DNA of 64,000 nucleotides, from the NCBI GenBank assembly GCA_031416315.1, contig JANOTL010000132.1, positions 16,231 to 80,230 of the forward strand, given 5' to 3'. The DNA is from Pseudomonadota bacterium. Lineage in GTDB: Bacteria; Bdellovibrionota_B; Oligoflexia; Oligoflexales; CAIYRB01. The notes beneath the pieces were generated by a model. It had not been told where the DNA came from and searched no databases. It worked only from the letters and a program-made list of their open reading frames with translations. Within the stretch, counting starts at the first letter, position 1. Each line of letters starts with the position of its first letter. Position numbers and translations under genes: made by a program. Below are positions 1 to 64,000 of the stretch, piece by piece.

Positions 1-547
1 CGGCCTGGCGCGCGAGGCGGGCGGTGCCAGCGTGGGCGACGCAGGTCGCGCGCTCTTGGAACGAGGTGTAAATGAAGCCCTGGAAGACGTCGTTCTCCGT
101 CAGCGGATCGAAGCCGTTGCGCAGGAGGTTGTGGATCGTGACCTCGACCGCGCGCAGGTCGACCCTACCGGTCGCGAAAAGATAGCGGGAGAGGACGTCG
201 CCGTGCCGCTTCTCCTCTGCGACCCAGCCACGGATCCAGCGGGCAAGGCCGCCGGCGCCGACGCCGGTGTGGTCGTAGTGGCCCTCGAGGTTGCTCAGCC
301 AAGCGTGATAGCTCGGCAACGCCTCCTCGGTGATCATGTTCGCGACGAGGGAGACGAGCACCGCGTCGGGCACGGCGACGGCGGCGCGCCGAAACTCCTG
401 CAGCTGATCCAACCAATCCTTACCGGTCATGTCGGGGAGCAGGTCGCTCGGCTGCCATGCCTTCTCGACCGGGGCGAGGTAGTGAAGCTGGCCTTCGACG
501 AATTTGTCGAGTTCCGTGAGCAAGTCACGGCGTGCTACGTCGATCAC
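1..547 (-). CDS. Soluble acyl-ACP desaturase (plant/mycobacterial di-iron type), 3' end runs off the window
   Basis: Not in the ORF track; my translation from GTG 547 gives WQPSDLLPD, MITEEALP, WVAEEKRHGD and YTSFQERAT, hallmark motifs of FA_desaturase_2. Confidence 0.92.
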   Translation of the reverse strand, partial: MIDVARRDLLTELDKFVEGQLHYLAPVEKAWQPSDLLPDMTGKDWLDQLQEFRRAAVAVPDAVLVSLVANMITEEALPSYHAWLSNLEGHYDHTGVGAGGLARWIRGWVAEEKRHGDVLSRYLFATGRVDLRAVEVTIHNLLRNGFDPLTENDVFQGFIYTSFQERATCVAHAGTARLARQA

Positions 548-585
548 CCTGGCCCCCCCCTGCGGAAAGCGCCAGCCTAACCCCG

Positions 586-876
586 TTACCGCCAGAGCTG
601 CCAGTTATTCAATCCGACGCAGGCCTGGCGCCTCACGACCCCCGGGGACGGACTTTCCAGGCATTCCGGCTGCGGATTGGGACGGCCGAGGATCAGGTCC
701 AGGTTGCCCCGGATCTGCGTGGCACCGTTCCCGTTCTGGAAGATCATGAACATCTGGCGCGTGCCGTACTCGGTGCCGTCGTCGATGCATGGCTTGAACA
801 TGAGGCGACCGTCTTCCGAGCCAGGCAGGCCTTTCGGGTTGGTCAGACACCCGTTGCGAAGTGTCGTCTCTGCGAC
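586..876 (-). pseudogene. Probable fragment of a ricin-B (beta-trefoil) lectin-like domain
   Basis: Open frame VAETTLRNGCLTNPKG...FKPCIDDGTEYGTRQMF...ECLESPSPGVVRRQACVGLNNWQLWR shows CL...C...QxF/QxW periodicity; in-frame TGA upstream, no good start or signal peptide. Confidence 0.4.
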
Positions 877-976
877 TCAACGCGCAACGGGAAGGCGAAG
901 CGGCTCACGACGCCGGCGAGTTCACCGTGCGGAAAGACCAGGGACCCAACTTCTGACGGTCGACCGTCGGAGCCGC

Positions 977-1017
977 AATCAAAAAGCCGGCTTCCCTAGG
1001 AAGCCGGCCTTTTGATT
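977..1017. terminator. Intrinsic terminator (bidirectional form) downstream of tRNA-Ala
   Basis: GCCGGCTTCC-cta-GGAAGCCGGC 10-bp stem (986-1008) flanked by an A tract and a T tract. Confidence 0.85.
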
Positions 1018-1021
1018 TTGC

Positions 1022-1097
1022 TGGTGGAGGTAAGGAGAGTCGAACTCCTGACCTTTGCAATGCCATTGCAACGCTCTACCAGCTGAGCTATACCCCC
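1022..1097 (-). tRNA. tRNA-Ala (GGC)
   Basis: 76 nt GGGGGTATAGCTCAGCTGGTAGAGC...TTGCA-atGGCat-TGCAA...GTTCGA...CCACCA; cloverleaf with encoded CCA. Confidence 0.98.
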
Positions 1098-1119
1098 AGC
1101 GCACCAATCAAGAACACGC

Positions 1120-1149
1120 AATATGCTTCGGGCGCCTCCGGGCTGTCAA
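1120..1149 (-). promoter_or_regulatory. Sigma70-type promoter for tRNA-Ala
   Basis: TTGACA-N18-CATATT followed by GCGTG, about 22 nt before the tRNA 5' end. Confidence 0.6.
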
Positions 1150-1250
1150 CTCGATTTGCTCGATTTCGTCCGGCGGCTGGACTACTCTGTGATCATTCAT
1201 TGATTGTGGAGGAGCTCGGCTTGAGCGATCGGGATGGAACGGCAGGAGTG

Positions 1251-2435
1251 GTGAGCGCGCGCGGCAAGCTTTGGATGCAGCTCGCAGTTCTCTTGGCGGT
1301 GCTCGGCTTGGCGGTGAGCGTCTACGCGACACGGCACCACTTGATGCTGAAAGCGCAGGGGGTGACCGACGCCGCCTGCAATGTCAACGATGCCCTGAGC
1401 TGCGACGCGGTCGCCAATAGCGCTTACTCGGAGATCCAGGGGATCCCCCTCGGCGTCTTCGGCATCGGTTACTTCGTGGCCCTCGCGGTCCTCGCGACCA
1501 TCGTCCTGATCGGCCACCGGACTTGGCGCGAGCACATGCAGGGCTACGTGGCGCTCGTCGGGATCGGAGTCCTGACCTCGATCGCGCTGTTCGTCATCTC
1601 GGTGACGAAGATCAACGTCGCCTGCCCGACCTGCATCGCGATCTATACGCTGACCCTGCTGCAAGGCGGCCTCTTTTTCGCCTTCCGCAGCGAGCTGCCT
1701 GGCAAGCTCGACTTCAAGCAGATCGGCTCTGGCGCCACGACCGCTGCGATCGCCGTCGCGGCCGTCGTCGCGGTCTTCCAGTTCGCGCGTCCGGCCCTGA
1801 CGCCGCCGGCGAAAGAGCTCGACGCTCCGGCGAAGCTCGACCCGAACACCCCGGCGCTGGCCGCCAAAGTCCAGGACATCCCGATCTCGCGCTCGCAGTT
1901 CGCGGGTCTGGGCGAGGACTACCGGCGCGGGCCGGACGACGCCAAGGTCGTCATCGTCGAGTTCGCGGACTTCCAGTGCCCAGCCTGCGGACAGGTGAAG
2001 AGTGTCTTGGACGCGCTCGCCGCCGAGTATCCGGACAAGGTGCAAATCGTCTTTCGCAACTTCCCGCTCGACGCGACCTGCAACCGCACGATCAAGGGCA
2101 AGTTCCACGACTTCGCCTGCAAGGCCGCGGTCACCGCGCGCTGCGCCGGGCAATACGGCAAGTTCTGGGAGATGACGAACATCATCTTCGACCGCCAGAA
2201 GAGCATCACCGAAGGCAACATCAAGACCTGGGCGAAGGAGGTCGGCCTCACCGACGAGCAGATCAACACCTGCTGGGAAAGCCAGGACATCCTCGCCAAG
2301 ATCAAAGACGACGTGGAGCTCGGCGCCAAGCTCGAGATCGACTCGACGCCGACCCTCTTCATCAACGGCCGTAAAGTCACGGGCGGCCGCAGCCTGCAAG
2401 AGCTCCGCGTCGATGTCGAGCAGCTCCTCAACTGA
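1251..2435 (+). CDS. VKOR (vitamin K epoxide reductase family)-DsbA/thioredoxin fusion
   Basis: TM region with loop Cys pair (ACNVNDALSCDAV..SAYS) and CPTC; C-terminal FADFQCPAC, FRNFPL and STPT; start uncertain (1200-1275). Confidence 0.9.
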   Translation: MSARGKLWMQLAVLLAVLGLAVSVYATRHHLMLKAQGVTDAACNVNDALSCDAVANSAYSEIQGIPLGVFGIGYFVALAVLATIVLIGHRTWREHMQGYVALVGIGVLTSIALFVISVTKINVACPTCIAIYTLTLLQGGLFFAFRSELPGKLDFKQIGSGATTAAIAVAAVVAVFQFARPALTPPAKELDAPAKLDPNTPALAAKVQDIPISRSQFAGLGEDYRRGPDDAKVVIVEFADFQCPACGQVKSVLDALAAEYPDKVQIVFRNFPLDATCNRTIKGKFHDFACKAAVTARCAGQYGKFWEMTNIIFDRQKSITEGNIKTWAKEVGLTDEQINTCWESQDILAKIKDDVELGAKLEIDSTPTLFINGRKVTGGRSLQELRVDVEQLLN

Positions 2436-2447
2436 GGCCAGGTTCCG

Positions 2448-3215
2448 ATGAAGGTCCTCTTCGAGCACGACTTCCAGAAAAAGCTGATGACCCAGGCCTT
2501 CGAGGCCCCGGTGGAGCTGGCAAAGCCTTCGGACGTGCTCAGGTGGCGGTCGCAGTGGACGGCGGCGCTCGGCAGCTGGCACTCGCCGTACAAGCTCCTG
2601 GTCGACGCGACGAACCTGACGATCCACGACACGCCCGAGGTGCGCAAGGCCCTCGAGACGATGGTGAAATTCTTCCAAGGCTTTTATCTGCGGCAGGTGG
2701 TCGGCTACGGCTTCGACGCGGCGAAGAGCCACGCCGCCCTGCCGTTCACGACCTTGCCGACGGAGGAGGAGGCCGCCATCGAGCTCGGCGTCCGCGTGCC
2801 GGCGAAGCGCGAGGCGACCGATTTCCGCTCGACGATCCAGCTGCAGAACCACTTTCAGACGCACACGGTCGAGCTCAACTTCTCCGAGCCAGTGAAGATC
2901 GAGACGAAGGAGCAGGTCGCGACCCTGCGCTCGAAGCTCACCAACAATCTGATGCAGTGGCACTCCAAATGGAGCTTGATGATCGACTGCACCAACCTCG
3001 AGATCTCGCCCGACGTGGACGAGGAGTTCGACAAGATGTGGCAGGTCTTGAAGGGCTTCTTCATGAAGCAGGTGATCGGCTACTCGCCGAAGGTCGCGCG
3101 GGAGTCGTACCCCTTCGACGTGTACCGAGCGCGCCACAAGGCCGCGGCCTTCATCGAGGGCGAGGGCAACTTCTCCGGGGACAAGGCCGACTGCAAGTCA
3201 CGGCGTAAGGCCTAG
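2448..3215 (+). CDS. Hypothetical protein made of two tandem homologous ~115-aa domains (STAS/SpoIIAA-like by inference)
   Basis: Internal repeat WHSPYKLLVDATNL / WHSKWSLMIDCTNL and GFYLRQVVGY / GFFMKQVIGY; typical codon usage; 12 nt after the upstream stop. Confidence 0.75.
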   Translation: MKVLFEHDFQKKLMTQAFEAPVELAKPSDVLRWRSQWTAALGSWHSPYKLLVDATNLTIHDTPEVRKALETMVKFFQGFYLRQVVGYGFDAAKSHAALPFTTLPTEEEAAIELGVRVPAKREATDFRSTIQLQNHFQTHTVELNFSEPVKIETKEQVATLRSKLTNNLMQWHSKWSLMIDCTNLEISPDVDEEFDKMWQVLKGFFMKQVIGYSPKVARESYPFDVYRARHKAAAFIEGEGNFSGDKADCKSRRKA

Positions 3216-3413
3216 GATTTCCCACTCGTCGTCGACCAGCCAGTGAAACAGCTCCGCCTCCCGCGAGCCGCTCCGGACGACGACGATGCGCACCGGCGTC
3301 GGCGCGTTGAACTTCAGCCGCGTCACCTCCTGGTCGTCGACGATCTCGAGCGGCGCCAAAAGCCCGGCTTCGGCCAGAACTGCGGCAATTTCCTGCGGAA
3401 TTCCGAGACTCAT
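3198..3413 (-). CDS. Small hypothetical protein (71 aa)
   Basis: ATG start, coding-like codon usage, fills the gap between flanking genes. Confidence 0.55.
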   Translation of the reverse strand: MSLGIPQEIAAVLAEAGLLAPLEIVDDQEVTRLKFNAPTPVRIVVVRSGSREAELFHWLVDDEWEILGLTP

Positions 3414-3480
3414 AATTCTGGCCTTTGCGCGAGGTTTCCCCTATAAAGGGCATCTCCATTCGGCATTTGAGGGGGTCGCA

Positions 3481-4011
3481 GTGCTTTCCGTCGAGATTCT
3501 TCCGGTCCAAGACACGCTCGTCCTCCGCGCCCGCGGCTCCGAGCTGCTGATCCTGCCGCATCACGTGCACAAGCTCAAAGCTCTGAGCAAGCCGAAGGAA
3601 TTCAGCAGCTATTTTCACGGCGAGGCCCTGGTCAACCGGCCGGCGCGCAAGCTCTTCGAAGCCTGGCTGCGCAAGGACGACTCCCTCTGGAAACGGATCT
3701 ACATCACGATCCACAAAGAGATGACCCTCGGCGACGCGCCGAAGGACGAGGACGCGGCCGAGGCGAAGCCGGCGAAAGTCGAGAAGACCGTCGTCGCGAA
3801 GAAGACGGCCGAGGCGGCGAAAGAGACCGTGGTCGCGAAGCCGAAAGCCGAGAAGAAGGCTGAGCCTAAGCCCGAGCCGAAGGCCGAAAAAGAAGAGAAG
3901 CCGAAAAAAGCCGCCGCGGCCCCGGCGCCGAAGAAGAAAGAAGAGAAGGCGGAAAAGGCCGACAAAAAAGCCGAGAAGAAGCCCGCCAAGCCGGCCGCGA
4001 AGAAGAAGTGA
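3481..4011 (+). CDS. Hypothetical protein with globular N-domain and Lys/Ala/Glu/Pro-rich histone H1-like tail
   Basis: GTG 3481 preceded by GAGGGG; tail KPAKVEK...AEKKPAKPAAKKK. Confidence 0.75.
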   Translation: MLSVEILPVQDTLVLRARGSELLILPHHVHKLKALSKPKEFSSYFHGEALVNRPARKLFEAWLRKDDSLWKRIYITIHKEMTLGDAPKDEDAAEAKPAKVEKTVVAKKTAEAAKETVVAKPKAEKKAEPKPEPKAEKEEKPKKAAAAPAPKKKEEKAEKADKKAEKKPAKPAAKKK

Positions 4012-4022
4012 GCGCCTGAGCC

Positions 4023-4331
4023 TTGATCCGCAAATATCTAGTCTGCGGCAAGCAACTCTTCTTGGCCTCGAAGAAGCTCGAGGACTCGAACAGTAAGTCG
4101 CCCGTCGTCGAGCTCCTGATCCCGCTCACGCTCTTATGGGAGATCGAGCGGCTCGTTCAACGGATCGACTACCTCGTCGCCTCGAACGAAGACCCAGTGC
4201 TGATCTCCGACCTGATGAAGAAGGTCTACCGGAAAGTCGTGAAGTACGCCGTCTTCGAGAAGGACCGCGTCTTCATCTTCGACAAGTTCCTGGGCGTCGG
4301 GCCGCCGGCGACCGGCGGCGGCAACCATTAG
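4023..4331 (+). CDS. Hypothetical protein (102 aa)
   Basis: Operon-like spacing between neighbours; coding-like composition. Confidence 0.65.
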   Translation: MIRKYLVCGKQLFLASKKLEDSNSKSPVVELLIPLTLLWEIERLVQRIDYLVASNEDPVLISDLMKKVYRKVVKYAVFEKDRVFIFDKFLGVGPPATGGGNH

Positions 4332-4332
4332 C

Positions 4333-4848
4333 GTGCGGCGCGCGATCTTCCTCGATCGGGACGGCGTGTTGAACGAGGACCGCGGTTTCACGCACAAAGT
4401 CGCGGACCTCGTGCTTTTGCCCGGCGTCGCCGCGGCGCTGCGCACGCTGAAAGAGCGCGGATTCAGGCTCGTCGTGGTGAGCAACCAGTCCGGCGTGGCG
4501 CGCGGGCTCTACGACGCGGCTGCGGTCGTCTCGTTCCACGTGGCGCTCGACACGGCCTTGATCGCGGCCGGCGGCGTCGCGATCGATGCGTACTATTTCT
4601 GCCCGCACGGCCCCGAAGGCGGCTGCGTTTGCCGCAAGCCCGCGCCCGGGATGATCCTGCAGGCGATGCGCGAGCACGGGCTCGAGCGCGCCGGCTCCTG
4701 GCTCGTCGGCGACCGCGAGAGCGACGTCGCCGCCGCGGCCGGCGCCGGCGTGCGCGCGATCCAGGTCGTTCCGCCAGGCACCGAGCCCGATCCCAATGCC
4801 ACGCAGCATGCGGCGTCTCTCGCCGATGCCCTGCGCTGGCTCATTTAA
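4333..4848 (+). CDS. gmhB: D-glycero-D-manno-heptose 1,7-bisphosphate phosphatase (HAD IIIA)
   Basis: FLDRDGVLN, VSNQSG, CPH..CVCRKPAPGM, VGDRESD. Confidence 0.88.
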   Translation: MRRAIFLDRDGVLNEDRGFTHKVADLVLLPGVAAALRTLKERGFRLVVVSNQSGVARGLYDAAAVVSFHVALDTALIAAGGVAIDAYYFCPHGPEGGCVCRKPAPGMILQAMREHGLERAGSWLVGDRESDVAAAAGAGVRAIQVVPPGTEPDPNATQHAASLADALRWLI

Positions 4849-4862
4849 CTCGAGGAGCATCC

Positions 4863-5330
4863 ATGTTCAGTCTCGTCCTAGCCGCCGCCGCCGTTCACTA
4901 TTCCACCGTGCCGCAAATGCTGGCAGCGCTGCCGGAGAGCTGCCTGCCGTGCGCGGCGTTCTTCCGTGTCGAGCGCCCGCTCGTCGAGGACGTGCTCGAT
5001 CACGCCTATGTCGGCGCACGCTTCACCGACGAATGCAGCCAAGCGCTGGCGGAGACGGAGTATGGCCTGAGCAAGGGCGAGGAGGACCTCGCCCACTTCG
5101 ACGGCAAGACGGAGCGCGAAGGCCTTCGCTTGATCGGTAGCCTTTGCGGCCGCGCGGAGTTGAGTGCGGCGCACGCCGACGCGGCTGCCGTCACTGACTA
5201 TTGGGTCGATCGCGAGGCGGATCCCGTCCAGTACTACTGGGACATGTTGGTGACGCCGGTCGCGGGTCGTCCTTGCGGGAATGCGGCGGACGACGTCGAG
5301 GCGGCGCTCCTGCCGCATCTCGAGCCCTGA
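4863..5330 (+). CDS. Hypothetical, possibly secreted Cys-containing protein
   Basis: GAGGAG SD before ATG 4863; short hydrophobic N-terminus. Confidence 0.6.
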   Translation: MFSLVLAAAAVHYSTVPQMLAALPESCLPCAAFFRVERPLVEDVLDHAYVGARFTDECSQALAETEYGLSKGEEDLAHFDGKTEREGLRLIGSLCGRAELSAAHADAAAVTDYWVDREADPVQYYWDMLVTPVAGRPCGNAADDVEAALLPHLEP

Positions 5331-5331
5331 C

Positions 5332-5598
5332 TCATTCCTCGCCGTCCGCGTTCGCGACGGTGACCTCGGGGGCGACGTGCGCCTCTTTCGCTTCCCGCAT
5401 CTTGCGCAGCAAGAGCTTGATGCGCGGGCCGCAGCGCTCGCCGGCGCAGCCGCCGGAACCGGTTCCGACCTTGCGATTCACGTCGGCGACGGTCTCGCAG
5501 CCTTCCATGCCTTTCAAGACGCGGCCCAGGGTGATGCCTTTGCAGATGCACACGACCTTGGCGAGCGTCCGGATACGTTCTTCTTGTTTGGGGTCCAC
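5332..5598 (-). CDS. BFD-like [2Fe-2S]-binding domain protein
   Basis: VCICKGIT...GTGSGGCAGERC. Confidence 0.82.
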   Translation of the reverse strand: MDPKQEERIRTLAKVVCICKGITLGRVLKGMEGCETVADVNRKVGTGSGGCAGERCGPRIKLLLRKMREAKEAHVAPEVTVANADGEE

Positions 5599-5605
5599 AC
5601 GAGAC

Positions 5606-6247
5606 TCATGAATAAAGGAGCCTGAGCCATTGCAACCAGCGCGCGTCGCCCAGAGCGAATATGACTACTGTAGCATTACACGCCGCATGGAACAGCACGG
5701 CCGGGGCCAGCCGCCCGGAGCGAATGTAGAGTGCCTCGCACGCAAGCCCCAGTAAGAACGGGCCCAAGGGCAGGCCCAAGCTCGGGCCGGTGTGCGCGAG
5801 GGCGAAGACGATCGCCGAGAACCAGGCGCCCCAGAGCGGGCCGCCGCGCTGGCGGAAGACCGTGCCGATGCCGACGCGGAAGACGAGCTCCTCGATCGGG
5901 GGAATCAGGAGGATGAAGGCAAGCTGCTGCCAGCCGAGCGCCGGCGGTGGCACGTCGCCCCCGCCGAGAACGCGCGAGAAGGCGGCGAGGGCCGCGGCGC
6001 CCGCGACGATCACGACCGCCGGCAGAGCATCCTGCCAGCTCGGCCTCAGCACCGGCCGCTGCCAACGATAGACGAGGATCGCCGCGGGAACATGCAGGAT
6101 CAACGCAGCGACCCAGCCCGGGCCCACGAGCTTGCCGACGAGCCAGTACGCGCCCGTCAACGCGCAACCTGTGACGAGACTCGCGACGGCCAGGATCAGC
6201 GCCGTGCGTCCCGAAATCTCACGCGGAGATGGCGGTTGGCTCACCAC
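5606..6247 (-). CDS. CPBP (Abi/CAAX) family intramembrane glutamic endopeptidase
   Basis: EELVFR, FALAH, HAACN; multiple TM segments. Confidence 0.88.
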   Translation of the reverse strand: MVSQPPSPREISGRTALILAVASLVTGCALTGAYWLVGKLVGPGWVAALILHVPAAILVYRWQRPVLRPSWQDALPAVVIVAGAAALAAFSRVLGGGDVPPPALGWQQLAFILLIPPIEELVFRVGIGTVFRQRGGPLWGAWFSAIVFALAHTGPSLGLPLGPFLLGLACEALYIRSGRLAPAVLFHAACNATVVIFALGDARWLQWLRLLYS

Positions 6248-7274
6248 CGAGAATTTCCTTGATCAGCTCGAAGAGAGTGCGGAAGTCGTTCTTCACGACG
6301 TAACCGTTGGCGCCGACCGTGATGCCCGCGGCCTGGTTCGCCCGACCGGACAAGGAAGTATGCAACACCACCGGCAATTCCGCATACTTCGAATTGGCGC
6401 GCACCTTTTTGGTGAAGGAGAGCCCGTCCATCTTCGGCATCTCGACGTCGGTCACGATCATGTCGATGCCGCCGCCGTTCGACTTGATGCCGATGCGCTC
6501 GAGAAGCGCGTAGGCCTCTTCGCCGTCGCCGGCCTCGTAGACCTTGAAACCGTGACGAATGAGCGCTTGCTTGACGCCGTTGCGGATGAACTGCGAATCG
6601 TCGACGAGGAGGATCCCCTGAGCATTCGAGTCGTCGACCTGGGCTGCGCGCTGCACGGCGGCGGCCGGCGCCGGAACACCCAGATCAATGCCTGCGCGGG
6701 GCATTGGCGACTGCACGTGCTGCTGGCCGTAGACGTGCTGATGGATCAGCTGCGCCGGGGGCTGCGTCATGCCGCCGTTTTGCGCGCCGTACTCGAGGTT
6801 GATCAGGATCTTTTCGAGGTCCAGGATGAACAGGAACTCGCTGTTCTCGATCAGCGTCATGCCGCTCATGCAAGAGCTGGAGTCAGAGGACGGCGGCAGG
6901 ACCTTGTCCCAGGAAACGCGGCGGATGCGGTGCGTCGAGTCGACGATGAAGCCGGCACGCTTTTGGCTGAATTCGGTGACGATGATCTGCTGCTGCTGCG
7001 AAGCAGCGGTGTCCTCGTCACCGAGGGCGACGGCTAAGTTTACGGCCGGGATCGGGATGCCACGCAGCTCGAAGATGCCGGTGACGCCTTTGACGCGCGA
7101 CGCGAGCGTGTTGATCTTCGGCATGCGCACGACCTCGCGCACTTTGGCGACGTTGACGCCGTAGATGCCGCGGACGCTCTGCCCGCGCACGCGACGCGTG
7201 AGCGAGAACTCGATCAGCTCGAAGAATGAGCCACCGATCTCGAGTTGGAGTCGTTTGTGGTCTTGGTGTGCCAA
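6219..7274 (-). CDS. cheV: Chemotaxis protein CheV (CheW + receiver)
   Basis: YGVNVAKVREV, GIFELRG, C-terminal LLVDDS...TDVEMPKMDG; Gln/His/Pro-rich linker. Confidence 0.93.
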   Translation of the reverse strand: MAHQDHKRLQLEIGGSFFELIEFSLTRRVRGQSVRGIYGVNVAKVREVVRMPKINTLASRVKGVTGIFELRGIPIPAVNLAVALGDEDTAASQQQQIIVTEFSQKRAGFIVDSTHRIRRVSWDKVLPPSSDSSSCMSGMTLIENSEFLFILDLEKILINLEYGAQNGGMTQPPAQLIHQHVYGQQHVQSPMPRAGIDLGVPAPAAAVQRAAQVDDSNAQGILLVDDSQFIRNGVKQALIRHGFKVYEAGDGEEAYALLERIGIKSNGGGIDMIVTDVEMPKMDGLSFTKKVRANSKYAELPVVLHTSLSGRANQAAGITVGANGYVVKNDFRTLFELIKEILGGEPTAISA

Positions 7275-7346
7275 ATACGAGGTTTAGGGAGCTTGGGCGG
7301 CGGACCTTAGGTAAATCGTGCCGCGCCGACCAATAAACCACTGATA

Positions 7347-7490
7347 TTAGTCGCGATTCTCGCTGCGCCGCCGCAGTTGCGCCAGCGCATAGCGCCGCAC
7401 GACCCAGCCGCCGCCCACCAGGACGATGGCGGAGACGACGGCGACGGGCACGAGGGATCGCGCCGCGACGACGACCTTCCAGGACTGCAT
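7347..7490 (-). CDS. Small single-pass membrane protein (47 aa), absent from ORF track
   Basis: MQSWKVVVAARSLVPVAVVSAIVLVGGGWVVRRYALAQLRRRSENRD*; ATG 4 nt after upstream stop; high GC3. Confidence 0.6.
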   Translation of the reverse strand: MQSWKVVVAARSLVPVAVVSAIVLVGGGWVVRRYALAQLRRRSENRD

Positions 7491-7494
7491 GGCT

Positions 7495-8292
7495 TCAGAG
7501 CGGCGCGCTGCGGAGCAGATCCTCTAGGGCCTTGCGTTGCACGTCGGTCAAACGGCCGAACATGACGCCGGCGCGGGCGCCCTTCTTGTCGATCCACGCG
7601 ATCGTGCACTTGATGCGCTGCTCGGTGGTCTTCGCCTTCTTGGCGGCTGTGGTCGCTTTTGCCTTGGCGCCGACGCCCTTCGGCTTGGTCGTGATGCCGA
7701 GCGGGGGCGGCATGGTGCCGTCGTTCGGCAGCTCGATCGCCATGGTCATTTCCTCGCCGCCCTTCATCTTCATCGGCTCGTCGAGCTCGATGCAGGCGCC
7801 GCCGAGGGAGATGTTGCTGACGCGGCCCGTGACCTTCGGCGCGCGCTTGCCGCGGCCGGCGCCCTTGCCGATGATGAGCGTCTCGAGGTCGGTGTCGAAG
7901 CGGCGGCCGAGGCGGTGCTTGTCGAGGAGGAAACGGTCGATCTTCGCCGCGAGGACGTCGAACTTCACCGGCTTCGCGACCCAACCGCCCGCGTCGTTGA
8001 ACGCGAAGAGGTCGGAGCCCACCGCTTCGTCGACGATCTTGTCGGGATATGCGGTGAGAAGAATCGGGCCTTTGTAGAACTTGCGCATCATGCCGATCAG
8101 CGTGACCCCGTCGACGTCGGGAAGGTCGAAGTCGACGACGCACATGTCGGGTTGCGCGGTCGCGAGGACCTCGAGGCACTGCTTGCCGTTCGCGGCGACG
8201 AGAATCTGCGCGCCGGTGATCTTGTCCTTGAACACCTCGGAGCTCATAACGAGGCTCGGCTTGCAGGCGTCGACGATCATGATGATGGGCAT
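7495..8292 (-). CDS. Response regulator: receiver + PilZ domain
   Basis: Start MPIIMIVD after GAGGGGG; VVDFDLPD, KP; PilZ RLGRR and NISLGG. Confidence 0.87.
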   Translation of the reverse strand: MPIIMIVDACKPSLVMSSEVFKDKITGAQILVAANGKQCLEVLATAQPDMCVVDFDLPDVDGVTLIGMMRKFYKGPILLTAYPDKIVDEAVGSDLFAFNDAGGWVAKPVKFDVLAAKIDRFLLDKHRLGRRFDTDLETLIIGKGAGRGKRAPKVTGRVSNISLGGACIELDEPMKMKGGEEMTMAIELPNDGTMPPPLGITTKPKGVGAKAKATTAAKKAKTTEQRIKCTIAWIDKKGARAGVMFGRLTDVQRKALEDLLRSAPL

Positions 8293-8510
8293 GTATCCCC
8301 CTCTAAAGAGATCAAGCGAGTGCGATGGAAATTGGAATGGGAGTTCGGAGATGAAAGGCAGGCTGGGACTGGTCCTTCGATTATAGCCGAACTCGAATCC
8401 CAGGGGGACCTGTCGGCGCGGGCTCAAGTTTTCCCGAGCGGAACCGAAAACAGGAATGATCCCCACGTATTCTCCCACCTGATTTGCGGTTTCTCCCCGA
8501 AAGGCTTCAG

Positions 8511-9659
8511 ATGCTCGGTCGGTTTTTGCGGAAACGCCAAAGCTTCGCGGCACAGCTATGTACACTCCTGTGCGCGTCCTTCCTCGCTTCCCACGCGCAC
8601 GCCGTGACGGCCGTCCGGACCAGCCGGACCCCCTTCCTCTATGACATCACGACCTTCACCACGACGCTGTCTTTGCCGGTGACGGACCAGGTCGAGACGA
8701 TCAAGATGGACGCGGAGCACATCAAAACGCGTCTCGAGCTCGCGAAGGACGACGAGTCCATCGAGCCCTTGTCGATCCTGATCAACGACGACGACGCCGC
8801 GATCGCCGCGATGACCGAGCGCTTGGCGCTCAGGGACTCGGAAAACGAGTTCGCGGATTACTTGAAGAAAGCGGTCAAACGCGCCAAGCCGACCAAAAAG
8901 GGCTCGCCGACACGCACCATCGAGTTCGACGAGGCGGGCTTCAATCTCGTCGACAAAGACGCGTTCGCCGAAATCTACTCCCGCACGCATCACAAGCTGA
9001 CGCTCTCGACCACCGAGCTGAAAAAGGACCCCGCCCTCCGGCGCGAGTTCGTGAAGCAGATGACGCCCTTCTTCTCGAAGAAGGAGCGCAAGGCCCTCCT
9101 CGGCAAGATCATGAAGGGCGAGACGATCGACATCGACCAAGAGATGCTGCCGGATTTCGCCCGCAAAATGGTCGGCAAGTACATCGTCTACCGCGGCCCC
9201 AACTGCTTCCACGCGGCTTTGGCCTTCCATAGCCCGCAGTTCACGTCGAGCTCGCTCATCAACGTGAAGAAGGAAACCGGCTACCACAGGGCGATGATCA
9301 ACTACGACGAGCTGTGGCGGGCCATCAATCAGAACTTCTACGAAGTCGACCCGGACAAGGTGCCCCTGAAGTACGGAGACATGCTGGTCTTCTTCGACGT
9401 TCCCGAGAATGAGACCGGCGAGCGCGACCACCCGGTCAACTTCCGCTGGATTCGCCATACCGCGACCTACCTCTTCGGCGGCTACACCTTCTCGAAAGGC
9501 TCGAAGTCGCCCAACACTCCGTACACGGTCCGCACGCTGGCGGAGGAGTGGAAAACCTGGAAGAAGTTCACGACGAACCTGGGCATCAAGGTCTTCCGCC
9601 GCTCCCAGCGCACGGCCAAGGGGCAGCCGCCGGTCGATCTGTCGGACTGGATTTATTAA
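8511..9659 (+). CDS. Secreted hypothetical protein with C-terminal NlpC/P60-like (papain-fold) Cys-His domain
   Basis: Signal-like ...ASHAHA; GPNCFHAAL, YGDMLVF, HTATYLFGG. Confidence 0.65.
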   Translation: MLGRFLRKRQSFAAQLCTLLCASFLASHAHAVTAVRTSRTPFLYDITTFTTTLSLPVTDQVETIKMDAEHIKTRLELAKDDESIEPLSILINDDDAAIAAMTERLALRDSENEFADYLKKAVKRAKPTKKGSPTRTIEFDEAGFNLVDKDAFAEIYSRTHHKLTLSTTELKKDPALRREFVKQMTPFFSKKERKALLGKIMKGETIDIDQEMLPDFARKMVGKYIVYRGPNCFHAALAFHSPQFTSSSLINVKKETGYHRAMINYDELWRAINQNFYEVDPDKVPLKYGDMLVFFDVPENETGERDHPVNFRWIRHTATYLFGGYTFSKGSKSPNTPYTVRTLAEEWKTWKKFTTNLGIKVFRRSQRTAKGQPPVDLSDWIY

Positions 9660-9691
9660 GACCTCGGATTTACTAAAATTTAATGGGTTTC

Positions 9692-9721
9692 TTGCGACTC
9701 TCGTTCCGGGCGTGCTATAAA
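9692..9721 (+). promoter_or_regulatory. Putative sigma70 promoter upstream of the RNA methyltransferase
   Basis: TTGCGA-N18-TATAAA with extended -10 TG. Confidence 0.45.
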
Positions 9722-9767
9722 CCGCCCTCTCGAACGCGACGCAATCCCGAAAAACTCAAGAATCCCC

Positions 9768-11090
9768 ATGACCAGGCCTTTCTCTCCCAAGCCGAGGAAC
9801 GCTAAGCCCGCGCGTCGTGCGCCGGCGAACGACCGTCACGTCGTTCTGCCGCGCAACGTCTTCCGCCGCGGGACCGGGGGAGGCGCGCGCGCGCTGAACA
9901 TGGTCGCCAAGCCGACCCAGCTCTGCGGCCTGAAGCAAGAATGCGGCTCCTGCGCGTATGTCAACGACGACTACAATGAGAGCCTCGCCACCAAGTTCGA
10001 GAAGGGCGTCGCCACGCTCGAAGCCACGGGCGTCGTGCCGCGCGGTCGCATTCTCCAGCCCCGCCGCTCGCCGAAAGAGTTCGAGTACAGGAGCCTCTTC
10101 AAGCTCGCCGTCCGCGCCTCCCGTCGTGAAGGCCAGCGATTCCAGATCGGTCTGTTCGCGCCGGCTACGCATTCCGTGGTCGACATGGACCAGTGCCCGC
10201 TGCACGCGGCGCCGCTGCGCGCTTTGATCCGCGATCTGCGCGCCGAGCTCGAGATCTCGCCGATCACGCCTTTTGACGAGACGGCGCATACGGGCCAGCT
10301 GCGCTATGTCGCCGCGCGCTCCGCGCACCTGACGGGCGAGCTCATCCTCACCTTCGTCGTCACGGAATCGATCAAGGTCGAGCTGAAGCGCCTCGTGCAT
10401 GCGCTGCAGCGCAAGGGCCACAAGATCAACTCCGCGCACATGAACCTGAACCTGGAGAAGGGCAACGCCATCTTCGGCTCGGAGACGACGCGTCTCGTCG
10501 GCTCGGATCGCTTGCGCGAACGGCTCTGCGACCTCGATTTCGAGGTCGGCCCGACGTCCTTTTTCCAGGTGAACCCTTGGCAGGCGATCAATCTCTACCG
10601 TCGCATCGAGCAGATCGCCGGCGCGCCGGGGAAAAAGACCGTAGCCTGGGACCTCTACTGCGGCACCGGCCAAATCGCGCTGGTCCTGGCGCGGCTCGGC
10701 TACCGCGTGCTCGGCATCGAGGAAAACCCCAGCGCGATCGACGACGCGCGCCTGAACGCCCGCAAGAACAACCTCGACCAAGATGCGACATTCATCGCCG
10801 CGCGCGTCGAAGACAGTCGCGAGGCCGTCCCCAGCTGGGCTGCCGCGCCGGAATTGATCGTCGTGAATCCTTCGCGCCGCGGCCTGGCGGATCCGACGCG
10901 GAAGCACCTGGCGCGACTCCTCGCGATGTTCCCGGAGAGCCGCTTCGTCTACGTCTCGTGCGAGGTCGAGACCTTGGCTCGCGATCTCAAAGAGCTGACG
11001 TCGACCGGATTCCAAGTGCGTCAGGTCGAGCCTTTCGACATGTTTCCGCAGACGGATAACATGGAATGGCTCGTGGTGATGACGCGCTGA
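9768..11090 (+). CDS. rlmD: 23S rRNA (uracil-5-)-methyltransferase, RlmD/RlmC family, no TRAM domain
   Basis: C-x5-CGSC Fe-S motif, SFFQVN, DLYCGTG, NPSRRG, YVSC, DMFPQT. Confidence 0.85.
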   Translation: MTRPFSPKPRNAKPARRAPANDRHVVLPRNVFRRGTGGGARALNMVAKPTQLCGLKQECGSCAYVNDDYNESLATKFEKGVATLEATGVVPRGRILQPRRSPKEFEYRSLFKLAVRASRREGQRFQIGLFAPATHSVVDMDQCPLHAAPLRALIRDLRAELEISPITPFDETAHTGQLRYVAARSAHLTGELILTFVVTESIKVELKRLVHALQRKGHKINSAHMNLNLEKGNAIFGSETTRLVGSDRLRERLCDLDFEVGPTSFFQVNPWQAINLYRRIEQIAGAPGKKTVAWDLYCGTGQIALVLARLGYRVLGIEENPSAIDDARLNARKNNLDQDATFIAARVEDSREAVPSWAAAPELIVVNPSRRGLADPTRKHLARLLAMFPESRFVYVSCEVETLARDLKELTSTGFQVRQVEPFDMFPQTDNMEWLVVMTR

Positions 11091-11399
11091 TCAGGCCCGC
11101 GGCGCGGTCCGCTTTGCACTCTTTCGCCGCGTTCTTCTTGGAGATGGGCGGCTCGATCGAGTAGGCGGCCACGGGTCCGGTCGACACGATCAGTTGAAGT
11201 GCCTTCACGTGGCAGAAGTTTATCTCCGCCTGCAAGTCGCGACGCCGCAAACCGAATTCGGGGAGGCTTAAGGGCCGGGCGGAAAAAGCCGTAGAGAGCA
11301 CATCGCTATTGAGGGCAGCTTGCTCTCCGCTCCTGGTCCCGAACGCCGCATCGCCCCCGCGATGCACTCCATGCGTTCGCACCAAACCAGGAGTGTGAC

Positions 11400-12659
11400 A
11401 TGAAGTTGATCGCGATCTCGGTGCTGGTTCTTGCGTTGGCCACGTCGGCTTGCTCGGATCCTGCAAGCTTTACGACCACGAGCCAGTCGGGTCCACACTC
11501 CCGGGGAAGTGGCGACGGCGACGACGGCAACGACGGCAACGACGGTGGCGACTCCTCGGAGCCGACGGTACGCGTCATCGTGAACAAGCAGCAAGGTCCC
11601 AAGATTGGTGACACCAGCACAGACGGCGGCTCCAAGCGCCCGGACGGTACCGGCAGCAGCACGGAAAAATCGGCGGAAGGTCCCGACGTGGCGCCAGCGG
11701 CGCCGACGTCGCCCATCGTTCTGGTCACCAACGACGTGCTGGAAGCGATGCCGAGCGAAGACGACGGCAGCACGGCACTCACCACGATCCAATTCAACGA
11801 CGCCGCGACAGTCAAGGGATGTGGAACGCTCGAAGGCTCGTCGGACTGCTTGGTCATAGCCAACGGCGAAGGCACGAAGCCCGAAGAATCCGACGAGGTG
11901 AAGCGCCGGATCGTATACATCGCGGGCCTGCATTCCTCCACCTACTTCCTGATTCTCGGCAACGACTCGGACAAGTGGGACAAATGGGGCTCCGAGTGCG
12001 CCCGCGGCAATCCGGTCTCCTGCGCGTCCATGAGCGTCCTGAAGCAAGAGCTCCCGCAGCACCAATTCGCCTATAACAAGACGTTCTTCGCAGTAGACGT
12101 GGAGCGGGCGCGAGTGATCGTGGGCAAGCGCGACAACGCGAAGATCAAGGATCTGCGCTCGGCCGGCCTCTGCGAAGGCTTCTTTCTTGGGAACTCGAAG
12201 CGCCGGACGGGCGACGCTTACAGGGCGCGCCACCACCTCGACAATTCGTTCGTCTTCGGTACCCATTGCGCGGCCGGTGACAAAGGCGCCTGCGACGCGG
12301 TGGACGACCAGCAGCAGCTCTTCAACAACTACACCGTGCGTCACCGCCAAGCCGCGCCGCTCGCGATCTGCGTGATGGCGCGCGACGAAATCCCCGCCGA
12401 AGTGGCGAGCGCCTGCCTGCCGTCGAGCACGAAGGCGACGAAGCTCGAGACCTTCCGCAGCTACCACTTCATGAACACCTACGAGCGCAAGCGCAAGGAA
12501 TTCGCGACGTGGGACGGCGCGTGCACTCGCGGCAACCAGGAAGCCTGCGCGACGAAGATCGTGGCCGAGCGCGAGCTGAAGCTCTTCAGCGCGGCATGGG
12601 CGAAGAACGAGTTCGGTCCGGAGGCCGAATTCACCTGTTATCTCGATATGGCGAAATGA
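11400..12659 (+). CDS. Hypothetical lipoprotein with three Cys-paired helical repeats
   Basis: AGGAG SD; LATSAC lipobox; CARGNPVSC, CAAGDKGAC, CTRGNQEAC. Confidence 0.75.
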   Translation: MKLIAISVLVLALATSACSDPASFTTTSQSGPHSRGSGDGDDGNDGNDGGDSSEPTVRVIVNKQQGPKIGDTSTDGGSKRPDGTGSSTEKSAEGPDVAPAAPTSPIVLVTNDVLEAMPSEDDGSTALTTIQFNDAATVKGCGTLEGSSDCLVIANGEGTKPEESDEVKRRIVYIAGLHSSTYFLILGNDSDKWDKWGSECARGNPVSCASMSVLKQELPQHQFAYNKTFFAVDVERARVIVGKRDNAKIKDLRSAGLCEGFFLGNSKRRTGDAYRARHHLDNSFVFGTHCAAGDKGACDAVDDQQQLFNNYTVRHRQAAPLAICVMARDEIPAEVASACLPSSTKATKLETFRSYHFMNTYERKRKEFATWDGACTRGNQEACATKIVAERELKLFSAAWAKNEFGPEAEFTCYLDMAK

Positions 12660-12750
12660 GCTTTCGGTACAATCTCAATATTATTAAGCTGTTATCAGCT
12701 GTCTGGCGAGAGCGGTACAGCCGCGGCAGCAAATTTCCGAATAGGTCAGC

Positions 12751-14370
12751 ATGAATAAACTCCTCAAAATCGCCGTCATCGTTTGGGCCTCGGCGCAAGG
12801 CGCGCGTTGCGACAGCGAGGCCGGGTTCGCCGGCCTCGGCGGAGCCAAACAAGGCGGGCAACCGAAGCCGAAGCCAGCGGCGACGGAGACCTTGGCCGGC
12901 GGCGCGCCGACGGAAGCGTCGGCTAGCGCGCCGGGGCCGCTCGAGGTACCGGGACCGGGGGCGACGCCGACAACCGCGCACTTGCCCGGACCAGCCGCGG
13001 CTGGCGATGACGTCTTGATCGCGGGTGGTGGCGGGGCGACGGATGCAACGGATGCAACGGATGCAACGGATGCAACGGATGCGACGGATGCGACCGTTGC
13101 CGCCGGAGACGCTGGTGAAGGCACTGACGGCACCGACGCCGCTGATCCCATGACTCCCGTGGTCGGTCCAGTCCCAGGGCCCGCCCCGGCACCGAATCCA
13201 CCGTCACCGCCACCGCCGCCGCCGCTGCCACCGGCACCGCGTTTTCACCTCGTCTACGGCGAGGGATCGAACATCCATCACCTGAGCAACTCGGGAAGCA
13301 ACGGAGCCTGGCAGCGTGTCACAGTGTATGCCGGAGCAGCTTACAGCACTCTGAGCCTGGCGCTCGACGCCAACGACGACCCGATCGTCTCGTACGGCAA
13401 CGCGGCCGGCGGCGATGGGGTGCGCTACGATCGCGCCACGAACGGAACGTGGGCGGCCGCGCACTCCTCGGTCTTCGTGTCGGGACTCAGTACGCACTAC
13501 AATCACCTGGCGGTCGATTCGGCCGGAATCGCGCATGTCGGCGTCTCTGGCGACGGTTATTCGCTCGGCTCACACTACGGAACCGCCGCCGGTTGGACCA
13601 CCGAAGCGGCCGCGAGTCCCGGCACGTGGACTATTCCGCACCAAGCGATCACCGTCGCCATGGACGACGCCGACCGGCCGCACCTTGTTGCGAGCCGCTC
13701 CCTGATGGGAGGCGCAACCGTCGCAGTCTATGTCACACGCGATCCTTCTGACACGACGGCACCCTTCACTTGGCTCGCGCCGGTGACGCGCGGCGCCGCT
13801 TGCGCGACGGCGACGCAGACGGATCTCGCCGTACGAACGGCGTATCCGCCGGAGGTCGCGACACGCGCCGACCATGCGCACATGGTCTTTGTATGCAACG
13901 CGGCGGGCACCGCATCCGTAATCTACGCGACGAATGCTTCCGGAGCGTGGGTCGATCAGACGATCGCGACGACGAGTCTCTCGTCCCGTCCAAGCATCGC
14001 CGTCGGCGCCGACGGTCGCGTCCACGTCGCCGCTCTCGCGAGCGACGGCAAGCAGCTAAACTACTACACGCGCACATCGGGCGCGGCTGGAACATGGTCC
14101 GCGGCAAAGTTGATCGAGGACGGCGGGACAGTATCCACGCCTTCAGCGCCGCAAATCGCGATCGCAGTAGACGGCAAGGTGCACGTGTTCCATCTGCTGA
14201 TTCCCGTCGACGGCACAACGGCCGGGGCGATCCGCCACGCAGCCGACGTCGCGGCGGCCGGGGCGATCGCGCCCGTGTCGATCCGGGACGTCGCCAACGG
14301 GACGCGCCTCGGGCAGAAGGTCGGGATTTCCGGAGCCGAGGGTGTGAGCAATCACGTCTTAGTACCGTAA
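12751..14370 (+). CDS. Secreted/lipoprotein with low-complexity stalk and C-terminal beta-propeller-like repeats
   Basis: ATD repeats, poly-Pro, then six repeats like SIAVGADGRVHV / HLAVDSAGIAHV. Confidence 0.75.
   Translation: MNKLLKIAVIVWASAQGARCDSEAGFAGLGGAKQGGQPKPKPAATETLAGGAPTEASASAPGPLEVPGPGATPTTAHLPGPAAAGDDVLIAGGGGATDATDATDATDATDATDATVAAGDAGEGTDGTDAADPMTPVVGPVPGPAPAPNPPSPPPPPPLPPAPRFHLVYGEGSNIHHLSNSGSNGAWQRVTVYAGAAYSTLSLALDANDDPIVSYGNAAGGDGVRYDRATNGTWAAAHSSVFVSGLSTHYNHLAVDSAGIAHVGVSGDGYSLGSHYGTAAGWTTEAAASPGTWTIPHQAITVAMDDADRPHLVASRSLMGGATVAVYVTRDPSDTTAPFTWLAPVTRGAACATATQTDLAVRTAYPPEVATRADHAHMVFVCNAAGTASVIYATNASGAWVDQTIATTSLSSRPSIAVGADGRVHVAALASDGKQLNYYTRTSGAAGTWSAAKLIEDGGTVSTPSAPQIAIAVDGKVHVFHLLIPVDGTTAGAIRHAADVAAAGAIAPVSIRDVANGTRLGQKVGISGAEGVSNHVLVP
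13036..13095 (+). repeat. 9-bp tandem repeat GCRACGGAT x6 plus partial (encodes ATD)
   Basis: Read directly from sequence. Confidence 0.95.
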
Positions 14371-14371
14371 G

Positions 14372-14935
14372 CTACTGCTTGACGTAAGCCTCAGCCTCGG
14401 ACGAAAGCACGCCCGTCGTCTGGCTCGTAAACTGCAACTTGGTGCCGGTGATCTTGTAGTAGCTGCCCTTGGTCTGACCGACGAAGGTCGTGATCGAAGC
14501 GAAAAGGGCGCAGCCGACGACGGTTTTCTCGACGCCGACGGCCCAGTCGGTCGCGCCGCAGGTCGCGGTCGTGTTGGAGGCGGCGGCGAACTCGGCGGTG
14601 CTCGGAGCGGCGGTGACGTCGGTGACGGCCCAGTTGAGCGGATAAGCGCCGTTCGCATCGGGCTTATTCTTCACGCGCTCGTAGCTTCCCTTCATGCGGA
14701 GCGTAAGCGTCTCGGTACCGGCCGTGCACCCTTCGGCGCTGTACGACTGCGTGACGTTGACGAGCGAGCTGCCAGCGTAGACGTAGGAGTTGACCGACTT
14801 CATGGATCCGCCGCCGCAGGATTGCACCCACGTGCCCGTGGGATCCGGGCCGAGCACGATCTCGTCCTCTTCCTCTTTGCCGCAGCTCCAAGTCAGCAAG
14901 GCGACGACGACGAAAGAGAGGGATAGGCTTCGCAT
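14372..14935 (-). CDS. Hypothetical lipoprotein, beta-rich (lipocalin-like GTW motif)
   Basis: LTWSC lipobox followed by GKEEEDE; PTGTWVQSC. Confidence 0.75.
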   Translation of the reverse strand: MRSLSLSFVVVALLTWSCGKEEEDEIVLGPDPTGTWVQSCGGGSMKSVNSYVYAGSSLVNVTQSYSAEGCTAGTETLTLRMKGSYERVKNKPDANGAYPLNWAVTDVTAAPSTAEFAAASNTTATCGATDWAVGVEKTVVGCALFASITTFVGQTKGSYYKITGTKLQFTSQTTGVLSSEAEAYVKQ

Positions 14936-14965
14936 GGGCGCTCCGCGAGATATGATGGTTTGGGC

Positions 14966-17900
14966 TCATTCGAGGGACTTGAGCTTACCATAGGCCACCA
15001 AGCTTTCGAGGGCGAGACCTTGGATCGAGCCGATCGCCTGCAGCACGCCGAGGTTGGCGCGCAGGAGCTGCTCGTCGGCGGTACGCACCTTGTCCATCGC
15101 AATCGTGCCGGCGCCCCAAGCCGCTTGTAGCGCGGTTTGCGACGCAAGGGCGGCTTCGCGAAGGCTCAAGGCGGCACCGAGCTCCTCCGTCATGCGGGCC
15201 AGGCGGGGGATGAGTCCTTGGCGCGTTTCGGCGAAGCGGTCCTCGAGCTCACGGCGCTGTGCCGCCAGCTCCAAACGGCCGCGCTCGACGTCGCCGACCG
15301 CTCGGCGGCGCGTGCCGCCGTCGAGAAGATTCCAGTTAAGCTCCACGGCGACGACGTGCTGCGGCTTGGTATTGAGATTGCCCTCGAACCAAGTTTGCTG
15401 GCGGGCGAGGCCCAGGCCGAGGGTTGGGTAGAACGCCGCGTCCTGAGCGTCGCGAGCGGCGCGTTGCGATTCCTCGGCGGCGGTCAAAGCGGTGATCGCC
15501 GCGACCTTGGCCTCCGTCTTCGCATCGGCGAAGGCGAAGCGCGGAAGGCCGGGCGGCAGCTGAGGCGGGCGGCCGGTGCGGATTTGCAGCAAGATCGCGA
15601 GCCGCTCTTCCTCGGCGGCGGCGCGCGCCGCATCGAGGCGGGCTTGCTCGCGCGCCGCTTCGGCTTGCACGAGGTCCAAGCGGCTGGAGTTGCCGACGCT
15701 GACGCGGTCTTCGACGGATTTGGCGCGACGCTCGGCGATGCTCAGGGCGTTCTTGATGATGGCGTTCATCTCTCGGGCGATGGCGAATTGTAACAAAGTC
15801 TGCGCATTGCCGACGCGGCGCCCATCGCGGAGCGACTCAATCTGCGGCTCTTGCTGGGCGTCGAGCGCGTTCGCGAGCGAAAGGCCGTACAGAGCTTGCG
15901 CGTTAAAGAGGGGAACCTTCATGCCGACGCTGAACTGATCCTGCTGGCGCGGGAGCACGGGAATCGCGGTCGTGACGGGGCCGCCGAGCTGCGGCGGCAG
16001 CGGGATCGTCATCTCCTGCTCGAAGCCGGGCCGCGCCCACTGGCGGCTGGCCGAGACGTTCAGGCCGCCCAAAAAGGCGAGGCGCGAAGCGTCGCGCGCG
16101 GTCTCCGTGGCGACGTCGACGGCACGGGAGCGCAGGGATTCGGCGCTGCCTTCGGGCGTGGCCGCGACGATCTGGGCCTGCGCGGGTGGCGGCAGCGTGC
16201 CGAAGAGGGCGTAAGCGCGGTCGATGGGCGAACCGGCAGCCGGCGCCTCGGCCCGCGCCCGCGGGGCTTCGAGCGTCGCGACGAGCGCCAGGGGCAGGAG
16301 CAAGCTCGCCGCGCGCGCGGCGGTGGCGAGACGCGCCGGTTTCCGCGTTCGGCCGCGCCATTTGCCGATCAGGCCGAAGATCGCCGGCACGACGATCAAG
16401 GACAAAAGCGTCGAGGAAACGACGCCGCCGATGATGGCGATCGCCATCGGGCTGCGGAACTCGGAGCCGGATCCTTGCATGACGGCGGTCGGCACCATGC
16501 CGGCGACCATCGCGGCGGAGGTCATGAGGATCGGGCGCGAGCGCTCCTTGACGCTGTCCATCACGGCCTGCGCGAGCGGCTGGTCCTTCTCCTTCTTGCC
16601 GATGGCGTCGACGAGCAGAATGCCGTTCTTCGCGGCGAGCCCCATCAAGAAGAGGATGCCGATGATCGAGCCAAGCGCCAGCTGGTGTCCCGCCATTGCG
16701 AGCGCGAAAAAGGCGCCAACGGAGGCGAGGGGCAGGGACAGGATGATGACGAACGGACGCAGCAAGTTCTCGAACTGCGCCGCGAGGATCACGAAGATGA
16801 AGAAGACGGCGGCGGCGATCGCGATGGTGAAGTTGACGATCATCTCTTCGAAGTTCTCGGCGTCGCCGGCGATTTCGGCCGTCATCGGCGCCGGGATCTT
16901 AGCGACGACGTCTTTTTTCACGTCGTTCAGCACTTGGTCAAGGGGGGCCGTCCGATCGAGAGTGGCCCACAAGATGACGGCACGACTGCGCTGCTGCCGG
17001 TCGATCGCGGTCGAGCGCGTCGAGGCCTGCGCGTCCGCGAAGCGATAAAGCGGGGTCGCGCCGCGCATTCCCGGCACGAGCAAAGTCGAGGCGAGGCGGC
17101 CGAACTCGCGATCGCTCTCCTGCACCCGCACATAGAACGGCAGGTTGTCGGCACCGACCGTGCCCGCCTCGAGGCCGGTGATGGCGAGGCGGCCGGTGAG
17201 CTCGACCGCGTCCGCGCCGGCGCCGGCGTACGCGATCTCGTTGCGGTTCAAAAGGACGTCGAACGCGGGCCCGGCGGTTGTCGTGTCGATGCGGGCGTCG
17301 GCTATGCCCTTGATCTTCTTCAAGCTAGCGTGCGCGGCGGATGCGGCCTGATCGAGCGTACCGAGGTCGGTGCCGAAGATCGTGAGCATTACAGGCGCCT
17401 GCATGCCGACGCCCTCGAACGGCGGCGGATCGAGGATGAGCCAGTCGGCGTCGATGCCTTCGAGCTTTTTCCGCGCCGAGTTGATGAGCGAGAGCAGGCC
17501 TTCCTTGCGCTCGGTCTTCGAGATGAAGAGGACACGGAATTCCGCGGTGCCGGCGGCGGTGGCGCCGCCTTCGCTGACGAACACGTCGGTCAAGCCAGGG
17601 AGGTCGGCTAAGCGATCGGCGGCGCCCTTCACCACGGCCTGAAAGGTCGCGCGAGTCATGCCGGGGCGGGATTTCAAGGACAAGACGAACTGGCCGCGGT
17701 CCTCGAAGGCAAGGAAGTCGGTCCCGCGCGCCGCGGTCAGGGCGAGGCCCGAGATCAGGACGCCGATCGTGAGCAGCGCGATGACGAAGGGACGTGCGTA
17801 CGCGACCCCGGCGAGCCGGCCGAAAAAAGCGTCCGAGCGGTGCATCGTGGCGCGCCAACGGTCCCAAAGCTTGCCCTTCAGCATCGAGGGCTCGCCGGCG

Positions 17901-19354
17901 AAACGCGAGGACAGCATCGGATCGAGGGTGAAAGCGACCCACATAGACAGCAGCGTGGCGATGACGATGGTAAGGCCGAATTCGCGGAAAAACTGGCCCA
18001 CGAGGCCGTCCATCATCGCGACGGGGACGAAGACGGCGACGACGGCGAGCGTCGTGGCGAGGACGGCGGAGGCGACTTTGTCGGTGCCGCGGATCGCGGC
18101 TTCGGCGCCGCGATACCCTTGCTCCATCTCCGCGTAGATCGACTCGCGGACGACGACGGCGTCGTCGATCAGGAGACCGATCGCCAGCGCGAGCGCCAGA
18201 AGCGTCAGCATGTTGATCGAGAAACCCAAGAGACTCAGGAAAATGAAGGAGCCGACGACGGCGACCGGGAGCGCGGTCGCCGAGATGATGGCGCTCTTCA
18301 CGTCGGTCAAGAAGAGGAAGATGATGACGACGGCGAAGATGCCGCCGGCGAAGAGCGCGATCCAGACCTCGTGCTCGTTCTCCTTGATCATGTGTGACTG
18401 GTCGACGATCGGAAAAAGGCGCACTCCGGCGGGAAGCTGCGCCTTTTCGAGGACCGCCTTCACCGCGGCGACGGTGGAGACGGTGTTGGCTTCGGCGCGC
18501 TTGGTGACGACTAGACCCAAGCCCTGATTGCCGTTGATGCGGACCGTCTCGGCGTTGGGATCGGTGGTGCGATGGAGCTTGCCGACGTCGGAGAGGCGGA
18601 CGTTGCGGCCGTCGCGAAGGGCGAGCGATTCCTCGGCCCAGTCTTCCGGCTTGTCGCTGGCGACCGTGGCGCCGACGTTGGCGGCGACGCCGCCGTTCTC
18701 GACGGTGCCCCACGGCAGAGTCGCGAGCCGCGCGCGCACGGCGTCGAAGACGTCCAAGGCGGGGACTTTTAGCGCGCTCATCGCGTCGGCATCGAGCGAG
18801 AGCTCGAGCCGCTCTTCGCCGACGCCGACGACTTTCGCCTCGTTCACGCCGTCGACGCGCTGCAGAATTTGCACCAAGCCGTCGTCGAGCAGCTTGCGCG
18901 TCGCCGCGGGCGGCAACGAAGTCTCGATGCCGTAGGTGAGCACCGGCGCGGCGCCGACGTCGATCCGGCGGACGATCGGCTCCTTCGCCTCCTTCGGAAA
19001 AGCGCCGCGCACGGCGGCGACGCGCTCGCGCACGCCTTCGGCCGCTTCGCGCTCGTCGGCGGAGAGGCGAAACTCGAGGATGACGAAGGCGTAGTCGGTC
19101 CGCGCGTTGGCCGTGACACGCTTCAAGCCCTTGAGGCCGGCGAACGAGGATTCCAGGGGCTTGACGATGCGTGCCTCGACCTGCTCGGGCGTGGCGCCGG
19201 GGTAGGGGACCATCACCGAGACGAACGGGAAGGTGACGTTCGGCCAAAGCGACACCGGCAACTTCGACATGTAGAAGAAGCCGACGACGAAGAGCGCGAC
19301 GCTGATAATGCCGGCCGTGACCGGGCGCGCGACGGAGAAACGGGCTAAGTTCAT
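14966..19354 (-). CDS. RND efflux permease (AcrB/HAE1-like) fused in frame to a TolC-family outer-membrane factor (1462 aa)
   Basis: Start MNLARFSVARP (ATGA overlap); YPGATPEQVE, LLIDDAVVVRE, LAAKNGILLVD, RSRPILMT; then OEP motifs VPLFNA, FYPTLGL, WNLLDGG. Confidence 0.93.
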   Translation of the reverse strand: MNLARFSVARPVTAGIISVALFVVGFFYMSKLPVSLWPNVTFPFVSVMVPYPGATPEQVEARIVKPLESSFAGLKGLKRVTANARTDYAFVILEFRLSADEREAAEGVRERVAAVRGAFPKEAKEPIVRRIDVGAAPVLTYGIETSLPPAATRKLLDDGLVQILQRVDGVNEAKVVGVGEERLELSLDADAMSALKVPALDVFDAVRARLATLPWGTVENGGVAANVGATVASDKPEDWAEESLALRDGRNVRLSDVGKLHRTTDPNAETVRINGNQGLGLVVTKRAEANTVSTVAAVKAVLEKAQLPAGVRLFPIVDQSHMIKENEHEVWIALFAGGIFAVVIIFLFLTDVKSAIISATALPVAVVGSFIFLSLLGFSINMLTLLALALAIGLLIDDAVVVRESIYAEMEQGYRGAEAAIRGTDKVASAVLATTLAVVAVFVPVAMMDGLVGQFFREFGLTIVIATLLSMWVAFTLDPMLSSRFAGEPSMLKGKLWDRWRATMHRSDAFFGRLAGVAYARPFVIALLTIGVLISGLALTAARGTDFLAFEDRGQFVLSLKSRPGMTRATFQAVVKGAADRLADLPGLTDVFVSEGGATAAGTAEFRVLFISKTERKEGLLSLINSARKKLEGIDADWLILDPPPFEGVGMQAPVMLTIFGTDLGTLDQAASAAHASLKKIKGIADARIDTTTAGPAFDVLLNRNEIAYAGAGADAVELTGRLAITGLEAGTVGADNLPFYVRVQESDREFGRLASTLLVPGMRGATPLYRFADAQASTRSTAIDRQQRSRAVILWATLDRTAPLDQVLNDVKKDVVAKIPAPMTAEIAGDAENFEEMIVNFTIAIAAAVFFIFVILAAQFENLLRPFVIILSLPLASVGAFFALAMAGHQLALGSIIGILFLMGLAAKNGILLVDAIGKKEKDQPLAQAVMDSVKERSRPILMTSAAMVAGMVPTAVMQGSGSEFRSPMAIAIIGGVVSSTLLSLIVVPAIFGLIGKWRGRTRKPARLATAARAASLLLPLALVATLEAPRARAEAPAAGSPIDRAYALFGTLPPPAQAQIVAATPEGSAESLRSRAVDVATETARDASRLAFLGGLNVSASRQWARPGFEQEMTIPLPPQLGGPVTTAIPVLPRQQDQFSVGMKVPLFNAQALYGLSLANALDAQQEPQIESLRDGRRVGNAQTLLQFAIAREMNAIIKNALSIAERRAKSVEDRVSVGNSSRLDLVQAEAAREQARLDAARAAAEEERLAILLQIRTGRPPQLPPGLPRFAFADAKTEAKVAAITALTAAEESQRAARDAQDAAFYPTLGLGLARQQTWFEGNLNTKPQHVVAVELNWNLLDGGTRRRAVGDVERGRLELAAQRRELEDRFAETRQGLIPRLARMTEELGAALSLREAALASQTALQAAWGAGTIAMDKVRTADEQLLRANLGVLQAIGSIQGLALESLVAYGKLKSLE

Positions 19355-19896
19355 TTGCAGTCCGCCTTCGTCGCGTCGACGTAGCCGAGGGAGGTGCCGT
19401 ACTGCACGAAGAGGCCCTTCACCTGCGGAACGCCGCGCACGATGCCGGCGACTTCGGCGCGGATCTTGGTGTCGGCGATCTGGATCTTCAGGCGGTCGAG
19501 GGCGGCCTCCGCTTGCGCGCGGGCGGCGCGCGCTTGAGCGAGGCGCAGACGCGACTCCACCTTTTGCTGGTCGGAGAGCGTGTCGGAGGCCTGCAGGCGC
19601 TGGATGCGGTCGAAGCCGTCTTTGGCGAGCGCCTCGCTCGCGCGGGCGACTTCGAGCGCGGCCTCGCCTTCCTTCAGGCCAGCGACGAGCAGGCGGTCGT
19701 CGAGCGCGACGATGAGGTCGCCGACGGCGACGGCGTCGGCCGGCTTCTTGTGGATGGAGGTGACGATGCCGGCGGTTCTCGCCGTCAGATCCTGACGCGG
19801 GACGCACAGCGCGGGCGGCGCCTCGGCGGCGAGCCCCGCGGTCGTGATCGTGGTCTGGGCCAAGAGGAGGATGAACAGGGCGATGCGCTGGCTCAT
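19351..19896 (-). CDS. Miniature periplasmic adaptor (MFP/HlyD-like), lipoyl + alpha-hairpin only
   Basis: TAGIVTSIHKKPADAVAVGDLIVALD, coiled coil, TKIRAEVAGIV; 181 aa; ATGA overlaps on both sides. Confidence 0.85.
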   Translation of the reverse strand: MSQRIALFILLLAQTTITTAGLAAEAPPALCVPRQDLTARTAGIVTSIHKKPADAVAVGDLIVALDDRLLVAGLKEGEAALEVARASEALAKDGFDRIQRLQASDTLSDQQKVESRLRLAQARAARAQAEAALDRLKIQIADTKIRAEVAGIVRGVPQVKGLFVQYGTSLGYVDATKADCK

Positions 19897-20534
19897 TTGC
19901 TGCTGCCTTTCGTGGGCGACCCGTCGGGGCGTAGCCCACGGGAGAAAATCTTGGCGAGGGTGTCGATCATCGAGGCGTCGTCGGCTTTCTTCGCGTTGAA
20001 GAGACCGCAGGCGACGAAGGAGTCACGCGCGAGCAACCAGTAGTCTGCGCAAGAGATTGCCGCGGCCGCGATGAGCGCGGGGTCTAAGTCTTTGCGGACG
20101 GTGCCCGCCTTTTGCGCGGCCGAGATCCGGGCGACCTCGTACTGCAGGAGCGCGTCGCCCACGGGGTTCTTCATCGCGGCGTTGTCGATGATGGCCCAGG
20201 CGAGGAGGCGCACGAATTTGGGGTTTTCCCGGGCGAAGCGGAAGTAGTTGGCGACGTCGGCGGCAAGGCTCGCCTCATCGAGGGCGAAAGAGGCGGCGGC
20301 GTTGGCCGCGCCGGCCTCGGCGCGCACCGCGGTCAGCGTGGCGAACAGGCGCTCGAAGGCGGCTTGCCAAAGCGCGTCCTTGGCGCCGAAATGGTGCACG
20401 ATCAGGCCCTTACTGACGTCCGCGCGCTTCGCGATCGCGCCGATCGAGGCTCCCGCGTAGCCACGCGCGAGGAACTCGCTCTCGGCCGCGTCGAGGATCT
20501 TGCTGCGGGTGGCTTCCGGGTCGTAGCGGCTCAT
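19893..20534 (-). CDS. TetR/AcrR family transcriptional regulator
   Basis: TRSKILDAAESEFLARGYAGASIGAIAKRADVSKGLIVHHFGAKDAL. Confidence 0.93.
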   Translation of the reverse strand: MSRYDPEATRSKILDAAESEFLARGYAGASIGAIAKRADVSKGLIVHHFGAKDALWQAAFERLFATLTAVRAEAGAANAAASFALDEASLAADVANYFRFARENPKFVRLLAWAIIDNAAMKNPVGDALLQYEVARISAAQKAGTVRKDLDPALIAAAAISCADYWLLARDSFVACGLFNAKKADDASMIDTLAKIFSRGLRPDGSPTKGSSK

Positions 20535-20570
20535 GAGGGTCGTCTCGCATTCAAACGATCGTTCCACTTA

Positions 20571-20618
20571 TCGTACTATCGTACGACAAACTTTACGACC
20601 GTACTATATTTTCTTCAA
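20571..20618 (-). promoter_or_regulatory. Promoter and probable TetR operator(s) of the efflux operon
   Basis: TTGAAG-N17-TAAAGT (20618-20590); palindrome TCGTAC-tatc-GTACGA at 20571-20586 and a related copy TACGACCGTACTA in the spacer. Confidence 0.65.
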
Positions 20619-20673
20619 TGTGGCTGATTGGGCGGGATTTTGCCAGGATCGGCAGATCAGCAGGAGGCCTCGC

Positions 20674-21552
20674 ATGTCACGTCTCGACGAAGAGCTGGTC
20701 GAGCCGAGCTCGACCCAGGTCACCTACGGGCGCTACCTGAAAATCGATCAGCTGGTCGCGCTCCAGCAGCCTCTCACCGTGCCCTTGGCGCACGACGAGA
20801 CGCTCTTCATCATCATCCATCAGGTGTACGAGCTCTGGTTCAAGCAGATCCTGCACGAGCTGGCGCTGGCCGAGACGGCGATGCAAGGCGGGCAGCTCGG
20901 CGCGTTCAACCGCATCGTGAAGCGAATCACGACGATCCAGTCGGTGCTCACGCATCAGGTCGACGTCCTCGAGACGATGACGCCGGTCGACTTCAACCGG
21001 TTCCGCGAGAAGCTCAACCCGGCGAGCGGCTTCCAGAGTCAGCAGTTCCGCGAGCTCGAGTACCGGCTCGGCGGCAAGGAGCAGAGCTACCTCAAGTTCT
21101 ATCGGACGGAGACCGAGGCGCGCGCGCGGCTCGAGCGGGCGATCGAGGCCCCCACCGTCTACGACCACTTCCTGCGGCTTCTGGCGAAACGGGGCTTCCC
21201 GGTGCCGAAGGACGTGCTCGAGCGCGACGTGCGCCAGCCCTACGCCGCCTCGGACGGCGTGACCCAGGCGATTCTCCAGGTTTATCAGGCCGTAGAGAAG
21301 CACTATGATCTATACTCGACCCTCGAATCCCTGATCGATCTGGACGAAGGCATCCTGCTCTGGCGCATGCGACACGTCGCCATGGTCGAGCGGATGATCG
21401 GCACCCGCAAAGGCACCGGCGGCTCCAGCGGCGTGAAGTACCTGACGGCGACCTTGTCGCGCCGGTTCTTCCCCGAGATCTGGGACGTGCGGAATCACCT
21501 CGGAGTCAGCAACTATGGCGAATCCCCCTCCCCTCAGCCGGGCCCAAAGTAA
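20674..21552 (+). CDS. kynA: Tryptophan 2,3-dioxygenase
   Basis: AGGAGG SD; YGRYL, HDETLFIIIHQVYELWFKQ, GFQSQQFR, GTGGSSG. Confidence 0.95.
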   Translation: MSRLDEELVEPSSTQVTYGRYLKIDQLVALQQPLTVPLAHDETLFIIIHQVYELWFKQILHELALAETAMQGGQLGAFNRIVKRITTIQSVLTHQVDVLETMTPVDFNRFREKLNPASGFQSQQFRELEYRLGGKEQSYLKFYRTETEARARLERAIEAPTVYDHFLRLLAKRGFPVPKDVLERDVRQPYAASDGVTQAILQVYQAVEKHYDLYSTLESLIDLDEGILLWRMRHVAMVERMIGTRKGTGGSSGVKYLTATLSRRFFPEIWDVRNHLGVSNYGESPSPQPGPK

Positions 21553-22741
21553 GATCAACAAGGTCACGGCCGAGCTCGAGCAGTACCCGATGGAGGAGCT
21601 CACGCGGATCCGCAAGGAGCTGGTGAAGAAGGGTAAGCCCGTCTACGACTTCGGCACCGGCGACCCGCGCATCCCGACGTGGGAGCCGATTCGCCAGGCG
21701 CTCCTCGCGGGGATCCCGGAGATCAGCCAGTATCCGAGCGTCAAAGGCACCGACGAGCTCCGGACCGCGCAGCAGGGCTATCTCGAGCGCCGCTTCGGCT
21801 TGGACGCCTCGAAGTACGAGATCATCCCGACGGCCGGCAGCAAGGAGGCGATCTTCCACGTCGCGCTCTGTCTCGTGGGCCGCGCCAACGGGAAAAAGCA
21901 CATCATCTATCCGGATCCGGGCTATCCGGTGTACCGGAGCTCGACCAAGTTCGCGGGCGGGATTCCGTTCCCCGTGACCTTGTCTTCGAATAACGGCTTC
22001 TTGCTGGAGCCGTGGGAGCTGCCGCCTTACATCCAGCGCGACGCGGCGGCGATTTGGCTCAATTATCCGCACAATCCGACGGGCGCCACGGCGAATCGCG
22101 AGTATTGGGAGCGTTGCGTCGAGTGGGCGCACAAGACCGACACGATTCTCCTGTCCGACGATTGCTACATCGACATCTACGACTCCGCCTTGGATTCCAA
22201 GCCGGTCGAGGATCCGAACGACGACGAGCGGCCGATCTGCCCGCTGCAGATCAGCAGCGACCGCGTGCTGACGTTCATGAGCCTTTCGAAGCGCTCCGGG
22301 ATGACGGGCTATCGCTCGGGCCTGATCGCGGGCGATCCGGAGATCGTCCAGGCCCTGTTGAAGGCGCGCGCGAACTTCGGCGTCGGCTCGCCCGGCTTCG
22401 TCGACGCCGCGGCGGTGGTCGCCTGGAACGACGACGAGCACGTGCGCGAGCGCCGGAAGATCTTCACGCAGCGGATCGCGACGGTGGCGCCGGTGTTCCA
22501 GAAGCTCGGGCTCTTGGACGAGATCCCGAAGGCGACGTTCTACCTGTGGACGAAAGTGCCGGGAGCGTTCGGCAACGGCGACGTGCGCTACGCCCTGACG
22601 CTGGCGGAGCACGGGATCATCGCGAGCCCGTCGTCGTGGCTTTCGGAGGGAGTGAAGGGCTTTTGCCGCTTCGCGCTGGTGCCGGGCGACGTAGAGACGG
22701 CCGAGGCGATGACGATCATCAGCGATTTCGTGAACGACTGA
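21515..22741 (+). CDS. PLP-dependent class I/II aminotransferase (DapC-like)
   Basis: GSKEAIF, NYPHNPTG, SDDCY, SLSKRSGMTGYRSG. Confidence 0.9.
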   Translation: MANPPPLSRAQSKINKVTAELEQYPMEELTRIRKELVKKGKPVYDFGTGDPRIPTWEPIRQALLAGIPEISQYPSVKGTDELRTAQQGYLERRFGLDASKYEIIPTAGSKEAIFHVALCLVGRANGKKHIIYPDPGYPVYRSSTKFAGGIPFPVTLSSNNGFLLEPWELPPYIQRDAAAIWLNYPHNPTGATANREYWERCVEWAHKTDTILLSDDCYIDIYDSALDSKPVEDPNDDERPICPLQISSDRVLTFMSLSKRSGMTGYRSGLIAGDPEIVQALLKARANFGVGSPGFVDAAAVVAWNDDEHVRERRKIFTQRIATVAPVFQKLGLLDEIPKATFYLWTKVPGAFGNGDVRYALTLAEHGIIASPSSWLSEGVKGFCRFALVPGDVETAEAMTIISDFVND

Positions 22742-22744
22742 GCC

Positions 22745-23065
22745 ATGCCGAAGGTGACTTTCCTCCCGGTCGGGAAGAGCTTCGACTGCGAGCCAAATAC
22801 GAAGCTTTTGGTCGCGGCGAACCGCAACAAGGTGCCGATCCGATTCGGCTGCGCGTCCTGCCGCTGCGGCACCTGCGGCGTGAAGGTCGCGGGGGCGGGC
22901 GAGCTGTCTCCGATGAAGCCGGACGAGAAGGCCTTGCTCACGCGGATGAATCTGGCGCTCGACGGGACGATCCGGCTCGCGTGCCAGACGCGGATCGTGG
23001 ACGGCGAGGTTGCCGTCGATCTGGCGTTTCAGGACACATATTCGCCGGATGACGGAGACGAGTGA
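22745..23065 (+). CDS. 2Fe-2S ferredoxin
   Basis: GCASCRCGTC...RLACQ. Confidence 0.9.
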   Translation: MPKVTFLPVGKSFDCEPNTKLLVAANRNKVPIRFGCASCRCGTCGVKVAGAGELSPMKPDEKALLTRMNLALDGTIRLACQTRIVDGEVAVDLAFQDTYSPDDGDE

Positions 23066-23244
23066 TCGTCACCGACATCGTCAACTCCGGAACGTACGCG
23101 GTCCGCAACGGCACCGTGCGCGTGCACTTGACCCACCCCGGCGACATGCCGACCGACTTCGAGCTCTACCTAGACGTCGACGGCTCCAGCCTGATCAGCT
23201 TCTTCGGCGGCGCCCGCAGAGAATGGCTGCTCAAGGCTCCGTAA
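23062..23244 (+). CDS. Small hypothetical protein (60 aa)
   Basis: GTGA overlap with ferredoxin stop; coding-like codons. Confidence 0.5.
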   Translation: MIVTDIVNSGTYAVRNGTVRVHLTHPGDMPTDFELYLDVDGSSLISFFGGARREWLLKAP

Positions 23245-24049
23245 ATAAAAACTCTGCAAGCTCCAGGAACTCGCGCGGCGCAAGCGCATCCGCCCGCCGC
23301 TCGAGGTCGATCGGACACCCGGCTTCGCCTCCGCGCGCATCGATCAAAGACCGCACGCTGTTGCGAAGTTTCTTGCGCCTTTGGGTGAACGCCATGCGCG
23401 TCACCTGCTCCGCTTGCTGCAGGATCTTCTCCGGCAGCTTCTCGCGCTTCGGCACCAGCGAGAGCACGGCGCTGTCGACTTTGGGCACCGGGTTGAACGC
23501 GGTGCGAGGCACCGTGAACTCGAGATGGCAGTCGGCCCTTAGCTGCAGGAAGACCGAGAGGCTGCCGAAGTCCTTCGAGTTCGGCGAGGCGCAGGCGCGC
23601 ACGGCGAACTCGAGTTGGGTCATAAAGATCATCATCGCCAGCTTCCCGATCGACGGGATGCCGCGCAGCAGAATGGGCGTCGAGATGTTGTAAGGAATAT
23701 TGCCGACGATGGCGCAACGTCCCTTGCCTTGGTCGATCCAAGCGTCCCAGTCGAAGCGCAGGATGTCGTCGGAGACGATCACGAGGTTTTGCCGACGCTC
23801 CGGCGTCAGCACTTCGGCGTTCTCCGCTAGGCGTTGCGCGAAGCGCTCGTCTTTTTCAACCGCGGTGACGTGCAGGCCTGCGAGGATGAGGCCCTTGGTC
23901 AGGATGCCCGGCCCCGGGCCGATCTCGAGCACGCGCTCGACGCGAGCCTCCTGCAAGCGCTCGATCATGCGCGCACACGGCCAGTCGCTCGTCAGGAACA
24001 CCTGACCAAGCGACTTCTTTTGATACAGCGGATCCTGGTTCCGTCTCAT
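23231..24049 (-). CDS. rsmA: 16S rRNA dimethyladenosine transferase
   Basis: KKSLGQVFL, LEIGPGPG, GNIPYNIS, PKVDS, QRRKKLRN. Confidence 0.96.
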   Translation of the reverse strand: MRRNQDPLYQKKSLGQVFLTSDWPCARMIERLQEARVERVLEIGPGPGILTKGLILAGLHVTAVEKDERFAQRLAENAEVLTPERRQNLVIVSDDILRFDWDAWIDQGKGRCAIVGNIPYNISTPILLRGIPSIGKLAMMIFMTQLEFAVRACASPNSKDFGSLSVFLQLRADCHLEFTVPRTAFNPVPKVDSAVLSLVPKREKLPEKILQQAEQVTRMAFTQRRKKLRNSVRSLIDARGGEAGCPIDLERRADALAPREFLELAEFLFTEP

Positions 24050-25074
24050 CGCGTCACCGCCGCGTAGTCGTATCGGGAGTATGCGTCCCAGCGGTGGGAG
24101 AGATAGGTCTCGCCTCGCGCCGTACCTTCGGCATGCACATGATAGCCGAACGCGGCGATCATAGCCGCGTTGTCGGAACAGAGCGAGAGTGGCGGAAAAT
24201 ACGCTGGAACGGCGATTCGCTCCGCAAGCAGGGCCTTGAACCGGGAATTTGCGGCGACGCCGCCGGCGACCACGATCGACTTCGCCTGAGGCGCGCGCAG
24301 GAGGGCTTCAGAAAGCTTGCGCACGATTTGGCCCAGCGCTTCGTCTTGAAAGGCGGCGCAAAGATTGGCGACGCGCTCCTCGGGGATCGGCTTCGGCTCC
24401 GAGCGAATGGTGTTCGCCATGAAGGTCTTGAGGCCGGAATAGCTGAATTCGATACGGGACTTCTGGCTCACCATGCGTGGCATCGGGATGGCCGACGGGT
24501 TGCCGGAGCGTGCGAGGCGCTCGACGTGAGGACCGCCGGGGTAGGGAAGGCCGAGAAGCTTAGCGACCTTGTCGAAGCACTCGCCGCAGGCGTCGTCGAT
24601 GGAGCTGCCCATCAACTCGAACGAGGTCGGCCCGCTCATCAGGTAAAGATTCGTGTGGCCGCCGGAGACGACGAGCGCAAGCGTCGGATAAAGGGAGTTC
24701 TCGGGGACGCCGAGCAAGCCTCCGTGAATGTGAGCATGGACGTGGTCGACGGGAATGAGAGGCTTACCCAACGCAAGTGCCAGGCCCTTCGCGTAGGCTA
24801 CACCGACGAGCAGCGCCCCAATTAGGCCAGGGCCTTGAGTCACGGCTATCGCATCGATCTCTTGCGGAGTGACTTTCGCTTCGGCGAGGGACAGGCGGCA
24901 TAGAGGGTCGAGGCAGTCGAGGTGGGCGCGCGAGGCGATCTCGGGGACGACGCCCCCGAACGGCGCATGGATCGCGATCTGCGAGGCGATCCGGGACGAC
25001 AAGACTTCGCGACCGTCGCGAACGACCGCGACGGCCGTCTCGTCGCAGCTCGATTCGATACCTAGAACTAACAT
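24046..25074 (-). CDS. tsaD: tRNA N6-adenosine threonylcarbamoyltransferase
   Basis: GIESSCDET, GGVVPEIASR, HVHAH, VSGGHT, GGVAAN, DNAAMIA. Confidence 0.97.
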   Translation of the reverse strand: MLVLGIESSCDETAVAVVRDGREVLSSRIASQIAIHAPFGGVVPEIASRAHLDCLDPLCRLSLAEAKVTPQEIDAIAVTQGPGLIGALLVGVAYAKGLALALGKPLIPVDHVHAHIHGGLLGVPENSLYPTLALVVSGGHTNLYLMSGPTSFELMGSSIDDACGECFDKVAKLLGLPYPGGPHVERLARSGNPSAIPMPRMVSQKSRIEFSYSGLKTFMANTIRSEPKPIPEERVANLCAAFQDEALGQIVRKLSEALLRAPQAKSIVVAGGVAANSRFKALLAERIAVPAYFPPLSLCSDNAAMIAAFGYHVHAEGTARGETYLSHRWDAYSRYDYAAVTR

Positions 25075-25083
25075 GGAGCGGGA

Positions 25084-25950
25084 TCAGCCTTTGTCTTTGG
25101 CGCCACTCTTGAGCTCCGCCAGCTTTTCCTTCGCCTTGCCCGCTTCGTCGCTCTTCGGGAAATCTTTGATGAGCTCCTCGTAGTAGAGACTGGCGGTCGC
25201 GAGGTCGCCGAGATTCTTGAAGCAGTCGCCGATGCGCATCTTCGACACTGGGAGATACTTCGCCGCGGGCTTGCCTTCAAGCAACTCGTTGTAGCGAAGT
25301 GCGGCGTCGCGCATCTTACCCAGCTTGAAGAGGCTCTCCGCCAGGAGAAAGCGAGCTTGCTCTTTCTCGGCGCCCTTCGCGTCCTTGATGAGCTTCATCG
25401 CGTCTTCGCTGACTTGCTTGTACTTCTTGTCGTCATATGCGGTCTGGAGCTCGTCAACGCCACCGGACGGCTTTTTCTTCGCCGTGTCGGCCGCAGGCTT
25501 GGCGGCGTTACCCCCCTTTTTTCCGAGACCCGCCTTCTTCAGCGCGTCGAGAAGGTCCTCTTGGTTCGCCTCGACGGCCTCGAGGCGCGTGTTGACCGCG
25601 TTCAAGGTGGCGGCCACCGAGCCTTCTTTCTCCGGATCCGTGCCGGGGAGCTGGCCGGTGACGACCCCGACCCGCAGGGCGTCGATGTCGCCGCGGAGCT
25701 TCTGGATGTCCGAGCTCAGCCTTTCCATGTCGGCCTTGGTCGCGGCGATCCGCTTATTGGCGGACTCTCCCGTATTCTTCGTCTCGTTCTTCGTCTCGGT
25801 GACGTTTTGCTCGATGCTCAGCAGCCGTGTTTGCATATTGAAGATGTCACCCTGCATGGCCTTCTTTTCGCTGGGCATGATGCAGCCCGAAAAGAAGGAC
25901 GCGAGCGCCATGGCGAGTCCCAAGGTCGCGACACGAGTCATCGATGCCAT
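25084..25950 (-). CDS. YbgF/CpoB-like coiled-coil + TPR lipoprotein
   Basis: FFSGC lipobox, coiled coil, C-terminal TPRs ending LIKDFPKSDEAGKAKEKL. Confidence 0.78.
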   Translation of the reverse strand: MASMTRVATLGLAMALASFFSGCIMPSEKKAMQGDIFNMQTRLLSIEQNVTETKNETKNTGESANKRIAATKADMERLSSDIQKLRGDIDALRVGVVTGQLPGTDPEKEGSVAATLNAVNTRLEAVEANQEDLLDALKKAGLGKKGGNAAKPAADTAKKKPSGGVDELQTAYDDKKYKQVSEDAMKLIKDAKGAEKEQARFLLAESLFKLGKMRDAALRYNELLEGKPAAKYLPVSKMRIGDCFKNLGDLATASLYYEELIKDFPKSDEAGKAKEKLAELKSGAKDKG

Positions 25951-26012
25951 CTCCTACGTGGCCTGAAAGGGCCGAGAGTAAGAGTGGATTAAAACACAGG
26001 AATCGGCAGAAG

Positions 26013-26369
26013 TCAGCGCTTCGCTGCGGGGGCTGACGAAGCCTTCGCGGCTGCCTCGCCTCGACGGCGCTGCTCAATCAGCCTTTGGCGGCGGCGCATG
26101 CCGACCACCTGGCGTACGACCGCGTTCGCCTCGTCTCGCCAGCAAATGTAGAACGGCTTAGGGAAGCGCTCGCTGACGTAGGCAAGCATGAGGCGCTCTT
26201 TGTACGCGAGCCAGTCGTTCGTCCGGACGATCATGCCGCCGAGGTCCTGGAGTACCTGGATCGAGGCTTTATCTCCAGGTTTACCTGAGGTATGGTCGGC
26301 CGCTCGGCCAACGCCCTCGCCCTCTGGAACCTTTCCAGCCGGCGGGTTATCTTGAATCGGATCGGCCAA
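26013..26369 (-). CDS. Hypothetical protein (118 aa)
   Basis: TTG start after AGGA; co-oriented with the downstream operon. Confidence 0.55.
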   Translation of the reverse strand: MADPIQDNPPAGKVPEGEGVGRAADHTSGKPGDKASIQVLQDLGGMIVRTNDWLAYKERLMLAYVSERFPKPFYICWRDEANAVVRQVVGMRRRQRLIEQRRRGEAAAKASSAPAAKR

Positions 26370-26479
26370 GTGCTCGTTTCCTAATGAGGTTTGACCTCCT
26401 CGCTATCGGAGGACCTCGGAAGCGGCTGTAGCCTTGAAGCCGGCGTTTTCTAAAAACTTGAATGGTTTGGAACAATTAG

Positions 26480-28426
26480 ATGCAGAGAATGAGTGAGCCG
26501 GAAGAGACTCCGGGTACCGGTGGCAAGAATCCTGAAGCTCCCGAAGCGCTAGAGGCCGAGTCCGAGGGGGACGTCGAGGTTCTCGTGGATGAGCCGGATG
26601 TCGACGAAGACGAGGACAGTGACGAGCCGCGAGTCCCACGCGAGATCGCGCTGCAAGGGATCGCTCCCGAGAAGATCGCGCGCGTCATCGACACGTTCGA
26701 CGACCTACCGATGCACGAGCGACTGAAAGAGTCGGTCGCGAAAATTGGCTGGGAGAAGCCGACGGCCGTGCAGAAGCTCTGCCTGCCGTATAGCTTGCGC
26801 GGTCGCGACGTCGCCGGTTTCGCGCAGACCGGCACGGGCAAGACGGGCGTCTTCCTTCTGACGATCGCCAACAAGCTTCTCGAGCAGACGCCGGCCGGCG
26901 TCGACCTGAAGTCGCCGCGCGCTGTCGTGCTCGCGCCGACCCGCGAGCTCGCGATGCAGATCAACCAGGACGCCGAGTCGATCCTCGCGCACGTGGGGCT
27001 CAAGTCCCTCGCCGTGTTCGGCGGCATCGGCTACGACGAGCAGGCCGCGAAGATCCGCGAGGGCGTCGACGTCATCATCGCGACCCCCGGCCGTTTGATC
27101 GACTACGCCAAAAAGAACGTGGTCAATCTCAAGAACGTCAGCGTCTTCGTCTGCGACGAAGCCGACCGCATGTTCGACATGGGTTTCATCGAGGACGTCG
27201 AGTTCTTCTTGAAGCGCATCCCGGAGACGGCGCAAAAGCTGCTCTTTTCCGCGACGACCAACGAAGAAGTGAAAGAGCTGGCGTTCGAGTACCTCGAGAC
27301 GCCGGAATACATCTCGGTCACCCCGGAGACGATCACTCCGGAAAAGATCGAGATGCACGCAATCCACTGCCACGCGACCAACAAGCTGCGCGTCATGCTG
27401 GGCCTCTGGCAGGACCACAAACCGGCCTGCGCCCTGGTGTTCACCAATACGAAGCTCACGGCGGAGTGGCTGCACTTCAAGCTGGCGGGCAACGGCATCG
27501 AAGTCGACCTGATCACGGGCGACCTGCCGCAGAAGAAGCGCATCAAGCTCATCGAGACGATCAAAGAGGGCACGCTCAAAGCCCTGATCGCGACCGACGT
27601 CGCCAGCCGCGGCCTGCACATCGCCGGCGTCACGCACGTCTACAACTTCGATCTCCCGGACGACGCCTCGAACTTCGTCCACCGGGTCGGCCGGACCGCA
27701 CGCGCCGGCGCCCGCGGCCTCGCCTATAACTTGGTTTGCGACGACTACGGACACAACCTCGCGGCGATCAACGACCTCCTCGGCGAAAAAGTCGCGATGA
27801 AGTCCGAATGGTTCGACGAGAAGTACTTGGACATCGTCGACAAGGCGGGCAATCCGTTCGCGGATCGCTACAAGAAGAAATTCGACGAGGAATATCGCGA
27901 AGGTCCTCGCGGCGGCGACCGCGGCGGCAGCGATCGGGGCCGCTTCGACGGCCCGCGTGGCGCCAGCGCCAGCGATCGCCCGCGTCACGACGGACCGCGC
28001 CCGGACGGACCGCGCCCGGACGGACCTCGCCCTGACGGACCGCGCGGCGATCGGCCGGATCGCGACCGCGGCCCGCGCTCGGGAGCGCGCAACGATCGGC
28101 CGGATCGCGACCGTCAGGACCGCGACCAGCCGCAGCGCATGAACGGTCCGCGTCCTCAAGGCGGTGCGCCGCAGCAACAAGCGCAAGGCGGCGACCTGGG
28201 ACCGGACGGGAAGAAGAAGCGTCGCCGTCGTCGCGGACGCGGCAAGGGCGAAGGTGCCGAAGGCGCACCGCAAGGTGGTCAACGCGCGCAAGGCCAGCAA
28301 GGCGGGCCGCGCTCGAACGCCGGTCGCTCGGGGCATGGCCAGCAGATCGCGCGGAGCGAGTCGACGGGCTTCTTCGGCATGGTGAAGCGCTTGTTCCGGC
28401 TCTTGTTCGGTGGTGGGAAGAAGTAA
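26480..28426 (+). CDS. DEAD-box RNA helicase (RhlB-like) with disordered termini
   Basis: AQTGTGKT, PTRELA, DEAD, SAT, HRVGRTAR. Confidence 0.95.
   Translation: MQRMSEPEETPGTGGKNPEAPEALEAESEGDVEVLVDEPDVDEDEDSDEPRVPREIALQGIAPEKIARVIDTFDDLPMHERLKESVAKIGWEKPTAVQKLCLPYSLRGRDVAGFAQTGTGKTGVFLLTIANKLLEQTPAGVDLKSPRAVVLAPTRELAMQINQDAESILAHVGLKSLAVFGGIGYDEQAAKIREGVDVIIATPGRLIDYAKKNVVNLKNVSVFVCDEADRMFDMGFIEDVEFFLKRIPETAQKLLFSATTNEEVKELAFEYLETPEYISVTPETITPEKIEMHAIHCHATNKLRVMLGLWQDHKPACALVFTNTKLTAEWLHFKLAGNGIEVDLITGDLPQKKRIKLIETIKEGTLKALIATDVASRGLHIAGVTHVYNFDLPDDASNFVHRVGRTARAGARGLAYNLVCDDYGHNLAAINDLLGEKVAMKSEWFDEKYLDIVDKAGNPFADRYKKKFDEEYREGPRGGDRGGSDRGRFDGPRGASASDRPRHDGPRPDGPRPDGPRPDGPRGDRPDRDRGPRSGARNDRPDRDRQDRDQPQRMNGPRPQGGAPQQQAQGGDLGPDGKKKRRRRRGRGKGEGAEGAPQGGQRAQGQQGGPRSNAGRSGHGQQIARSESTGFFGMVKRLFRLLFGGGKK
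27989..28045 (+). repeat. 15-bp tandem repeat GACGGACCKCGCCCK x~4 (encodes DGPRP)
   Basis: Read directly from sequence. Confidence 0.9.
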
Positions 28427-28439
28427 GGACTCGATCACT

Positions 28440-29270
28440 TTATTGAGTGATCACGAGTTCATCCGCGGCGAGCTCCACCAAACGTGGAGGCTCGCCGCGT
28501 TGCATGAAGGCAATCGCGACTTCGCCGTCTAGGCGCGCGCGGGCGCCCGAAACCGACCCCGCATGGATCGTCGCCATCACGCCGCCGTGGCCCGTTCGCT
28601 TGGCTGCATGGAATACGGCGAGCTCCTCCGCGCCGCGGATCTCACCGAGAACGATGCGATCCGGCCGCAAGCGCAGCGATTCCTCCAAAAGGCGCGTCAG
28701 CCCGAAGCCGCCACGGCCGGCAAGGCTCGGCGGCCGCACGACGAGGCGGATCCATCCGGGCGCGGCCGCGGGCAACTCGGGAAGCGACTCGAGAATCACG
28801 ACGCGCTCGTCCGGCGCGCACTCGCGCAATAGCGCCGCGAGCAGCGAGGTCTTGCCGCTACCGGTCGTGCCGGCGACGACGAGGGGGCGTTGCCTCGAGA
28901 CGAGGCGTCGCAGACTTTCGACGTGCTCCGCTGCCTCGGCGAACGAGGCCAGCGAAAGTGAGTCGAAACGATGGCGGCGGATGCTGAGTAGAGGCCCGTC
29001 AGGAGAAAGCGGCGGCAGAACCGCGTGCCACCGATAGCTCGCGTTGTCGAGGGAGCCTCCCGTCGCCGGCGCCATGGGGTCCAGTCTCGAGCCTTGCGCC
29101 GTCGCGAACTCATGCAGCCACTCGACGAAGACGTCGACCGAGGCGAAGGGCGAGGCGCGATGCTCCGCCTGCGTTCCGCGCAAGACTGTCATGCCGCGTG
29201 CCGCATTGAGCAAGAGCTCGTCGACGCGTGGATCCTCGAAATACCGGCTGATTGAGACAGGCAGCGACAT
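28440..29270 (-). CDS. CpaF/TadA/VirB11-family ATPase, short orphan
   Basis: GGAGG SD; SIRRH, GTTGSGKTS, RLRPDRIVLGEIRG, TGHGGVMATIHA. Confidence 0.87.
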   Translation of the reverse strand: MSLPVSISRYFEDPRVDELLLNAARGMTVLRGTQAEHRASPFASVDVFVEWLHEFATAQGSRLDPMAPATGGSLDNASYRWHAVLPPLSPDGPLLSIRRHRFDSLSLASFAEAAEHVESLRRLVSRQRPLVVAGTTGSGKTSLLAALLRECAPDERVVILESLPELPAAAPGWIRLVVRPPSLAGRGGFGLTRLLEESLRLRPDRIVLGEIRGAEELAVFHAAKRTGHGGVMATIHAGSVSGARARLDGEVAIAFMQRGEPPRLVELAADELVITQ

Positions 29271-29341
29271 CAGGCCCTCCACGCTCCAAATTGCCGCAGA
29301 GCGGCCGGGATTGCGAAGGACATGGGAGTCGCGTACGCAGG

Positions 29342-31681
29342 CTAGGCGTCAGCTTCCTCAGATTCAGGAGGCGCGCTCGGGTCTCCGGGCGTCGCGCCTT
29401 CGGGCCCCTCGACGACCGCTTTGCACGACGGACAGATGTAGCGCGTTCCGTCGCGTTTGGTGACCTTCTCGGTGAGCAGCGGGAAGTTGCAAGCCTCGCA
29501 GGCCTTGTTGACTGGCTTGTCCCAGACCGCGTACTGACAGCCTGGGTAGTTGGTGCAGCCCCAGAAGGTCTTCCCCGTGCGCGTGCGACGCGGGACTAAG
29601 CCGCCGGAGCAGCCTTCCTCGGGGCAGGCGACGTCGGACTTCGGGCTCTTCACCGTCGGGCAAGTCGGGTAGTCGACACACGCGATGTAGTCGCCGTAGC
29701 GACCGCTGCGGATGACCATCTGCTTGGTGCAACGCGGGCAAGCGTCGCCGGAGTATTTCGGCTCGGTGACCACGATCTTGCCGTCGGGGTCGCGGACGAA
29801 CTCGCGCGTGTTGCGGCACTTCGGGTAGTTCTGGCAACCAAGGAATTCGCCGCGGGAAGACCACTTGATGTGGAAGACGCCCTCGCAGCGGTCGCACTTG
29901 ATATCGGTCGGCTCGGACGAGGCCTTGACGTTGCGCATGCCGGCTTCGGCGGCCTTCACCTTCTCAGAGAAGGGCTTGTAGAAGTCCTTCAAGAGAACGC
30001 GCCATTTGACGGTGCCCTCCTCGACCGCGTCGAGGCTCTCTTCCATGCCGGCCGTGAAGGTGACGCTCAAGATGTCCGGGAAGGCCTCGACGAGGAGCTC
30101 GTTCACCTTCTCGCCGAGCACCGTGGGCTCGTAGCGATTGTCCGTCTTCTTGATGTAGCCGCGGTCGACGATGGTCGAAAGGATCGTGGCGTAAGTCGAC
30201 GGGCGGCCGATGCCCTTCTCGTCGAGCTCTTTGACCAAGGAGGATTCGTTGAAGCGCGGGGGCGGCTGCGTGAAGTGCTGCTGGAGGTCGACCTCCTTCA
30301 ACGTCAGAGCCTCGCCCTCTTTCAGCGCCGGGAGCATGTTGCCCTCGTTGCTGCCGTCGTCGTCCTCGTTGTCGGCGCGCTTGTTCGCTTCGTCCTGACC
30401 CTCTTCGTAGACCTCGAGGAAGCCTTTGAAGAGGAGACGCGAGCCCGTGGCGCGCAGGCCGATCTTGCCGCCGTCGGCGTCGAAGTCGACGGACATCTGG
30501 TCGTAGACGGCCGGTTTCATCTGACAGGCGATGAAGCGGTTCCAAATCAAGCGATAGAGCGCGAGCTGGTCCTTCGACACGACCTTCGACACGCTTTCGG
30601 GCGAATAATCCAAAGTGGTCGGGCGGATGGCTTCGTGAGCGTCCTGCGCCGACTTCTTCGTCTTGTACTGGATCGGCTTGTCCGGGACGTTGTCGGCGCC
30701 GTATTTTTCCTGGATGTAGGTGCGCGCGGCGATGACCGAGTCGTCAGAGAGACGCGTGGAGTCGGTACGCATGTACGTGATGAGACCGACGGGGCCCTCG
30801 CCCTCGACCTCGATGCCTTCATAGAGGCTTTGCGCCACCGACATCGTGCGCTTCACGTTGAAGCCGAGCTTTCGGTAGGCTTCCTGCTGCAGCTTCGACG
30901 TCGTGAACGGGGGAACCGGGTTCTTCTTCCGCTCGCGCTGCTGCACGCTCTTCACGCTGATCTTTTGGCTCTCGATCCGCTTCTTGATCGAGGTGGCATC
31001 TTTTTCCGCCTGGACCTTGAGGTCCTTGCCGATTTTTTGGCCATCCACGGTCGTGAGACGCGCGAGCACTTGCGGCGGGGCCGAGGCGTCCATGGAGACG
31101 TCGACGGTCCAGTACTCTTCCGGCTTGAACTTGCGGACCTCGCCCTCGCGCTCGCAGAGGAGGCGGACGGCGACGGACTGCACACGACCTGCGGAAAGGC
31201 CGCGTTTGACCTTTTTCCAGAGGAGCGGGCTGATCTGGTAGCCCACGAGGCGGTCGAGAATGCGGCGCGCCTGCTGCGATTCGTATTTCTTGATGTCGAG
31301 GACGGAGGGATTGCCGATGGCGTCGAGGACGCCCTTCTTCGTGATCTCTTGGATCAGGACCCGCTGCACCATGCCCGGCGGCTTGCTCAGCTCGGAGGCG
31401 ATGTGCCAGGCGATGGCTTCGCCTTCACGGTCGGGGTCAGGGGCGAGGTATACGGACTCGGCGATGCCGGCGGCGGTGGTGATTTCCTTGAGGATCTTCT
31501 CTTTGCCGGGGATCGTGACGTACTGAGGCTCGAACTCTTTTTCGACGTCGACGCCGAGGGAGCGGTCGGGGAGATCCTTGACGTGTCCCTTCGAAGCGAG
31601 GACTTCATAATCCTTCCCGAGATACTTCTTGAGCGCCTTTACTTTGGTTGGCGACTCGACGACGACCAGATACTTAGCCAT
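29342..31681 (-). CDS. topA: DNA topoisomerase I
   Basis: VVESPTK, DPDREGEAI, SAGRVQS, ITYMRTDS, QDAHEAIRPT, GIGRPST, C-terminal zinc ribbons. Confidence 0.98.
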   Translation of the reverse strand: MAKYLVVVESPTKVKALKKYLGKDYEVLASKGHVKDLPDRSLGVDVEKEFEPQYVTIPGKEKILKEITTAAGIAESVYLAPDPDREGEAIAWHIASELSKPPGMVQRVLIQEITKKGVLDAIGNPSVLDIKKYESQQARRILDRLVGYQISPLLWKKVKRGLSAGRVQSVAVRLLCEREGEVRKFKPEEYWTVDVSMDASAPPQVLARLTTVDGQKIGKDLKVQAEKDATSIKKRIESQKISVKSVQQRERKKNPVPPFTTSKLQQEAYRKLGFNVKRTMSVAQSLYEGIEVEGEGPVGLITYMRTDSTRLSDDSVIAARTYIQEKYGADNVPDKPIQYKTKKSAQDAHEAIRPTTLDYSPESVSKVVSKDQLALYRLIWNRFIACQMKPAVYDQMSVDFDADGGKIGLRATGSRLLFKGFLEVYEEGQDEANKRADNEDDDGSNEGNMLPALKEGEALTLKEVDLQQHFTQPPPRFNESSLVKELDEKGIGRPSTYATILSTIVDRGYIKKTDNRYEPTVLGEKVNELLVEAFPDILSVTFTAGMEESLDAVEEGTVKWRVLLKDFYKPFSEKVKAAEAGMRNVKASSEPTDIKCDRCEGVFHIKWSSRGEFLGCQNYPKCRNTREFVRDPDGKIVVTEPKYSGDACPRCTKQMVIRSGRYGDYIACVDYPTCPTVKSPKSDVACPEEGCSGGLVPRRTRTGKTFWGCTNYPGCQYAVWDKPVNKACEACNFPLLTEKVTKRDGTRYICPSCKAVVEGPEGATPGDPSAPPESEEADA

Positions 31682-31688
31682 GGGTATC

Positions 31689-32174
31689 CTAGTGGTATTG
31701 ATCTCGCGCTTCGCCCGAGCGTAGCACGAGCGCGGCGGCCGTCCCCGTCGAATTGCCCGAAACCCTTAGGATCTCTTGAAGAACACCGGCGATATCGGCG
31801 GCTTCCCAATCGCGGCTGTCGACCTGGCGGAAGCCGTCGATGAGGCGCTCAGCGGCTTCGAAGCCGAGGATGCCGAGGCGACGGGCGCGCTCAATCTCCC
31901 GCCAGATGCGAGGATGAACGTAGGCGCGCTCCGCGGGGTGTTGAACGCGGATCGACTCCGGATCTGCGACGAGCATGCTCAGCGCGTCCATGACGTTGCC
32001 CGAGAGGCTGGCGCGCTCGAGCCATTCGAGAGCAGCGCAGATCCCTTCGGCGGAGAAGCCTTTCTCCGCCAGCAGCGCTTTCAGCTGGCCGTCCTCTTCG
32101 AGCGTGACGCCTTCGCGCTGGACCATGCCCGCGATCGACTGGACAACCTGCCACCATTCTTGCTGCTGAATCAA
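31689..32174 (-). CDS. smg: Smg/DUF494-like protein
   Basis: L..KGF...I.AALEWL, SIRV.HP.E; position between dprA and topA. Confidence 0.75.
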   Translation of the reverse strand: MIQQQEWWQVVQSIAGMVQREGVTLEEDGQLKALLAEKGFSAEGICAALEWLERASLSGNVMDALSMLVADPESIRVQHPAERAYVHPRIWREIERARRLGILGFEAAERLIDGFRQVDSRDWEAADIAGVLQEILRVSGNSTGTAAALVLRSGEARDQYH

Positions 32175-32213
32175 TTGAAACTCCTCTGCCGCCGCTCGGG
32201 GGAGCGCGGGGGT

Positions 32214-33146
32214 TCAGGCGTCGTCATGCGTGGAGTGACAATAGGAATAGTCGTTCCCGGAATGTTTGTCCAGGACCCCCCCAGCGTTGGTAAAAGCCCG
32301 TGCGCCGTCGGCCAAAAGCGCCGCGCCGCCGGCCGCCCGTATGTCACCGGGCGGATGGGTCAGAACCGCCAAATCTCGCCCTTGGTCCAAAGCTTGGCGC
32401 GCCGTGATCATCGCGCCGGACGCGCGCGCGGCCTGCATGACGTAGGTCGTCTTCGAAAGCCCGCAGATGATGCGGTTGCGCGCCGGAAAGTCGTGAGGAC
32501 GGGCTTCCGCGCACCACAAGCGCTCAGAGACAAAGAGCGCCCCGCGCTGGCGAAGCGCGTCAAAGTAGCGGCGGTTGGCCTCTGGATAGAACCGGACCAG
32601 GCCGCCGGCCAAAACGATGATGGCTGGCGCCGGATCGTGTCGGGTCGCCAGCACCCCGGCATGCGCCGCGATGTCGCAGCCCAAGGCCCCGCCGCTGACG
32701 ACGACGTGACCGGCATCCGCGAGCAGTCGACCCAGCGCGAAGCTTTCGTGGAGGGCGTGGGCCGAAGCCTTGCGGGAGCCGACGACAGCGCTCCGTTGCG
32801 TCTTCCGAAGAAGCGAGGCGTCGCCGAGAAGCGTGAGGACCAACGGCGGATCCGGGATCGCGGCGAGATCTTCCGGGTAAGCCTCGTCGCCCAAGGTTAG
32901 AAGGCTGCCCCCGGCGGCCTCGACCGCGGCGACGTGGGCGCGCGCGGCGACAAGGAGAGCGGCGCCTTCGACATCATTAAGGCAACGCGCGAATGCGTCG
33001 TAGTGGGCGCTGCCCTCCCGACGCCAGTAGTGAAGGAGCGCCTCGTAACCTGAGAGCGACGGCGGCGGCGGCGGCGCGAGCCAGCGGAATCGCGACTGGG
33101 CGAGGACGTGGGCGAGCATGATGCTGTCGGCGTAAGAGCGTTCCAT
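32214..33146 (-). CDS. dprA: DNA-processing protein DprA
   Basis: YPEDL.AIPDPP, AVVGSR, VSGGALGCDIAAH, FPARNRII, SGAMITA. Confidence 0.92.
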   Translation of the reverse strand: MERSYADSIMLAHVLAQSRFRWLAPPPPPSLSGYEALLHYWRREGSAHYDAFARCLNDVEGAALLVAARAHVAAVEAAGGSLLTLGDEAYPEDLAAIPDPPLVLTLLGDASLLRKTQRSAVVGSRKASAHALHESFALGRLLADAGHVVVSGGALGCDIAAHAGVLATRHDPAPAIIVLAGGLVRFYPEANRRYFDALRQRGALFVSERLWCAEARPHDFPARNRIICGLSKTTYVMQAARASGAMITARQALDQGRDLAVLTHPPGDIRAAGGAALLADGARAFTNAGGVLDKHSGNDYSYCHSTHDDA

Positions 33147-33296
33147 GCGGGCGAAGCTACGACGGCGGTTGCCGCGGGAGAAGCGACATCGCATGTCCAA
33201 CGAGTTGACAGGGTTGCCTGGCTTCTCCATTTGCGACGCAGAGTTACGGGTGGAGTGAGTCTTGCTTCAACTGGCTCACTGCATTTGGGAGCCGAT

Positions 33297-34391
33297 ATGA
33301 CCGTTCGCATCTGGGCTGCTGCTACCGTCTCGCTGGCGCTCTTCGCCTGCAACTCGAGCGACTTCAACGGCGCCGGCGGAAAGAAGCCCGCCGTCGAAAA
33401 GAAGAAAGTGGACGATCCGCAGGTGACCAAGCCGAACGCGAATCCGCAGCCGGGCACTCCCGTGCCGCCCGACGCGAAGCAGGAGACCGAGTCGTTCGCG
33501 ATCGCGCAGAGCGAAGGTCTCATCGACATGGTCTGGCTGATCGACAACTCGGGCTCGATGCGCGAGGAAGCGAGCCAAGTGCGCGACAACTTCGATAAGT
33601 TCTTGAGCACGATCCAAGCGCGCTCCGACATGAGGATCGCCTTGATCTCGAGCAAGGACCGCGCGGATTCGCTCGGGGGCTCGACCGGCGTGACCTTGCC
33701 GTTCAGCGCCGAGCAAGCCGGCGGCATCCAGATCGATTCCTACGTCGACAGCACCAACGCCTTGATGCTCGCCGCGATGGCGACCTGCCCGGCGAATACG
33801 ACGGTGGTGCCGCCGGAAAATTCGGAAGATCCGTTCGCGACGGCGACCGGCAAGACCTGCGGCAAGGAGCTCGCGCTCGATTTCTTCGCGTCTTCCCTCT
33901 ACAAAGACGTCCCCGGGGTCCTCAGCACCTTCTTTCGCCCGCAGGCAAAGAAAGTTTACGTGATCGTGACCGATGATACGGCGGATACGGTCAACGACAC
34001 CAACTTCCTCGAACTTATCCGGCCGTACCAGGGCGCAGTCGCCCCGTCCGTCTTCGCGTTCATCGGCACCGAGTCGAAAGATGGCTGCGACATCGCGCAA
34101 CGCGGCACGCCGTACGAAGCCCTGGCCGCGAAGACCGAAGGCGCGACCTTCGACATCTGCGAGAAAGACTGGACGAAGAACTTCGACAAGCTGAGCAAGG
34201 CCGTCATCGGCCTCGCGAGCGCGCAATTTATGCTCAAAGCGACAACCGTCGGCCAGATCGTGTCGGTCACCGTCGACGGCAAGCCTCTCGCGGCCGGCTC
34301 GTTCACCGTCGCCGGCAACGTCGTGACCCTCGATCAGAAGCAGATGCCGACCGGCGCCAAGACGCTGCTCGTCACATACGTCAAACCTTGA
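33297..34391 (+). CDS. vWA-domain lipoprotein
   Basis: LFAC lipobox; IDNSGSM MIDAS, IVTDD; C-terminal beta-sandwich. Confidence 0.82.
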   Translation: MTVRIWAAATVSLALFACNSSDFNGAGGKKPAVEKKKVDDPQVTKPNANPQPGTPVPPDAKQETESFAIAQSEGLIDMVWLIDNSGSMREEASQVRDNFDKFLSTIQARSDMRIALISSKDRADSLGGSTGVTLPFSAEQAGGIQIDSYVDSTNALMLAAMATCPANTTVVPPENSEDPFATATGKTCGKELALDFFASSLYKDVPGVLSTFFRPQAKKVYVIVTDDTADTVNDTNFLELIRPYQGAVAPSVFAFIGTESKDGCDIAQRGTPYEALAAKTEGATFDICEKDWTKNFDKLSKAVIGLASAQFMLKATTVGQIVSVTVDGKPLAAGSFTVAGNVVTLDQKQMPTGAKTLLVTYVKP

Positions 34392-34407
34392 ATGCGGCCG
34401 GCCACGC

Positions 34408-36186
34408 TCAACCCTTGTCCGTCCGATCGCCGACGCGCACTTCGCGCTTTTGCTGCACGATGTAGCCCACGGCCCCGGCGTCAGTCGCGTCGATGATGCG
34501 CATCACGCCGATTTTTTCGTAGTCCTCGGGCAGGTTGGTGCTGCCGAACGCGCTCGTGATGTATCCCGGCGTCTGATAAATCGGCAGGTACATGCCGGGC
34601 GTGATGCCGTCGCCGTTGCCCTTGTCCAAGAATGCGTAGCTGCCCTGGCCACCGACCTCTTGCCAGTAGTAGGCGAAGCCGACGACGTGCGCCTCGGCGG
34701 AGCCGACCGAGCCGACGCGCTCACCGTTCGGGATCGTGCGATTGGTCGAGATGTAGTTGACCAGGATGTCGTTGGGGCGCACCCCGAGGCGCCCCCCCTT
34801 CTGCACGCGGCCCGTGTAGACTTCCTCGCCTACGTTCTTTTCGACCTTCAGATGCGCCACGAAGTAGTACTTGTAGCCGACGAAGTCCCCGGTCTCCGGA
34901 CTGTCGATCTCTTCGCCTGGACGGAGGAGAGTATAGGTCGTTCCCGTGGCGATGGTGCCGGTGGCCTCTAGGATCACGCGCTCTTCGGGAGCGGCCATCA
35001 GCTCGCCTTCGCGGCCGCCGATGATGTAGGCCAAGGGCTCTTTTTCCTCGGCGAAGATGAAGCCGGGGACTTGGACGCTGATCTCGCTGCCGTCGAAGCG
35101 CTTGCCGACGACCATCAGCTCGTCTTGCAGGGCGTCGACGCCCTCGGGACCGATCACCTCGACGCCGGGCGGCTCCTCGAAGGCCGGATCTTCGGGATAG
35201 GTCACCTTTTCAGCGACGAGCTCGGCTTCCTCGATCTCACCTTTGTCGATCGGGATCACGTCCTCTTCGGCGACGACCTGCAGATAGGGCGGCGTCTCGT
35301 CGTCGCCCGGATAGAACCTCAGGCGCATGTTCGGGAAGATGAAGTGCGGGTTCTTGATCTCGGGGTTCAAGGCCCACAAGCGCGGCCAGTAACCCGGCTC
35401 GTCGAGGAGCTGGTCGCAAATGTCGAAGAGGGTGTCGCCCGGCTGCACGCCGTATTCTTCCGGCGCCTCGCCTTCGGCCATGAGGCGCATCGTGCCGGGA
35501 ACGGGGGGCGCGCCGGCGAACTCGTTCGGTGGGGGGATGGGCGGAGCCTTGATCTCCGGCTCTGGCGGCGGGGGCGGCGTGAGCGCGGCGTTCCCGGCAT
35601 CGCCGGTGGCATCGTTCGTCGGGACGGCGTTCCCAGTGCCCGAGCCCGGATTGCCGACGGCGGGATTGACGCCGCCGGCGGCGGCCGCCGGGTTGCCGAC
35701 GGGCACGGCAGGATTGCCGGCCGGGACCGCGGCGCCGTTGACGGGGACCGGGGGCACAGTGCCGTTGGCGACGTTGCCCGGCAGCGCGTTCGCCGGCGCC
35801 GCGCCCGGTTTCGGTTTAACCTCGGGCTGCTCGGCGGCGGGATCGGCGGTGCCGAACGCGGAGACGTCGCCGCCGTTGGCGCCGGCCTTGTTGTTGCCGA
35901 CGTTCACCGGCTTGTCGTCGAAGATGTCGTTGCCGCCGCCGCCGGAGTCGCCGTTGTTGATCGAGTTGCCGATGTCGAAGTCGCTGCCGCCGTTGTCCGC
36001 CGGAAAGTCGTCGACCGCCGGGTTGCCGCCGGCGCCGTTATCCGCGCCGCCGCCGCCGATCTCGTTGACGTTGTCGGTCGGCGTCGCCTGCTCGAGGCCT
36101 TCCTGCGAGTTCAAATCGCCTTGCGCCCGCGCTTGGACGGGCGCGAACGCGGCGATCACGAGAAGGAGGACGCGTCTCGAAGTCAC
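34408..36186 (-). CDS. LysM peptidoglycan-binding protein with long Gly/Asn/Pro-rich N-terminus
   Basis: Signal peptide; YGVQPGDTLFDI...WPRLWALNPEIKNPHFIFP. Confidence 0.88.
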   Translation of the reverse strand: MTSRRVLLLVIAAFAPVQARAQGDLNSQEGLEQATPTDNVNEIGGGGADNGAGGNPAVDDFPADNGGSDFDIGNSINNGDSGGGGNDIFDDKPVNVGNNKAGANGGDVSAFGTADPAAEQPEVKPKPGAAPANALPGNVANGTVPPVPVNGAAVPAGNPAVPVGNPAAAAGGVNPAVGNPGSGTGNAVPTNDATGDAGNAALTPPPPPEPEIKAPPIPPPNEFAGAPPVPGTMRLMAEGEAPEEYGVQPGDTLFDICDQLLDEPGYWPRLWALNPEIKNPHFIFPNMRLRFYPGDDETPPYLQVVAEEDVIPIDKGEIEEAELVAEKVTYPEDPAFEEPPGVEVIGPEGVDALQDELMVVGKRFDGSEISVQVPGFIFAEEKEPLAYIIGGREGELMAAPEERVILEATGTIATGTTYTLLRPGEEIDSPETGDFVGYKYYFVAHLKVEKNVGEEVYTGRVQKGGRLGVRPNDILVNYISTNRTIPNGERVGSVGSAEAHVVGFAYYWQEVGGQGSYAFLDKGNGDGITPGMYLPIYQTPGYITSAFGSTNLPEDYEKIGVMRIIDATDAGAVGYIVQQKREVRVGDRTDKG

Positions 36187-37037
36187 AAGCTCTTACCCAG
36201 GTTCTCGAGCTCCATTTTCGCCATCTCCGCCGCGTCCTCGTAAGGATGCGCCTGGATGATCTCGCGATAGCGCTGGAGCGCGGTGTCTTGTTGGCCGAGG
36301 CGCCATTCGACGCGGGCAAGCTCGAGCTTGGCGCGCGGCAACCAGGGACTCGTCGTGTTTTCGGTCATCAGATCGATGAAGATCTGGCGTGAGGTCTCGA
36401 ACTCCTTGAGGTTGGACCAGCATTTGCCGATCCAGTACTTGTGCATCCCGCCGTCGACCTTGCCGTTGTAGTCCTTGCCGATGCGGTCGTACTCGACGAT
36501 GGCACGGCCGTAGCGGCCCGAGCGGTAGAGGTCGTTCGCCGAGGCGAGCGCGGCCTGGTAGGCGTCGCCTTCCGCCTTCGACATCGAGGGATCCGCCTTT
36601 GTCGGATCGACTTCCGGCGGCTTCTCGGCTTTGGGCGGCTCTTTCGGCGACATTTCCTCGGCCATCGCCTCTTTGACGATCGGCTTCGCTGCGCCCTTTT
36701 TCTTCAGCTCCTCGGGAATGAGGCCCAGGGTGATTCCCTTTTCCAAGACGCGAACGCGCTCCTTAGAGCGCAGCTGCTCTTCCTCGAGCTCGTCGACGCG
36801 GGCCCAGAGGCGCGCCAACTTCAGCTCCTGCTCGTCGGTCCGCGAAGTCTTCGCCTTCGCCGTCTTCTTCGCGTCTTTCTTCGGCGATTCCTCGTCCTTC
36901 TCGTTCTTCTCGATCATGGCGTCGGCGCCATCCGCCTCGCCCGGCTCCACCGGCTCCACCGAATCGCCTTCGCCGAATCCCAGAAAGCTACAGCCCGAGA
37001 GGACCGCGCCGAGCGCAAGAATGAGCACGATACGCAT
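36183..37037 (-). CDS. TPR lipoprotein (second YbgF/CpoB-like)
   Basis: LSGC lipobox, coiled coil, TPRs ending IIQAHPYEDAAEMA. Confidence 0.78.
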   Translation of the reverse strand: MRIVLILALGAVLSGCSFLGFGEGDSVEPVEPGEADGADAMIEKNEKDEESPKKDAKKTAKAKTSRTDEQELKLARLWARVDELEEEQLRSKERVRVLEKGITLGLIPEELKKKGAAKPIVKEAMAEEMSPKEPPKAEKPPEVDPTKADPSMSKAEGDAYQAALASANDLYRSGRYGRAIVEYDRIGKDYNGKVDGGMHKYWIGKCWSNLKEFETSRQIFIDLMTENTTSPWLPRAKLELARVEWRLGQQDTALQRYREIIQAHPYEDAAEMAKMELENLGKSL

Positions 37038-37038
37038 G

Positions 37039-37836
37039 TCAGATCGCCCCTGCCTGAGAGACTTGCTGGATGAACTGCCGGACGGCCAGCTTGACCGCGT
37101 CCGACTGGCTGATGAACTCGACGCCGAAGCGGTAAAAGCGCATGAAGGCGCGCGTCGAGTCCTCGGCGCCGCCGCCGCTGCGATAGTGCTCTTTGATGCG
37201 CTTCACCCAGCGGATCTCGACGCCGACGTCGAGCGGATCCTGCATCGGCAGGATGAGCTTGGCGCGGTCGTCGATCAGGCCGCGACGTAAGACGCCGTTG
37301 ACCGCGGGAAAGCGGGTGACGGCGCAGAGGCCGCCGAAGCTGACGTCGGAGACGGGGATGAAGCTCGCGACGTCTTTGTGGTGCGCGAAGAAGGGGGGCG
37401 CCGTCACGTCATACTCGTCGGGCTTCCACATGCTGAGGTCAAGGAACGCCGTCAGCTCCGGCGTCGCGGGGTAGCGCGCGTTCTTCCGGCGCTCGATCGA
37501 AAGGAGGGACGTCGGCAAGCTGACGACGATGCTCGACTGCTCGCGCGAGAGGATCTGCGAGATGAAGACGACCTTCGTCGACATCATGATGAACTCGACC
37601 TGCACGCGCTGGCGCATGGTGAGGTGCGAGCAGCCCTTCTCCGAGATGTTGCTGATGCGCATCCCCGGGAGGTCGGACTCCAACACGACGCTCGAGGCGC
37701 GGCCTTTGACCGCGATGGTCGCGTCGCCGTCGGCGCGGATCATCACCTGCAGGCTAGCCTGGCAAATGCGCCGCAGAATCCGCGTGACCCGCTGCGGATT
37801 GGAGATTTTGAGACGGTTCTCGTTCTGAGTGTTCAA
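37039..37836 (-). CDS. PilZ-domain protein (YcgR-like architecture)
   Basis: ERRKNARY and DVSFGG; likely TTG start after GGAG. Confidence 0.82.
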   Translation of the reverse strand: MNTQNENRLKISNPQRVTRILRRICQASLQVMIRADGDATIAVKGRASSVVLESDLPGMRISNISEKGCSHLTMRQRVQVEFIMMSTKVVFISQILSREQSSIVVSLPTSLLSIERRKNARYPATPELTAFLDLSMWKPDEYDVTAPPFFAHHKDVASFIPVSDVSFGGLCAVTRFPAVNGVLRRGLIDDRAKLILPMQDPLDVGVEIRWVKRIKEHYRSGGGAEDSTRAFMRFYRFGVEFISQSDAVKLAVRQFIQQVSQAGAI

Positions 37837-39055
37837 GGGGCTCCAGACGAGCTGCCAGGACGGCGGCAAGGAACCAAAAGGCGAACAGGAACTCGGAGTC
37901 GCGGAAGTTGTTCTGCAGAAGGCCGGAGAAGATGGCGGCGGCGAGGAAGTAGCGAAGATGATCGGCGCGGCGCGAGGCGGCGTAGAGACCGCCGAGAAGT
38001 GCGAGGAAGCCCAGAAGTCCGATGAGGCCGGAATCTGCCGCCACCTGCAGAAAGATATTGTGCGCTGTCATCATTTTAACAGACGGCCCGAAGGGCGCAT
38101 AGTACACGGCGTACGCGCGCTCTAGGCCGGCGACGGAGACGCCGGCGAGCGGGTGATCCAGGAACATCTGCAGATGCACGCGCCAGAATAGAAGTCGCGG
38201 GAATCGCTCGGCCAGCGGCTGGTTTTCGTTGAAAAGCTCGGTCATGCGGCCGAAGGTCGAGCCCTCGAGCCACAAGGCGCCGAGGATTAGGGCGCCGCCG
38301 GCCAAGATCCAGGTTTTCCAGCGCCAAAGCGCCCGGGCTTCACACAAGGCCAAAGTCAAAGCCAGCGCCGCCAGCGGATAACGCGAGCCGGTGATGACCA
38401 AGGTGACGAGCGCGACAAAGACGATGCCGGCCCAATGGCGGACCGTCCGCCTCGGGAGCTGGGCGCGGTGGCGCAAGAGCACCCAGGCGCCGGCGACGAC
38501 GATCATCATCAAATTATACGAAAGGGTGAGCGGGTGTCCGGTGAACCCCGACACCCGGTAAACGCCGTAGGCGAAGCGGTGCTCGCCCAGGCGCGCGCCG
38601 AAGCCGTGGGTCCAGTCGATGCCGGTGTAGCGCTGCGCGACGCAGTAAATCAAGTTGATGCTCAAGCCCAGCAGAAACCAGGGCGCGATCTTCTCGATCA
38701 GCGGCCAACGCGAAGCGCGGGCCGCGAAGCTGCCGCCGACGTAGACGAACCAAAGCACCGCGAGCTTCGTCGTCATGTGCGAAGAGACCCGAAGCGCCCG
38801 GAGGGCGCCGTCGGCATAAGGCGAGGTGACGCAGGCGACCAGGCCCGAGACGAGCTGCGCGAGGATCATCGCCAGGACGCCCCAATGCACCCAGGCGAGC
38901 TCGCGGGCGGCCTTGAGATCGCCCCAGCGCTTCGTCAGCGTGAGCCACCAAAACAGCCACATCCCGCAAAAATAGCCCCCGGAGATCGGGATCACGGTCG
39001 ACCACGACGCGAGGATCAGGACGACCACCATGATTCTTGGTAAGGTCGGGCGCAT
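37754..39055 (-). CDS. O-antigen ligase (Wzy_C) family membrane protein
   Basis: Multi-TM; RVSGFTGHP, TGSR, HPLAGV, AHNIFLQ..ADSGLIG. Confidence 0.87.
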   Translation of the reverse strand: MRPTLPRIMVVVLILASWSTVIPISGGYFCGMWLFWWLTLTKRWGDLKAARELAWVHWGVLAMILAQLVSGLVACVTSPYADGALRALRVSSHMTTKLAVLWFVYVGGSFAARASRWPLIEKIAPWFLLGLSINLIYCVAQRYTGIDWTHGFGARLGEHRFAYGVYRVSGFTGHPLTLSYNLMMIVVAGAWVLLRHRAQLPRRTVRHWAGIVFVALVTLVITGSRYPLAALALTLALCEARALWRWKTWILAGGALILGALWLEGSTFGRMTELFNENQPLAERFPRLLFWRVHLQMFLDHPLAGVSVAGLERAYAVYYAPFGPSVKMMTAHNIFLQVAADSGLIGLLGFLALLGGLYAASRRADHLRYFLAAAIFSGLLQNNFRDSEFLFAFWFLAAVLAARLEPLEHSEREPSQNLQSAAGHADSAAHLPG

Positions 39056-39707
39056 GAGGCTCTCGCTCAAGAAAAGGCTCTCCCTCGCGCTCGCAAGCTT
39101 TGCCGCAGCCTCGATTCTATGCGCAGAGGTGGGGCGGGGCGAGGGCGATTCCGTGACGGTTCCGTGGCGGGGCGAAGAGAACCCGTACCGCAAGACCTAC
39201 GTGACGCTCGGCCTGGCGCGCAACTTTCCCATCTCCTTCTCCGAGGACCCGCTCGACCCCGGGCATTTCGGACCCATCGTCGGCTACCTCTACGATCTCG
39301 ACGGCGACTGGATCATGGGCGTCTCGGGTCAATTTAAGGTCCTACGCCGCGAAGCTCGCGGCAAGGACGGCTCCGACACGCTCGCGATCTGGACCGTGAC
39401 GCATTCGACCTTTTATTCCGTGCGCCTCGATCATCCGCTCTATTTCCTGGGCGGCCTCAAAATTCAGTACCTCCTGCCCGCCACGCGCGCGGGAGCGCCG
39501 GTGCGCCGTTCCGAGGACTACCGCTCCGAGATCGGCGTCGCCGCCTCGGCTTCCCTCGTCCGGATCGTCGACAAGCGCTTCATCGGCTTCGCCTGGATCG
39601 ACCGCTGGCGCGGCACGGGCTCCATGCGTCTGCACGGGATCGAGGCGGGCTTCGGCTTAGGCGTCTCACTAGGTCCCGGCGCGGATGAAGGTGAGGCGTC
39701 GCGCTAG
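39054..39707 (+). CDS. Hypothetical exported protein, probable small outer-membrane beta-barrel
   Basis: Signal-like N-terminus; alternating amphipathic beta strands, GIEAGFGLGVSL near the C-terminus. Confidence 0.62.
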   Translation: MRLSLKKRLSLALASFAAASILCAEVGRGEGDSVTVPWRGEENPYRKTYVTLGLARNFPISFSEDPLDPGHFGPIVGYLYDLDGDWIMGVSGQFKVLRREARGKDGSDTLAIWTVTHSTFYSVRLDHPLYFLGGLKIQYLLPATRAGAPVRRSEDYRSEIGVAASASLVRIVDKRFIGFAWIDRWRGTGSMRLHGIEAGFGLGVSLGPGADEGEASR

Positions 39708-39817
39708 GGGACCGGTAGACCGGGGTCAGGTTTCCGGGACCGGTAAGGCAGGACCGGTTCCGGCGGGCCGGGCTCCGGTCTCCTCGCGCGATGCCTCGCC
39801 TTTAGCGATGCGGGAAC

Positions 39818-40819
39818 CTAGGGGACGACTGAAGTCTCGAGCCCTTCGGCGAGGTCGTCCTTGGAGCACCGGGCCAAGCGGAAGTTCGCGACCCAACCAA
39901 ACCGCTGCGTCGGCCAGAGGCGCGGCAGCCCGAACTCGCGCACGTAGCGGTTGTTCGGGTCGGATTCCTCGAAGTCGCGGACGCTGGAGTAAACCAAGGC
40001 CGTCGAATGCACGAAGATCTTGTCGGTGCGCGTCGGGCTCTCGTCGCCGACGGTGGCGCCGAAAAGATCGTTGGCCGGGGTCGACGTGTAGCAGCGCGCC
40101 GCGATCTGGCAGAAACCTTGCGCCGAGTCGCGCACCTGCATCGTGCGGACGAAATCGGCGTAACGCCGCGCACCCTCGTCGCCGGGGAGGTAGCCCGCGA
40201 CGACCACGCGCTTCATGCAGACCTTTGCCCGGGTGACGCGCTCGCGGATGCGCTCCTGCACGAACGTGTACCAAAGCTGGTCGTTGTCGTGGTGCGGCGG
40301 CATTTGCACGTTGAAGACGAGGATGGGCTGCTCCTCGTAATCCACCGTCATCGCCATCAGATAGCCGCCGCTACCCATGACCCAGGATTCGCGCTCGCCC
40401 TCGTTGGGCGGGACGTAGCGCATGCCGACGCCGAGGGCCGCCGCCATGTACTGCGATTCCTGGGTGTCCTCGAAGTCCTCGACCTTGACGAGCCGCCAGT
40501 CGTAGTCGTTGAGCGAGCCCGCCTTCAGAATCTTGTAGTCCGATTCGGAGCCCGAGCCCTCGCGGGCCAGCGCCTCCTGCATCAGGACCACGTCAGGCTT
40601 GGTGTTCTTGAGCTCCTGATCGATGAGCTCCAGCCGGTCGCGCCGGAAGATCCAGTCGCCTTTCCAGCTCTTCTTCGACAATCGCGAGGGGCTGCGTTGC
40701 GCGAAAAGGCTCACCGTCTGCAGGGTCACGGGCCTTTGGTCGTAGCCGCCGGAGCGGTCGAAAAGCTCCGTGATGCAACCGGTGAGCAGGAGAAAGGCGA
40801 GCGGAAGGAGTCTCAGCAT
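39818..40819 (-). CDS. Endonuclease/exonuclease/phosphatase-fold lipoprotein with degenerate active site
   Basis: LLTGC lipobox; W..RR.RLELI, PDVVLMQE, TDKIFV. Confidence 0.72.
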   Translation of the reverse strand: MLRLLPLAFLLLTGCITELFDRSGGYDQRPVTLQTVSLFAQRSPSRLSKKSWKGDWIFRRDRLELIDQELKNTKPDVVLMQEALAREGSGSESDYKILKAGSLNDYDWRLVKVEDFEDTQESQYMAAALGVGMRYVPPNEGERESWVMGSGGYLMAMTVDYEEQPILVFNVQMPPHHDNDQLWYTFVQERIRERVTRAKVCMKRVVVAGYLPGDEGARRYADFVRTMQVRDSAQGFCQIAARCYTSTPANDLFGATVGDESPTRTDKIFVHSTALVYSSVRDFEESDPNNRYVREFGLPRLWPTQRFGWVANFRLARCSKDDLAEGLETSVVP

Positions 40820-41997
40820 CCGATGTAGCGCGAGATCACGAGGCGCTGGATCTCGCTCGTGCCCTCCCCGATGCGCAGCAGCGCGGCGTCGCGATAGTGA
40901 CGCTCGATCGGGTATTCCTTCATCAGGCCGTAACCGCCGAACGTTTGCTGGCCCTCTCGGGCGCAGTATTCGGCGACTTCCGAGCAGTAAAGTTTGGCCA
41001 TCGCCGCTTCCTTTTGGAACGCGAGGCCTTCCTGCTTCAGCCAGCACGCCTTATAGAGAAGGTTGCGCGCCGCCTCGATGCGGGTCGCCATCTCGGCGAG
41101 CTTGAACGCGACGGCCTGGTGCTTGCAGATCGGCTTGCCGAAGGTCGTGCGCTCCTGCGCATATTTCAGCGTCAGCTCGAAGGCGCCCTGCGCGAGGCCC
41201 AGACCCATGGCGCCGATCGAAAGGCGGCCGTTGTCGAGCGTCTCCATCATCATCTTGAAGCCCTGGCCGCGGGAGCCGAGCATCGCCGAGGCGGGGACGC
41301 GCACGTCGTCGAAGTAGAGCTCGCCGGTGTTCGAGGCGCGCCACATCATCTTGCCGTGCATCGCTTTTTGCGTCAGGCCCTTGGTGCCGGCCGGGACGAT
41401 GAAGCAGCTCAGCTCGGATTTGTCGTTCTTCTTGCCGGTCACGGCCTGGACGGTGATGCCCTTGGTGAGGGGACTGGCGCTGTTGGTGATCCAGATCTTC
41501 GAGCCGTTGATCACCCACTCGTTCTTGCGTTCGTCGAAGACGGCGTTAGTCTTGCTGGCCTGCGCGTCACTGCCCGCCTCGGCCTCCGTCAAGCCGAAAG
41601 CCCAGAGGCCCTCGCCGGTGCAGAGATTCGGGAGGTAGGTCTTCTTCTGCGCCTCGGTGCCGTAATAATACAGCGGCGCGGCGCCGAGGCTGTTGTGGGC
41701 GGCGATCGTCGAGGCCTGCGAGCCGTCGACGCGTGCGAGCTCCTCCACGGCGACGATGTACGACAGATAGTCCATCCCCTGGCCGCCGTACTTCGGGTCG
41801 ACGATGGTGCCGAAGAGGCCGAGCTCGCCCATTTTTCGGGTGAGCTCGACGGAGAACTCCTCCTTCTCGTCCAGCGCGTGAGCGCGCGGCGCGATCTCCG
41901 CCTCGGCGAATTTCCGCACGGTGGCGCGCATCATCTTCAGCTCTTCGGACTCGCCGAATGCGTAGATGTGCGGCGAGGATTGCTTTTCGTCGGCCAT
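40813..41997 (-). CDS. Acyl-CoA dehydrogenase
   Basis: FGLTEAEAGSD, NGSKIWITN, GGYG, IERHYRDA..LRIGEGTSEIQR. Confidence 0.95.
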   Translation of the reverse strand: MADEKQSSPHIYAFGESEELKMMRATVRKFAEAEIAPRAHALDEKEEFSVELTRKMGELGLFGTIVDPKYGGQGMDYLSYIVAVEELARVDGSQASTIAAHNSLGAAPLYYYGTEAQKKTYLPNLCTGEGLWAFGLTEAEAGSDAQASKTNAVFDERKNEWVINGSKIWITNSASPLTKGITVQAVTGKKNDKSELSCFIVPAGTKGLTQKAMHGKMMWRASNTGELYFDDVRVPASAMLGSRGQGFKMMMETLDNGRLSIGAMGLGLAQGAFELTLKYAQERTTFGKPICKHQAVAFKLAEMATRIEAARNLLYKACWLKQEGLAFQKEAAMAKLYCSEVAEYCAREGQQTFGGYGLMKEYPIERHYRDAALLRIGEGTSEIQRLVISRYIGC

Positions 41998-42007
41998 GAG
42001 AAATCTC

Positions 42008-43186
42008 CTATTCCGTGAGCGGCAAATCGCGGATCCGGCCTTCGCGGCCCGTGGCTCCGAGGAGGATGCCGAGGTAGCTCTTGTAGCGCCAACGCGAGAT
42101 GGTGCCGGCTTCGACTTGGTCTCTGATCACGCAGCTCGGCTCGTCCATGTGACGGCACTCGCGGAACTGGCATTTGCCGAGGAAAGGGCGCATCTCGACG
42201 AAGCAGTGGGAGAGCTCGATCGAGCTCTTCTCGTCGAAGGTGAAGCTCCGGATGCCCGGCGTGTCGATGGCGAAGCCGCCGGTGCCGAGCTTGATGAAGC
42301 TGGCGAAGCTCGTGGTGTGGCGGCCCTTGTAGTTGATGTCGGAGTTCGGCTCGACGGTCTGCACCAGCTCGGGCTTGAACAGGTTGATGACCGAGGACTT
42401 GCCGACGCCGGAGTGGCCGGAGAGCAGCGTCACCTTGCCCTCGAGCAAGCCGCGCAGCTCGACGAAGGCGGGGTCCGTCTTGGCGTCCGGGGCGTTCGCT
42501 TGCACGTCGAGAACCACGTAGCCGAGACCACGGTAGATGGCGCGCATCTCTTCGGCCTCGGCCGCGAGCTTCGGGTCGGTGGCGAGGAGGTCTCGCTTGT
42601 TGAGCACGATGATCGAGTTGATGCCCTCGGACTCAGCGAGCACGAGGTAGCGGTCAATCAAGCCCCATTTCACCGTCGGCGACAGGTAGCTCGCGACGAT
42701 CATGAGTTGATCCATGTTCGCGGCGAGCACGTGCAGGAGGTCGGCCTTGTGCGGATCGAGGCGCGCGAGCCGCGTTTGGCGCGGTGAAATGTGCTGCATC
42801 ACGCATTGCGGCAAGTCGACCGAGGCGTCGGCGACCTTGCCTTTTCCCGGCACGCAGAGGACGCGGTCGCCGACGGCGACGAAGTTGCGCTCGGCGCGCT
42901 TGTCCATCAGGAGGCGACGCGCGATGGTTGCGAGCCAGACGTCGCGCGTGTCGACGGTGCCGACGACCTTCTCCGGCGAGACGAAGGCGTAGCGTTTGTG
43001 CACCTCGACGACGCGCGCGGCGAAGGCTTCCGACTCGCCGCCGACGACCCAGCCGGCTTCGGCTTGCTCGAAGTCGTCCTGGGCGTCCTTCACGCGCGTG
43101 GGGCCGCCGCGCTTGCCGCGACGCTTCATCTTCACGTACTTGGCGCCGTCTTCGTCTTTGCCATACTTGTGGTCGTCGCGGGCCAT
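42008..43186 (-). CDS. rsgA: Ribosome small subunit-dependent GTPase A
   Basis: NKRD, GHSGVGKSS, GRHTT, DTPG, C.F..C.H..EP.C. Confidence 0.95.
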   Translation of the reverse strand: MARDDHKYGKDEDGAKYVKMKRRGKRGGPTRVKDAQDDFEQAEAGWVVGGESEAFAARVVEVHKRYAFVSPEKVVGTVDTRDVWLATIARRLLMDKRAERNFVAVGDRVLCVPGKGKVADASVDLPQCVMQHISPRQTRLARLDPHKADLLHVLAANMDQLMIVASYLSPTVKWGLIDRYLVLAESEGINSIIVLNKRDLLATDPKLAAEAEEMRAIYRGLGYVVLDVQANAPDAKTDPAFVELRGLLEGKVTLLSGHSGVGKSSVINLFKPELVQTVEPNSDINYKGRHTTSFASFIKLGTGGFAIDTPGIRSFTFDEKSSIELSHCFVEMRPFLGKCQFRECRHMDEPSCVIRDQVEAGTISRWRYKSYLGILLGATGREGRIRDLPLTE

Positions 43187-45685
43187 TTACACTGGACCCC
43201 CGGGAGCTTCCGTGGAGGTCATGCGCAGGATGCTCTGGCGGATGTCGGTGCTGAGGAGCCCAAGCGACTGCGCCGAGGTCGAGGCGATGCGCGGGTCCAC
43301 GGTCATGCGGCCTTCATCGAGCTCATGCGCAAGGCCCAGGTCCTTTAGGCGGTCGACGAATGTCTTGAACAGGTTCTTGTCGAAGAACTCGGGCTCGCTG
43401 CGGCCGTTGAGGATGGAGATTCGTTGCGCCATGAGCTGGCAACGCGTCTCGAAATCTTTACGAAGGAAGGGGTTGCCGTCCGCATGTTGGGCGAGGAGGG
43501 CGGCGGAGACGGCGTAGCGCTCGAGCGTCTGGCCGAGAGCGCGGCCCAAGATCTTGAGGGAGGCGAAATCCTGCGAGGTGAAATCCGGGCGCCGGAGCTC
43601 CGGCCCGTGGCGGAACAGAAGCTTCTCCGAGACCAGGGCTTCGATGACGCCGCGCGCGACTTTCTCCGCGTCGCCGGGCGGCCAGCGCAGGAAGAATTCG
43701 GCTTGAAGGAAGGGATAGAGACGAGCGCAGGCGGAGACCAAGGTGTCCTCGGTCATCGTCTCGTTGTGCTGGAAAAAGCTGGCGACGAGTGACGGCATGG
43801 CGACGAGATGCAGGACGTTGTTGCGGTAGTAGGTCAGCAGCACGCTCTCTCGTTCGTCGAGATGAATGACGTCGCCGATCGGATGGTGGAAGCGCTCGGC
43901 CTTGCAGACCGACATCGCGTGCTTGAGCCAGTCTTTGGTCGTGCCGTCGGGTAGCGAGACGTCGCGGCTGTAAGGCGCGGCGCGCATGGAGGAGACGAGC
44001 TTTTCCATCATGTAGAGGAGCTCCTCCTCCGCCATCGCCTTTTGCTGCGAGGACAAAAGCACGAGCGCGAAGATCGCGAGCGGACTGACCACCGCCGTGC
44101 TGTTGACGCGCGTCATCACCTGATCGGCGAGGTCTAAAACGAAGGGGTGGAGCCACTTCGGCTTCTCGTCGGGGTTCTTGGTCTCCTCGCGCCAGGCGGG
44201 ATGGCGCTCGTCCAAATGCTTCGCGAGGTGCAAGGGCTCGCCGAAGCCGATGTAGGCCTTGCCGAAATAGTTCTTCAGCACGCGGCGCGCCTTCATCAGG
44301 CCGGAGACGGATTCCTTGCTCTTCTTCGCGCCGCGCAGCTCGGATTGGTACGTTCGGACTTCCATGACCTTGTCGTAGCCGATGTAAACCGGGATCAAGA
44401 CGATTGGCTTGGTGGAGTCGCGAAAGAAGCTCTGCACCACCATCGCGAGCATGCCGGTCTTCGGCGCGAGCAGGCGACCGGTGCGGCTGCGGCCGCCTTC
44501 CAGATAGAATTTGACCGGGTGGCCCTTGGTCAGCAGGTAATGCATGTACTCGTTGAACACCGCCGTGTAGAGGCGGTTGCCGCCGAACGTCCGGCGCAGG
44601 AAGAAGGCGCCGCCGCGGCGCAGGAGCGGCCCCAGAGGCCAGAAATCCAGGTTAATGCCGGCCGCGATGTGCGGCGGCACGAAGCCCTCGTAGTAGATCG
44701 AGTAGGAGAAGAGCAGATAGTCGAGGTGGCTGCGATGGCTCGGCAAATAGACGAACTCGTGCGTCTGGTCGAGCTCGCGCAAGCGCGCGCCGTGGCGGAC
44801 GACGATGCCGTCGAAGATCTTGCGCCAGACGTACGAGAGGAAGAGGTCAAAGAGGCGCACCATCGAGTACTGCTGCTCGGAGGCGATCTCCTGCACGTAC
44901 TTGCGGGCGAGGACCTCGGCCTTGTTCAGCGTGATCTTCTTTTTGCGGGCTTCTTCGGCGATCGCCTCACGGACTGTACGCGTCTTCAAAAGGTGCGCGG
45001 CGACGAGGCTGCGAGTCGGCAGGCTCGGGCCCAAGGCGCCGGTCCTTTGGCGGCGGAAGTGGACGCGGACGACGCGCCTGAGCTTCTTCGTCGTGTCGGG
45101 CGCCGAGGCGCCCTCGTCGACCAGGTTACGCAGGGAGATCGGCTTGCCGAACTGGATGAAGTTGGAGCGGCCCTGCGCGATGACGATGAACATCTTCTGC
45201 AGCATGCCGGCGTGCTCGTCGTCGAAGAAGGCGAGCTTGAGCACCGACTTTTCGTCTTTGCCCGGGTTTCGGCCCCAGAAGACGCTGGTCGGGACCAGCT
45301 GGACCTCCATCGATGGGTCGGCCTTTGCCTGCTCGATCAGGCTGAGCAGTTGGCCGTGGACGTCTTTCGGCGTGCCGCGCTCCATCTGCAAGAGGCCCGT
45401 GCGCTGCAACGAAATGAAGGCGACGGCGCCGGGTGACCGCAGCGAGGTGGCGCGATGGCGCGGGATCGGCAAGCCGAGGCGGCGCGTCTGCTCGTCGAGC
45501 ACCATGAGATCGGAGAGCGAGTTGTTGCTCAGGATGTAGCAGACGGGTTTCGTCGGATCGATGCCGAGCTCGTCGAGCGGATTCTGGGGCACGATTTTCG
45601 TACGCACCCACAGATAGATCAGCTTGCGCAGCCAAAAAAAGAAACCGAGCTTGTTACGCTGGAGTGCGGACAATTGGGGGCTCAC
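43187..45685 (-). CDS. plsB: Glycerol-3-phosphate 1-O-acyltransferase
   Basis: HRSHLDY, GAFFLRR, EGGRSRTG, YYRNN. Confidence 0.95.
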   Translation of the reverse strand: MSPQLSALQRNKLGFFFWLRKLIYLWVRTKIVPQNPLDELGIDPTKPVCYILSNNSLSDLMVLDEQTRRLGLPIPRHRATSLRSPGAVAFISLQRTGLLQMERGTPKDVHGQLLSLIEQAKADPSMEVQLVPTSVFWGRNPGKDEKSVLKLAFFDDEHAGMLQKMFIVIAQGRSNFIQFGKPISLRNLVDEGASAPDTTKKLRRVVRVHFRRQRTGALGPSLPTRSLVAAHLLKTRTVREAIAEEARKKKITLNKAEVLARKYVQEIASEQQYSMVRLFDLFLSYVWRKIFDGIVVRHGARLRELDQTHEFVYLPSHRSHLDYLLFSYSIYYEGFVPPHIAAGINLDFWPLGPLLRRGGAFFLRRTFGGNRLYTAVFNEYMHYLLTKGHPVKFYLEGGRSRTGRLLAPKTGMLAMVVQSFFRDSTKPIVLIPVYIGYDKVMEVRTYQSELRGAKKSKESVSGLMKARRVLKNYFGKAYIGFGEPLHLAKHLDERHPAWREETKNPDEKPKWLHPFVLDLADQVMTRVNSTAVVSPLAIFALVLLSSQQKAMAEEELLYMMEKLVSSMRAAPYSRDVSLPDGTTKDWLKHAMSVCKAERFHHPIGDVIHLDERESVLLTYYRNNVLHLVAMPSLVASFFQHNETMTEDTLVSACARLYPFLQAEFFLRWPPGDAEKVARGVIEALVSEKLLFRHGPELRRPDFTSQDFASLKILGRALGQTLERYAVSAALLAQHADGNPFLRKDFETRCQLMAQRISILNGRSEPEFFDKNLFKTFVDRLKDLGLAHELDEGRMTVDPRIASTSAQSLGLLSTDIRQSILRMTSTEAPGGPV

Positions 45686-46539
45686 TCGAATTCGAGGTTG
45701 TCTATGAGGCGCGTCGCCCCCACGCGGCCCGCGACGAGCATCACGGCCGGCGCGTCGTTCGTCGCCGCGAACGGCGTGAGATCGGCTTGGCGCCGGACTT
45801 CGACGTAGTCCATCTTCAGCTCGGCTCCGCTGCCGACCATCGTGCGGAAGGCGACCATGGCCGTTTCGACCGTGGCCTTGTCCTTGGCGGCTTTAACGGC
45901 GCTTCTGGCTGCGAACAGGCCCTGAGAGAGGCGCAAGCCGATTTTGCGCTCGTCGGCGGAGAGGTAGCGGTTGCGGCTCGACATAGCGAGCCCGTCTTCT
46001 TCACGGATAGTGTCGTGACCCAGCACTTCGACGCGGAGGGCGAGGTCGTGGGCCATCGCCATGATGAGGCGCCACTGTTGGTAGTCTTTCTTGCCGAAGA
46101 TGGCGGCATGGGGACGGACCAGGTTGAACAGTTTCAGGACCACCGTTAGCACGCCGTCGAAGTGTCCGGGCCGCGATGCACCGTCGAGGTCGTTCGCCAT
46201 GCCACGGTTGGTGACGTACGTCTGAAAGCCCTTCGGGTACATCGACGTCGCGTTCGGCAGGAAGACCGCGTCGGCGCCGAGCGGCGACAGCAGCTCGAGG
46301 TCGGACTTCAGCGTGCGCGGATACTTCTCGAAGTCCTCGTTCGGCCCGAATTGAATCGGGTTGACGAAGATCGAGACGACGACGCGGTCGGCCAATGTCT
46401 TGGCGCGCTCGACCAAGGCGAGGTGCCCTTGATGCAAGGCGCCCATCGTCGGCACGAAAGCCACACGGGCGCCGTCATGCTCCCACTCGTCGCGGAGCGC
46501 GCTCATGTCCGAAGGGGACAGAATGGTTTTCGGTTCCAT
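45682..46539 (-). CDS. panC: Pantoate-beta-alanine ligase
   Basis: PTMGALHQGH, FVNPIQF, RPGHFDGV, GKKDYQQ, MSSRN, RLIDN. Confidence 0.97.
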   Translation of the reverse strand: MEPKTILSPSDMSALRDEWEHDGARVAFVPTMGALHQGHLALVERAKTLADRVVVSIFVNPIQFGPNEDFEKYPRTLKSDLELLSPLGADAVFLPNATSMYPKGFQTYVTNRGMANDLDGASRPGHFDGVLTVVLKLFNLVRPHAAIFGKKDYQQWRLIMAMAHDLALRVEVLGHDTIREEDGLAMSSRNRYLSADERKIGLRLSQGLFAARSAVKAAKDKATVETAMVAFRTMVGSGAELKMDYVEVRRQADLTPFAATNDAPAVMLVAGRVGATRLIDNLEFE

Positions 46540-46906
46540 GAGGGAAGGATGCCCCGTCTAGCGATGGAGCTTATCCATACCGAATTACCGCGGGGGATTC
46601 AAAACGGAAGGGAGCCTGGGGTGGGGAAGCAGAAACTTTTTTGGGGTTCGCTGGTTAGGAGATCTCGAACCGCCCTCATGGCGATCCGGCCCGTCTAGGG
46701 CCCGCACACTTGAGATCGGCTGGGCCGACGCTCATCCATCTCCGTAGGGACTCGAATCCAAGCCCCGTCCTGCTTGCCCTGCAAGGCCTCGCGACCTTCA
46801 TGGCTAGAATCGGAGCCGCGCGAGGAATCTTTAGAGCCGAGGGCTCGACGAAGGGAAAGCGGCGAGAACCGGACCCGGGCAAGCGCCCGTCGAGCCGACC
46901 TTTCGC

Positions 46907-48310
46907 TCACATCTTTTGATCTTTGGCCTGGGCAGGGTCCCGGGCGCTCAAGCTTGACTTTCCGGGGGACCCGGCCGGTAGGGGCTCGGGCGAACCAGTC
47001 CGGAATGACAAGCGACGCACGCGGCCGGCGGCGCCGAGGTCGCCGAGGGGGCGGCCGTTGAAGCTGACTTTGACGGCGCCCGCATCGAGGACGAGGAGGT
47101 CAGCCCGCTCAGTGAAGCTGAAAACGTGGGTCTCTGCGGTCAGCTCGCGCTCGGTCGCGTTGGCAGTATCGAGGGCGAGGCGAATGCGTGTGGCCTTCGT
47201 GGCGGTGATCTCGAGTTTGCCTTCGGCGGCGCCGACGGCTGGAGCTGCGGTCGCGGCAGCCTCGGGCGCTGCGGAGGACGCGACAGGGACGGGAGTCGGA
47301 ATGGCGGAGGCGGCTTTCTCAGCTTCGAGCTTCGCGGCGGCGACTTTCTCGGCTTCGAGCTTCGCGGCGGTGCCTTTCTCGGCTTCGAGCTTCGCGGCGG
47401 CGACGTCCTCGGCTTCGAGCTTCGCGGCGACGTCCTCGGCTTCGAGCTTCGCGGCGGCGCCTTTCTCGGCTTCGAGCTTCGCCGCCTCGGCTGGCGCCGT
47501 CTCGTCCACGACGGGTATTTGCGTCACTTCCGTGACCTGAACCTCGGAAGGCACCGCACCTGGTGCCGCCTGCGGCACGACCGCGTGCGTCTCCGCGGGC
47601 ACTCTTCCCGCGGCTTCCGCGGCCGCGATCCGCGCCGCTTCGACCGGGTCGTCCTCGACGGAGTCAGCCGGCACGATCACCGGCGACGTCGCCGGCGGCG
47701 CGATGCGCGCTGCGGGACCTGCGACCGTCGTGACGGTTCCGCGTTGCTGCTGCTTGTCCCATGCCCAGCGCGCGCCGAGCGCGACCGCGCCGACCACGAT
47801 CAAAGCACCCATCATGCGGTAGACACCGCTGAGCGTGCTGTCCTCTCGTGTGCGGCTCAATCCGGCCGTCGTTCCGCCCGAGCCGTCGTTGTCCGCGGTC
47901 GCTGCGGAGGCGCCCGGAGCGGGAGCACGCGCCCTCTTCTTCTGCTTTGCCGCAGCGGCCGACGCCGACGCGATGGCAGCCGCAGCGGCCTGAACCGTAG
48001 CCGCATCCATCGGCTGCTCACGCGCGGGATGCTTGGCCCAGCACCCGGCCAGCTCGGCGACGAGCGCCTCCGGGTCTGAATCCAATTCTTTCGCCAGGCT
48101 GCGCACGAAGCCGCGGACGAAAATTTCGCCAGGAAGGTGATCGAAGTCGCCCGCTTCCAACGCCAAGAGCAAGGTCGTGCGAATGCGCGTCGACTGCGCC
48201 AAAGACTCGTGCGTCGCGCCCTGCCTCAGGCGGAGCTCTTTGAGCTTTTCGCCGAAAGCGCGCCGATCGGCGGCAAGTTTGGTAGAATCGAGGGGATCCC
48301 TCTCCATCAC
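46907..48310 (-). CDS. rodZ: RodZ-like protein (HTH - TM - DUF4115)
   Basis: GEKLKELR...ALEAGDFDHLPGEIFVRGFVR; TM; C-terminal DAGAVKVSFNGRPLG. Confidence 0.82.
   Translation of the reverse strand: MMERDPLDSTKLAADRRAFGEKLKELRLRQGATHESLAQSTRIRTTLLLALEAGDFDHLPGEIFVRGFVRSLAKELDSDPEALVAELAGCWAKHPAREQPMDAATVQAAAAAIASASAAAAKQKKRARAPAPGASAATADNDGSGGTTAGLSRTREDSTLSGVYRMMGALIVVGAVALGARWAWDKQQQRGTVTTVAGPAARIAPPATSPVIVPADSVEDDPVEAARIAAAEAAGRVPAETHAVVPQAAPGAVPSEVQVTEVTQIPVVDETAPAEAAKLEAEKGAAAKLEAEDVAAKLEAEDVAAAKLEAEKGTAAKLEAEKVAAAKLEAEKAASAIPTPVPVASSAAPEAAATAAPAVGAAEGKLEITATKATRIRLALDTANATERELTAETHVFSFTERADLLVLDAGAVKVSFNGRPLGDLGAAGRVRRLSFRTGSPEPLPAGSPGKSSLSARDPAQAKDQKM
47315..47485 (-). repeat. 27-30-bp tandem repeat x6 (encodes AAKLEAE[K/D]xx)
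   Basis: CTCGGCTTCGAGCTTCGC core repeated six times on + strand. Confidence 0.93.
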
Positions 48311-48338
48311 AGATCCTTAGGCCGCGCGAGGTTTTCCG

Positions 48339-49172
48339 ATGCGCATGCCAATAAAATTGGCCAGTTCTCTTCGGATCTTGCTAGTTCTCGTCAGTCTATC
48401 GACGGGACTCCTGTCCTGTCAAACGATAGGGCAAGGGGACGGCACGGCGGCGTCCGAGAAACAAAAACAGGTCCTAGAGTCCCAACGTCAGCTCGTACGC
48501 TCGGCGCTCGACAAGGGCAAGCCCGAAGAAGCCCTGAAATCCTTACGGGACTTGCTGCGTGAGCATCCCGAGGACGGCCAGCTGCAGAACCTCATGGGGC
48601 TCACTCAGCTCGCCCTGAAGAACCCCGATCGCGCCATCCGCCACCTGCTCAAGGCCTACAAGATCGAGCACAAGGTCGCGGTCGCCCTCAATCTCACGTC
48701 CGCCTATATCGAGAACGGCGATTTCGAGAAGGCACAGGCTCTCTTGAAGGCCATGGTGAAGCAGGCCGACAAAGAGAAATATCAGTATAAAGAGCGCATC
48801 TATCACAACCTAGGCTACGTCCACGTTCGTCTGAATCAGCAGACCACCGCGGCGAACTGGTTCAAGGAAGCGCTCGACGAGAACCCAACTTTCTTCCCCT
48901 CCTATCTCGAGCTGGCGCGCATCTACGAGAAGATGAAACGTCCCGCGATGGCTGCGAAAACTTACCGCCAGTCGCTCGAGTACTGCGGCGTATGCTTCGA
49001 GCCGGTCTACTCGCTCACAATGCTCTACGTGAACATGAAGAAGTTCGCGGACGCCCGTCTCGTCCTCCACAACTTCAGCAAGAACGAAGGCGTGGCCCCC
49101 AATGACCGGGCCGCCGCCGTCAAACTGATGAAGCTCGTCGACAGCGGCGCCCGGGACCAGCGCAAGGGCTAA
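48339..49172 (+). CDS. TPR lipoprotein, Tgl/PilF/PilW-like (type IV pilus secretin pilotin family)
   Basis: LLSC lipobox; multiple TPRs; adjacent to rodZ; CGVC. Confidence 0.7.
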   Translation: MRMPIKLASSLRILLVLVSLSTGLLSCQTIGQGDGTAASEKQKQVLESQRQLVRSALDKGKPEEALKSLRDLLREHPEDGQLQNLMGLTQLALKNPDRAIRHLLKAYKIEHKVAVALNLTSAYIENGDFEKAQALLKAMVKQADKEKYQYKERIYHNLGYVHVRLNQQTTAANWFKEALDENPTFFPSYLELARIYEKMKRPAMAAKTYRQSLEYCGVCFEPVYSLTMLYVNMKKFADARLVLHNFSKNEGVAPNDRAAAVKLMKLVDSGARDQRKG

Positions 49173-49251
49173 GCTCCGATCCCGCTGGCGCACGACCCGC
49201 AGACCGCGATAACGTTCGGGAATCCGTAGAACCTGAACGCGAGGTCGATCC

Positions 49252-50784
49252 GTGCGTCCGCTTTCCCTCCTCCGCGCTGCTTCCGCGTGCGCGCTGCTCG
49301 CCTTCGCCGCCGTCCCGGCCCAGGCCCCGGCCCAGGGCCAAAGAGATCCGAACAACAATCTCCCGCAGATCGACACGCGCTATCAGCCGCTCGAGACGCT
49401 GGCCCGCGGCCTCTTCTTTCTCGAGACGATGTACGTCGACGAAGGGAAGGTGAAGCCCGACGACCTCGCGACGAACGCGCTCAAAGGCGTGATCGAGAAG
49501 CTCGACCCGCACACGGTCCTCATGCCAAAGAAGGCGTTCGAGCAGCTGACGATCGACACGCAGGGCAAGTTCGGCGGCGTCGGCATCATCGTCTCGACGG
49601 AGAAGGACAAGGACGGCAAAGAGAAGCTGATCGTCGTCTCGCCGATCGAGGACACGCCGGCCTACACGGCGGGCGTCAAATCCGGCGACGAGATCATCGC
49701 GATCGACGGCGCCGTCATCAAGAAGATGAAGGGCAACGACGCGGTCGACAACATGCGCGGCGAGCCGGGCTCCGTCCTGAAGCTCACCGTGCGACGCGAG
49801 GGGGTCAAGGACCCGATCGACTTCGAGCTGACGCGCGAGATCATCAAGGTCAAGTCGGTCAAAGGCTTGAAGCTGAGCGACGACGTCCTCTATTCGCGCA
49901 TCGCCTCGTTCCAAGAGAACACGGGCGAGGAGCTCGAAGAGGTGCTGAAGACGAACCAAGGCAAGATCAAAGGCATGGTCTTAGACCTCCGCGATAATCC
50001 AGGCGGCCTCCTCGATCAGGCCGTCCGCGTCTCAGACCTCTTCGTCGACAGCGGCGTCATCGTTTCCACGGTCGGCCGCGACCGCACTCGGGTCGAGCGC
50101 GAGTTCGCCAACAAGCGCGGCACGTTCAACGGCTTTCCGGTCGTCGTCTTGATCAACGGCGGCTCTGCCTCGGCTTCGGAGATCGTCGCCGGGGCTCTGC
50201 AGGACCACGAGCGCGCGCTGGTCATGGGCACCACGAGCTTCGGCAAGGGCTCGGTCCAGACCCTCGTCTCGCTCCCCGACGGCTCGGGCTTGAAGCTCAC
50301 CGTCGCGCGCTACTACACGCCCAAGGACCGCTCGATCCAGGCGAAAGGCATCACGCCCGACATCGTCGTCGTCGCCCGCGGCGGCAAGCACGCGAAAAAC
50401 GCCAAGGCGCCGAAGAAGGACGTCCCCAAGGCGGAGCCGAAAAAGGGCGGCGAGGAGGACGACGAGGAGATGCGCAAGGAATCCGACCTCGCCGGCCACT
50501 TGATGAGCGACGACCTGAGCGACCTCGCGAAGGACTCGGAGATCGCCAAGGCCGTCAAAGGCTGGAACAAGGACATGCAGGAAGACAATCAACTCGTCAC
50601 CGCCTACACGTACCTCAAGAGCTACGCCCGCTTTGCCGCCCGCGGTGCCCCTGGCGTCGGCGGCGAAGAGAAGCTGCCTCCGAAGGTGATCGATACGACG
50701 GGCAAAAAGCCGCCGCCGACCGACAAAGACGGCGGCGAGAAAAAAGACGAAGACGCAGAGAAGCCCGAAGGAGCCGGCGACTGA
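49252..50784 (+). CDS. ctpA: S41 C-terminal processing protease
   Basis: LDPHT, FGGVGI (PDZ), LDLRDNPGG, SASASEI, FGKGSVQ, GITPD. Confidence 0.93.
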   Translation: MRPLSLLRAASACALLAFAAVPAQAPAQGQRDPNNNLPQIDTRYQPLETLARGLFFLETMYVDEGKVKPDDLATNALKGVIEKLDPHTVLMPKKAFEQLTIDTQGKFGGVGIIVSTEKDKDGKEKLIVVSPIEDTPAYTAGVKSGDEIIAIDGAVIKKMKGNDAVDNMRGEPGSVLKLTVRREGVKDPIDFELTREIIKVKSVKGLKLSDDVLYSRIASFQENTGEELEEVLKTNQGKIKGMVLDLRDNPGGLLDQAVRVSDLFVDSGVIVSTVGRDRTRVEREFANKRGTFNGFPVVVLINGGSASASEIVAGALQDHERALVMGTTSFGKGSVQTLVSLPDGSGLKLTVARYYTPKDRSIQAKGITPDIVVVARGGKHAKNAKAPKKDVPKAEPKKGGEEDDEEMRKESDLAGHLMSDDLSDLAKDSEIAKAVKGWNKDMQEDNQLVTAYTYLKSYARFAARGAPGVGGEEKLPPKVIDTTGKKPPPTDKDGGEKKDEDAEKPEGAGD

Positions 50785-53375
50785 GCAGCTACCGGGAAAT
50801 CGGCAGCGTCCAAAAGCCCTACCAGTACGTCGGTCACGAACAGAACGCCTACCGCAAGGACTTCGAGTCGCAGCGCCTGCGCCTCTGCCTCGCCTTCCCC
50901 GACGCCTACGAGGTGGGGATGTCGAACGTCGGCATGCAGATTCTCTATCACGTGGTCAACGAGCGTGAAGGGTATTTGGCCGACCGCGTCTACGCGCCGC
51001 TCGTCGACATGGCCGCGCTCCTGCGGCGCACCGACCAGCGTCTCTTGTCGCGCGAGTCGTCGCGGCCTCTGAGCGCGTTCGACCTCATCGGCTTCACGCT
51101 ACAGTACGAGCTCTGCTACACGAACGTCCTCTACATGCTGGACCTCGGCGGAGTCCCCCGCCGCGCTGCGCAGCGTGGCGAGGAAGATCCTTTCGTGATG
51201 GCCGGCGGCCCCTGCGCTTTCAATCCAGAGCCGATGGCTCCTTTCCTCGACTTCGTCGTCATCGGCGAGGGCGAAGAGGTCATCCTCGAGCTCATGGCAT
51301 CGCTGGAGCGCTCGAAAGCCGAGAAGCACAGCCGTGCCGAAACCTTGAAGAGGCTGGAGCGCGAGGTCCAGGGAATCTACGTCCCCGCGCATTTCGCGCC
51401 ACGCCATAGAGACGACGACGGCGCCTTCGTCGAGCTCGAGCCGGTCGCCGACGCACCCCGTTGGGTCGAGCGCCGCATCGTCAGGGACCTGGACAAGGTT
51501 CCGTACCCCAAAAAGCCGGTGACGCCCGCCATCACGCCGGTTCACGAGCGCGTCTCAGTAGAGATCCAGCGCGGCTGCACGCGCAGCTGTCGCTTCTGCC
51601 AAGCCGGGTACGTGTACCGACCGCGCCGCGAGCGGGACCCGAATCAAATCCTCGACACCATCGACCAGAGCCTCGAGGCGACCGGCATGTCCGAGGTCGG
51701 GATGCTCTCCCTCTCGTCCGCCGATTACAGTCAGCTGCGCCCGCTCATGACGGAAGTCATGCGACGCTACAAGGATCGCCATCTTGGCATCTCGCTGCCG
51801 TCGACGCGTCTCGAAGCGCTCGACGAATCTTACCTCGAAGTCCTGAAAGAAGAGCGGCGCTCCGGATTCACGATCGCGCCCGAGGCCGGATCGCAGCGCT
51901 TGCGCAACGTCATCAATAAGAACTTCACCGAGGACGAGGTCGTCCAGACCGCGCGGATGCTCTTCCGCAACGGCTGGCCCGCGGTGAAGATGTATTTCAT
52001 GATCGGCCAGCCGACGGAGACCGACGCGGACGTCATCGCCATCGCCGAGCTCGCCAACGCGGTGATCCGCAAGACATCCGACATCGCCGGCCGAAAATCG
52101 GTGACCGTCTCGGTGTCGAACTTCGTGCCCAAGCCGCACACGCCCTTCCAGTGGCACGAGCAAATCAAGCCTGACGAGATCCTGCGCAAGCAGAAGCTCA
52201 TCCGAGAGCACATTGCCTATCGCGACAAGATTCAGTTCCGCTGTCACAACGCGGACAACTCCTTCGTCGAAGGGCTCGTCGCGCGGGGAGGGCGACGGGC
52301 CGCCGATCTCATCGAGCGCGCCTACGACCTGGGCGCAGTCTTCGATTGTTGGCAGGACAAACTCGACGTCTCGATTTGGAAGCGAGCCGTCGACGCGCTG
52401 CGCGAAGAGACTGGTCATGACGCCGCCGAAGAAGGGTTGCGCGGTCGCAGCCTGGAAGAGCGCCTGCCCTGGCATCGCATCCACTGCGGTATTCATCCGA
52501 AGTTCTTCAAAAACGAGTACCTCAAGGCAATCTACGGCATTGCGACCGAAGACTGTTCCTTCTCGGCGTGTCACGAATGCGGCCTATGCAGTGATCGCAA
52601 CGGCATTGCGCCCGTCGTGTTTCAGAGCGAGGTGGACATTCCTCCTCGCCTCATGCCGAAGGCTCCCGAGGTCGCGCCCGTCGCTCGCAGTTTCCGCTTT
52701 CAATACAAGAAATTGGAAGCCGGCGTCTACGTTACCGTCCTGGATCTACAGCAGCTCTTCATCCGGGCGTTCACCCGCGCCGGCTTGCATTTGGCCTACG
52801 ATGCTGGCATTCGGCCGCGTCCGAAGCTCGCGATGGGGCCGGCCTTGCCGCTCGGCGTCGCGAGCACGTGCGAGCTCTTCGACCTCGAGATCTTCACCGA
52901 GCTCGAGGCGCCCGAGATCCTCGCGCGGACGAACAAGTATCTGCCCGAGCACCTCTCACTGATGACCGGCGCGGCTCTGCAGAAAGGCGACCCGGCGCTG
53001 CCCAAGCTGATCCGAGCCGTGAGCTTTCGCGTCACGAGCGAAGACCTCACCGCAGCGGGCTATGATGCGACGCTCCTCGAAATGAGGGTGGCAGAGATGC
53101 AGGCGGCGCCAAAGCTCATCGTCTCTCGCGTGCGCAAGTCACGCGACGGCGACGAGCGCGAATCGGTCGTCGACTTGAAGGACAGCCTCGAAGCGCTGCG
53201 TGCCGATGGCGAAGGTCTGGCGTTCACGCTTTACGCGCCGGGCGGCCAGGCGGTGAATCCGTTCTTGGTTCTAGACGCGGTCGTGCTCGACGCCACGGTC
53301 AAGACCACCGCGATTCCGCTGAAAAAGACCGGCTTCACGCCGACCGCTACTTCTTCCCGCCCAGCTTCAGGCTAA
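50781..53375 (+). CDS. TIGR03960 B12-binding radical SAM protein with C-terminal TIGR03936/DUF2344 domain; probable CTG start
   Basis: VQKPYQYVGHEQN...FPDAYEVGMSN upstream of the track start; RGCTRSCRFCQAG; PKPHTPFQW; PALPLG. Confidence 0.9.
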   Translation: MSSYREIGSVQKPYQYVGHEQNAYRKDFESQRLRLCLAFPDAYEVGMSNVGMQILYHVVNEREGYLADRVYAPLVDMAALLRRTDQRLLSRESSRPLSAFDLIGFTLQYELCYTNVLYMLDLGGVPRRAAQRGEEDPFVMAGGPCAFNPEPMAPFLDFVVIGEGEEVILELMASLERSKAEKHSRAETLKRLEREVQGIYVPAHFAPRHRDDDGAFVELEPVADAPRWVERRIVRDLDKVPYPKKPVTPAITPVHERVSVEIQRGCTRSCRFCQAGYVYRPRRERDPNQILDTIDQSLEATGMSEVGMLSLSSADYSQLRPLMTEVMRRYKDRHLGISLPSTRLEALDESYLEVLKEERRSGFTIAPEAGSQRLRNVINKNFTEDEVVQTARMLFRNGWPAVKMYFMIGQPTETDADVIAIAELANAVIRKTSDIAGRKSVTVSVSNFVPKPHTPFQWHEQIKPDEILRKQKLIREHIAYRDKIQFRCHNADNSFVEGLVARGGRRAADLIERAYDLGAVFDCWQDKLDVSIWKRAVDALREETGHDAAEEGLRGRSLEERLPWHRIHCGIHPKFFKNEYLKAIYGIATEDCSFSACHECGLCSDRNGIAPVVFQSEVDIPPRLMPKAPEVAPVARSFRFQYKKLEAGVYVTVLDLQQLFIRAFTRAGLHLAYDAGIRPRPKLAMGPALPLGVASTCELFDLEIFTELEAPEILARTNKYLPEHLSLMTGAALQKGDPALPKLIRAVSFRVTSEDLTAAGYDATLLEMRVAEMQAAPKLIVSRVRKSRDGDERESVVDLKDSLEALRADGEGLAFTLYAPGGQAVNPFLVLDAVVLDATVKTTAIPLKKTGFTPTATSSRPASG

Positions 53376-53928
53376 TGCCGCCCATGAGGCCCCAACCTGC
53401 GGTCGCGTCGCGCTCTTCGCCGACGATCGCGGTGTCAGCGTGCTTCACTTCGCGGATTTGCAGCTCGCGCTCGACCCGCTCGATCGAGGCGGTCCAGTAG
53501 AAAGCGCCAGAGATCGGGCCTTCGAGACGCAGAGCGCGCGAGCCGATGCGGAACTCTTCATACACTGCGTCGTCGTAGCGACGTGCTTCTCTGCCGTAGA
53601 TGGCGAAGTCATAGCCTACGGCGTAGCCCTTCAACGAAGACGGCATCACCATAAAGCCGACCTTGCAGACATCCAGCGTCGAGGCGCCGTCTTTGTCGTT
53701 GAGCGCGGCATCGTAAGCCGCGCCGCGCGAGCAGCCAATGCGCAGGTCGATGACGTCGACCGGCGCGATCCCTAGGGAGCCGCCCAGGCGGCCGTTCTCG
53801 ATGGTGCGCGAGGAGCCGAGCGCGTCTGCGGCGGTCGAGGTAAAGCCGAGCTCTAAACCTAATCGCAGGTCGATGGCTTGCGCCGTGCCGGCGCCGAAGA
53901 AGATCGCGAGGAGGGCGAGCTTTCTCAT
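53347..53928 (-). CDS. Hypothetical exported beta-barrel-like protein
   Basis: MRKLALLAIFFGAGTAQA signal; amphipathic strands; ATGA overlap with upstream gene. Confidence 0.65.
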   Translation of the reverse strand: MRKLALLAIFFGAGTAQAIDLRLGLELGFTSTAADALGSSRTIENGRLGGSLGIAPVDVIDLRIGCSRGAAYDAALNDKDGASTLDVCKVGFMVMPSSLKGYAVGYDFAIYGREARRYDDAVYEEFRIGSRALRLEGPISGAFYWTASIERVERELQIREVKHADTAIVGEERDATAGWGLMGGISLKLGGKK

Positions 53929-55232
53929 AGGTCCACCTTCACGACGACCGGCGTTGAAACCGTGGCGTCGACGAAGGCGGCGAAGCCCCCGGGTGCGCCT
54001 TGCTGGACGCCGTGAGCCGCGCCGCTCCACGTTCCGGGGATGCTGAAATTGACCGACGCGCCCCAGTTGCAGGCGGCGGGATAGCTATCTAAGGGAACCG
54101 CCGTCCCCGAGCCGAGCGAGAGCGCATAGGCGTCGCAGTACGCGATCGGCAAAGTCGAGGCGACCTGCCCGTCGCTGCCCTGGTAGATGATGTTGAAATA
54201 GCCCGGCGCGGCGGAGGCGGCCGAGTGGCAAGTGCGGAAGACTTCCTCGAGGCGCGAGAGGCGCGGGGCGTTGGTGCTGCCGAGACCTTCCGGAGTCGGG
54301 AGCTGGCGGCCTTGCCACGCGCCGACGCCCGTCTTCACGACGATGCGCAGAGTTTGCGTCTTGACGTTGACGCCCGAGAGCATCCACTGCAGCTCTTCGG
54401 TGACGACGGTCTCGTCAAGGCCGCGATCGGTGACGGTCGCCACGACCGTGCCGTCGGGAAAGCGCATCGAGGGGCTCGTGGCGAGCACGCCCGCGTCGAT
54501 CTGCGCGAAGAGCGCCTGCGCTCCACCCGAGTTCGGCGAGTACACCAGGCAGCCCATGGGGACGACTTCGGCGAGGTAGTGATTGGCGCGGTAGCTGCGG
54601 TGACGCGCGAGCTCTGGTCCAGCCCGATCGACGCGGCCCACCCATGGAAAGGAGGCGCTGCTGGAGACGATCGCAGGCAAGCTGCTCGGGGCCGCGAGGA
54701 TGTAGTCGCGGTCGAGGAGCAGGTCGGGCGAGGTCACGCGGAAGGCGCGATTGACGCCTGTACCGAGGGCGGCGTTTCCAGACTCCGTGACCAGCGTGCC
54801 GGCTGGGCGCGCGCGATCGAAAAGCCAGCCATCGGCGTCGACGGCGTAGCCTTTGCCGCCGTTGTCGAAGCGCACGTAACTTGTGACGCCGACGCCTTCG
54901 ATCTCGTACCACACGTCGAAGACGACGCTGTCGGTCTTGTCGAGGTCACCGGGGGAAAAGTTGGGCGGATTCGTCTGAAAAGCTCGGAAGCGGAGGACCG
55001 TCAATCCCTCACTCACGACCTCGTTGCTGGCGACGTCGAAGAGAAGGGTCGCGCTGGAGTCGCGGGCGTCGCCGTTGGGCGTGCCGCCGACGGGCGTGAC
55101 CTGGGTCGACTGATACGCTTCGTCACGCGCGTCCTCGTCGCTCTCTTCTTCTTCGAAGCGCGCGCAGCCCGTGATCATGGCGGTCGCCACAAGAGCGTAA
55201 ACGATGGAAGGTTTTCGGGAGACGAAGGACAC
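53925..55232 (-). CDS. Hypothetical lipoprotein (435 aa)
   Basis: ITGC lipobox followed by an acidic tract. Confidence 0.72.
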   Translation of the reverse strand: MSFVSRKPSIVYALVATAMITGCARFEEEESDEDARDEAYQSTQVTPVGGTPNGDARDSSATLLFDVASNEVVSEGLTVLRFRAFQTNPPNFSPGDLDKTDSVVFDVWYEIEGVGVTSYVRFDNGGKGYAVDADGWLFDRARPAGTLVTESGNAALGTGVNRAFRVTSPDLLLDRDYILAAPSSLPAIVSSSASFPWVGRVDRAGPELARHRSYRANHYLAEVVPMGCLVYSPNSGGAQALFAQIDAGVLATSPSMRFPDGTVVATVTDRGLDETVVTEELQWMLSGVNVKTQTLRIVVKTGVGAWQGRQLPTPEGLGSTNAPRLSRLEEVFRTCHSAASAAPGYFNIIYQGSDGQVASTLPIAYCDAYALSLGSGTAVPLDSYPAACNWGASVNFSIPGTWSGAAHGVQQGAPGGFAAFVDATVSTPVVVKVDL

Positions 55233-55382
55233 TGTGCCGTACCTCCAAAGGTCCTAGGCAGGTTTTCGTCGCATTTGAGGCGGGCCTTAGGAAAATCTGC
55301 AAAGGATCGTGTAAGACCCCGAAAGAAATGCGGTCGTCGGATGAATTTCAAGGCCTTCGCCCCGAACTCCGAAGTTTTGGTC

Positions 55383-56282
55383 ATGGCCAAACGAAGCTTT
55401 CCCATCGCCGTCCTCGTCGCCGCCGCTTTCACCGCGGCGTGCAACCAGCAGACGATCGACGGCGCCGAGGCGTCGACGGGCGTCGAGGACGAAGCGCCCG
55501 AGATCATGCCGGGTCTTGGCGGAATCGCCAGCAGCAACGCGAAAGCGTTCACGGCCGTCAGCGTCGGGGCCCCTGAGCCCTCATCTGTCATGATCGTCCG
55601 CGACGAGGACGTCCTCCGCGTCACCTCCGTCCGCAGTGAGCACGCGGTCTCGATCGCGGCGCAGCACGCCGAGGACGACGACGTCGCCTCGGCGATGGGC
55701 TTCGGCCTCGACGAAGACCTCGCGTTCGGTCGCGACGGCATCGTGACGCTCACCATCATCGACGCCGAAAGCGGCGAGCTGGTCGCGGCGCAAACGGAGA
55801 GAGCGCTCACGCGCGAGCCGGTCTCGGTCGTCGTCGAGGCTCGCGAAATCATCGCAATCGTCGAGGACTCCGAGGCGAGCGGCACGCTCGATGTCGTCAT
55901 CACCATTCTCGATAAGGGCGGCACGCAGCGCGTCGAACGGCACAGCTTGAAACTGCCCGAAGATCTTGGCGACGCCGGCGAGGTCAGGATCGCCGTCGAC
56001 GCGGCGGAAGGGGAGGCGATCGTCGCTAAGGTCGGGGATACGTATGCGTTCTCCTTCGAGCTCGCCGATGCCGCGATGCGCGCGGCACAGACCGAGATCG
56101 AGGCGAAGAAGACGGCGCGCGACGCACTCCGGGTCGAGCGTCGTCGGGCCGGGAACGCCACTTTGACCGAGAGAATCGCCTGGGCAGCGGCGGAGCTGAA
56201 GACCCTGCGTACGGCCTTTGCGGCGAGAGTCGCGACGCTGTCTGCGTCCTCCGTGCCGGATGTCTCGCCCCCGCCCCCGTGA
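55383..56282 (+). CDS. Hypothetical lipoprotein with C-terminal coiled coil
   Basis: MAKRSF...FTAAC lipobox. Confidence 0.7.
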   Translation: MAKRSFPIAVLVAAAFTAACNQQTIDGAEASTGVEDEAPEIMPGLGGIASSNAKAFTAVSVGAPEPSSVMIVRDEDVLRVTSVRSEHAVSIAAQHAEDDDVASAMGFGLDEDLAFGRDGIVTLTIIDAESGELVAAQTERALTREPVSVVVEAREIIAIVEDSEASGTLDVVITILDKGGTQRVERHSLKLPEDLGDAGEVRIAVDAAEGEAIVAKVGDTYAFSFELADAAMRAAQTEIEAKKTARDALRVERRRAGNATLTERIAWAAAELKTLRTAFAARVATLSASSVPDVSPPPP

Positions 56283-56406
56283 CCTCGTCCATCGTCCGTG
56301 CTAAGCACGCCGGACGGAGGCCAAAGACCTAAAATCATTGACAAACACGTGGTTTCGACGACCCCCGCCAATTCAGCAAGCCGCTGGATTCTGCCGACGC
56401 ATCGGC

Positions 56407-58053
56407 ATGCGTCCCGTCTCCTACTACGAAGAGCACTGTGATTCGAAGGACATCCGTCCTTGGGTCGCGCTCGTCATTCTGCTCGCGATCTTCGGCTTCA
56501 CGCTCGCCTACGCCAGCAACCCCGACGCGTTCGCGAGTCCGAAGGCGATGCTGGCGAAGCTGCCTAGCTTGCCTTCGGTCTCGCTGCCGCGCATCGCCTT
56601 TCTGCCGCAATCCACGCAGAAGAAGCGGGCGAATTTCGCCAACCGAGTCGTCATCGGCGCGCTCGCCGGCGCCGTCCCGATACCGTTCCCCGAGCTGACG
56701 ACCGACGCCTACTGGGTCGACCCGGAATCCGTCGGGGAGCCTTACGGCCATAAAGTGCGCGGGCTCCTGACCTTCCGCGGCAACCCGACGCGCACGTACT
56801 ACGGCGAAGGTCCCGTGCCGCAAAAGCCTCAGATTGCTTGGCGCTATCCGCGCAAGCGCATGTGCGCGATGTCGGCCGATCGCGGCGTCTCTTACGAATG
56901 GTGCGGAACCGGCTGGACGGGTCAGCCCGCCGTTTTCGAGCGCGAGGGCAGAACCTGGGTCGTCTTCGGAGCCTACGACAAGGGCGTGCACTTCGTGGAC
57001 GCCGACACCGGAAAAGACATCATGCCGGCTTTCAAGACTGGCGACATCATCAAGGGCTCGGTCACGATCGACCCCGACGGCTTTCCTATCGTTTACTCGG
57101 GCTCACGCGACGGGTATTTCCGTGCCATCGCTTTCGACGGCAAGAAGCCGCGCGAGCTCTGGCGCCTTTCCGCGCACGCCGTCTCGCCGACGCTTTGGAA
57201 CAACGACTGGGACGGCTCCGGCCTCGTCCTCGACGACCACCTGTTCATCGGCGGCGAGAACTCCCAGTTCCACGTCGCCAAGCTGAACCGAGGCTATGAC
57301 GACCAAGGCCGCGTCACGGTAAAGCCGGAGCTGGTCTTTCACACGCCAGGGTGGGACCAGGAGCTTCTGACTGCGATCGGTGACCAAGAGGTCTCGATCG
57401 AGAACAGCGTTGCGGTGCACGGCAACAAGGTGTTTTTCGCCAACTCGGGCGGCCTGGCGCAAGCCTGGGATCTCGCGGGACTGCGCACGGGCGCCATCCC
57501 GAAGCGAGCGTTCCGCTTCTGGACCGGCGACGACACGGACGCCAGCGTCGTGGTCGACAAATCCGGTCACCTCTATGTCGCTTCCGAGTGGGAGCGCCGC
57601 AACGCGCGTGCAAAGAAAATTGGTCAGATCATGAAGCTCGATCCCAACGCGGTGGGCAAAGTCTCGCCGATCAAGTGGTCCCTCCCCGATCAGAAGGGCG
57701 CGAAATCCGGGATGTGGGCGACGCCCGCGATCTATCAGGACCTCATCGTGGCCGCGACGCACTCGGGGCGCATCATGGGGATTGGCAAGGACAAGGCCGA
57801 CATGCGTTGGACGATGGAGCTCGGCGAAAAGACTTGGCAGTCGCCGGTCGTCGTAGACGGCGTCTTGATTCAGGGCGACTGCTCGGGCAAGCTTCGCGGC
57901 TACGACATCAAAGACACGCGGGCGGCGCCGAAAAAAGTCTGGGAAATTCAGCTTCCCGGGTGCATCGAGTCAACGCCGGCCGTCTGGAACGGCCGCATCT
58001 ACGTCGGCACGCGCGACGGGTATTTCTATGCGCTGAGCGATCTCGGCCTTTAG
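56407..58053 (+). CDS. Membrane-anchored PQQ-like/BamB-type beta-propeller protein
   Basis: TM; TFRGNPTR, WTGQP, WATPA, WQSPVV, IESTPAV...IYVGTRDG. Confidence 0.8.
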   Translation: MRPVSYYEEHCDSKDIRPWVALVILLAIFGFTLAYASNPDAFASPKAMLAKLPSLPSVSLPRIAFLPQSTQKKRANFANRVVIGALAGAVPIPFPELTTDAYWVDPESVGEPYGHKVRGLLTFRGNPTRTYYGEGPVPQKPQIAWRYPRKRMCAMSADRGVSYEWCGTGWTGQPAVFEREGRTWVVFGAYDKGVHFVDADTGKDIMPAFKTGDIIKGSVTIDPDGFPIVYSGSRDGYFRAIAFDGKKPRELWRLSAHAVSPTLWNNDWDGSGLVLDDHLFIGGENSQFHVAKLNRGYDDQGRVTVKPELVFHTPGWDQELLTAIGDQEVSIENSVAVHGNKVFFANSGGLAQAWDLAGLRTGAIPKRAFRFWTGDDTDASVVVDKSGHLYVASEWERRNARAKKIGQIMKLDPNAVGKVSPIKWSLPDQKGAKSGMWATPAIYQDLIVAATHSGRIMGIGKDKADMRWTMELGEKTWQSPVVVDGVLIQGDCSGKLRGYDIKDTRAAPKKVWEIQLPGCIESTPAVWNGRIYVGTRDGYFYALSDLGL

Positions 58054-58641
58054 CCGCGCCTTGACGCCCTCAATCGGGACACGCTTTCCAAGAAGACGCG
58101 ACATCGACGTAACGCTGCGCCCCGCGATGCCGCAGGGCGTGATCAGCGAGAAGAGCTCGAGATCGTTGTCGACGTTCAGGGCAATACCGTGGAAGCTGGC
58201 GCGCTCTTGGACGCGGAGCCCGACGGCGCAGATCTTCTCGCGGCCGACCCAAACGCCAGGGTGCACGGAATCCGTGCTCGCTTCGATGCCAAACGAAGCG
58301 AGCGTCGCGATCACGGCGCTCTCCAGCTTCTCGACCAGGCGCTTTGGCATGAGCTTGAAAGCGGCGAGGAGGAGAACGGGGTAACACACCAGCTGCCCCG
58401 GCTCGTGAGCGGTCACTTCTCCGCCGCGCTCGACCGCGACGACCGGGACGTGAGCCGGCATCAGCAGATGCTTCGGGTCGGCGTGCCGTCCTAGGGTCAG
58501 AACCCTCGGATGCTCGACGAACAGCACTGTGCTGTCGGTCGCGCCGCGCGCCACGTCCGCATGCAAAGCCCGCATGAGCTCCAAGCACTCTCGGTACTCG
58601 ACGAGCCCGAGATCGCGGAATTTCAGCGCCGCGTCTGACAC
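57970..58641 (-). CDS. lipB: Lipoyl(octanoyl) transferase
   Basis: EHPRVLTLGR, RGGEVTAHEPGQLV.YP, KICAVG, HGIALN, PCG. Confidence 0.94.
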   Translation of the reverse strand: MSDAALKFRDLGLVEYRECLELMRALHADVARGATDSTVLFVEHPRVLTLGRHADPKHLLMPAHVPVVAVERGGEVTAHEPGQLVCYPVLLLAAFKLMPKRLVEKLESAVIATLASFGIEASTDSVHPGVWVGREKICAVGLRVQERASFHGIALNVDNDLELFSLITPCGIAGRSVTSMSRLLGKRVPIEGVKARLKAEIAQRIEIPVARADVDAAVPDGRR

Positions 58642-59252
58642 AAGAATTCTGCAGCCTCGATGTAGCTCAACGCTTCCATCGGCGTTTTGCCCCACGCGTA
58701 GACCCCGTGAGTCGCGAGCACGACCATTTGCACTTTACGGTCGATGAAGGGCGCAATGCCGTCGGCCAAAGCCGGCATCTCTTGCGGGGTCGGGTTCTTC
58801 ACGACCGGGATGACACACTTCTCGAGGTGGTCTTTGGAGCCGAGGTGCTTCTGCATCTCGTCGCCTTGGAACTCGATCGGCTTGCCGCTCCGGCTCAAAG
58901 CGACGAGGTTCGGGGAATGTGTGTGCACGACCGCCATCGCCTCGGGGACGGCGCGGAAGATGCCGATGTGGACCGGCATTTCTTGCGACGGGCGGAGCTT
59001 CTCCGGCGTGACGAGCTGCATCGTCGCGAGCTCGACCGGAATGAAGAGGGTCGGGTCCAGCGCGCCCTTATTGAGCCCGGTCGGGCTCTGCCAGATGATG
59101 CCGTTCTGGCCGCGCAGCGAGAAGTTGCCGGCAGTGCCCCACGACCAGCCGCGGTCGTAGCAAGACTTGGCGCAGCGCACGAGCTCCCGAAGGAGGACCT
59201 TCTCGAGCGCGGTCGGTTTCGGAAACGGGTTCTGGGTCGCGGTTTTCATCAT
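58623..59252 (-). CDS. mtnB: Methylthioribulose-1-phosphate dehydratase (class II aldolase family)
   Basis: GTAGNFS, PSQEMPVH, HTHS, HGVYAWG. Confidence 0.82.
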   Translation of the reverse strand: MMKTATQNPFPKPTALEKVLLRELVRCAKSCYDRGWSWGTAGNFSLRGQNGIIWQSPTGLNKGALDPTLFIPVELATMQLVTPEKLRPSQEMPVHIGIFRAVPEAMAVVHTHSPNLVALSRSGKPIEFQGDEMQKHLGSKDHLEKCVIPVVKNPTPQEMPALADGIAPFIDRKVQMVVLATHGVYAWGKTPMEALSYIEAAEFLCQTRR

Positions 59253-59272
59253 AGGCCGCGGTTTTATCGGGA

Positions 59273-59908
59273 TCAGCCGCCGATGTCAAAGAGCGACGGG
59301 TCGCCGGCGCCACGTCGCACGAGCTCCGGGGCGCCGGAGGTGAGGTCGATGATCGTCGACTCCAAACCCTTTAATTCATTGCCTAAATCCAGGACGAGCT
59401 CGACGCCGTGGCCGAAGGACTCATGCACCTCGTAGCCGAAATGCGGCGGCAGCTCGCCCTCGCGAAGGGGCGGAACGCCGGTGGTCGCCAAGGGCCGGCC
59501 GAGCTTCTCGACGATCGCCAGCACCAACGGGCAAGCGGGGATGCGCATGCCGACGACCCGGCGCTTGTCTTTCAGCTGACGCGGAAAGTTGCGGTTAGCC
59601 GTGAGGAGAACGGTGAAAGCGCCTGGCCAAGCTTTCTTCAGAAGGCGATATGCGACACTGTCTATGTTTACATACTCGGACGCCATGGCGATCGAGCTGA
59701 CGACGAGGCTGAACGGGCGATCTCGGGGATGCGACGGCTTCAGCTGGTGGATGCGATCCATGGCCTTCGTGCTTTTTGCATCGCAGCCGAACGCCCAGTT
59801 GACGTCGGTTGGGTAGGCGACGATGCCATCGTTCTCTAGCACCCGTACGACGCGCGCGATGTCGCGCTCCGAAGGTGGGTCGTCATAGGTGTAGAGGAGG
59901 TCGCCCAC
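59273..59908 (-). CDS. Sua5/YciO/YrdC family protein (YciO-like)
   Basis: AYPTD, PGAFT, VGMRIP, STIIDL, RRGAGD. Confidence 0.9.
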   Translation of the reverse strand: MGDLLYTYDDPPSERDIARVVRVLENDGIVAYPTDVNWAFGCDAKSTKAMDRIHQLKPSHPRDRPFSLVVSSIAMASEYVNIDSVAYRLLKKAWPGAFTVLLTANRNFPRQLKDKRRVVGMRIPACPLVLAIVEKLGRPLATTGVPPLREGELPPHFGYEVHESFGHGVELVLDLGNELKGLESTIIDLTSGAPELVRRGAGDPSLFDIGG

Positions 59909-59927
59909 GCTCGCCTTTCGCGGAATC

Positions 59928-60500
59928 TCAGGGTTTCGCCGATCGGATCAGGCTCAGGAACTCGTTGCGCGTCTCGGGCTTTTGGAACTGGCCCAGCATC
60001 GAGCTCGTCATCGTGAAAGAGTTCTGCTTCCCCACCCCGCGCATCATCATGCACAGGTGATAGGCCTCGACGACGACCCCGACGCCGATCGGGTTCAAGA
60101 CCTCGGAGATCGACTTGGCGATCTGGTGCGTGAGCCGCTCCTGCACCTGCAAACGGCGCGCGAAGATATCGACGACACGTGGGAGCTTCGACAGGCCCAC
60201 GACCTTGTTTCGCGGGATGTAGCCGACGTGGCAGCGCCCGTAAAAGGGAAGCATGTGATGCTCACAAAGGCTGTACACCTCGATGTCGCGAACGATGACC
60301 ATGTCCTGGTAGTCGACATCAAAGAGGGCGCCCTTTAGGACCTGCGCGACGTCTTCGTTGTAGCCAGAGGTGAGGTACTTCAAGGACTCGACGACGCGGT
60401 TCGGCGTCTTCAGCAGACCGTCGCGGGCGGGGTCCTCGCCCAGGTCTTTGAAGAGCTCTCGGTAATGTTGCTCGTGCCGCTCTTGGCGCTCTTTTTCCAT
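59928..60500 (-). CDS. folE: GTP cyclohydrolase I
   Basis: [39 protein letters not shown]. Confidence 0.97.
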
Positions 60501-60560
60501 ACGGATCCCTTCGCTTTTCGGGTACTCCTTCTTAAGCGACCACAGCGCGGGAGGCAACCG

Positions 60561-61025
60561 ATGCGGGCCGTATTGCAGCGAGTTAGCCGCGCTAGCGTCA
60601 CCGTAGGCGCGGCGCAAGGAAGCCCCGAGGTCACTGGAGCGATCGCGCGAGGCTGGCTCGTCCTGCTCGGCGTCGGGCAGGGGGACCTGCCACAGGACGC
60701 CGCCTACTTGGCGGACAAGACCCTGAACCTACGTGCCTTCCCGGACGCAGAAGGCAAAATGAACCTGAGCGTGCTCGACGTGCAGGGAGAACTCCTAGCC
60801 GTCAGCCAGTTCACCCTCTACGGCGACTGCCGTCAGGGCCGACGCCCTGGCTTCTCCGATGCGGCGGTGCCGGCCCTCGCGCAAGAGCTTTACGAGGTCT
60901 TCGTCGCCAAGCTCCGCGCTTCCGGCTTGAAAGTGGGGACCGGGAAGTTCCAAAATCACATGGACGTCGAGCTGCTCAACGACGGCCCCGTGACCTTCCT
61001 TCTCGACAGTAGGAAAAGTTTTTGA
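60561..61025 (+). CDS. dtd: D-aminoacyl-tRNA deacylase
   Basis: [19 protein letters not shown]. Confidence 0.96.
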
Positions 61026-61030
61026 CCATA

Positions 61031-61345
61031 ATGCGCCTCGTTTACGTCACGACGCCGGACGTTTCTGCCGCAAAGGCGATCGGCCGCGTATTGGTCGAGG
61101 AGCGCCTGGCGGCCTGCATCAATGTGCTGCCGCAGATGAGCTCGATCTATCGATGGCAAGGCAAGATCGAGGAAGCGGAAGAAGCGGTGCTGATCGTGAA
61201 GACGACGGCGGAGCGCGTGACCGACGTCATTGCGCGGGTCAAAGCGTTGCATACGTACGAGGTCCCCTGCGCGATCTCGATCCCTGTGCTGGCGGGAAAC
61301 CAGGACTACCTTTCATGGATCGGAGGTAACGTTGCGCCCTCTTGA
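61031..61345 (+). CDS. cutA: Divalent-cation tolerance protein CutA
   Basis: LAACIN, SIYRWQG, HTYEVP. Confidence 0.93.
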   Translation: MRLVYVTTPDVSAAKAIGRVLVEERLAACINVLPQMSSIYRWQGKIEEAEEAVLIVKTTAERVTDVIARVKALHTYEVPCAISIPVLAGNQDYLSWIGGNVAPS

Positions 61346-61934
61346 GCGTCTGGAGAAATGGGTCGACGCCCATGTTCGTGACGAGCTCGAAGCTCTCGGG
61401 TTCAAGGGATCTAAGGGCGGACGCGAGTTCAGCCGCAAGCACGGGCCGAAGGACGGCTTCACGGCGACGTTCTCGCTGTCGGTGTCGAAGTACAGCGACG
61501 CCGACGGCGTCGACTTCTGGACCATGTGGGCCGTCGAATCCAATGGTTATGGTAAGTGGCACTTCCTGCGCTACGGCGAGAAGCCGGTGAACGTCGCCAT
61601 CGCCTCGACCTACTTCCCGCATCACTTCGAGCTGCGCGACGTAACGGACCAAGTCGAGCTCGGACGCGAGTTCATGCGTCAAGTGGTGGAGGAAGGGCTC
61701 GCCTTTTTCGCGAGCATCTCGAGCTACGCCGACGCTGCGAAGACGCTGCGTGCAGGGCGCCTGCAGTGGGACAAGGCGATCGACTTCTATCTGCTCGCAA
61801 AAGAGCCGGAGCTGGCGCGCGCGACGGCCGCCGAAGCCCTGGCGACGCTCGCCGAAAAACCGTCGCAAATCGTCGGAATGGAGCTGCAGGTCGCGAAGCG
61901 CCGGCCGCTCGTCGACCTGCTTTTGCCGCTCTAG
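61332..61934 (+). CDS. Hypothetical protein, DUF4304-like
   Basis: GGAGGT SD before TTG; L..LGFKG...F.R. Confidence 0.55.
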   Translation: MRPLERLEKWVDAHVRDELEALGFKGSKGGREFSRKHGPKDGFTATFSLSVSKYSDADGVDFWTMWAVESNGYGKWHFLRYGEKPVNVAIASTYFPHHFELRDVTDQVELGREFMRQVVEEGLAFFASISSYADAAKTLRAGRLQWDKAIDFYLLAKEPELARATAAEALATLAEKPSQIVGMELQVAKRRPLVDLLLPL

Positions 61935-61987
61935 AATACCGCCATGCTATCATCACTAGCACACCCCCGATTTCCGGAGTGCCCCCG

Positions 61988-63280
61988 ATGAAGCTTTTCG
62001 CTATGATTATAGCCGCCGCGCTGGTGTCGGTATCGGCATGCAAGAAAAACGCTCCGCCGACCTCGACCGTGAAGAGTGACGACGGCGTCAGCGCGAGCGC
62101 CGCTCCTTCGGTCTTGCCTTGCGCTCCTGAAGAGGAAGAAGGCGCTAACTGCGAGACGCCGACGGAGGTCAACCGGAGCGACGTGCTCTCCCTCTCTTCA
62201 GAGTCCGAGGAAGAATATAACGTCGAGGAAGCCGACGACCAGGACGCTGAGGATCCGAGCGACGAGATGCAGGAGTTCTCAACGGAGCTCGACGGCCTCA
62301 TGGCCGGCGACGGGCCGTCTAACCGCGATCCCAGCACGGGGATGGCGCTGACGGCCGGCTGCGTCAAGTACACGCTCGACGCGTTCTACACGATGGATTG
62401 CGCATACCCGCAGCCGAACGGGAAGTACGACCCGCCGAAGGCGTTTCTGTACCGCCGCACGAAGGTCTTCGCCGGGACTGCCGGAGCCGCCTGCGTTGCG
62501 GAGCGCAACGCTTTCGCGGCCAATTTCAACAAGCTCGTGCAGCAATCGCAGAAAAACTGGATTCTAGACAACGGAACGAACCAGGCCGATTGCGCGAGCC
62601 GCAAGAGCTACCAGGTCAAGTACGTCGATCCGAAGACCAAGAAGCAAGCGACCCGTACGGTCTATACGCAGTGGAAGCCGAGGCCGAACTCGTTTCGGTA
62701 CGCAAAGTTCTCGAACGGCAACACCAACAACTGCGCCTGCTGGCCCACACCGCCACCGCCGCCCAAGAAGCGCGTCGTCGTCGTGAAGGCGCCGACGGCG
62801 GCAGCGAAGACGGCTTCCAACACCAACACGCCGGCGAAGCCAAGGCCGAGCGGGTCAACGCCAGCCAATCCCCCGACGACAAAACCCGCCACGTCCGAAG
62901 AGAAAGCGGAGCCGAAAGCAGAGACCATGGACGGCTCCATCGGCGTGACGGTCGTCGCGGACGACGGCGCTTCTTCCCCGAGCGCGACGTACGGCGCCAA
63001 CGCCAAAATCACGGTCACGGCCTCGACCAGCGGCGACGGCTTCTTCGGCGAGAAAGAAGCCCGGGCCGCGAAGAGCGGCGTCGAAGGCGCGGTCTTCGTG
63101 ATTCCGGGCGTCACGGCTGGACTTTCGGTCGATGCCACGGTCACGGTCGAGAACGACGGAAAGCTCGTCGCCTCGGGCAGCGGCACGACGACCCTCGACT
63201 CCATGGGAATGGGCGAACTCAAAGTCACGCTGAAGAAAGAGTCCGATACGGCGCCTACGAGCGAGGAGCCAGCCCCTTGA
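61988..63280 (+). CDS. Modular hypothetical lipoprotein (acidic region, basic Cys-rich domain, Pro/Thr linker, beta-sandwich)
   Basis: GGAG SD; VSAC lipobox. Confidence 0.72.
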   Translation: MKLFAMIIAAALVSVSACKKNAPPTSTVKSDDGVSASAAPSVLPCAPEEEEGANCETPTEVNRSDVLSLSSESEEEYNVEEADDQDAEDPSDEMQEFSTELDGLMAGDGPSNRDPSTGMALTAGCVKYTLDAFYTMDCAYPQPNGKYDPPKAFLYRRTKVFAGTAGAACVAERNAFAANFNKLVQQSQKNWILDNGTNQADCASRKSYQVKYVDPKTKKQATRTVYTQWKPRPNSFRYAKFSNGNTNNCACWPTPPPPPKKRVVVVKAPTAAAKTASNTNTPAKPRPSGSTPANPPTTKPATSEEKAEPKAETMDGSIGVTVVADDGASSPSATYGANAKITVTASTSGDGFFGEKEARAAKSGVEGAVFVIPGVTAGLSVDATVTVENDGKLVASGSGTTTLDSMGMGELKVTLKKESDTAPTSEEPAP

Positions 63281-64000
63281 CGTAGCTCTCGAGCTCGTTG
63301 AGAAAGAGCGTCGCGTTCTTCGAAAGCGAGTTGCGCTTACGGCAGTGGAAGGCGTTGATCGAATAGGGAATGCGCGGCAGACCGAGGTCGACGCGCTGTA
63401 GGCCTGCACTCCCCTCGAAGCGCAGGAGATAGTCCGGGATGAGGCCGATGCCCATCCCCATCTCGGCAAACCGTTTGACGACGCCCCAGCTGCGGATCTC
63501 CATCAGCAACTGGGGCGGTTTGCCGTGCGCCGCCTCATATTCTCGGCGGAAGGCCGTCGATTCTCGGGTGTGCTCGCCGGGCGTGATGAAGCCCTGGCCT
63601 TCCGCGGCGGCCACGCGCGTCGACTGGACGAGGACGAACTCGCCTTCGTAAATCGGCATCGACATGAACGAGTCGTGCGTCACGTTGTCGACCGAGAGGC
63701 CGAACTCGATTTCACGCATGGTGATCCATCGCTGCACGACATCGGTGGGGGCTAGGCGCAACTTGGGCGCGAGCCGCGGATAGTCCTTCTGCATGCGCGC
63801 CATGAAGCCTGGCAGCATGGTGTGCGCGATGCTTTGCTGGGTTGCGAACACAACGGTTCCGCTATGCGCGGACTTCGAAAAACGCATTTCATCTTCGAGG
63901 CTGTCGACGCCGGCCAGGAGCTTAATGCTCCGGTCGTAGAGCTCGCGGCCCTCGTCCGTAAGCTCGAAGCGGTTGCGCGTGTGCGCCAGGAGCTGAGAAT
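63255..64000 (-). CDS. LysR family transcriptional regulator, 5' end off the window
   Basis: LLAHTRNRFELTDEG (end of HTH region); substrate-binding domain with GMGIGLIP. Confidence 0.9.
   Translation of the reverse strand, partial: SQLLAHTRNRFELTDEGRELYDRSIKLLAGVDSLEDEMRFSKSAHSGTVVFATQQSIAHTMLPGFMARMQKDYPRLAPKLRLAPTDVVQRWITMREIEFGLSVDNVTHDSFMSMPIYEGEFVLVQSTRVAAAEGQGFITPGEHTRESTAFRREYEAAHGKPPQLLMEIRSWGVVKRFAEMGMGIGLIPDYLLRFEGSAGLQRVDLGLPRIPYSINAFHCRKRNSLSKNATLFLNELESYVKGLAPRS

What the first reader, a model, noticed from the sequence alone, without database searches (positions are those of the whole stretch)
14966..19354. RND pump and TolC channel encoded as one polypeptide with an internal signal peptide: candidate cleaved efflux polyprotein
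Seen: one uninterrupted ORF carries about 995 aa of AcrB-like permease with intact proton-relay motifs (IDDA, AAKN, RPILMT). It continues without a stop into about 430 aa of TolC/OEP sequence. The junction (~16250-16365) reads KWRGRTRKPAR-LATAARAASLLLPLALVATL-EAPRARA|EAP, i.e. a basic n-region, hydrophobic h-region and A-x-A site. Known: the RND C-terminus is cytoplasmic while TolC must reach the outer membrane, so an uncleaved fusion is topologically awkward. To my recollection RND-OMF fusions are annotated mainly for CusA/CzcA-type pumps in Bacteroidota. Inference: the 13th hydrophobic segment re-initiates Sec translocation and SPase I releases the channel, fixing a 1:1 pump:channel ratio.
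Basis: partly seen in the sequence, partly recalled or inferred. Interest (0 to 1): 0.82.

Follow-up and report, generated by a model that had tools for sequence, protein, structure and literature searches.

The report
Efflux pump-channel polyprotein with mini adaptor
One conserved gene encodes both the inner-membrane motor and the outer-membrane exit channel of an efflux pump, joined by what looks like the channel's own export signal, so the cell likely makes one chain and cuts it in two; the bridging adaptor beside it is only half the normal size.

Summary
Confirmed. 19354-14966 (-) is one 1462-aa frame: a complete RND permease (aa 4-996), a signal-peptide-like junction (998-1035) and a complete TolC fold (1036-1462). 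It is no assembly error: 20 of 131 genomes of the class carry the junction plus channel, all in frame with RND sequence. Junctions are only 21% identical and vary from 34 to 73 aa, yet keep a basic n-region (28 of 28), a short h-region and an SPase I-type site (26 of 28). They score like signal peptides of free-standing TolCs, not like TM1 or TM7, and no start codon is conserved. In the shortest homologues the linker cannot reach a seated channel. The sister lineage has separate RND and TolC genes, so the fusion likely arose by stop loss; fusion arose several times. Cleavage is inferred, not shown, and SignalP was not run. I found no paper on natural RND-TolC fusions. The scan has noted such fusions on other DNA before (11 findings for those words).

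The parts
14966..19354 (-). RND-OMF fusion gene, 1462 aa, 155.9 kDa
16364..19354 (-). RND permease (aa 1-997) with proton-relay residues D397, D398, K909, R940, T945; last helix (TM12) at 16364-16444
   Evidence: Pfam PF00873 E 3.5e-200; hydropathy; invariant columns; best PDB sequence hit MdtB 9lyq, E 1.6e-96
16304..16363 (-). basic n-region of the internal signal (aa 998-1017); holds no ATG, GTG or TTG in frame
16271..16303 (-). 11-residue h-region (aa 1018-1028)
16250..16270 (-). c-region ending in Ala-Arg-Ala (aa 1033-1035), predicted SPase I site
   Evidence: cleavage inferred
14969..16249 (-). TolC-type outer membrane factor (aa 1036-1462, 427 aa, 45.8 kDa) with two strand pairs and the long helices of the alpha-barrel
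   Evidence: Pfam OEP, two stretches; AlphaFold2 model, mean pLDDT 77.5; Foldseek to TolC 1ek9 E 3.6e-16; VIA-align Z 24.5, rmsd 4.9, 385 aligned
19351..19896 (-). stub periplasmic adaptor, 181 aa: signal-peptide-like N-terminus, lipoyl halves and alpha-hairpin only, Cys31 and Cys180; its stop overlaps the fusion's ATG
   Evidence: TIGR01730 positions 27-166 of 322; alignment A2
19893..20567 (-). TetR-family regulator whose stop overlaps the adaptor's ATG; likely local repressor (not seen at this place in the relatives checked)
   Evidence: Pfam TetR_N E 6.3e-14

Best explanation
The gene encodes an RND efflux permease and a TolC-type channel in one reading frame, joined by a signal-peptide-like segment, and the chain is likely cut by signal peptidase I during export so that the two halves would reach different membranes. 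Shown: one frame, both folds complete, junction features conserved, no conserved internal start. Inferred steps: (1) the 12-helix permease is inserted co-translationally and ends in the cytoplasm; (2) the basic n-region stays inside, the short h-region acts as a 13th segment, and Sec threads the 427-aa channel domain into the periplasm; (3) SPase I cuts after Ala1035 and leaves the signal as a C-terminal helix on the permease; (4) the freed channel goes by the ordinary chaperone/BAM route to the outer membrane; (5) three permease and three channel chains assemble, bridged by the separately encoded stub adaptor, whose hairpin tips would meet the channel and whose lipoyl ring would sit on the permease funnel (about 55% likely; a full-length adaptor borrowed from another operon is the alternative). 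The fusion most likely arose when the permease stop codon was lost in a stub-rnd-tolC operon, and was kept because it gives the two trimeric parts 1:1. The substrate is likely hydrophobic or amphiphilic small molecules; it was not tested.
For: Fusion in frame in 20 of 20 genomes with a full junction+channel match, of 131 searched (two of the 20 are cut by a contig end inside the RND part). Mean pairwise identity over 20 loci: TM12 0.86, junction 0.21, channel 0.52. Junction length 34-73 aa with frame always kept; n-region net positive in 28 of 28. [AVSTG]-x-A within 3-12 residues of the h-region end: 26 of 28 junctions (15.5 expected from shuffled tails), against 0 of 23 for TM1, 5 of 22 for TM7 and 11 of 17 for the adaptors' own N-terminal signals, and 67 of 106 free-standing TolC-like proteins. 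In 28 clade sequences from a later search (several repeat loci already counted) 22 have it. After thinning to under 45% channel identity: 12 of 13, 6.6 expected, simulated P 0.0012. h-region mean 10.5 residues against 14.0 (TM1), 15.6 (TM7) and 10.9 (free-standing OMFs); best 19-residue hydropathy 1.70 against 2.25, 2.44 and 1.61. The window's n-region has no ATG/GTG/TTG; ATG occurs there in 2 of 20 loci. Geometry: AcrB rises 70 A, and OMF helix H1 lies at the middle of a 100 A barrel (PMC8277102 passages), so at least about 120 A is needed. Six homologues have only 13-22 residues (at most 84 A) between the h-region and the conserved Met at the start of H1. Sister lineage: unfused RND P0223 (1002 aa) lies outside the fused clade (99% support), and free-standing TolC P0048/P0190 has its own N-terminal signal; their clusters share three longest-contig lengths. 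One clade for all fused RNDs is rejected (p-AU 0.0001), and junctions of other fusions show the same pattern.
Against: No cleavage, protein or RNA evidence exists here, and SignalP could not be run: the site test is my own rule, and its loose motif is common in Ala-rich sequence (53% of 15-residue windows of the mature channel). Strict AxA is present in only 15 of 28 junctions; 2 of 28, and 6 of the later 28, lack a site by my rule. Many of the 28 come from one genus, so they are not independent. In the window protein itself, 29 residues (up to 110 A if fully stretched) separate the h-region from the TolC-residue-1 equivalent, only slightly under the 120 A minimum, and some homologues have up to 43. 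That P0223 and P0190 lie side by side is inferred from matching contig lengths, not read from DNA. The genome has five other adaptor matches over the TIGR01730 cut-off, so the stub need not be the working adaptor.
Confidence: 0.8

Rival explanations
1. The chain stays whole: the 13th segment is a permanent anchor and the channel domain works while tethered to the inner membrane, perhaps making up for the reduced adaptor.
For: The adaptor lacks the beta-barrel and membrane-proximal domains, so a tether would be useful. Linkers reach 43 residues in some members, and a minority lack a site by my rule.
Against: Six homologues have 13-22 residues against a need of about 120 A. The segment is shorter and less hydrophobic than TM1/TM7 and is not conserved in sequence. 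The stub adaptor also stands before an unfused sister RND (locus L111), so it works without a tether.
Confidence: 0.07
2. Ribosomes restart inside the gene, so the channel is made as its own pre-protein and the in-frame fusion is incidental.
For: 13 of 20 loci have some in-frame ATG/GTG/TTG between the end of TM12 and the h-region, and four have one with a Shine-Dalgarno pairing of -4 kcal/mol or better.
Against: The window has none in the n-region; its nearest GTG lies in TM12 with no Shine-Dalgarno pairing (+0.6). Positions are not conserved, and 16% of random in-frame codons of this kind score as well. Restart would not explain why frame is kept through indels in all 28 junctions.
Confidence: 0.05
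3. The chain is cut, but by another protease or at another site, or only in part, leaving a mix of precursor and product.
For: Sites vary in number and place; some members have none by my rule; one (P0006) has a Cys after the h-region that could be a lipobox.
Against: Ala at -1 with a small residue at -3 is enriched over shuffles, and +1 is most often Gln, Glu or Ala, as for ordinary SPase I substrates (the +1 preference is recalled). No Cys is conserved.
Confidence: 0.07
4. Assembly error or a recent, non-functional read-through.
For: No raw reads could be laid; the one spanning contig may be the source. One relative (P0218 with P0046) is split inside the channel.
Against: Dozens of independent assemblies at 51-71% RND identity carry the same fusion with intact catalytic residues.
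Confidence: 0.01

Closest known systems
Tripartite RND efflux pumps (AcrAB-TolC, MexAB-OprM, MdtABC-TolC)
   Same: Permease fold and proton-relay motifs, TolC fold, adaptor gene and TetR regulator in one operon.
   Different: Permease and channel are one gene. The adaptor has only lipoyl and hairpin parts and no lipobox at its N-terminus. No NCBIfam RND family cut-off is reached (best 617 bits against 1250).
Bradyrhizobium japonicum FbcH (cytochrome b + c1 precursor)
   Same: One gene, two proteins: a multi-helix membrane protein followed by an internal signal that is cut. I saw only the title in a reference list (PMC6976685); the mechanism is recalled.
   Different: Both FbcH products stay at the inner membrane (recalled); here the second product must reach the outer membrane.
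Reduced adaptors BesA (no hairpin) and EmrA (no membrane-proximal domain)
   Same: Adaptors that lack one of the four core domains (PMC4446572 passages; PMC8277102 section 7.2).
   Different: The stub lacks both the beta-barrel and the membrane-proximal domain and has a conserved Cys at each end. The passages I read list no such form.
Other natural RND-TolC fusions in databases (CzcA-type and HAE-type)
   Same: Same layout with a signal-like junction (L106-L108, P0011, P0019, P0024, P0244, P0262). JGI names some 'AcrB/outer membrane protein TolC'.
   Different: Separate origins; this clade is marked by the stub adaptor and has a known unfused sister lineage.

Membership tests
RND permease (PF00873) | Full-length 12-helix fold with two large periplasmic loops | tested here: met
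   PF00873 positions 2-1020 of 1021 over aa 4-996; end-to-end alignment with MdtB 9lyq; hydropathy
RND permease (PF00873) | Proton-relay residues (Asp-Asp in TM4, Lys in TM10, Arg and Thr at TM11; AcrB equivalents recalled) | tested here: met
   D397, D398, K909, R940, T945 invariant in 17 of 17
HME (CusA/CzcA) RND family | Scores as TIGR00914 above cut-off and best among RND models | tested here: not met
   331 bits against cut-off 701; five multidrug models score higher
HAE-1 multidrug RND family (strict sense) | Falls in a curated multidrug subfamily | tested here: inconclusive
   Best NF033617 617 bits against cut-off 1250; no reference pumps were in my trees
Outer membrane factor (TolC, PF02321) | Two OEP repeats, four barrel strands, alpha-barrel helices | tested here: met
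   (Z 24.5, rmsd 4.9, 385 aligned to 1ek9)
Sec/SPI signal peptide | Basic n-region, short h-region, small residues at -3 and -1 | tested here: met
   Own rule with positive and negative controls; SignalP not available
Sec/SPI signal peptide | Actually cut by SPase I | not testable with these tools
   needs N-terminomics or a blot
Canonical RND periplasmic adaptor | Hairpin, lipoyl, beta-barrel and membrane-proximal domains | tested here: not met
   Only TIGR01730 27-166 of 322; protein ends 1-10 residues after the C-terminal Cys in 17 of 17
Canonical tripartite pump | Permease, adaptor and channel assemble into a working exporter | not testable with these tools
   needs expression and efflux assays
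FbcH-type cleaved polyprotein | One translation product processed into two mature proteins at an internal signal | not testable with these tools
   sequence signs only; the FbcH paper is not held

The most novel reading that the evidence does not exclude
A two-gene trans-envelope exporter of a new build: signal peptidase splits one chain into an inner-membrane and an outer-membrane protein, and a disulfide-closed mini-adaptor made only of lipoyl and hairpin parts is enough to couple them, so the adaptor domains thought to grip the RND are dispensable. The repeated independent origins would make internal signal peptides a general, overlooked way for bacteria to build two-membrane machines from one reading frame.
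Probability: 0.4. Interest if true: 0.8.

Novelty: new variant of a known kind. Interest (0 to 1): 0.63.

Why it matters
If cut as predicted, one bacterial reading frame yields proteins for two different membranes, which annotation tools miss: of the labels seen, most name these proteins as the permease alone, as TolC alone or as hypothetical. It is a natural test of how Sec and SPase I handle a signal 1000 residues into a membrane protein. The stub adaptor is a ready-made deletion experiment on which adaptor domains an RND pump really needs. This clade is a good test case because a sister lineage with separate genes exists for direct comparison.

Tried and rejected
Raw reads: none on offer; no RNA holder listed; only contigs could be laid. 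Single-sequence AlphaFold2 of the stub adaptor was poor (mean pLDDT 55.6) and was not used. Complex prediction of RND aa 32-835 with the stub gave no answer. ESM Atlas look-ups returned generic adaptor and TolC clusters; the short adaptor clusters there may be fragments and were not used. P0042 (433 aa) looked like a free-standing channel of the clade but starts at a Met after the predicted cut, has no signal and comes from a 3.2-kb contig, so I treat it as a gene call on a partial contig. A metagenome scan for the DNA of the free-standing P0190 found nothing; the scan with P0223 gave one 1.5-kb contig. No match of the junction+channel in the plasmid collection. Promoter/terminator scan gave nothing useful on the operon's strand. 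My first site rule was too loose, because it counted sites inside TM7 (12 of 22); it was replaced by one anchored on the h-region end. I considered that the fusion caused the adaptor to shrink, and rejected it because the stub also precedes an unfused sister RND. Literature: searches for natural RND-OMF fusions or internal-signal polyproteins returned no paper on them. Passage searches in PMC8277102 (first 300,000 of 747,818 characters held), PMC4446572, PMC5837995, PMC10872679, PMC4827864, PMC10434189 and PMC7726332 showed no such fusion in the passages displayed; no supplements were read. FbcH papers were not held; PMC7908018 had no matching passage in the part held.
Full report
Observation. 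The minus-strand frame 19354-14966 translates to 1462 aa without a stop. Pfam places ACR_tran on aa 4-996 and OEP, in two stretches, on the C-terminal part. The junction is as described: basic aa 998-1017, hydrophobic aa 1018-1028, then a c-region ending Ala-Arg-Ala at 1035; the piece after it is 427 aa, 45.8 kDa. An AlphaFold2 model of junction plus channel, built on 20 sequences, has two strand pairs and the long helices of an OMF, with the junction disordered. It matches TolC (Foldseek E 3.6e-16; Z 24.5, rmsd 4.9 A over 385 residues, with TolC residue 1 at model residue 90, that is aa 1057).

It is not an artefact. Raw reads were not available; one contig spans the gene with no difference but may be the source. 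Conservation settles the point. Of 131 genomes in the class, 23 matched the junction+channel query: 20 over its length, all in one frame with RND sequence, and 3 only through TM12 of other RNDs. Two of the 20 are cut by a contig end inside the RND part. In the protein database the 38 best hits to the RND part (51% identity or more) are 36 long fusions, one record labelled partial, and one protein (P0218) that keeps the junction but breaks inside the channel. Relatives are labelled Oligoflexales, Silvanigrellales and Oligoflexia, so the window is likely from that class. The distribution is patchy: 1 of 11 other genomes in the window's family, 17 of 33 in one other family.

The junction behaves like a signal peptide. 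Over 20 loci, mean pairwise identity is 0.86 in TM12, 0.21 in the junction and 0.52 in the channel. Junction length runs from 34 to 73 aa with frame kept, and the n-region is net positive in 28 of 28 (20 loci plus 8 database proteins; P0007 left out as a duplicate). The h-region averages 10.5 residues, against 14.0 for TM1 and 15.6 for TM7, which share its inferred orientation and are not cut, and 10.9 for 106 free-standing TolC-like proteins. A small-x-Ala site 3-12 residues after the h-region is found in 26 of 28 junctions (15.5 expected from shuffled tails), 0 of 23 TM1, 5 of 22 TM7, 11 of 17 adaptor signals and 67 of 106 free-standing channels. In a later set of 28 clade proteins, some repeating earlier loci, it is 22 of 28. 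Among 13 members under 45% channel identity it is 12, with 6.6 expected (simulated P 0.0012). Against: this is my own rule, not SignalP; strict AxA is seen in only 15 of 28; the loose motif is common in Ala-rich sequence; and many rows come from one genus.

Restart is unlikely. The window's n-region has no in-frame ATG, GTG or TTG; the nearest GTG is in TM12 with no Shine-Dalgarno pairing. ATG occurs there in 2 of 20 loci; 13 of 20 have some such codon, at no conserved place, and 16% of random in-frame codons of this kind pair at -4 kcal/mol or better.

An uncut tether is unlikely. AcrB's periplasmic part is 40 + 30 A high, and OMF helix H1 lies at the middle of a 100 A barrel (PMC8277102, passages), so even direct pump-channel contact needs about 120 A. 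Six homologues have 13-22 residues between the h-region and the conserved Met at the start of H1, at most 84 A stretched. The range is 13-43 in the 24 of 28 where the anchor was found. The window protein has 15 residues to its first predicted helix and 29 to the TolC-residue-1 equivalent (up to 110 A), so for it alone the margin is small.

Origin. A profile search of 1.84 billion representatives found 9 proteins at E under 1e-30; eight are fusions or pieces of fusions, and one, P0048 (425 aa), is a free-standing channel with its own N-terminal signal directly before H1. The RND search found one unfused protein well above background, P0223 (1002 aa, 44%), which stops just after TM12. The two clusters share three longest-contig lengths (46174, 17233, 14821), so the genes very likely lie on the same contigs; I could not read that DNA. 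In the tree P0223 and P0232 branch outside the fused clade of 22 rows (99% SH-aLRT; quick search, LG+G4, 49 chosen rows). The simplest reading is one loss of the stop codon at the base of the clade. Other fusions arose apart: the fused state needs 5 changes on both trees, a single clade of all fused rows is rejected (p-AU 0.0001), and three distant fusions in the same order plus five others whose junctions my pattern could locate (of 12 tried) have signal-like junctions.

The adaptor. The gene upstream (19351-19896) is 181 aa and matches only positions 27-166 of the 322-position adaptor model. It is lipoyl halves plus hairpin, after a signal-like N-terminus, with a Cys at each end, 149-156 residues apart, in 17 of 17; a disulfide closing the two ends is my inference. 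It lies directly upstream in 17 of 17 loci that held the upstream DNA and in one more fetched later. Strong matches occur in 19 of 131 genomes, all with the fusion; the twentieth fusion genome is 76% complete and its contig ends inside the gene. A stub with the same C-terminal end precedes an unfused relative of P0223 (L111; its 5' end is broken or unresolved), so shrinking likely came before fusion. [quoted passage not shown] The genome holds five other adaptor matches over the cut-off and other free-standing OMFs, so borrowing is possible.

Mechanism. Shown: one frame, two complete folds, a conserved signal-like junction, a linked stub adaptor. Inferred: co-translational insertion, re-entry into Sec at the 13th segment, SPase I cut after Ala1035, BAM insertion of the freed channel, and 3:3 assembly bridged by the stub. 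Only the two trimeric parts are fused, while the adaptor, needed in six copies (3:6:3 models, PMC4446572 passage), stays separate, which fits a stoichiometry benefit but does not prove it. A TetR gene overlaps the adaptor start in the window; relatives have other genes there. I put 0.8 on SPase I cleavage.

What is known. All parts are known families. The one precedent I know for a bacterial membrane precursor cut at an internal signal is FbcH of Bradyrhizobium japonicum; I saw its title in a reference list only and recall the rest. Seven searches of the open-access library for natural RND-OMF fusions or such polyproteins found no paper on them; subscription papers and supplements were not seen and may bear on this. 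Databases do hold the fusions, and JGI names some as AcrB/TolC. This scan has noted the same layout on other DNA (11 findings held the search words, 8 shown, 6 of them RND-TolC fusions, one with a stub adaptor); those notes are unchecked and are not counted as support. No look-alike of this sequence was listed.

Verdict. Real, conserved, and most likely a cleaved polyprotein; a new variant of the tripartite RND pump. What this locus adds is an unfused sister lineage and a conserved half-size adaptor. Interest 0.63.

Noticed in passing
window 14372-14935 (-): A 187-aa gene starts 31 nt after the fusion's stop; it has a signal-like N-terminus with a Cys that could be a lipobox, and no Pfam or NCBIfam match. 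Not seen at this place in the relatives checked.
   Followed up: partly
window 12751-14370 (+): 539-aa protein with a signal-like start, a long Pro/Ala/Thr/Asp low-complexity stretch with DAT repeats and a repeat-like C-terminal part; no Pfam match.
   Followed up: no
L110:1857-2822 (G000:C191), L004, L020: The next-closest RND operons have adaptors that end 83-92 residues after the stub-like part, which suggests a barrel but no membrane-proximal domain; L012 and L018 have an OMF gene directly before the RND with no adaptor between. Adaptor reduction may be a trend in this RND group.
   Followed up: partly
L106 (88-4740), L107 (1116-5540), L108 (3635-8053): Three further, distantly related RND fusions of 1473-1551 aa in genomes of the same order, each with a basic, hydrophobic, AxA junction.
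   Followed up: partly
P0218 and P0046: A clade member that keeps the junction but is split inside the channel; both pieces have a longest contig of 8716 bases. Frameshift error or real break not resolved.
   Followed up: partly
L068:2881-6855 (-): A divergent FtsX/MacB permease, LolA-like protein and ABC ATPase cluster lies next to the stub adaptor in this relative; the four other loci scanned at this place (L069, L075, L080, L081) gave no such match, and three of them have a 5'-nucleotidase gene there.
   Followed up: partly
window 20533-21552 (+) and 21515-22741 (+): Tryptophan 2,3-dioxygenase and a DapC-like aminotransferase lie divergently upstream of the TetR gene.
   Followed up: no
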